From Eledone cirrhosa (lineage: Eukaryota), in contig OZ024762.1 in the NCBI GenBank assembly GCA_964016885.1, forward strand, positions 1,860,001-1,924,000: a DNA stretch of 64,000 nucleotides. Direction: 5' to 3'. The position numbers were made by a program, and so were the translations under genes. The notes beneath the pieces are model-generated. The model had not been told where the DNA came from. It was given only the letters and a program-made list of their open reading frames with translations, and did not search any database. Of the stretch, positions 1 to 64,000 are shown one piece after another; the stretch's first letter is position 1; each line of letters begins with the position of its first letter.

Positions 1-231
1 AGTGAGAACAGTTTTAACAACAGTTTTGGTAAAAGAGAGACACACACATGCACCCCACTCCCCATACTCGTTTTCTAAGCGATGTATCACAAAAAGTGGT
101 GTTGCTTTATCAGAGGAATTTATTCAAGAACGGACAAAAATATAAGTGACACACAAAAAGCAATGGAAACAAGTGAAAAGGAGCAACTGAAGGAAATCCT
201 AGTGGATGGTTGTGAAAGAGCGTACGATACA

Positions 232-460
232 TGGATCAAGGCAGTGTATATGTATGTACCTGCTTGATCTTCAAGATCAAATACGATGTGAGGTGAGATC
301 AAGGCAGTGTATATGTATGAGTTTGCTTGATCTTCAAGATCAAGTCAGTAGAAATGTGTGTGTTTGCTTGATCTTCAACATTAAAGATAATCTGAGGTGA
401 GATCAGGGCAGTACATATGTATGAGTCTGCTTGATCTTCAAGATCTTCAAGATCAAATAC
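232..460. repeat. Degenerate ~60-bp tandem repeat
   Basis: Repeated GATCAAGGCAGTGTATATGTATG...TGCTTGATCTTCAAGATCAA. Confidence 0.8.
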
Positions 461-681
461 CAGTGCATGCCAGCTTGGGTGTGTATTATTTACTGTAGCT
501 TCAGGTTACCCAATGCCTTGTGAAAAAAATTGGGTAGACAGAAACTGTTTGGAAGCCCATAGAATGGACTGATTATACCTGCAATCCAAAGGGCAATCTT
601 TATCACACACTGTGCTATACTGAATCTCCCTGAGAATTACATGAAAGGTATGTGTGTCTGGAATGCTCAGCCACTTACATA

Positions 682-855
682 ATAATTGTTTCTACTTTTG
701 GCACAGAGCCAGCAATTAATCCAGTGTATTACTGGTACTTTATTTTATCAACCCGGTAAGGATGAAAAGCAAAGTTAACCGTGGCAGGATTTGAACTCAG
801 ACCGTAAAGGGACGTAACTCTTTGCTACAAAGCATGGCGTCCGACCCTCTACCGA
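682..855 (-). mobile_element. tRNA-derived SINE family (other copies ~12519-12705, 26570-26690, 26920-27055, 30064-30170, 30945-31110, 35440-35625, 40640-40850, 48035-48225, 51250-51420, 55410-55560, 55690-55850, 61105-61295)
   Basis: Recurrent B-box-like GAGTTCAAATCC, then GAGGTTAACTTTGCCTTTCATCCTTACGGGGTCGATAAAATAAAGTACCAGT and tail GTGCCAAAAGTAGAAACAATT(ATT)n. Confidence 0.85.
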
Positions 856-1388
856 AATAAAAGATGGACTGTACCTGTAATTCACTGGGCCAGCCTTGTC
901 ACACAGATTGCATGCTGAATCTCCCTGAGAAGTACATTAAGGAGACATATATGTGTGTGGAATGCTCAGCCACTTACACGTTGATTTCACAAGCAGGCTT
1001 TCTCCATTAACCAACGAACTGAAACGTTCATACCTGCCATTACACTACAACCCGATCCTTTGGTGCGTTTAGCAGAGTTTATGAGCTCAGACTGGGCAAT
1101 TTATTCCCCCCCACCCTTTTCCTTACAAACATCTAGGGGACCCTGAAAAACTTATAGGGTCATGAGAGTTGCCCTTCCACCCATGGCCAAACCAACAAAC
1201 GAACAATACATACATAAATATAAATGTAGATTTGTCTTGTAGATTTGATTTTATTGTATCAGGTTCAGCGCTAACTTAGGTGGCCTATGAACTGCAGAGC
1301 TGTGGCCCTTTACACACACATATGTATATGTGTGTGTATATATATATTTTATTGTATATATGTGTGTATATATATATATATTATTGTA

Positions 1389-1420
<32 letters not shown>

Positions 1421-1432
1421 AATATTTATGTG

Positions 1433-1463
<31 letters not shown>

Positions 1464-1567
1464 GTAACTGTATGTGTGTATATATATAACAATGATCTCA
1501 TTAATTACCTATCTCAGACTTTTTATGTATATATATGTGTATATATGGGTATATATTTTATGTGTGC

Positions 1568-1634
<67 letters not shown>

Positions 1635-1783
1635 TATATACATATATGTGTGTGTGAATATATATATATAAAACAATGAACTAATTAACTTTTGTTCTGT
1701 TTTCATTGTTCTACCTACACACACACACACACACACATATATATACATATATACATATATTTATATATATATATGTGTATATA

Positions 1784-1814
<31 letters not shown>

Positions 1815-2179
1815 GTATATATGGTGTGTGTGTGTGTATACAAGTAGATGTATACGTATACCCCCCCCCCCCCCAAGGAAAACCAAAATTCGCACAGTCT
1901 AGTACACCTTCCCACAGGTGTAAATTTATGGATAACGAGAAGGAAGTTACTGGTCTGAAACTCATGTTGACAAACGTGAGTACTTCATCCTGCTCCCAAG
2001 TCACACTACTCTCACTTTAAACACGTGTTAAGAAGTGTTCTGAGAGTGTAAGAATATGGAATGGTCATCCGCTCAAATTGGCGCAAGTGTTTCATCACGG
2101 TTGAGGAAAGGGGCCTGTCTCGTGACATGAGTGACGAAGTGGGTATTGTGTACAGTTTGCATATACATATATATATATA

Positions 2180-2228
<49 letters not shown>

Positions 2229-2388
2229 ATAAATATTGGGTTGCCAAGTATGAAATTTGTAGAAATTTGTTTTTTTTTCTTACAAACTTCTACAAATTTC
2301 ATACTTGACGACCCCCAATATATAATTGTGTGTGTATATATATATAAACACGTTTTTATATATACATATGTGTGTGTGTGTGTGTGTG

Positions 2389-2433
<45 letters not shown>

Positions 2434-2517
2434 ATGTATATATATATTTGTGTGTGTATGTGTGTATATATATATATGTGTGTGTGTGTGACTATAAATA
2501 TATATATATTTGTGTGT

Positions 2518-4049
2518 CATCATCATCATCATCATCATCATCAACGTTTAACGTCCGTGTTCCACGCTTGCATGGGTTTGGACGGGGGTAGTCCCACTTG
2601 AGGCAAGAGTGATTGTCTTGCTCGCATAGGACTGTCTGGCAGGTTTTCTACAGTTGGATGCCCTTCCTAACACCAACCACATTTACAGTGTGGGTCTGGG
2701 AGGTTTTTACCGTGTTGCCTACACGGCCACATTACAGCGTGGACTGTGTGTTTTTTTGTCGTGACACCTACACGATCTCATTTGTTTCGGCCTCGATGGC
2801 GCGGCACCAACATAACTTTACATAGAACGGGGTGGTGTGGATGGGGTGGGGGTGGTGGTGGTGGGATGGGGTGTATTTTGTTAGAGATGCCTACTAGAGT
2901 AGGTTTTACTATATATTTAGGTAAGGCGGGTCTTCTCTGTTACTGAGTACCGCCAAAGGTCTCGGTCCAGTGACTTTGTCTTGGAGAGGTGTAAGTGTGT
3001 GATGTCGGAGTTTATCAGCTCGTCCCAGGTTTTTCTAGGTCTGCCTATTCCGTGACTACCGTCTATCTTTATTGCCCTGCACTTTGTTATACAGCTATCG
3101 ACTTTCATGCGCATCACGTGTCCATACCAACGTAGCCTTCTCTCGAGTAAACAACATCTGATCCCTCTTATCTCTAATTTTTTCCTTAGTTCGTTTATGC
3201 TTTGCCGTTCACGTATATTACTGTTACACATCCAGCGGAGCATGCAAACTTCGTTCCCCACTAGTCTGCGTATATCCTCTGCACACAATGCCCAGGTCTC
3301 ACTGCCATGCAGCATTGCTGTTCGTATGCAGGCATCGTACAACCTACCTTTCATTTTTAGGGAGAACCCTTTAGCAGCTAATAGTGGTATAAGCTCTCTG
3401 AACTTTTTCCAACCAGTTCTGACTCTAGCTACTGTACTTTCAGAGCACCCTTCCCCACTGCTGATTTTATCGCCCAGGTAACGGAAGCTGTCTACTATTT
3501 CTATAGAACCCTCTGCGCAATTGAAAGAGCTAGTATTTTGTGGGCACTTGCTGCTACTTATTGCACCAGAACACCGGCCACATGTAAAATCTATGTTCTT
3601 AGTTAGCTTACCTGTGATCCCACTACATCTTTTATGCACCCATACTTTGCATTTAGGACATAAAATGGAGTTTCTACCTACGCCTTTCCTACACACTGAG
3701 CACAACCATTTCCCAGAAGGGACCGCCGCCTTGTTTTCTTTCCTACAAACTAGTACTTTGGTCTTAGCCAGGTTAATTTTAAGTCCTTTTGACTCTAGGC
3801 CGTGCTTCCATGTTTGGAATTTCTTCTCTAGCTCGGCCATTGATTCCGCTATGAGTGTCAGGTCGTCTGCGTATAGGAGTTCCCATGGGCAGCCTGTCTT
3901 GAACTCCTCTGTTATAGCCTGAAGGGCAATAATAAATAGTAGGGGGCTGAGAACAGAGCCCTGATGGACGCCAACTTTTACGCTAAACTCTTCACTATAT
4001 TCGTTGTTAATTCTAACCTTGCTGACTGTTTCTTTATACATGGCTTGTA
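2518..4049 (-). mobile_element. 5'-truncated RTE LINE, diverged subfamily (ORF 2917-4041, RT C-terminal half with PHD finger)
   Basis: GVHQGSVLSPLLF, YADD, C4HC3 finger, RRLRWYGHV; 3'UTR and (GAT)n tail at 2518-2545; flanked by TA/TG microsatellite. Confidence 0.93.
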
Positions 4050-4248
4050 TATATAAACTCGTTTATATATATATATATATACATATATATATGTGTGTAT
4101 ATATTAAATATATATATATTTACCTTTATTTTAATGTTCAGTTGACCCCTGCTAGTGTAGTTCAAAATCAAATTTTTTGTGGTCAGTTACATGATAGCAG
4201 GTGTCAAAAAATGTACATTTACTGAAAAAAAAAAAATATATATATATA

Positions 4249-4432
4249 GAGGTAGACCACGAAAAACATGGGCGGAGGTGGTGAGAACAGACCTCAGATC
4301 GCTGAAGCTCACGGTGGAGAAGACGAAGGACCGTGACAAGTGGAGAGATGCTGTGCTGAATAAGACCCGTCCCACCCTTGCAAGCAGGGAAAAGCGGACG
4401 TAAAATTATGATGATGATAAAATGATGATGAT
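4249..4432 (+). mobile_element. Short 3' fragment of a third RTE family (other copies 34151-34304, 47606-47683, 49995-50312, 58376-58530, 60495-60560)
   Basis: GRPRKTWAEVVRTDL...[12 protein letters not shown] followed directly by (ATG)n. Confidence 0.85.
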
Positions 4433-4494
4433 AGAGGAAGAATCAACTCCAGTACTAAACTGGTACCTATTTTTATCTACTTCAAAAGAGTACA

Positions 4495-4740
4495 TAACTC
4501 AGAGATCAGAGAGTCACTCCAGGTAGAGCTGCTACTTCTCTGAATTGAGAGATTTCAACTATGATATTATGGACATGTGGTTAGAATGTCTCAGGAAAGA
4601 ATCACTGGACAGATTTGTAGCTCAGAGATCAGAGAGTCACTCCAGGTAGAGCTGCTACTTCTCTGAATTGAGAGATTACAACTATGATACTGTGGGTATG
4701 TGGTTAGAATGTCTCAGGAGAAAATCACTGGACAGATTTT
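4495..4740. repeat. Direct duplication, ~123 bp x2
   Basis: CTCAGAGATCAGAGAGTCACTCCAGG...ATCACTGGACAGATTT occurs twice. Confidence 0.88.
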
Positions 4741-4990
4741 ACGGGCAAAATCAACTGGCAAAAGACCTAAAGGTGGTGGAATAACCAAGCACCCTTCACC
4801 AGGAGCATTACAAGATAAGTCTGTAAGGCCAGGTGATAGCGTGGCTAAGGTGGTGGAATAACCAAGTACGCTTCACCGAGCGGGGGACTCTGTCAAAGGC
4901 TTTCTCCAGGTCTACAAAAGCTAAGTAGAGGGATTTACTTTTAGCTAGGTACTTCTCCTGTAGTTGTCATACAAGGAAAAGAGCGTCTGT

Positions 4991-7192
4991 GATTTCTACA
5001 GCTGGATGCCCTTCCTAACACCAACCTCATTTACAGTGAGTGCTGGGTGCTTTTTCGTGGCGCCTACACGTCCACTTTACAGTGTGGGCTGGGTGCTTTT
5101 TTGCCGTGGCATCTCCACGACCCCCCTTGCGGTGGGGGGGGGGGCATATTGTCTATATGCTTCAGCTTGTACCCATGGGAGGTCGGGTACTCTGTATTAC
5201 TGCATGACGCCAGAAGTCACGGTCGTGTGTCATTGCCTTTGAGAGGTGTAATTGGGTAAGGTCGGCTTTTATCACCTCATCCCAGGTCATCTTGGGTCTC
5301 CCCACTCCGCGGTTTCCATCAACTTCTAGTGTTCTGCACCTTTTTATGCAGCTGTCATCCTTCATACGCATCACATGTCTATACCTGCGCAACCGCCTCT
5401 CCTGCACACAGCATTTGATTCCTCTTATGCTCAATCTCTCTTTCAATTCATTTATGCTTTGTCGTTCACGTATATTACTGTTACACATCCATCGGAGCAT
5501 GCAGGCTTCGTTTCTCTCTAATCTACGTAAGTCTTCCACCTTCAGCGCCCAGGTCTCACTACCATGCAACATTGCTGTTCGGATACACGCATCATACAGT
5601 CTGCCTTTCATTCTGAGGGAGAAGCCTTTTGCAGCTAGCAGTGGTAGTAGTTCCCTAAACTTCTTCCATCCCGTTCTTACCCTAGTTATTGTACTTTCTG
5701 AACACTCACCTCCGCTGCTAATTCGGTCACCTAGGTAGCAGAAGCTGTCTACTGTTTCTACAGAGCCCTCCCAGAGATTGGTGGTACTTGTTTCCTGTGG
5801 CTGTTTGCTGCTTGCTGTCTCAGCACAGCTGCTGCATGTGAAGCCTACATTCTTAATTAAGCTTCCTGAGATCCCGCTACATCTCTTGTGTACCCATTGT
5901 TTGCATTTGGGGCAGAGAATGGAGTTCCTACCTACACCTTTCCTACATACTGAGCAAGGCCATTTCCCTGAGGGGATCTGGGTTCTGTTTTCTCGTCTAC
6001 TTACAAGGACCTTAGTCTTTGTCATGTTGACTTTGAGACCCTTTCTTTCTAGTCCCTGCTTCCAAGTTTGGAATTTATTCTCTAGTTCTACCATAGATTC
6101 AGCTATGAGTGCGAGGTCATCAGCATACAGGAGTTCCCATGGGCATCCGGTCTTAAACTCCTCCGTTATTGCCTGCAGGACTATGATGAACAGGAGGGGG
6201 CTAAGAACAGAGCCCTGGTGGACCCCAACCTGTACGCTAAATTCCTTGCTATACTCATTGCTAATCCTAACTTTGCTGACTGCTCCCCTATACATGGCTT
6301 GTACCGCTTTCACAAGCCATTCATCTATTCCTAGTTTTCTAAGAGCCCACCAGATTACAGCACGTGGAACTCTGTCAAAGGCTTTCTCAAGGTTGACAAA
6401 TGCCAAGTAGAGTGGCTTACTTTTAGCTAGGTACTTTTCCTGTAATTGCCTCACAAGGAAGAGGGCATCAGTGGTGCCTCTTCCTGGTACAAACCCAAAT
6501 TGCATCTCGTCTATTTTCACCCGGTCCCTAATCAACTGTGCTATAACTCTTTGTTACTTTCATGACCTGGTCCATCAACTTTATACCTCTATAGTTTCCT
6601 CTATCTATTGCATCGCTTTTACCTTTGTAGCAGTTGACAATGATGCTACTGCACCAATCTTTTGCTATGACACCTTCTAGTATTACCTGGTTAACAATAT
6701 GTGTGGTTATAGTGTGACCTACAGACCCAGATGCCTTCAGCATCTCGGCAGCTATACCCGATGGACCGGTTGCCTTCCCCATCTTCATATCTTTGATTGC
6801 CTTACTTACTACGCTGCTGCTGACTTGTACTGCTGGCCCCTCTATAGGGTCTACTTGGGGTAGGGTCTCTTCTTCCCATGCATTCTCCTCATTTAGTAAT
6901 CTATCATAATGACTCTTCCATGCATCTTTCTTCTCAGCACTTGTGAGGGCAGGCTCACCTTTATCATTCCGGATACACTTCTCTCCAATGACATCACAAC
7001 TATCTCTGACACACTGCCTCGCAATCTTGAATACCTCCTGTTTCTGGTCCTCACATTGCAAAACATGCTTGAATTTTCTATCCTCTGCTTCCCTCCTAGC
7101 TAAGTATACTTGTCGCCTAGCTTCCCTCTTGGTCTCTATGTAATGTACCCTGCTCCCCCCGTTCTTCCATTCTTTCCATGCCTGTCTCTTGG

Positions 7193-7196
<4 letters not shown>
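4991..7196 (-). mobile_element. Truncated, frameshifted copy of the RTE family at 20727
   Basis: ORFs 6528-7061 and 5162-6535 are near-identical to the intact ORF. 2-nt deletion near 6551, FVNLEKAFD and RRYRH substitutions, 3' tail missing; abuts another small RT fragment at 4880-4968. Confidence 0.95.
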
Positions 7197-7223
<27 letters not shown>

Positions 7224-7272
7224 ACTGGAATGATTTCACAGGAGAATATACCATTAAAGCATGTTTAAAAAA

Positions 7273-7313
7273 GCACCTACGTACATTTCGCCCGAAAAGG
7301 GCTTCTCAAGGGC
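7273..7313 (-). ncRNA. Hammerhead motif, U3-A8 core variant
   Basis: GCCC-UUGAGAA-GCCC.UUUUC.GGGC-GAAA-UGUACG-UA-GGUGC. Confidence 0.55.
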
Positions 7314-7442
7314 ATAGAAAACTAAAAAATGTTCAGTACATGACCCAGGAAGGGTTTTATATATATATGTATGTTTGTATGAATGAGTATATATATATAT
7401 ATATATGTGTGTAGAAAATGGCCGTTAAATGGTGATGATGAT

Positions 7443-7476
<34 letters not shown>

Positions 7477-7700
7477 ATCAAGTCTCCTCACGTGAATCTT
7501 CACCTGAGAGATGAACAAGACCCATGTGTCACATTCTCCCCCACCCCACCCCAGGTATTTAATAAAAAACAAAATGCAAATCAGTACACACACACACACA
7601 TATATATATATGTATAATATATACCAATTCATACATATATTTACATACATATACATACATATATATACATATATGTACATATATACACGCACACACACAT

Positions 7701-7746
<46 letters not shown>

Positions 7747-8175
7747 ATGTGTGTATATTGTGGCTCTGTGGGAGTTTGTTGTTTTGTTTTATAAATAAAT
7801 GGATGAAAATAAACTAACATTTACTATTGTATAGAAATGAAGGGTTCCCATCGCTGAGAAAAATCATTTCTATATACACGTGTCTGGTCTAATTCTTATC
7901 AGGGTTTGTCTTAAGAATAAAAATGTCTTATCAGTATTCTAATGTAAATTTGGTTCATATTGGACTGAAGGGCAATATATATATACACCACTGTACCATC
8001 ATCATCATCGTTTAACGTCCATCTTCCAGTCTAGCATGGGTTGGACGGTTTTGTCCCACGTGAGACGACATTGATCAGGTGACCGTGTCTCGCTTGTACA
8101 GCACTGTCTCTCTGGCAGGTTTTCTGTGGCTGGATGCCCTTCCAAATTTTAGTGAAATTCAATTGTATGCATGTG

Positions 8176-8238
<63 letters not shown>

Positions 8239-8625
8239 GTATATATATATAGCTTTTCTTTAGGTTTGTTGGTTCACCACTGGATAGAACTGGTCACGTT
8301 CCAATCTTCGGTTCACACATTAGACCATACAGACACACATTATCGATTCTTTGGGTAGCATTTTTTCGCGGCATTTTCTAACATGAATGTAGTTTGACCC
8401 TTACACTACACTTCTTTCTCCCTTTCTTTCTTTCTTCCCCTTCTTCTTTGACGGAGTGGTGGTAGCGCATTGTAAACATTCGCCCTCTCACCAGATATTC
8501 ATTGGTAGTTTTTCGGTTGCTAACACTTTGAGGGCGGCTGGCTGAGAAGCTAGTCGTCCGGCCGTCCCCTCTGTTTCTGATTTTTCGGACCCATGGCTTT
8601 TTACATATTCCTTTGTTATATTCCA

Positions 8626-8683
8626 ACACCTGATGATATCACCGGATTCATATGGAACCCGGTCATTGAAATGATCATAGTAT
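8626..8683 (+). ncRNA. Type I minimal hammerhead motif
   Basis: ACAC-CUGAUGA-(ACCGG/CCGGU stem II)-GAAA-UGAUCA-UA-GUAU then AAUAAA; palindromic stem III. Confidence 0.62.
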
Positions 8684-8729
8684 AATAAACCTTTCAAGGA
8701 TTTACACCAGTCCAGCCTCCTGTTATTTC

Positions 8730-8849
<120 letters not shown>

Positions 8850-8942
8850 GTATATGTAAAAGGTAAACAGAAATAACAACACAATCAGTACAGTATATGG
8901 AAGGGATATATTAGGTTAACGCTTGATATAGCAGGAAGAGGG

Positions 8943-8978
8943 TCTTAACGTTTCGGACACTAGTCCTTCATCAGAAAA
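8943..8978 (-). ncRNA. Minimal hammerhead motif within the same repeat family (8853-9075)
   Basis: UUUU-CUGAUGA-A-GGAC.UAGU.GUCC-GAAAC-GUU-AAGA. Confidence 0.58.
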
Positions 8979-9289
8979 AAGAAGGAGAAATAAACAGATT
9001 GAGGGGTCGGGCAGGGTGGAATTGGAAAAAATGTCTTTAGATAAAAATAACAGGTCCATTCATGTTGACATCTCTTGAAAAACTGTTGGGGCTGGCTTTT
9101 TTTGTATGTATGTATGTTTGTATGTACATATATATGTGTGTATGTAGATATATATATGTATGTATCTGTGTTTGTATGTATGTGTGTGTGTAAGTTTCTA
9201 CGTATGTGTGTATGTATGTATGATATATATGTATATGTATGTATATATGTATGTATATTTCTATGTATGTATGTATAATAATAATGAAA

Positions 9290-9850
9290 ATTATTGTGTA
9301 CAGTGCTCAGGTGTACTACAACTCATCAAAGGTATATGTATAATACATAGAATAATGTACAAAAGTCAGGAAAATTAACAGTGTACGAGTCATGATATAC
9401 CTGTGTGTGTGTCTATGGAGGGGGAATATTAGGTGTAGTGTTGGCGAATCTCAGGAAGCATGGAGGTTTTAAAGGATGCAGTGTCTCGACAGCTAACAAC
9501 TGATGCAGGGAGTTTGTTCCAAAGGATGCAGTGTCTTGACAGCTAACAACTGATGCAGGTAGTTTGTTCCATGGAGGTTTTAAAGGATGCAGTGTCTTGA
9601 CAGCTAACAACTGATTCAGGGAGTTTGTTCCATGGAGGTTTTAAAGGATGCAGTGTCTCGACAGCTAACAACTGATGCAGGGAGTTTGTTCCATGGAGGT
9701 TTTAAAGGTTGCAGTGTCTTGACAGCTAACAACTGATGCAGGGAGTTTGTTCTATGCTTCAGCAACTCTGAGCGTGAAAAAATGTTTCCAAAAGTCATGG
9801 GAGCTGTGCTGTTTTCTGACTTTGTTGGCATGCCCATGTGTTAGACATAT
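9290..9850 (-). mobile_element. CR1-like LINE 3' end with an internal ~59-bp tandem amplification (9459-9752); related pieces at 52660-52930 and 54650-54915
   Basis: Translates as FFTLRVAEA(W)NKLPASVVSC.DTASFKTS, a typical CR1/L2 ORF2 terminus. Confidence 0.75.
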
Positions 9851-9901
9851 GGTATTCTATTTGTGTATGTATGTATGTGTGTGTGTATGTGATAGAGAGA
9901 G

Positions 9902-9987
<86 letters not shown>

Positions 9988-10272
9988 ATGAAAGAGAGAC
10001 AAGAGAGAGAGAGGTAGATGAAAGAGAAGGGAGTGGGGATAGAGAGAGTGAGAGAGAGGGAGTATGTGAGAGAGAGGGAGTATGTGAGAGAGAGAGGAGA
10101 GGGACTTGTAGTTTCTTTTAACGACCTCGTAAAAATGAAAGGCAAAGTTGACTTTGGCGGGATTATAAAAAAAGTGTTTATTAATATAGAAGCTAATAAA
10201 AGTAATTATTTTATTATAATTACAGCAAATCATGTCAATATGTGAAGCCTTGAGGCTCTGACAGTAGGTCAA

Positions 10273-10805
10273 CCCTTTAGCATTTAAACCAGCCAGAATT
10301 CTCTCACCTCTTTCTGTTGAAACTGGCTGTAACCAGCTGCTCATACTGATGTTAAGGTATTGTTCTTAAAATAGATAATATCAAAATATCATAGATTCGA
10401 TATTATGTGAGGTATTATGTGAGGTAAAGCCTTTACTGTGAAAATACAATAGTATATATAGAGTAATGTAAATGTTATGTGAGATATTATGTGAGGTAAA
10501 GCCTTTACTGTGAAAATACAATAGTATATATAGAGTAATGTAAATGTTATGTGAGATATTATGTGAGGTAAAGCCTTTACTGTGAAAATACAATAGTATA
10601 TATAGAGTAATGTAAATGTTATGTGAGATATTATTTGAGGTAAAGCCTTTACTGTGAAAATACAATAGTATATATAGAGTAATGTAAATGTTATGTGAGG
10701 TAAAGCCTTTACTGTGAAAATACAATAGTATATATAGGGTAATGTAAATGTTATGTGAGATATTATGTGAGGTAAAGCCTTTACTGTAATATAAATGGTA
10801 AAGGG
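10273..10805 (-). mobile_element. piggyBac-type MITE with ~6 internal units, inverted orientation
   Basis: CCCTTTAGCATTTAAAC ... TAAATGGTAAAGGG|TTAA. Confidence 0.83.
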
Positions 10806-12212
10806 TTAATACAGCCACAGATTGTAGTTAAATAACAATATCTAATTTAGGCACAAGACCAGCAAATTCTGAGAGAAGGGGAAAGTTGATTAACCCTTTA
10901 GTATTTACATTATATATATATATATATATATATACTGTTGTATTTTTATGGTAAAGGATTTACCTCACATATATACTGTTGTATATATGTGAGGTAAATA
11001 TATATACTGTATATATACTGTTGTATTTTCATGGTAAAGGCTTTACCATGAAAGGATGGAAGGGGATGGTGAAAAAACTATAGCAAAACAGCTGTTGGCG
11101 TTCCATTTGCTACACTGTGTGTGAATGTATGTGTGCTTGTGTGAATGTATGTTTGTGAATGTGTATTTTTGTATGTGTGTTTGCACATATATATTTGTAT
11201 ACTCATACATATAAATGTATGCATATATACATACACACACATATACACATACACACACACATATAAACATACACACACATATACACATACACGCATACAC
11301 ATATACACATATGCGTCAGTGTGTTGAAAAAAATCCTAGATATTAAAATTTGAGAGAAGGAGAAAGTTGACAAAAATCAACCCCACTATTTAACTGGTAC
11401 AAATATGAAACTGCAAGGATGAAAGGACAAAAGTTGATTTGGCATGATTTGAACTCGGAACATAAAGAACTGGAACAAATACTAAAGTAACATGTTATCC
11501 GACGTTCTACCGATTCTATGAAAAAGAAGACCCCCCCCACACACACACACACACACAAAAAAAATCACGTGCCACCACCCTAGAGTTAAATAACAACAGA
11601 AATATGTGCACACAGCAGTCTATAGGACTAAATAACTAGATATATTATAAAAGCGCGTTTATTAATATATGAGCTAATGAAAGTCCATTGTAGGACTGTG
11701 TTATTATTTGAACTAACGACTGCTCCCACTGTATTCTTTCGTTGGTATTTACTCAGACTTAACTTCCCTCTATTCAACCAGTCGTTCAGCTTTGACAGGA
11801 TTTACTTTCCTTGTTGTATTGGTAGCTTTTGTTGTTGATTAGTCTTTAAATCTTGCCAAACAGCATAGCTAATTCACCATAACTTTTATTGAAGACATAC
11901 ATAAATAATACATCATAAAATATACATATATGCATACTCATACACACACACACACATATATAGACTCTTACAGGCACACACACACACACTCATACACACA
12001 CACACACACACATACTCTTACAGGAACACACACACTCACATCCACACACTCACACACCCACCCACACACTCAGTTGCAATCACACACATTCACTGACATA
12101 TGCACAAACAAATATTTTCCAATGTGTAGCTCTTCTAACTCACCTGTCAGGAGTTTCGATCAAGTTTCTAGCATTGCAACAATTTTCAATCTACTGGTGA
12201 TCTACATCAGAC

Positions 12213-12483
12213 CTGCAGCCCTTTACAAGCACACCTGCGGCCCTTTACAAGCACACCTGCGGCCCTTTACAACCACACCTGCGGCTCTTTACAACCACAC
12301 CTGTAGCCTTTTACAAGCACACCTGCGGCCCTTTACAAACACACCTGCGGCCCTTTACAAGCACACCTGCAGCCCATTACAAGCACACCTGCGGCCCTTT
12401 ACAAGCACACCTGCAGCCCTTTACAAGCACACCTGCGGCCCTTTACAACCATACCTGCGGCCCTTTACAAGCACACCTGCGGC
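12213..12483. repeat. 22-bp minisatellite
   Basis: (CACACCTGCGGCCCTTTACAAG)~12. Confidence 0.92.
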
Positions 12484-12761
12484 TCGCACAAAGGTTTTTA
12501 GAGCAGGAGAATAATATATAATTGTTTCGACTTTTTGGCATAAGGCCAGCAATTATGCCAGTGCATTACTGGTACTTTATTTTATCGACCCCCGTAAGGA
12601 TGAAAGGCAAAGTTAACCAAGGCGGGATTTGAACTCAGAATGGCAAGGGCCGTAACTCTATGCGTCAAAGCATGGTGTCCGACCCTCTACCAATACTGCC
12701 AATCTCGGCCTAATATATAATATAAAAAAATTAGTTATAATGTGCGCAATTAGTTGTTATG

Positions 12762-12915
12762 TGTGGTCCTCAGACAACACATGTGACCCATGTGGTCCTC
12801 AGACAACACATGTGACCCATGTGGTCCTCAGACAACACATATGTGACCCATGTGGTCCTCAGACAACACATATGTGACCCATGTGGTCCTCAGACAACAC
12901 ATATGTGACCCATGA
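12762..12915. repeat. ~30-bp minisatellite
   Basis: (GTGGTCCTCAGACAACACAT[AT]GTGACCCAT)~5. Confidence 0.9.
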
Positions 12916-13394
12916 GGCCCTCGGGGGACCCTCATGGCTGACCTGTCTTGCAGTTAATACAGCCTTAAAACTGGGTGCCTGGCTCCTTGACCTTATAGTT
13001 ATTATGGTCTTGACCAATAAATTGAGTCATTAGCTCTATGAGCTGGCAGTTAATATGGTCACAGCTAACATTTGCTAGCGAGGGCGAGGTTGCAAAAGTG
13101 TTTATACAAAAAAAACTGTGCAAATCGAATTGAAAGGTGACGAACATGCGAACATAACGTCATAGTATGGCGATTTCTAGGAAAAACAGATCTGTAAAGG
13201 TGGGGGTGTAGTGATGCTCGGGTAAAACAAATTGAGTCAATAGAGGGTGTTACCATGACTGAATGAAATATGTTAGGGAAGTAACCTTAAATAGATTCAA
13301 TAAACCAGGTATTTTAAATAAAAGTGGATAGTCAGATGTAGGGAAATTTTTTTTTTGTTCTTCAAGTAAATGGCTTACACACATATATCTATAC

Positions 13395-13467
<73 letters not shown>

Positions 13468-14522
13468 CACATGCATAAACACACATATATATACATCTAT
13501 ATATTTATATATATATACATCTATATATTCATATATATATACATACATATATACATGCATATATACATATACATATACATACACATACATATACATATAC
13601 ATATACATACATACATATACATACATAGATATATATATATTCATATACACATATATATATATATATATACATATACATACATATATATATATATACATAC
13701 ATGCATATATATATATATACATATACATACATACATACATATATACCTACATATGTACATACATATATACATATACATACATACATATATACCTACATAT
13801 GTACATACATATATACATATACATACACACATATATATTATATATATATATATACATATATATATACATACATCTCCATATACATACATATATATATATA
13901 CATACATATATACATACATATATATATATATATACATACATACATATACATATATACATACATATATACATATATATACATACATATATACATATATATA
14001 CATACATATATACATACATATACATACATACACATATACACACATACATACATGTACATAGCTGTACACTAATAGACACAATATCATGCCTTTGTGGGGA
14101 GGGGGGTGCATTCTATACCACTCCACAACCAAAAATGTATCAATATATATATGTATATATATGGAATAGAATGAAACAACAGTGAACCTACCACCCTATA
14201 CACATGCATACCAGGTCGAGGCACAATAAATATATTACATATGTAAATGAAACTTCTTTGTTGCTTCATTCTATTCCATTTATATATATATATGGGTGGT
14301 GGGTGTAAAATACCAGGTGGACCACAACCCACCAGAATACTGAGTCTTTTCATATATATATATATATATATATGTGAGTGTGTAGGTGTAGAAATATCTG
14401 TAGGTGTAAAAAAGGGAAGTATAAAATACTATTCATTTCTCAAATAATATACTACTATCTCTCTCTAAATTGGAATTATTGATGCTCTGAAACAAGGTCC
14501 ATCGAGCTTATTTATTGAGAAC

Positions 14523-14795
14523 CATGATCATCATAATAGAAGCGGTAAAAACCAGTTAGACCATTACTCCCAAGAGTGCTTCATACCTCGGGTAGTAGAG
14601 TGGGTAATATGAGAAATTTGGGACCTCGTCAGCTGAGCTCTTGCCGTTTCAACAGTTGGATCCATTCAGATCTGTCTGGAGCTCAGCCATCGGGGTCCCA
14701 AATTTCTCATATTACCCACTCTACTACCCCAAGTATCAAGTACTCTGGTGACTAATGGTCTAACTGGTTTTTACTGCTTCCATTATGATGATCAT
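14523..14795. repeat. Foldback element, ~110-bp imperfect arms; related sequence at 61866-62010
   Basis: ATGATCATCATAAT...GTAGTAGAGTGGGTAATATGAGAAATTTGGGACC mirrored by GGTCCCAAATTTCTCATATTACCCACTCTACTAC...ATTATGATGATCAT. Confidence 0.9.
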
Positions 14796-14817
14796 ATATA
14801 CATATATGTATGATACG

Positions 14818-14876
<59 letters not shown>

Positions 14877-14892
14877 ATGTATATATATATAT

Positions 14893-17800
14893 AGCGTTAA
14901 ATTTTCCCTGCTGTATTAGCGATAAATTTTCGAGGGTTTCTCTTAGTAGCTTTTTCATGTCGTTAATATTATGATGTTCCCTGCTGTATTAGCGTTAAAT
15001 TTTCCCTGCTGTATTAGCGATAAATTTTCGAGGGTTTCTCTTAGTAGCTTTTTTCATGACGTTATTATTGTTAATTTTACTGATGTAGTATTAACTTATT
15101 AACTTGGATATTTACCATGCGGTATTCTAATCCTATTGTATCTCTCTCAGTTCCTACCCCCCCCCCCTCTATGCACTTCTTTAAGGCTTACTACCCTGTC
15201 TTTAACCTAATTCATTCAATCTGAAAATATTGAAGAGATAAGACACTTTGCCATTCTTCTCTGCTAAAATGTACCAGTAGAGCTGATTCAAATTTTCCCA
15301 GCCAGCCATCCACCTAATCTACGAAGGTATTTTAGCCTACATATTGTCGTTAATATTATGATGTTCCCTGCTGTATTAGCGTTAAATTTTCCCTGCTGTA
15401 TTAGCGATAAATTTTCGAGGGTTTCTCTTAGTAGCTTTTTCATGTCGTTAATATTATGATGTTCCCTGCTGTATTAGCGTTAAATTTTCCCTGCTGTATT
15501 AGCGATAAATTTTCGAGGGTTTCTCTTAGTAGCTTTTTTCATGACGTTATTATTGTTAATTTTACTGATGTAGTATTAACTTATTAACTTGGATATTTAC
15601 CATGCGGTATTCTAATCCTATTGTATCTCTCTCAGTTCCTACCCCCCCCCCCTCTATGCACTTCTTTAAGGCTTACTACCCTGTCTTTAACCTAATTCAT
15701 TCAATCTGAAAATATTGAAGAGATAAGACACTTTGCCATTCTTCTCTGCTAAAATGTACCAGTAGAGCTGATTCAAATTTTCCCAGCCAGCCATCCACCT
15801 AATCTACGAAGGTATTTTAGCCTACATATTGTCGTTAATATTATGATGTTCCCTGCTGTATTAGCGTTAAATTTTCCCTGCTGTATTAGCGATAAATTTT
15901 CGAGGGTTTCTCTTAGTAGCTTTTTCATGTCGTTAATATTATGATGTTCCCTGCTGTATTAGCGTTAAATTTTCCCTGCTGTATTAGCGATAAATTTTCG
16001 AGGGTTTCTCTTAGTAGCTTTTTTCATGACGTTATTATTGTTAATTTTACTGATGTAGTATTAACTTATTAACTTGGATATTTACCATGCGGTATTCTAA
16101 TCCTATTGTATCTCTCTCAGTTCCTACCCCCCCCCCCCTCTATGCACTTCTTTAAGGCTTACTACCCTGTCTTTAACCTAATTCATTCAATCTGAAAATA
16201 TTGAAGAGATAAGACACTTTGCCATTCTTCTCTGCTAAAATGTACCAGTAGAGCTGATTCAAATTTTCCCAGCCAGCCATCCACCTAATCTACGAAGGTA
16301 TTTTAGCCTACATATTGTCGTTAATATTATGATGTTCCCTGCTGTATTAGCGTTAAATTTTCCCTGCTGTATTAGCGATAAATTTTCGAGGGTTTCTCTT
16401 AGTAGCTTTTTCATGTCGTTAATATTATGATGTTCCCTGCTGTATTAGCGTTAAATTTTCCCTGCTGTATTAGCGATAAATTTTCGAGGGTTTCTCTTAG
16501 TAGCTTTTTTCATGACGTTATTATTGTTAATTTTACTGATGTAGTATTAACTTATTAACTTGGATATTTACCATGCGGTATTCTAATCCTATTGTATCTC
16601 TCTCAGTTCCTACCCCCCCCCCCCCTCTATGCACTTCTTTAAGGCTTACTACCCTGTCTTTAACCTAATTCATTCAATCTGAAAATATTGAAGAGATAAG
16701 ACACTTTGCCATTCTTCTCTGCTAAAATGTACCAGTAGAGCTGATTCAAATTTTCCCAGCCAGCCATCCACCTAATCTACGAAGGTATTTTAGCCTACAT
16801 ATTGTCGTTAATATTATGATGTTCCCTGCTGTATTAGCGTTAAATTTTCCCTGCTGTATTAGCGATAAATTTTCGAGGGTTTCTCTTAGTAGCTTTTTCA
16901 TGTCGTTAATATTATGATGTTCCCTGCTGTATTAGCGTTAAATTTTCCCTGCTGTATTAGCGATAAATTTTCGAGGGTTTCTCTTAGTAGCTTTTTTCAT
17001 GACGTTATTATTGTTAATTTTACTGATGTAGTATTAACTTATTAACTTGGATATTTACCATGCGGTATTCTAATCCTATTGTATCTCTCTCAGTTCCTAC
17101 CCCCCCCCCCCTCTATGCACTTCTTTAAGGCTTACTACCCTGTCTTTAACCTAATTCATTCAATCTGAAAATATTGAAGAGATAAGACACTTTGCCATTC
17201 TTCTCTGCTAAAATGTACCAGTAGAGCTGATTCAAATTTTCCCAGCCAGCCATCCACCTAATCTACGAAGGTATTTTAGCCTACATATTGTCGTTAATAT
17301 TATGATGTTCCCTGCTGTATTAGCGTTAAATTTTCCCTGCTGTATTAGCGATAAATTTTCGAGGGTTTCTCTTAGTAGCTTTTTCATGTCGTTAATATTA
17401 TGATGTTCCCTGCTGTATTAGCGTTAAATTTTCCCTGCTGTATTAGCGATAAATTTTCGAGGGTTTCTCTTAGTAGCTTTTTTCATGACGTTATTATTGT
17501 TAATTTTACTGATGTAGTATTAACTTATTAACTTGGATATTTACCATGCGGTATTCTAATCCTATTGTATCTCTCTCAGTTCCTACCCCCCCCCCCCCCC
17601 CCTCTATGCACTTCTTTAAGGCTTACTACCCTGTCTTTAACCTAATTCATTCAATCTGAAAATATTGAAGAGATAAGACACTTTGCCATTCTTCTCTGCT
17701 AAAATGTACCAGTAGAGCTGATTCAAATTTTCCCAGCCAGCCATCCACCTAATCTACGAAGGTATTTTAGCCTACATATTGTCGTTAATATTATGATGTT

Positions 17801-20467
17801 CCCTGCTGTATTAGCGTTAAATTTTCCCTGCTGTATTAGCGATAAATTTTCGAGGGTTTCTCTTAGTAGCTTTTTCATGTCGTTAATATTATGATGTTCC
17901 CTGCTGTATTAGCGTTAAATTTTCCCTGCTGTATTAGCGATAAATTTTCGAGGGTTTCTCTTAGTAGCTTTTTTCATGACGTTATTATTGTTAATTTTAC
18001 TGATGTAGTATTAACTTATTAACTTGGATATTTACCATGCGGTATTCTAATCCTATTGTATCTCTCTCAGTTCCTACCCCCCCCCCCTCTATGCACTTCT
18101 TTAAGGCTTACTACCCTGTCTTTAACCTAATTCATTCAATCTGAAAATATTGAAGAGATAAGACACTTTGCCATTCTTCTCTGCTAAAATGTACCAGTAG
18201 AGCTGATTCAAATTTTCCCAGCCAGCCATCCACCTAATCTACGAAGGTATTTTAGCCTACATATTGTCGTTAATATTATGATGTTCCCTGCTGTATTAGC
18301 GTTAAATTTTCCCTGCTGTATTAGCGATAAATTTTCGAGGGTTTCTCTTAGTAGCTTTTTCATGTCGTTAATATTATGATGTTCCCTGCTGTATTAGCGT
18401 TAAATTTTCCCTGCTGTATTAGCGATAAATTTTCGAGGGTTTCTCTTAGTAGCTTTTTTCATGACGTTATTATTGTTAATTTTACTGATGTAGTATTAAC
18501 TTATTAACTTGGATATTTACCATGCGGTATTCTAATCCTATTGTATCTCTCTCAGTTCCTACCCCCCCCCCCCTCTATGCACTTCTTTAAGGCTTACTAC
18601 CCTGTCTTTAACCTAATTCATTCAATCTGAAAATATTGAAGAGATAAGACACTTTGCCATTCTTCTCTGCTAAAATGTACCAGTAGAGCTGATTCAAATT
18701 TTCCCAGCCAGCCATCCACCTAATCTACGAAGGTATTTTAGCCTACATATTGTCGTTAATATTATGATGTTCCCTGCTGTATTAGCGTTAAATTTTCCCT
18801 GCTGTATTAGCGATAAATTTTCGAGGGTTTCTCTTAGTAGCTTTTTCATGTCGTTAATATTATGATGTTCCCTGCTGTATTAGCGTTAAATTTTCCCTGC
18901 TGTATTAGCGATAAATTTTCGAGGGTTTCTCTTAGTAGCTTTTTTCATGACGTTATTATTGTTAATTTTACTGATGTAGTATTAACTTATTAACTTGGAT
19001 ATTTACCATGCGGTATTCTAATCCTATTGTATCTCTCTCAGTTCCTACCCCCCCCCCCCCTCTATGCACTTCTTTAAGGCTTACTACCCTGTCTTTAACC
19101 TAATTCATTCAATCTGAAAATATTGAAGAGATAAGACACTTTGCCATTCTTCTCTGCTAAAATGTACCAGTAGAGCTGATTCAAATTTTCCCAGCCAGCC
19201 ATCCACCTAATCTACGAAGGTATTTTAGCCTACATATTGTCGTTAATATTATGATGTTCCCTGCTGTATTAGCGTTAAATTTTCCCTGCTGTATTAGCGA
19301 TAAATTTTCGAGGGTTTCTCTTAGTAGCTTTTTCATGTCGTTAATATTATGATGTTCCCTGCTGTATTAGCGTTAAATTTTCCCTGCTGTATTAGCGATA
19401 AATTTTCGAGGGTTTCTCTTAGTAGCTTTTTTCATGACGTTATTATTGTTAATTTTACTGATGTAGTATTAACTTATTAACTTGGATATTTACCATGCGG
19501 TATTCTAATCCTATTGTATCTCTCTCAGTTCCTACCCCCCCCCCCCCTCTATGCACTTCTTTAAGGCTTACTACCCTGTCTTTAACCTAATTCATTCAAT
19601 CTGAAAATATTGAAGAGATAAGACACTTTGCCATTCTTCTCTGCTAAAATGTACCAGTAGAGCTGATTCAAATTTTCCCAGCCAGCCATCCACCTAATCT
19701 ACGAAGGTATTTTAGCCTACATATTGTCGTTAATATTATGATGTTCCCTGCTGTATTAGCGTTAAATTTTCCCTGCTGTATTAGCGATAAATTTTCGAGG
19801 GTTTCTCTTAGTAGCTTTTTCATGTCGTTAATATTATGATGTTCCCTGCTGTATTAGCGTTAAATTTTCCCTGCTGTATTAGCGATAAATTTTCGAGGGT
19901 TTCTCTTAGTAGCTTTTTTCATGACGTTATTATTGTTAATTTTACTGATGTAGTATTAACTTATTAACTTGGATATTTACCATGCGGTATTCTAATCCTA
20001 TTGTATCTCTCTCAGTTCCTACCCCCCCCCCCCCCCTCTATGCACTTCTTTAAGGCTTACTACCCTGTCTTTAACCTAATTCATTCAATCTGAAAATATT
20101 GAAGAGATAAGACACTTTGCCATTCTTCTCTGCTAAAATGTACCAGTAGAGCTGATTCAAATTTTCCCAGCCAGCCATCCACCTAATCTACGAAGGTATT
20201 TTAGCCTACATATTGTCGTTAATATTATGATGTTCCCTGCTGTATTAGCGTTAAATTTTCCCTGCTGTATTAGCGATAAATTTTCGAGGGTTTCTCTTAG
20301 TAGCTTTTTCATGTCGTTAATATTATGATGTTCCCTGCTGTATTAGCGTTAAATTTTCCCTGCTGTATTAGCGATAAATTTTCGAGGGTTTCTCTTAGTA
20401 GCTTTTTTCATGACGTTATTATTGTTAATTTTACTGATGTAGTATTAACTTGGATATTTACCATGCG
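14893..20467. repeat. Tandem array, ~11.5 copies of a 485-491 bp monomer
   Basis: Unit starts at 15346, 15831, 16317, 16804, 17290, 17781, 18266, 18752, 19239, 19726, 20215. Copies differ visibly only in a poly-C run. Each has an internal 98-bp duplication built on ~25-bp subrepeats. Confidence 0.97.
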
Positions 20468-20726
20468 ACCCTCAGTTCCTACCTCACAATTTCCCTCCCC
20501 CCCACCCCCACACACCACCATAGTCTATTCGACCAATCAAACCTAGCATGCCATTTCCACTGCTGCTGCTGCTACTACCTGCCTAACTAACTCTCTCCTC
20601 CTCTGGCGCATCCCAACACACCCTGCCATTACCCCACCACCACTGTCCTTCTAGCCCTCAATTTTCCCACCGTTATGGATGGATGAGCTGGGAATACACG
20701 AGCAACTCTGAATCAATAGATGAAAT

Positions 20727-23700
20727 ATGAATCTGCGAGCTACCAAGCACCCACGTGAAGCGCCAACCCAGAGACCCTCCCCTACGAGTGTCGACAAATG
20801 CCCAAAACTCCGAGTTGGTACCATCAATGTAGGCTCAATGAAAGGAAGAGCAGGAGAAATCGTAGAAATGCTAGAGCGAAAGGAAGTTGATGTATGCTGT
20901 GTGCAAGAGACTAGATGGAGAGGAGGGTCTGCTAGAGTCCTTGTAGGAAAAAGCCAGTGCTACAAATTTTTCTGGGTGGGAAATGACGATGGGATGGGTG
21001 GTGTAGGTATACTATTAGCTGACAAGTGGGTAGATAAAGTAATCTCAGTGTACAGGGTAAATGCAAGAATCATTAAACTCAGACTAGTCCTGAATAAGAC
21101 AATTACCACAATAATATCAGCTTACGCACCCCAATCGGGGCTGCCAGACGAACTTAAGGATAGGTTTTACGAGTCCCTAATACACACTACTGCTCTAACA
21201 GACGACAAGGACTTCCTAATCATTGCAGGAGATTTTAACGGACACGTAGGTAAACACTGCGACGGCTTCAATAGAGTACATGGAGGCCATGGAGTTGGCA
21301 CAAGGAATGAGGAAGGATTCAGACTTCTAGAATTCTGCGACGCCAATGACATGTCGATATGTAACACAAACTTTAAAAAACCCGACAACCACCTGATCAC
21401 CTATAGATCAGGGGAGCACTCTAGTCAGTTAGATTTTATTCTCATCAGAGGACGTGACAGATGGACGGTCGTAAACACAAAAGCCTTCCCTAGTGAGGAA
21501 TGTACATCCCAACATAGCTTAGTTGTCAGCGACCTCACGGTCAGAACTAGACGAGCTCTGAAACAGAGGCCAACCTGGAGAAGAAAGATCTGGAAGCTGA
21601 AAGTCCCCTCAACCAGTAACAGATTTAAAGATATTTTACTCAACGCCTACGACAGTAAAGAAGAACAGATACAGACATTTAACGTAGAAGAGAACTGGGA
21701 GTTCCTAAAAAATAACTTACTAGAGGCGACGGATGAGGTTTGTGGCTGGAGTAAGACCTCAAGCAGGAGGAGAGTGACTTGGTGGTGGAACAATAAGGTA
21801 GATGAAGCAGTCAAGGCCAAGAGACAGGCATGGAAAGAATGGAAGAACGGGGGGAGCAGGGTACATTACATAGAGACCAAGAGGGAAGCTAGGCGACAAG
21901 TATACTTAGCTAGGAGGGAAGCAGAGGATAGAAAATTCAAGCATGTTTTACAACGTGAGGACCAGAAACAGGAGGTATTCAAGATTGCGAGGCAGTGTGT
22001 CAGAGATAGTTGTGATGTCATTGGAGAGAAGTGTATCCGGAATGATAAAGGTGAGCTTGCCCTCACAAGTGCTGAGAAGAAAGATGCATGGAAGAGTCAT
22101 TATGATAGATTACTAAATGAGGAGAATGCATGGGAAGAAGAGACCCTACCCCACGTAGACCCTATAGAGGGACCAGCAGTACAAGTCAGCGGCAGCGTAG
22201 TAAGTAAGGCAATCAGAGATATGAAGATAGGGAAGGCAACCGGTCCATCGGGTATAGCTGCCGAGATGCTGAAGGCATCTGGGTCTGTAGGTCACACTAT
22301 AACCACACGTATCGTTAACCAGGTAATACTAGAGGGGGCCATACCAAAAGATTGGTGCAGTAGCATCATTGTCAACTGCTACAAAGGTAAAGGCGATGCA
22401 CTAGATAGAGGAAACTATAGAGGTATAAAGTTGATGGACCAGGTCATGAAAGTAACAGAAAGAGTTATAGCACAGCTGATTAGGGACCGGGTGAATATAG
22501 ACGAGATGCAATTTGGGTTTGTTCCAGGGAAAGGCACCACTGATGCGCTCTTCCTTGTGAGGCAATTACAGGAAAAGTACCTAGCTAAAAGTAAGCCACT
22601 CTACTTGGCATTTGTCGACCTTGAGAAAGCCTTTGACAGAGTTCCACGTGCAGTAATCTGGTGGGCTCTTAGAAAACTAGGAGTAGATGAATGGCTTGTG
22701 AAAGCGGTACAAGCCATGTATAGGGGAGCAGTCAGCAAAGTTAGGATTGGCAATGAGTATAGCGAGGAATTTAGCGTACAGGTTGGGGTCCACCAGGGCT
22801 CTGTTCTTAGCCCTCTCCTGTTCATCATAGTCCTGCAGGCAATAACGGAGGAGTTTAAGACCGGATGCCCATGGGAACTCCTGTATGCTGATGACCTCGC
22901 ACTCATAGCTGAATCTATGGTAGAACTAGAGAATAAATTCCAAACCTGGAAGCAGGGACTAGAGAGAAAGGGCCTCAAAGTCAACATGACAAAGACTAAG
23001 GTCCTTATAAGTAGACGAGAAAACAGAACCCAGATCCCCTCAGGGAAATGGCCTTGCTCAGTATGTAGGAAAGGTGTAGGTAGGAACTCCATTCTTTGCC
23101 CCAAATGCAAACAATGGGTACACAAGAGATGTAGCGGGATCTCAGGAAGCTTAATTAAGAATGTAGGATTCACATGCAGCAGCTGTGCTGAAACAGCAAG
23201 CAAACAGCCACAGGAAACAAGTACCACCAATCTCTGGGAGGGCCCTGTAGAAACAGTAGACAGCTTCTGCTACCTAGGTGACCGAATTAGCAACGGAGGT
23301 GGGTGCTCAGAAAGTACAATAACTAGGGTAAGAACGGGATGGAAGAAGTTTAGGGAACTACTACCACTGCTAGCTGCAAAAGGCTTCTCCCTCAGAATGA
23401 AAGGCAGACTGTATGATGCGTGTATCCGAACAGCGATGTTGCATGGTAGTGAGACCTGGGCGCTGAAGGTGGAAGACTTACGTAGATTAGAGAGAAACGA
23501 AGCCTGCATGCTCCGATGGATGTGTAACAGTAATATACGTGAACGACAAAGCATAAATGAATTGAGAGAGAGACTGAGCATAAGAGGAATCAAATGCTGC
23601 GTGCAGGAGAGGCGGTTACGCTGGTATGGACATGTGATGCGTATGAAGGATGACAGCTGCATAAAAAGGTGCAGAGCACTAGAAGTTGATGGAAACCGCG

Positions 23701-23846
23701 GAGTGGGGAGACCCAAGATGACTTGGGATGAGGTGATAAGAGCCGACCTTACCCAACTACACCTCTCAAAGTCAATGACACACGACCGTGACTTCTGGTG
23801 TCACGCAGTAATACAGGGTACCCGACCTCCCATGGGTACATGCTGA
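20727..23846 (+). CDS. RTE-clade LINE ORF: APE endonuclease, reverse transcriptase and embedded PHD-type finger (1039 aa, uninterrupted)
   Basis: APE motifs GTINVGSM, CCVQETRW, SAYAPQ, AGDFNGHVG, SQLDFIL, SQHSLV; RT motifs QFGFVPG, FVDLEKAFD, GVHQGSVLSPLLF, YADD (22884-22895), FCYLG; RTE C-terminal RRLRWYGHV and GRPKMTW. Confidence 0.97.
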   Translation: MNLRATKHPREAPTQRPSPTSVDKCPKLRVGTINVGSMKGRAGEIVEMLERKEVDVCCVQETRWRGGSARVLVGKSQCYKFFWVGNDDGMGGVGILLADKWVDKVISVYRVNARIIKLRLVLNKTITTIISAYAPQSGLPDELKDRFYESLIHTTALTDDKDFLIIAGDFNGHVGKHCDGFNRVHGGHGVGTRNEEGFRLLEFCDANDMSICNTNFKKPDNHLITYRSGEHSSQLDFILIRGRDRWTVVNTKAFPSEECTSQHSLVVSDLTVRTRRALKQRPTWRRKIWKLKVPSTSNRFKDILLNAYDSKEEQIQTFNVEENWEFLKNNLLEATDEVCGWSKTSSRRRVTWWWNNKVDEAVKAKRQAWKEWKNGGSRVHYIETKREARRQVYLARREAEDRKFKHVLQREDQKQEVFKIARQCVRDSCDVIGEKCIRNDKGELALTSAEKKDAWKSHYDRLLNEENAWEEETLPHVDPIEGPAVQVSGSVVSKAIRDMKIGKATGPSGIAAEMLKASGSVGHTITTRIVNQVILEGAIPKDWCSSIIVNCYKGKGDALDRGNYRGIKLMDQVMKVTERVIAQLIRDRVNIDEMQFGFVPGKGTTDALFLVRQLQEKYLAKSKPLYLAFVDLEKAFDRVPRAVIWWALRKLGVDEWLVKAVQAMYRGAVSKVRIGNEYSEEFSVQVGVHQGSVLSPLLFIIVLQAITEEFKTGCPWELLYADDLALIAESMVELENKFQTWKQGLERKGLKVNMTKTKVLISRRENRTQIPSGKWPCSVCRKGVGRNSILCPKCKQWVHKRCSGISGSLIKNVGFTCSSCAETASKQPQETSTTNLWEGPVETVDSFCYLGDRISNGGGCSESTITRVRTGWKKFRELLPLLAAKGFSLRMKGRLYDACIRTAMLHGSETWALKVEDLRRLERNEACMLRWMCNSNIRERQSINELRERLSIRGIKCCVQERRLRWYGHVMRMKDDSCIKRCRALEVDGNRGVGRPKMTWDEVIRADLTQLHLSKSMTHDRDFWCHAVIQGTRPPMGTC

Positions 23847-24176
23847 AGCATATAAACAATATGCCCCCCCCCCCCCACCGCAAGGTGGTCGTGGAGGTGC
23901 CACGGCAAAAAAGCACCCAGCCCACACTGTAAAGTGGACGTGTAGGCGCCACGAAAAAGCACCCAGCACTCACTGTAAATGAGGTTGGTGTTAGGAAGGG
24001 CATCCAGCTGTAGAAATCAAGCCAGATCAGTTCCTGTATGAGCAAGGCATGGTCAGCCGACCAGACACTGCCCACAACAGGACAACCCGTCTAACCCATG
24101 CTAGCGTGGAAGAACGGACGTAAAACGGTGATGATGATGATGATGATGATATATATGTATATATATATATATATAC

Positions 24177-24236
<60 letters not shown>

Positions 24237-24431
24237 GTGCTTGTGTGTGTATTTTATCACACCAATCAACAAACTGTGGTGTAATCTAACTTAAACACTC
24301 CACATCGGTTGTATCTATCTAAGTAAGATCTTTATTCACATAGACTTGTACCCAACAGAGTAGTATGGAATGTCTGTCTTACTGCCAATTACTACCGTTA
24401 TGTTCACGAGAATGCTGAGGATGATTCTGAA

Positions 24432-25115
24432 CATATATATATATACACTGAGGATGAAGAACTCAGAACTGTACAGGAGCCTCCCAAAAGTCAGCTCGAA
24501 AGTAGCACAGAGGAGACTGAGGTTAGCTGGACATGCTCACCGACATCCAGAGTTGACACTGCACTCAGTGTTCCTGTGGGAGTTTCTACAAGGGCACACT
24601 AGAAGAGGGACACTGAGGTTAGCTGGACATGCTCACCGACATCCAGAGTTGACACTGCACTCAGTGTTCCTGTGGGAGTCTCTACAAGGGCACACTAGAA
24701 GAGGGACACTGAGGTTAGCTGGACATGCTCACCGACATCCAGAGTTGACACTGCACTCAGTGTTCCTGTGGGAGTCTCTACAAGGGCACACTAGAAGAGG
24801 GACACTGAGGTAAGCTGGACATGCTCACCGACATCCAGAGTTGACACTGCACTCAGTGTTCCTGTGGGAGTCTCTACAAGGGCACACTAGAAGAGGGACA
24901 CTGAGGTAAGCTGGACATGCTCACCGACATCCAGAGTTGACACTGCACTCAGTGTTCCTGTGGGAGTCTCTACAAGGGCACACTAGAAGAGGGACACTGA
25001 GGTAAGCTGGACATGCTCACCAATATTCAGAGTTGAGACTGCACTCAGTGGTCCTGTGTGATCCCCTACTCGGACACACTAGAAGAGGGAGACTGAGGTT
25101 GACATATATTGATGC
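24432..25115 (+). repeat. 3' fragment of another RTE-like LINE with a 96-bp segment amplified six times
   Basis: Units start at 24517, 24613, 24709, 24805, 24901, 24997; peptide RRLRLAGHAHRHPE..LWE..GHTRRG..TYID resembles non-LTR RT C-termini. Confidence 0.85.
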
Positions 25116-27990
25116 CCTAATATATACATACATATACATACATATATACATACATATATACATACATACATACATATACATATATATATACTTACATACA
25201 TATACATACATATATACATAGATACATATATAAATTTGTAAAATTATAAAACCAGAAGAATATACATACATATGCCTCAAGTGGGAAAACCCCCGTCCAA
25301 ACCCATGCAAGCGTGGAACACGGACGTTAAACGTTGATGATGATGATGATACATACATATATATACATACATACATATATATACATACATACATATACAT
25401 ACATATATATATACATACATACATATATACATTATCCGCGGAGCACAGCCTAAACACCGCCCTACCCTTAGGCCCAGAATCCATCGCCCTCTCCCCTACC
25501 CCTCCTGTCCTTCTGTGGATCTAGAGTCCTTGAGTTCTCCCTCCTTTTCCACTCATATATGACATTTATAGTCCTTTCCTCTACTTTCCCTTACAACCAG
25601 ACCTATTCTTCTTGACACCTTCTCCTCACCTTTTTTTTTTTTCATTATTTAATTGTGCTTTTATCTTCCTTTTACGCATTACTATGTACATAAAAATATT
25701 TAATGTTTAGAAAATATTTTCTACTGAATGACGACAGTTGACAAAACATTCTTTACAAATGAACAAGTCATATAAACGAGGTATTTCTATACATATTTAT
25801 GAAATTATTATCGACGGTTTTTAAGCGAATTATGTGAATAAAACACAGTATCGTCTGCTTACAATGGAATAGAACGCAGACATCGTAATTCCAGTAACAT
25901 GGTTGGTAGTCAAAGGGAGATAACTTCTCTCAGACTATACACTGTGTGTGTTTGTGGAATGGGCCTCTGTCGGCTTCGACGAGGAGTGTGCCAGTTATTC
26001 GAGCAACGGAATCGCCTTCTCATCAAATTAACGTGTGAGTGGCTGAGCATTCCACAGACACGTGTACCCTTAACGTAAATTCTCAGGGAGATTCAGCGTG
26101 ATACACCGTGACACGGCTGTCCGTTTGACTTACAAGTATAGTAAGTAGTCTATCTTGTATTATAGTTTAAGTGACTGAGCATTCTGCAAACACACGTACC
26201 TTTAGCGTAAGGTATAACTCATTTTTGCCAGCTGAGTGAACTGGAGCAACGTGAAATAAAGTGTCTTGCTCAAGGACACAACGCCCCGCTGGGAATTGAA
26301 CTCACAACCTTACGATTACTTTGCTCCAATAGGACATCGCCAAATATGCCATATAGTCTTCTAAAACAGTGGTCACCAACCGGTGGTCAGACAAAAGTTT
26401 GGCGGTCCGCAGAAACATTTGGATATTATTTGCAATTTTTTATGTTTTATTAATAATTTGATGAGTTGTAGTAGAGCTGAGCACTGTACACATTTCATTT
26501 ACTGGTAGGCATTAGAAGTAAATAATAATTGTTTCTACTTTTGGCACAAGATGGCAAGGGCCATTCTAAGTTCAAATTCCTCCGAGGTTAACTTTGCCTT
26601 TCATCCTTACGGGGTCGATAAAATAAAGTACCAGTAATGCACTGGGTTATTGCTGGCCTTGTGCCAAAAGTAGAAACAATTATTATTTACTTCTAATGCT
26701 TACCTTCAGGAACACTCGGGGATTTAGCTGCTATTTCTAGAACTTCTAATTCTTACCTTCAGGCTCACTCGGTGATTTGGCTACTGTTTCTAACACTTCG
26801 TGTGGTCATGTCTCGGCTCTCTCGTTCCTGTGTGGAACTCTCTTTTGCCGCTCAATCTCCTCAAACATCAAGGGAGACAATCTAGAATAGTCTCCCTTAC
26901 TTATTATTGTTATTATTATTGAATCCCGCCGAGGTTATCTCTGCCTTTCATCCTTACGAGGTCGATAAAATAAAGTACCAGTTACACACTGGTGTCGATT
27001 TAATCGATTTTCCATTTCCCAAAAATTGTTGGCCCTGTGCCTAAATCAGAAGCTATTATTGTTATTATTTACAGTAAGTTGATCGGATAAAAGTCTTTAT
27101 TATAACATCAACGAAGAGAAAGATTGACCACCAGTGGACGTTTATCTATTATAAAGAGCAGAGATAGACGGCTGGTAACTGTATTAGTCCTACAAGAGAA
27201 GACTTGAGATCGGCCGAAGTGAAAGCTTAAAAGACGGGGGAAAAATCATCTACAAAAGTGATCGAAAATCTGAGAAAGTGAAAACTATTTTCCCGTAAGT
27301 GAAAAGGTCTATTATGCTCTGAGATTAATCTAACCTTGTTAAATACTATTTAATTTAATCGTAAATAATTCAAAACATATAAACAGTGTTTGCAAATGTC
27401 GAACATTTGTCCCCCAAACCCGAAAAACTGACGCTCGCAAATCTTAAGTATGGAAGCATACTTGAGACATAATTCAGGTAGTAAATAATATATATAGTGT
27501 ATCTTAATTTTGTAATAGATAAACAAAGATGGAATAGCATTCAATCCTAGGTACGATTTGTGGTATTTAGTTATTTATTACACTAACAGATACGGCTTAT
27601 CGGAGACACGTGTTTCGTTGTCTCGGGTAAGCCGGATCTGTTAAAACTGGCCGCTCATACCCACTCTAAGGTATTGTTCTCAAAATATCGTAGATTCCAT
27701 ATTATGTGAAAATACAATAGTATATATAGGGTAATGTAAATGTTATGTGAGATATTATATATATATAAAACCTGTAGAGCAACTATTTATTATGAGTGTA
27801 GATTAACTTTTAAGCAAAAAATCGCCGCTTTCACCCTTAACAGGATCTTCTGAAACTCATATATATCTACTCATAGACAGAGAGAGTGTAAAGTATATAT
27901 GTCCGATCAGTTTTTCACTATTGATATTTGAATGAACATCGATACAATAAAAACCAATAATGAATATTTATTTTTTCGTTTTAGGTTGCC

Positions 27991-28263
27991 ATGTTGGAAC
28001 TAAGTGAGAAAGAAGAACAACAACAGGATGACAGAGCGTTCCTTCGAGAAAGATTCCTCCGTTTTTTACTGGCATTAGATGGAAATCATGCTGATTTAAG
28101 GATGCAGGAGAACAACCGGGTTTCTGGTCAGCTATTGTTAGCTGACCTTAACTTTCAGAACATTATGGTGAAGGATTTAAAAACACCGATTGGGACACTG
28201 CCTCATGCATTGCTACGGACACAGGACATTCTTTCGTTTAAACTGAATATGAAAGAGACTTAA
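27991..28263 (+). CDS. GEMIN7: Gem-associated protein 7 (Gemin7, Sm-like SMN complex subunit), single coding exon
   Basis: 90-aa ORF with RAFLRERFLRFLLAL...ADLNFQNIMVKDLKTPIGTLPHALLRTQDILSF, matching the Gemin7 pattern (RAALRERYLRSLLAM...LQTPIGV..EALLRCSDIISY). Polypyrimidine tract plus AG acceptor at 27983-27984, GCC-ATG context, candidate 5'UTR donor GTAAGT at 27295. Confidence 0.9.
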   Translation: MLELSEKEEQQQDDRAFLRERFLRFLLALDGNHADLRMQENNRVSGQLLLADLNFQNIMVKDLKTPIGTLPHALLRTQDILSFKLNMKET

Positions 28264-28344
28264 ATAATTTTAACAAACAATTCTTCATCGTAATCATCAT
28301 CAATCTTATCACTATCATCATCATCACCTTTATCAACACTAATA

Positions 28345-28600
28345 CCAACCACTTTACAGTGTGCACTGGAAGCTTGGTTTCTACAGTTGGATGCCCTTCC
28401 TAGTAGACCACTTTGCAGTGTGTACAGGGTTCAAGGTTTCTACAGCTGGATGCCCTTCCTAGCACCAACCACTTTACCAGTGTACTGGGAGCATGGTTTC
28501 TAAAGCTGGATGCCCTTCCTAGTACCGACCACTTTACTGTGTGTACTGGGTGCATGGTTTCTACAGCTGGATGCCCTTCCTAACACCGACCACTTTACAG
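28345..28600. repeat. ~62-bp tandem repeat derived from the RTE 3'UTR, just downstream of GEMIN7
   Basis: 4 x GGTTTCTACAGCTGGATGCCCTTCCTA..ACC.ACCACTTTACAG; reverse complement of 23965-24017. Confidence 0.85.
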
Positions 28601-29785
28601 CATTACCACCGTACAAGGTGACTAGTGTTTTTGTCTTGGCACCAACACTACCACCATATAGTGCAGGTGGGTACTTTTCAAGGTGATACCAGCATTATCA
28701 CTGTACAGAGTGGACTATGGGCATGGCCTCATCACTGGGGAGATATTCAGTTGACTTTTATTTCATTAAACTTTTTTTAACAAGCTTTTACATAATTGTT
28801 GACAATTATTTCATACAACATTTAAAAAAATTTTGAAATTTGAAATTGTGTGTGAGTGTACCAAAATGCAGGAAATATCTATAACTACAGTCAGTCACTA
28901 TAAGTAATAGCTGAGATGAATTGGGTAAACTACCTTTGGTATGGTATGGTATGGTCACGTAACTCCTGATTGAATCAAAGGGGCGCCGTATTGACATAAG
29001 GCGTTTCTTGGGCATTTTAAGCTTGGCCGAGCCCATCCCACTCCCCCCCCCCCCCCCCCCCCCAAAAGACAATTTTCTATTAGTTGACCTATACTAAAGG
29101 GCTTCACTGATAGGGTTATCTGTGTTATAATTTCCCTAGTCCCATGTTATGGAAAGAAGTTGTGGTTTTCATTAGATTACATATTTTTGGCTGTTCCGAT
29201 GTTCAACAGTGGCCTGCCAATGGAATATCTTGCTCACTCCTGCTGTAATATATATATGTAATTTGGGTGTATATAACTTATTGCTAACCCTGTTTAATTA
29301 GAAAGTGAACAACACAAAATATAACTACTTCATTACCAAATGTTTCTGGATCCCAGACGATATTAATATATGTCTGGATCAGTCATCAGAGATGTTATGG
29401 ATAAAAAATATGAGACTTAAAATCTGTTAAAAATTGGAAGTGAGACTGGAAAAATAACAGGAAATATACATGAGAAAAGAAGAGTAAGAAAAATAATATA
29501 TAAAAGTATATAGCAATATAGAAAGACGTGTACACACATTCAGATAAAAGTAAAATATATATATATGTATATATACATACATGTATATATAGAGATATAT
29601 ACACAAACATACATGTACACGGACATACACATATACACACATATATATATAGCAATGAGTTATTTAATTTGTTGATTATTCAACAAATTTAATTTATAAC
29701 AGATTAGAAGCACTCAACAAGAATTTTTCTGGAGTATAATATCAGTAATATTAATAAATGGAAGCTATCTTTATAAAACCATATT

Positions 29786-29846
29786 TATTTTATTATATAT
29801 ATTTCAAGGTTACCAAAATTTTGGTACGCCCTCATCAGATAAAATA
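29786..29846 (-). ncRNA. Type I minimal hammerhead motif, left arm of palindrome
   Basis: Reverse-complement copy of 29968-30028. Confidence 0.72.
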
Positions 29847-29967
29847 CAAAAATTGCTTTACAGATAGTGACATATTCAGATAAGAACTTAATGTTTTGAG
29901 TTCTATTTGAATAGTTACAACATTAAGTTCTTATCTGAATATGTCACTATCTATAAAGCATTTTTTG

Positions 29968-30028
29968 TATTTTATCTGATGAGGGCGTACCAAAATGTTG
30001 GTAACCTTGAAATATATATAATAAAATA
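29968..30028 (+). ncRNA. Type I minimal hammerhead motif, right arm of palindrome
   Basis: UAUUUUAU-CUGAUGA-GGGCGUACCAA.AAUG.UUGGUAACCUU-GAAA-UAUAUA-UA-AUAAAAUA; 8-bp stem I. Confidence 0.72.
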
Positions 30029-30639
30029 AATGTAGTTTTATAAAGATAGCTTCCATTCATTAAATCCCGTCGAGGTTAACTTTGCCTTTCATCCTTACGG
30101 GGGTCGATAAAATAAAGTACCAGTAATTCACTGGAGTAATTGCTGGTCTTGTGCCAAAAGTAGAAACAACTAATATTACTCACACACATATATATATATA
30201 TAGATTTCTTTATTTAGATAGATAGATTTTACATATAACGTATACAAGACGCGGTTTCAGAAGAAGAATTAAAGAGAGGGAGGGTGGAAGAAATTTCTCG
30301 TTTCTAATAATTGTCGAAGTCTAATGGAGCCTGACATTGCAGGGGAGGTAACTCTCCCGTTGGCGTGTCAACAAGAACATGTTATCTTTTCTACGTAATA
30401 TTACGTCAACTGATTTATTAGGAATTTGTTCTTCTTCAAAGCCATCTTTATAGTCTGTTGCATATAAACCGATTAATTGTCATTTGGAGCGAACGTAGAA
30501 ACAATAGTTGTTATTATTTTTGATATCTCAGTCTTTGTTGTTATTTAAGCGGAAAACTTACCACATTGTTATTTGATATTGTAAGTAGAAACAATTATTA
30601 TTTGTTATTATTCGTAAAGCCCTTCTTCTGGCTGATGTT

Positions 30640-30940
30640 ATACAGACACTATATCAAAAGTGCGAGCCATAACCAATGACCAAAAGTCCTTTGCGTCATT
30701 GCTTCTCCTTCAATTTTCCAACACCCTTCGAATCATTGCTGTTTCCTAGCAAGGTCGTTTTCAACAACAATCCCGGTCCTAGTGGTAATTCCTAGCTTCT
30801 CAATCCATGCATCTAACCTTCTACTAACATCTCCCAGTACACCAACCACAATCGCTACCACGTCTAGTGTCTGATTCTCCACAGTTTCCTGATTTTTCTC
30901 TTCATCAGCTCCCGGTATTTCTCAACTTTCTCATTCTCCC
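30640..30940 (-). mobile_element. Degenerate 3' fragment of an R4/Dong-like restriction-endonuclease-type LINE
   Basis: Frameshifted EKVEKYREL..IRKLW..VVAIVVGVLG..DAWIEKLGI..LLKTTLLG..IRRVLE. Confidence 0.65.
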
Positions 30941-31200
30941 TATAATAATTGTTTCTACTTTAGGCACGAGGCCAACAATTTTTGGTGGTGAGGAGAAAGT
31001 CGATTAAATCGACCTCAATAATCGCTGCTTTATTTTATCGATCCCTCCCGTAAGGATGAAAGGAAAAAATAACCTCGGCGGGATTTGAACTCAGAACGTA
31101 AAGGACCTATAATAGTAATTATTATTGTGTGTGTTGTGACGAAGCCAACTTTAAGAAGATTGATCATTTTTTTTTTGTTTAAAGCTACACAGTCTGAGAT

Positions 31201-39396
<8,196 letters not shown>

Positions 39397-39696
39397 ATAT
39401 CTGAGTATCACTCATTATCTTCCTTATCATCACCATCATCAAAATCATTGTCTTCATTGTCGCTGTCGTCATCACCTTTATTATCATCTTCGTCCTTTTT
39501 TTACATCCATTTTCTAAGAAATGAGCAAAAATCCAAACCCTTGTGTATAAGCTGTGATTATTAATATCCAAACCCTTGAGTATAAGCTGAGATTGTTAAT
39601 AAACCGATTATGTTGAGCTGGGACGCTTTTGTAAATTCCCACAAGTGGAGAATATTTTTATGAAGTTTTAATATTTTAATATTTAAAATGCTTTAA

Positions 39697-39985
39697 CCCT
39701 TTAGCATTTACATTACTCTATATATAATATTGTATTTTCACAGTAAAGGCTTTACCTCACATAATATCTCACATAACATTTACATTACTCTATATATAGT
39801 ATTGTATTTTCATGGTAAAGGCTTTTTCTCATATAATTATCTCACATAATATTGAATCAATGAGATTTTGATATTATTTTCAGTATGATACCTTAACATC
39901 AGTATGAGTAGCCAGTTACAGTCAGTTTGAACAGAAAGGGGTGAGAGGATTCTGGCTGGATATAGCTAGTTTAAATACTGAAGGG
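39697..39985 (+). mobile_element. piggyBac-type MITE with two internal units
   Basis: TTAA|CCCTTTAGCATTTA ... TAAATACTGAAGGG|TTAA. Confidence 0.85.
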
Positions 39986-41904
39986 TTAAGTATCGTTAAG
40001 AGTATAGACTTTTTTTCACAACTCCATTCAATTATGGGTTTTTTTTAACCGTTTCATCCATTTTATGAAGTTTCAACAAGTTTCTCAAATTTTTTTAATT
40101 TTCTTTTAGCTGACAACATTAGCGCCATCTTCTCTCTTTTCCTCTCTCTTCACTAACTTGAGTGTGTGTGTGTCTGTGTGTATGGTGAGTGTGTGTGTAT
40201 GTGAGAGTGTGTGTGTGTGTGTGTGTCTGTATGTGAGTGTGTGTGTGTGTGCGTGCCTGTGTGTGTGTGTGTATGTGAGAGAGTGTGTGTGTGTGTATGT
40301 GTATATGTAAGGGTGTGTATGTCTGTATGTGAGTGTGTGTGTGTGTGTGTGAGAGAGTGTGTGTGTGTATATGTAAGGGTGTGTATGTGTGTATGTGAGA
40401 GTGTGTGTGTGTGTGTGTCTGTATGTGAGTGTGTGTGTGTGTGTGTGTGTGCCTATGTGTGTGTATGTGTGTGTGTGTAAGGGTGTGTATGTGTGTATGT
40501 GAAGGTGTGTGTTGGTGTAATAGTCAATGTTGACCATGGCAAGATTTGAACTCAGAACGTAATTAGCCGGAACAAATACAAGAAACCACTGGACCTGGCG
40601 CTCTACCAATCCTGCCAATCTTTAAAACCTAGCTAATAATAATTGTTTCTACTTTTGGCACAAGGCCAACAATTTGGGGGGAGGGAAAAGTCGATTAAAT
40701 CAGCCCCAGTACATTACTGATACTTTATTTTATCGATGAAACACAAAGCTACCCTTGGTGGGATTTGAAATCAAAACATAAAGGGCCATAACTCTATGCC
40801 ACGAAACATGGTGTCCAATGCTTTACCGATTCTACCAATGCACCACCTTTATAATAAAAATAAATTTGAATAAAAATTGCTGGCTGTCTTCATTTCTTCT
40901 TTCTTACTGTCTTTTATTACTCTCTATTTACGAGTTAACGAAACACTGTAAAGTGGTTGTGATGGTGACACGGTAAAAAGTACCCAGTCCACTGTAAAGT
41001 GGTCGTGTAGGTGTCACGATAAAAAAGCACCCAGCCCACACTGTAAATGTGGTTGGTGTTAGGAAGGGCATCCAGCTCTAGAAACCAAGCCAAAATCAGT
41101 TCTGTATGTACAAGACATGGCCACCTAACTTGGCATTGCTCACAACAGGGCAACTCGTCTAACCCATGCCAGCGTGGAAAAATGGACGTAAGACAATGAT
41201 GATGTCCTCAGCTTCGACTGGGTAAACAGATGATAAGAGAAGACAGGTAGAAAAGAAAATGACTGTATTGGATGTGTTGTCTGGTTTACAGTATGAGGCA
41301 AGACAGCGGTGTGTGTGTACATATGCATATATTTATATGTATAAGTTTATAAATATAAACCTGTAAACACAGACACACTTACCAAAATACACACTCACAG
41401 ACATACATTACACATACACTCACACATACATTCACACGAACACACCTATACATTTAAACAAACACTCATACAGTTACATAAACATACACTCACACCCAGC
41501 GTAGCAAATGGAACACCACCTGCTGTTTTGCTTCAGTTTTTTCACCATCCCCTTCCTTTTACATGCACATACATTCACACACATTGTGTGATGGACCGAC
41601 AGATGGAATCACTCAAATTTATATATATATTCACAGTTTATCAATTCGGAGAAGACATTACAGATCAGCAAAGAATGCACAAAGAGAAAGTATTAATTAA
41701 TAAATATAAACCACATTTAAATATGATAAATACTTTATATATTTCATAATATTCAATATTAAATATTTTTTTTTATCAATCAATATCTGACATCATGTAG
41801 CAAAATTAAGTTTTTAGAATGAATGTCATGATTGTCTTGAAAGAGTTGAAACTGGTTGGGAAAGACAGCAAACAATAGATTAGCTGTATGTGATATTAAC
41901 TTTT

Positions 41905-41944
<40 letters not shown>

Positions 41945-42178
41945 AAATAACATGGGGAGAAAATAATAGCAAAGCACAATATGTTACAATTATGGTATTT
42001 TAATATAATGTTTTTGAGAAATAAGAACAGTCTTGATGTCTCAGAGGTAAGTCTTTCATCAGAAAGTAGATACAGAGAGATGAGAGGATATTTTAGAGAA
42101 AGATGAAAAAGGAAAACAAATGAGAAAAGAGCACACATATAGTTACTTGTCAGCACTCTTAGAAAAAGAAAACATTTT

Positions 42179-42217
<39 letters not shown>

Positions 42218-42306
42218 ATGTAAAAGGTAAACAGAAATAACAACACAATCGGTACAGTATATGGAAAGAATATATTTGGTTAACGCTTGAAATAGAAGGA
42301 AGAGGG

Positions 42307-42342
42307 TCTTAACGTTTCGGACGCTAGTCCTTCATCAGAAGA
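42307..42342 (-). ncRNA. Minimal hammerhead motif within a ~220-bp dispersed repeat (42217-42440)
   Basis: UCUU-CUGAUGA-A-GGAC.UAGC.GUCC-GAAAC-GUU-AAGA; stem III could form only as a dimer (AACGUU). Confidence 0.6.
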
Positions 42343-43005
42343 AAGAATGAGAAATAAGATAGATTTAAGGGACGGGTGGGGTGGAATTGGAAAAAATGTC
42401 TTTAGATAAAAATAATAGGTCCATTCATGTTGACATCTCTTGTATGTATTTGCATTTATAGTTCAAAATTAAAAAGGGCAAACACAGTCACTCAAAGTCA
42501 TATTAGTTTCATGCTTGTTGGAAAAGGAGAAAGAATGTTTCAATATATCGAATGTTAGTCCTTCAGGAAAGATTAAAGAAAGACGTATTAAGTTCATTTT
42601 ATTATCAAAAACAAGTATGAAGCGTACTAAAATAAGTTTGACAAGGTTACAAAACTGTTAAATATATAATTTGTAGAATTGTCTGGAAGATTTTCAGCAA
42701 TGTCTGTTTACTTGTGACACGAGTCTAAACACTGACAACCATTGATAAATCCCAGAAGCCACTGTATTCTTTGCTTTAGTTTCTTTTCTTATTTCACACC
42801 ATAAAAAACCCTGTTTTTTGTTTTTGCATTTTTTAAAAAAATATGTACATAAATTCTTTAGAAACCAGACACTAATATTTATAAATAGTTTTGTTTCTTT
42901 TTAAAAAAAAAAACGATTTATAAATAATCTTTTCATGTTACTTCAAATAAAGATGTTTAGTAAGGATGCTGAACAACGAATTTGTTATATGCAATAAAAT
43001 ATCAA

Positions 43006-43036
<31 letters not shown>

Positions 43037-43046
43037 TTCAATTTAA

Positions 43047-44863
43047 CCCTTTAGCATTTACATAACTCTATATATACTATTGTATTTTCACAGTAAAGGC
43101 TTTACCTCACATAATATCTCACATAACATTTACATAACTCTATATATACTATTGTATTTTCACAGTAAAGGCTTTACCTCACATAATATCTCACATAACA
43201 TTTACATTACTCTATATATACTATTGTATTGTCACAGTAAAGGCTTTACCTCACATAATATCTCACATAACATTTACATTACTCTATATATACTATTGTA
43301 TTGTCACAGTAAAGGCTTTACCTCACATAATATCTCACATAACATTTACATTACTCTATATATACTATTGTATTTTCACAGTAAAGGCTTTACCTCACCT
43401 AATATCTCACATAACATTTACATTACTCTATATATACTATTGTATTTTCACAGTAAAGGCTTTACCTCACATAATATCTCACATAACATTTACATTACTC
43501 TATATATACTATTGTATTTTCACAGTAAAGGCTTGACCTCACATAATATCTCACATAACATTTACATTACTCTATATATACTATTGTATTGTCACAGTAA
43601 AGGCTTTACCTCACATAATATCTCACATAACATTTACATTACTCTATATATACTATTGTATTGTCACAGTAAAGGCTTTACCTCACATAATATCTCACAT
43701 AACATTTACATTACTCTCTATATACTATTGTATTGTCACAGTAAAGGCTTTACCTCACATAATATCTCACATAACATTTACATTACTCTATATATACTAT
43801 TGTATTTTCACAGTAAAGGCTTTACCTCACCTAATATCTCACATAACATTTACATTACTCTATATATACTATTGTATTTTCACAGTAAAGGCTTTACCTC
43901 ACATAATATCTCACATAACATTTACATTACTCTATATATACTATTGTATTTTCACAGTAAAGGCTTTACCTCACATAATATCTCACATAACATTTACATT
44001 ACTCTATACCAAAGGTTCTCAATGGGGGGCATATGCACCCTCGGGGGGCGTTTCGGAACTCCAGGGGGGCGTTTGGGAGCAAGGTCGCGTTTGGAGCTGG
44101 GGGAGGGAGGTTAGGGGGCGCTGGAAGGCTCTTTATTTTGGTAAGTTTTATAAGCCATATTTGTATGTCTTTGAGACAGCCAGTGTGAATGCATTTGAAT
44201 GAGCTTGCAGACAGCATAGCTATAGTCTGACTGCAGCTGTGCAGGCATGTCCGGTAATTGAGATCCTAAAAATGGAAAAACCCACAGTCAACTAGGTCAA
44301 AGATACTTTGAGCGTAGCCAGTTAGAATCTTATCTTTGCTTCACCGATAACAATGTATTTCATGTCTGAAATTATTGACTCAACCGTAACGAGTTAACAC
44401 TATGTAGATCTATTTTATTCCCTATTGTATAAATAATATTACAAATAAAAAAAAAAGAAAAGAAAAAACAGAAGCGAGTAGAACACACATCTAGGACCAC
44501 ATAATCAGATAATACACACATCTAGGACCACATACAACACATAATCAGATAATACACACATCTTTGGAATATTGTTAATCAATTTTTTAGTAATCTACTG
44601 ATATAAAAATCAGTAGTATATTGAAAAATGGAAAAATAGGGGGGGGGGGGCGTTTCGTGATTTCGAGGGACAAAAGGGGGCGTTTGGCCTAAATGGGTTG
44701 AGAACCTGTGCTCTATACTATTGTATTTTCACAGTAAAGGCTTTACCTCACATAATATCAAATCTACAAGATGATGTTATTTATTTTGAGAACAATACCT
44801 TAACATAAGTATGAGAAAGAGGGAGAATCTTGGCCAGATACAGCCTGTTTAAATGCTAAAGGG
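43047..44863 (+). mobile_element. piggyBac-type MITE with ~13 internal 72-bp tandem units, interrupted by a hAT MITE
   Basis: TTAA|CCCTTTAGCATTTA ... TAAATGCTAAAGGG|TTAA: TIRs with TTAA target duplication. Confidence 0.88.
44010..44710. mobile_element. Non-autonomous hAT (Charlie-like) element
   Basis: TIRs CAAAGGTTCTCAA / TTGAGAACCTGTG; exact 8-bp TSD CTCTATAC at 44002-44009 and 44711-44718. Confidence 0.9.
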
Positions 44864-45122
44864 TTAAAATCCAACTGTAGCTAATTTGATATTCTCCACC
44901 ATTTTGAATGGGTGTAAAGCATTTGAAGAAAGTTTATTATAATAATATCATTTGTTTTTTTCTGTTTAATTTTTTGTTGCTTTTTTTCTCCCTTTCTATT
45001 TAGAGAACAATTCAATAGCAATACAAAGGGTTTTTGTTGAATTGTTGAAGTGTTTTCGTTGTTGTTTTATATTATTTTAAAAAAAAATGTTCTGTACATA
45101 TATATTTAATGTGTACAATTAA

Positions 45123-45184
<62 letters not shown>

Positions 45185-45221
45185 AAATATATATATATAT
45201 ACATATACATATATATATATA

Positions 45222-45252
<31 letters not shown>

Positions 45253-45412
45253 ACACATATATATATATATATCTATATATATATACATAATACATATGTA
45301 TATGTATTATATATGTGTATAATATATATATATTATATACATATTATAAATATGTATATATATATATATATAGATACCTATATATAACAAACTACAACAA
45401 CCTTATATATAC

Positions 45413-45447
<35 letters not shown>

Positions 45448-45585
45448 TGTTAATATGTTAGGTATTTCCGAAGAAAAAGCAAAGGAAAAAGAGTGCTCTA
45501 TATCTAAAACAGAGCTATTTAATTAGAAAGTGAACAACACAATATAACTACTCCCTTACTCACTTTCTAATTAAAAATATATGTA

Positions 45586-45701
<116 letters not shown>

Positions 45702-45728
45702 TACACACATGAATGAAACTGAGGTGTT

Positions 45729-62303
<16,575 letters not shown>

Positions 62304-63216
62304 GGCTACCAATATCCAGGTATTGGTAAGGCCACATATGATTGATTATTGAATATTGGTAATTGGTTATTGATTATCAGCAAATTAACGTAGCAAATCA
62401 ATACAGCTTCTGTGACTCTAATCGAAACAATAAAAAGAAAATGGTGTAGCTGAGCTTCTTGTTTAATTGGTCATACAATAATATCCCAGCATTCAGCTAT
62501 GTATGTGTGTGTGTGTGAACTGACCAGACTTCTGAGAAGGGAGATGACAACAGCGCTTTACTTCACAATTCGGTCAATACCTTATCTTCTTCTTCTGTAT
62601 TCTTCTTCTTCTTCTTCTTCTTCTTCTTCTTCTTCTCCTTCTTCCTTCCCATCCTTCTTCTTCTCCCAATTTCCCCTTCCTCCACCTCTTTCTTCTTTTC
62701 CTTCTACTTCTTTTTCTTCTTCTTCTTCTGCTTCTCCTCCTTCTCCTCCTCCTCTCACTCTCTCTCTTTTTCTTCCAATAAACTTTTTTTCGTACAACAA
62801 CAGCAACAACACAACTCTAATGTCACGTTCCTCTCCTCACATTAAAACAAAACAAAATAAAACAAAACCACAAATTAAAAAAAAAAAAAAAAAAAATTAC
62901 AACAAACAATGACAAAAAAACAACAACAAAAAAAAACCTGTCCTTCCGATTGGCTTTGGAGTAGAAAAAAAAAGCTGTCTTTTAAAATAAAAAGACTAAA
63001 TGGTAAATATAATAAATATTAGCCACTCCTGAAGTAGGTAAAACTGTTTGAATCAGTAGGTGGTGGTGAATGTATCGCAAAGTTTCCTTCTGGTCAAACT
63101 GGTTTTCTGGAGGAAAAAATAAAAAAATACAAACAGTCCTGTGTATATTCATTGGTTTTAAGTTATTGTAAGTATAATGGCTTGAAACTTAATGGGCCTG
63201 TTTGGAATTTATTTAT

Positions 63217-63282
<66 letters not shown>

Positions 63283-63632
63283 TAGATAGATTTCTTTATT
63301 AGCCACAAGAGCACACAAGAAAAGGGGACAAAACAAAGACATGCCGGGGATCTTACATACAATCATGTAAAAAAATATAAAACAAACAATTATAACAATC
63401 GAAATCCCCAATAGGGGGGAGGCGCCACAAATGGGTTGTTTCATACCCCGTTGATAGAACAACCCTCAACTTCAGGAGCGTGTTGTGCAAGTGCTCCACG
63501 AGAATAGATAGATAGTTAGATATAAATTAATATGAAAGTTCTAATACTTATTCTTCAAGTTGTCTTTTTATTTGTTATTATTATTATTATTATTTTTATT
63601 TTTTTATTTTTTATTAAAGATCAAATTAATTT

Positions 63633-63684
<52 letters not shown>

Positions 63685-64000
63685 AGTTTGGTGGTTCACC
63701 AGTCTGGCCTCTTGTCAATTTACTCAGTAATATGAATATATATATATATGATAGCTGCAACTCAATTTTTAGTAATGCCATCACTTGAAACTTAAGTATG
63801 AGCATCACAGACATGGCTTCCTAGTCCTGCTAGGGACTTGCCTATGGCCAGCAATGCCATGCATCACAAAAAATGTCACAGATCAAGCAATGCCTGTGTT
63901 TGAAGCTTTTTTAAGTGAGGAAAGGCTTTGCACGGAGCCAATCCCACTCTCTGAACATCAAATGAATTTACCCAGAAAGTAGAACTGGTCTACATCATTG

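Follow-up and report, generated by a model that had tools for sequence, protein, structure and literature searches.

A young, intact LINE that is likely a member of the RTE clade, a label based on architecture and motifs, lies in the window (the whole 64-kb stretch of DNA analysed) with 5.6 kb of tandem repeats at its 5′ end. The repeats (14893–20467) comprise 11.4 units of 485–491 bp that vary solely in one poly-C run. The repeated monomer belongs to the 5′ end of the element family, where it is joined to a tether. The parts of the locus are as follows.

14794–14893, no strand: (TA)n/(TG)n microsatellite at the 5′ junction, the target site, with TA microhomology to the first array base
14893–15344, + strand: first monomer, 5′-truncated, with its start 33 bp inside the head, at the counterpart of position 20247 of the last head
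15345–20213, + strand: ten full monomers of 485–491 bp, alike except for poly-C length
15345, 15830, 16316, 16803, 17289, 17780, 18265, 18751, 19238, and 19725, + strand: starts of the full monomers
20181–20213, + strand: monomer tail end, in every unit a candidate transcription-start zone (from the depth step, the X5 junction, and arithmetic)
20214–20467, + strand: terminal head (2 × 98 bp) and short-form spacer, without one TATTAACT copy
20468–20726, + strand: unique, C-rich, tether-like leader of 259 bp, 51% GC
20727–23846, + strand: single ORF of 1039 aa, with APE at aa 32–266, RT at aa 557–761 with an intact YADD, and a PHD-type finger at aa 777–820
23847–24149, + strand: 3′ UTR of 303 bp, ending in (TGA)7 at 24129–24149
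24149–24233, no strand: (TA)n microsatellite at the 3′ junction

Coding region and 3′ end

The ORF is open throughout, with the first in-frame stop upstream at 20721, and it matches the Pfam families Exo_endo_phos and RVT_1. The APE domain harbors N34, E61, Y133, D169, N171, D236, and H263, and the RT domain harbors YADD; these residues match those conserved in 105–120 of the 120 relatives listed. As judged from the translation, the catalytic residues of an autonomous LINE are intact. At least 120 relatives, 45–55% identical, and 10 clusters are listed for the ORF, none of which bears a clade name, and the LINE matches in the PDB are L1 ORF2p and R2 only. No ORF of at least 150 aa is found upstream of the 1039-aa ORF; six short upstream ORFs start at 20463–20720 in the leader region.

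One ORF with an N-terminal APE followed by RT, and no separate ORF1, is the architecture of RTE elements. The short 3′ UTR closes in a microsatellite-like repeat rather than in poly(A), an RTE-type end described in PMC6007223. The last ~270 bp of the 3′ UTR are common to several short dispersed repeats in the window. Beyond it, an 18-bp TA-rich string at 24154–24171 matches the left flank with an offset of 4 bp and is a possible target-site duplication; those of RTE elements measure about 7–15 bp. The surrounding (TA)n precludes a call, and a 20-bp TA-rich string that includes this match turns up 30 times in the window.

The monomer array and its family

TRF reports a period of 487, 11.4 copies, and 99% matches over 14892–20451 with a score of 11000, far beyond chance, and unit alignment resolves 10 full units, a 5′-truncated first unit, and a final head. 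Only six columns vary across the 10 full units, all inside the poly-C run, the length of which ranges from 11 to 17 C across the 11 tails. Each unit consists of a head (2 × 98 bp), a spacer of ~60 bp, and a tail of ~225 bp, and each 98-bp head subunit in turn holds two 25-bp subrepeats. The monomer is 36% GC, with a CpG observed/expected ratio of 1.36 in the head and 0.14 in the tail, and its longest open frame is 63 aa. It is found nowhere else in the 64-kb window.

The initial annotation had described about 11.5 near-identical units of ~486 bp that begin mid-unit directly after (TA)n, a last partial unit that passes into a unique leader running to the ATG at 20727, and a far end also in (TA)n. 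All of this is borne out: TRF and the alignment give 11.4 units, the array begins 33 bp into a unit at 14893, the leader takes over at 20468 and extends for 259 bp (20468–20726), and (TGA)7 is followed by (TA)n. The string CTCAGTTCCTACC, described as shared, is real as well (13/13, E 0.004); leader and monomer tail have no clear homology past this 13-mer (next best E 0.015).

The monomer was compared with contigs of 6 of 24 other sequencing runs, namely X1, X2, X5, X6, X7, and X8; the comparison along the tail covers X1, X5, X6, and X8, and that along the leader X1, X2, X6, and X7. Monomer pieces and junctions occur in X1, X2, and X5, and the link to the leader occurs in X1; these matches come from runs under two other organism labels, A and B. 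The X1 contigs span head, spacer, tail, and the 98–98 junction; one of them, at depth 27.7, continues from the short spacer into 17 leader letters, and another, of 1351 bp, runs from 20455 in the monomer through the leader and into the ORF with three differences. A 339-bp X5 contig covers the head exit, spacer, and tail. A tail-to-head contig is present in both X1 and X5, and the monomers of both include the first ~29 bases of the leader. In the junction contigs, the head accounts for 30 letters and the leader for 17, below the 31-letter bridging rule, and no contig of the compared runs crosses the whole stretch. The recurrence of monomer and tandem junction in other runs, and of the leader join in X1, marks the monomer as the family's own 5′ end and not a chance satellite.

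The 98-bp subunit closes into a cycle in the X6, X7, and X8 assemblies. Positions 20412–20660 are uncovered in X6 and X7, and the tail is little covered in X6 and X8; coverage holes prove nothing, and replacement of the leader in X6 and X7 is therefore not claimed. An exact 36-base monomer pattern has 0 matches in metagenome contigs, and a monomer or leader match is present in none of 79 related metagenome loci, just two of which reach the 5′ end of the ORF; this comparison is uninformative. One of these loci (L001) contains three 22-bp repeats at a spacing of 45–48 bp, and another (L038) a chance 15-mer. The sole RNA run listed is a gut metagenome, with 7% of words.

The ratio of tail to head depth is 0.41–0.49 in X1, 0.52 in X5, and 0.55 in X2, compared to 0.92 at this locus. 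These ratios correspond to 1.7–2.2 heads per array and hint that a typical family copy carries ~2 monomer heads, bearing in mind that contig depth is not copy number and that tail depth could be depressed by poly-C or by bias in the library. The 11.4 units here would then contrast with ~2 heads on average in the family; a second full locus was not seen. The X5 flows are unbalanced (511.5 in the subunit versus 363.6 leaving), and the leader branch appears in 0 of 5 X5 contigs.

From the tail interior to its last ~30 bases, depth rises from 30 to 60.5 in X1 and from 123.8 to 215.9 in X5, placing a step at 20181–20213 in both runs that cover the tail. One X5 contig joins 318 foreign bases at 20181, the sole foreign 5′ junction seen. 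These observations suggest, as a hint, that family 5′ starts cluster 20–30 bp upstream of the head. A GCCAT lies near this putative start, at 20174; such 5-mers occur by chance, and it is noted as a lead only. The initial annotation took the element to be truncated within the array. This calls for adjustment: the copy would begin ~55–65 bp downstream of the putative usual start, and a typical copy seems to have ~2 heads instead of 11.

All 11 tails at the locus lack a 22-bp segment and carry three substitutions relative to the X1 and X5 monomers, and no substitutions separate the units, so that one unit was amplified very recently. Given the three changes in 1351 bp of leader and ORF relative to X1, ~12 array substitutions would be expected at the same age compared to the 0 observed (P about 4e-6). 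Organisms A and B possibly belong to species other than that of the window, in which case the seemingly private tail changes may be species- or subfamily-wide and not specific to this locus. The poly-C lengths nearly repeat, with 11, 12, 13, 12, and 17 in tails 2–6 and 11, 12, 13, 13, and 15 in tails 7–11 (permutation p 0.010–0.015, with the statistic picked post hoc).

Proposed growth and putative function of the array

On balance, it is proposed that the tandem monomers of this young RTE-like LINE form a family 5′ end that would serve as a renewable internal promoter and that the array here grew very recently from ~2 heads to 11.4 units. Transcription would begin near the tail end of each unit, at about 20181–20195, and new copies would begin just upstream of a head, keeping the downstream monomers as a promoter. 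A typical copy would have the form head–tail–head–leader, with about two heads. The present copy would have inserted into (TA)n 55–65 bp short of the usual start. Its two heads lie at a distance of one unit as perfect direct repeats, and unequal exchange between such identical heads may have set off duplication in steps, one of which probably doubled a 5-unit block. By analogy with mouse L1Md, the monomers likely act as a renewable internal promoter; against this, they are AT-rich, unlike the CpG-island monomers of rodents, and no TATA or DRE match is found in 19725–20760. The earlier suggestion of a monomeric 5′ leader or promoter of an RTE family stands at the structural level, given the monomer, tail-to-head junction, and leader join in other runs.

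Several other origins have to be weighed. That an independent satellite adjoins the LINE or was invaded by it is largely refuted. Satellites typically form long arrays of identical units, yet nothing specific favors this reading, the X1 and X5 monomers contain the first ~29 bases of the leader, X1 contigs connect the spacer to the leader, and neither target site nor microsatellite separates array and leader. Arrays of the monomer independent of the element, for which the initial annotation had advised a check, were not seen; the tail/head ratio in three runs (0.41–0.55) is about 0.5 rather than the ~1 expected of a satellite, which is a hint only. It is improbable that the assembler inflated a shorter array, for example, by entering a 5-unit stretch twice in an array of ~6 units. 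A doubled block with read-level homopolymer errors would yield the same poly-C pattern, and the units are identical apart from this homopolymer; however, the two blocks differ by one and two C at two places, and the usual error of assemblers is the opposite, as they more often collapse such arrays. Since the monomer and its junctions are present in independent runs, the unit count alone is in question. Slightly less credible still is a single event in which the RT re-copied one monomer repeatedly during insertion, by template jumping or rolling copy. Identical units of one derived type throughout, and an array end that coincides exactly with the 5′ junction, would fit such an event, whereas the recurrence of poly-C lengths over 5 units points to block duplication in steps (p about 0.01, post hoc). 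The initial annotation had offered re-copying as the origin of the repeats; since other runs already show the monomer in tandem, no such event need be assumed.

Unlikely, but to be taken seriously, is inheritance of the long array from a parent with at least 12 derived monomers, the 9.3-kb transcript of which was reverse-transcribed almost whole. A 5′ end 55–65 bp from the putative start zone fits a near-full-length transcript from an upstream monomer, the truncated first unit has the same derived tail, and the lack of substitutions and the block pattern could stem from the parent; amplification in a parent copy fits the data as well as amplification at the locus. Long arrays nevertheless appear rare in the family, with ~2 heads on average, and the other copies of the element in the window are both truncated within the ORF, one at 1.1 kb and one at 2.0 kb, such that complete 9-kb copying would be uncommon. 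Distinctly unlikely is that the repeats are a neutral, unstable VNTR of the element or an RNA-level element, with the promoter in the leader. The unit is AT-rich, the closed 98-bp cycle in X6, X7, and X8 points to a labile structure, and the initiator-like motif TCAGTT also occurs in the leader at 20472. Against this reading, the depth step and one flank junction put 5′ ends upstream of the head but still within the monomer, and monomers in RNA-derived copies require transcripts that start at or above the monomers. A signal of RNA structure is also absent, with fold z values of −0.77 and +1.26 and no Rfam match better than E 0.7. Repeats that bear ribozymes are known as retrozymes, and HDV-like ribozymes occur at the 5′ ends of LINEs. 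In the monomer and leader, no self-cleaving ribozyme is found: the best Rfam match has E 0.7, a hammerhead core is present on neither strand, and a folding signal is absent.

A bolder form of the promoter reading is regarded as tentative and rather doubtful. It holds that a modular promoter array able to renew itself arose independently in an RTE lineage, with monomer starts, recombinational regrowth, module swaps between related hosts, and kilobase satellites routinely formed in place. The swap in question would concern 486/504-bp monomers versus pure 98-bp repeats in related hosts, with the ORF 99.7% identical.

Comparison with other LINE 5′ ends

No tandem-monomer 5′ array of RTE elements was found in the literature searched. 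RTE-clade LINEs likewise have a single ORF with endonuclease and RT and a microsatellite 3′ end, and RTE-2_OV of Octopus vulgaris, as described in PMC9115989, also has a zinc finger. Compared by description, the ORF of RTE-2_OV is 1109 aa and its 5′ UTR ~600 nt, versus 1039 aa and a 5.6-kb array here, and the word “tandem” is absent from the main text of that report. Leader, ORF, and 3′ UTR together span 3.7 kb, near the 3.58-kb mean of mollusc RTE-BovB in the available text of PMC10294476.

The available text of PMC6454616 singles out mouse L1Md for its terminal high-copy promoter monomers and calls their regeneration unclear. If the present reading is true, a second, unrelated LINE lineage has the same design, having converged on a common solution to the loss of the 5′ promoter, and a path from LINE 5′ end to satellite DNA becomes visible. 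Very young arrays carry lineage marks (the 22-bp deletion and the poly-C lengths), which makes in-place growth, inheritance, and RT re-copying directly testable against each other. Such 5′ ends would be hidden by short-read assemblies and by tandem-repeat clean-up steps.

Mouse L1Md (A, Gf, Tf) and rat L1 have tandem monomers and a tether in the 5′ UTR (PMC5381506 and PMC6454616, available text). As here, head-to-tail monomers are joined to the ORF by a unique tether (~250 bp there, 259 bp here), and the terminal monomer is altered. L1Md arrays average 2.7–3.1 monomers, reach up to 50, and have their 5′ ends gathered at the start site (PMC6454616, available text); a mean of 2–3 monomers with rare long arrays, and a single point within the monomer at which 5′ ends cluster, may hold for the present family too, as gauged from contig depth. 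At 486 bp and 36% GC, the monomer here has a hierarchical build (25 in 98 in 486 bp), whereas the rodent monomer is a CpG island of ~200 bp. Promoter activity is shown for mouse L1Md monomers; the monomers here are a candidate promoter. Unlike L1, the element has one ORF, a (TGA)n tail, and a PHD-type finger. Membership in L1 itself (CpG-island monomer, ORF1 and ORF2, poly-A) was considered and rejected on the basis of the 36% GC, the lack of ORF1, and the lack of poly-A. The L1 5′ UTRs of horse, elephant, opossum, and hyrax contain 70–100-bp motifs in two or three tandem copies (PMC5381506, available text). These are not expandable terminal arrays, unlike the array here, but they share with it tandem duplication in a LINE 5′ UTR, and the 2 × 98-bp head is similar in size.

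Structure of the array and its monomer

The tandem array at the 5′ end of the RTE-like LINE spans 14892–20451 with a period of 487 bp and 11.4 copies (TRF), bearing out the initial annotation's description of about 11.5 near-identical units of ~486 bp that start mid-unit. Unit splitting and alignment resolve it as follows.

Array features (forward strand)
14893: start of the first unit, 33 bp into the unit
Between the first unit and the last head: ten full units
20214–20467: last head

Each unit opens with a head made of two 98-bp subunits, each containing two 25-bp subrepeats; a spacer of ~60 bp follows, and then a tail of ~225 bp. Six columns vary among the ten full units, all within one poly-C run. 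The last head has one TATTAACT copy fewer and passes without a gap into the 259-bp unique leader. The monomer is absent elsewhere in the 64-kb window.

Family membership was checked in contigs of six (X1, X2, X5, X6, X7, and X8) of the 24 listed public sequencing runs.

Contig depths in the runs
X1 (organism A), 98-bp subunit: 142.5
X1, 98–98 junction: 73.1
X1, head exit: 56.6
X1, array-type spacer: 35.5
X1, short spacer plus 17 letters of leader: 27.7
X1, two tail variants: 16.8 and 13.2
X1, tail-to-head contig: 60.5
X1, 1351-bp contig running from 20455 across the leader into the ORF: 38.2, 3 differences
X5 (organism B), 98-bp subunit: 511.5
X5, 98–98 junction: 239.8
X5, tail-to-head: 215.9
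X5, 339-bp exit–spacer–tail contig: 123.8
X2 (organism B), 98–98 junction: 9903; array-type spacer: 5400

At the level of contigs, these data show the same monomer, tandem and leader-linked, outside the assembly of the window, through joins that reach 30 letters into the head and 17 into the leader, below the 31-letter bridging threshold, with no contig spanning the whole stretch. The X1 and X5 monomer carries an extra 22-bp segment that includes the opening bases of the leader, which explains why the last unit had been described as "grading" into the leader. The shared bases are confirmed; the terminal form of the monomer differs from the array form in that a stretch between short direct repeats was lost (or never gained).

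Over 20214–20407, the 98-bp subunit in X6, X7, and X8 closes into a 128-bp cycle that lacks the exit branch found in X1 and X5; in related hosts, the same LINE may bear arrays built purely of the 98-bp subunit. The X6 contig over the ORF differs from the window ORF at 3 of 1135 positions (99.7% identity). In L001, a related LINE locus from metagenome contigs, three 22-bp GC-rich repeats lie 45–48 bp apart (304–418) around the ORF start of a 44%-identical relative.

Array growth and monomer number

The 22-bp segment is missing from each of the 11 tails, which also depart at positions 20035, 20119, and 20146 from all listed X1 and X5 contigs that cover those sites, and hence all derive from a single unit. 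No substitutions separate the 11 tails, while leader and ORF differ from X1 at 3 of 1351 sites. At the age of leader and ORF, about 12 array substitutions are expected (P about 4e-6 for none), and consensus polishing could contribute to their lack. In tail order, the poly-C lengths are 11, 11, 12, 13, 12, 17, 11, 12, 13, 13, and 15, such that the series of tails 2–6 almost recurs in tails 7–11 (p 0.010 and 0.015 by permutation, with statistics picked post hoc). This pattern hints at a 5-unit block duplication within the array, and an assembler that wrote one block twice would mimic it. The simplest mechanism of growth would be unequal exchange between perfect head repeats, either at the locus or in a parent copy, and the derived monomer may be locus-, subfamily-, or species-specific. 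Our verdict is that the array is real, represents the family's own monomeric 5′ end, and was amplified recently, at or just before insertion.

Monomer numbers from within-run depth ratios are hints, as contig depth is not copy number. Tail/head ratios of 0.41–0.49 (X1), 0.52 (X5), and 0.55 (X2), set beside 0.92 at the window locus, hint at 1.7–2.2 heads per array in the three runs. In X1, heads (about 71) approximate the sum of tails (30–35) and leaders (38), which is what arrays attached to elements and opening with a whole head would give. Counting against these readings, flows in X5 are unbalanced (511.5 in the subunit, 363.6 leaving), and the leader branch was not seen in that run. Depth approximately doubles from the tail interior to the final ~30 tail bases in both runs covering the tail, a hint that copies start on average near 20189–20194; the poly-C may depress tail depth, which would count against depth-based readings of start and number. 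At 20181, a single X5 contig of depth 4 passes into 318 bases of foreign sequence. The 5′ start of the window copy, equivalent to 20247 in the last head, lies 55–65 bp downstream of the inferred start zone.

Encoded protein, element ends, and neighboring repeats

The ORF (20727–23846) encodes 1039 aa with APE endonuclease, RT, and PHD-finger domains (Pfam). Its catalytic residues and eight Cys/His ligands agree with those conserved in nearly all relatives (120 aligned of 426 found). The PHD-type finger lies directly past the RT core (23055–23186, aa 777–820), its eight Cys/His being conserved in 119–120 of 120 relatives, and marks a widespread LINE subgroup. Because none of the relatives (120 listed of 426 found) bears a clade name and the LINE proteins matched in the PDB are L1 ORF2p and R2, the RTE label derives from architecture (one ORF, microsatellite tail) and from motifs, not from a tree. 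This architecture is ascribed to RTE elements in PMC6007223.

The element ends at 24149 in (TGA)7 and is flanked on both sides by (TA)n. Its two ends share an 18-bp TA-rich match, but a 20-bp string that includes this match is found 30 times across the window, so it does not qualify as a target-site duplication. Two further copies of the same or a related LINE are 5′-truncated within the ORF (96.7% and 75.5% identical). All three copies (14893 +, 7196 −, and 4049 −) start at or within a few bases after a (TA)n run, reflecting either a preference for such targets or the addition of TA at the 5′ junction.

Neighboring features
4967–7196 (−): 5′-truncated sibling copy, 96.7% identical, 3′ end cut, then a ~110-bp fragment of another RT copy (4881–4991)
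14524–14795: 272-bp imperfect palindrome, MITE-like, 218/272 self-complementary, adjoining the insertion site on the left; partial copy at 61876–61942
23876–24150: 3′ UTR end, shared (78–94%) with short dispersed repeats at 40944–41204, 38155–38424, 2522–2775, and 48933–49092, which are probably SINEs or truncated copies that the LINE has mobilised
10403–10787, 39705–39853, 43055–44008, and 56171–57022: 72-bp minisatellite family, both orientations, up to 13 copies
24512–25100: 96-bp unit × 6.1, 96% matches, ~280 bp past the element's 3′ (TA)n

Putative function and comparison with known systems

Rfam, a hammerhead core search, and folding revealed no ribozyme or RNA family, and no TATA or DRE match was found. 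As candidate motifs, an initiator-like TCAGTT lies in every monomer as well as at 20472, and a GCCAT lies at 20174. Position, the start cluster, and analogy with L1Md suggest that the monomers likely act as a promoter. According to PMC6454616, L1Md 5′ ends mark the start site, and L1Md promoters have a mean of 2.7–3.1 monomers, 99% having 10 or fewer and the longest 50. No description of 5′ monomer arrays in RTE elements was found in the literature searched, mostly by listings, although supplements, Repbase, Dfam, or subscription journals may hold one; the portions of PMC9115989, PMC13282606, PMC10294476, and PMC12051294 consulted describe none. The window element would work like the monomer-plus-tether 5′ UTR of mouse and rat L1 outlined in PMC5381506. 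In contrast to these, it is not an L1, and its monomer is AT-rich and hierarchical.
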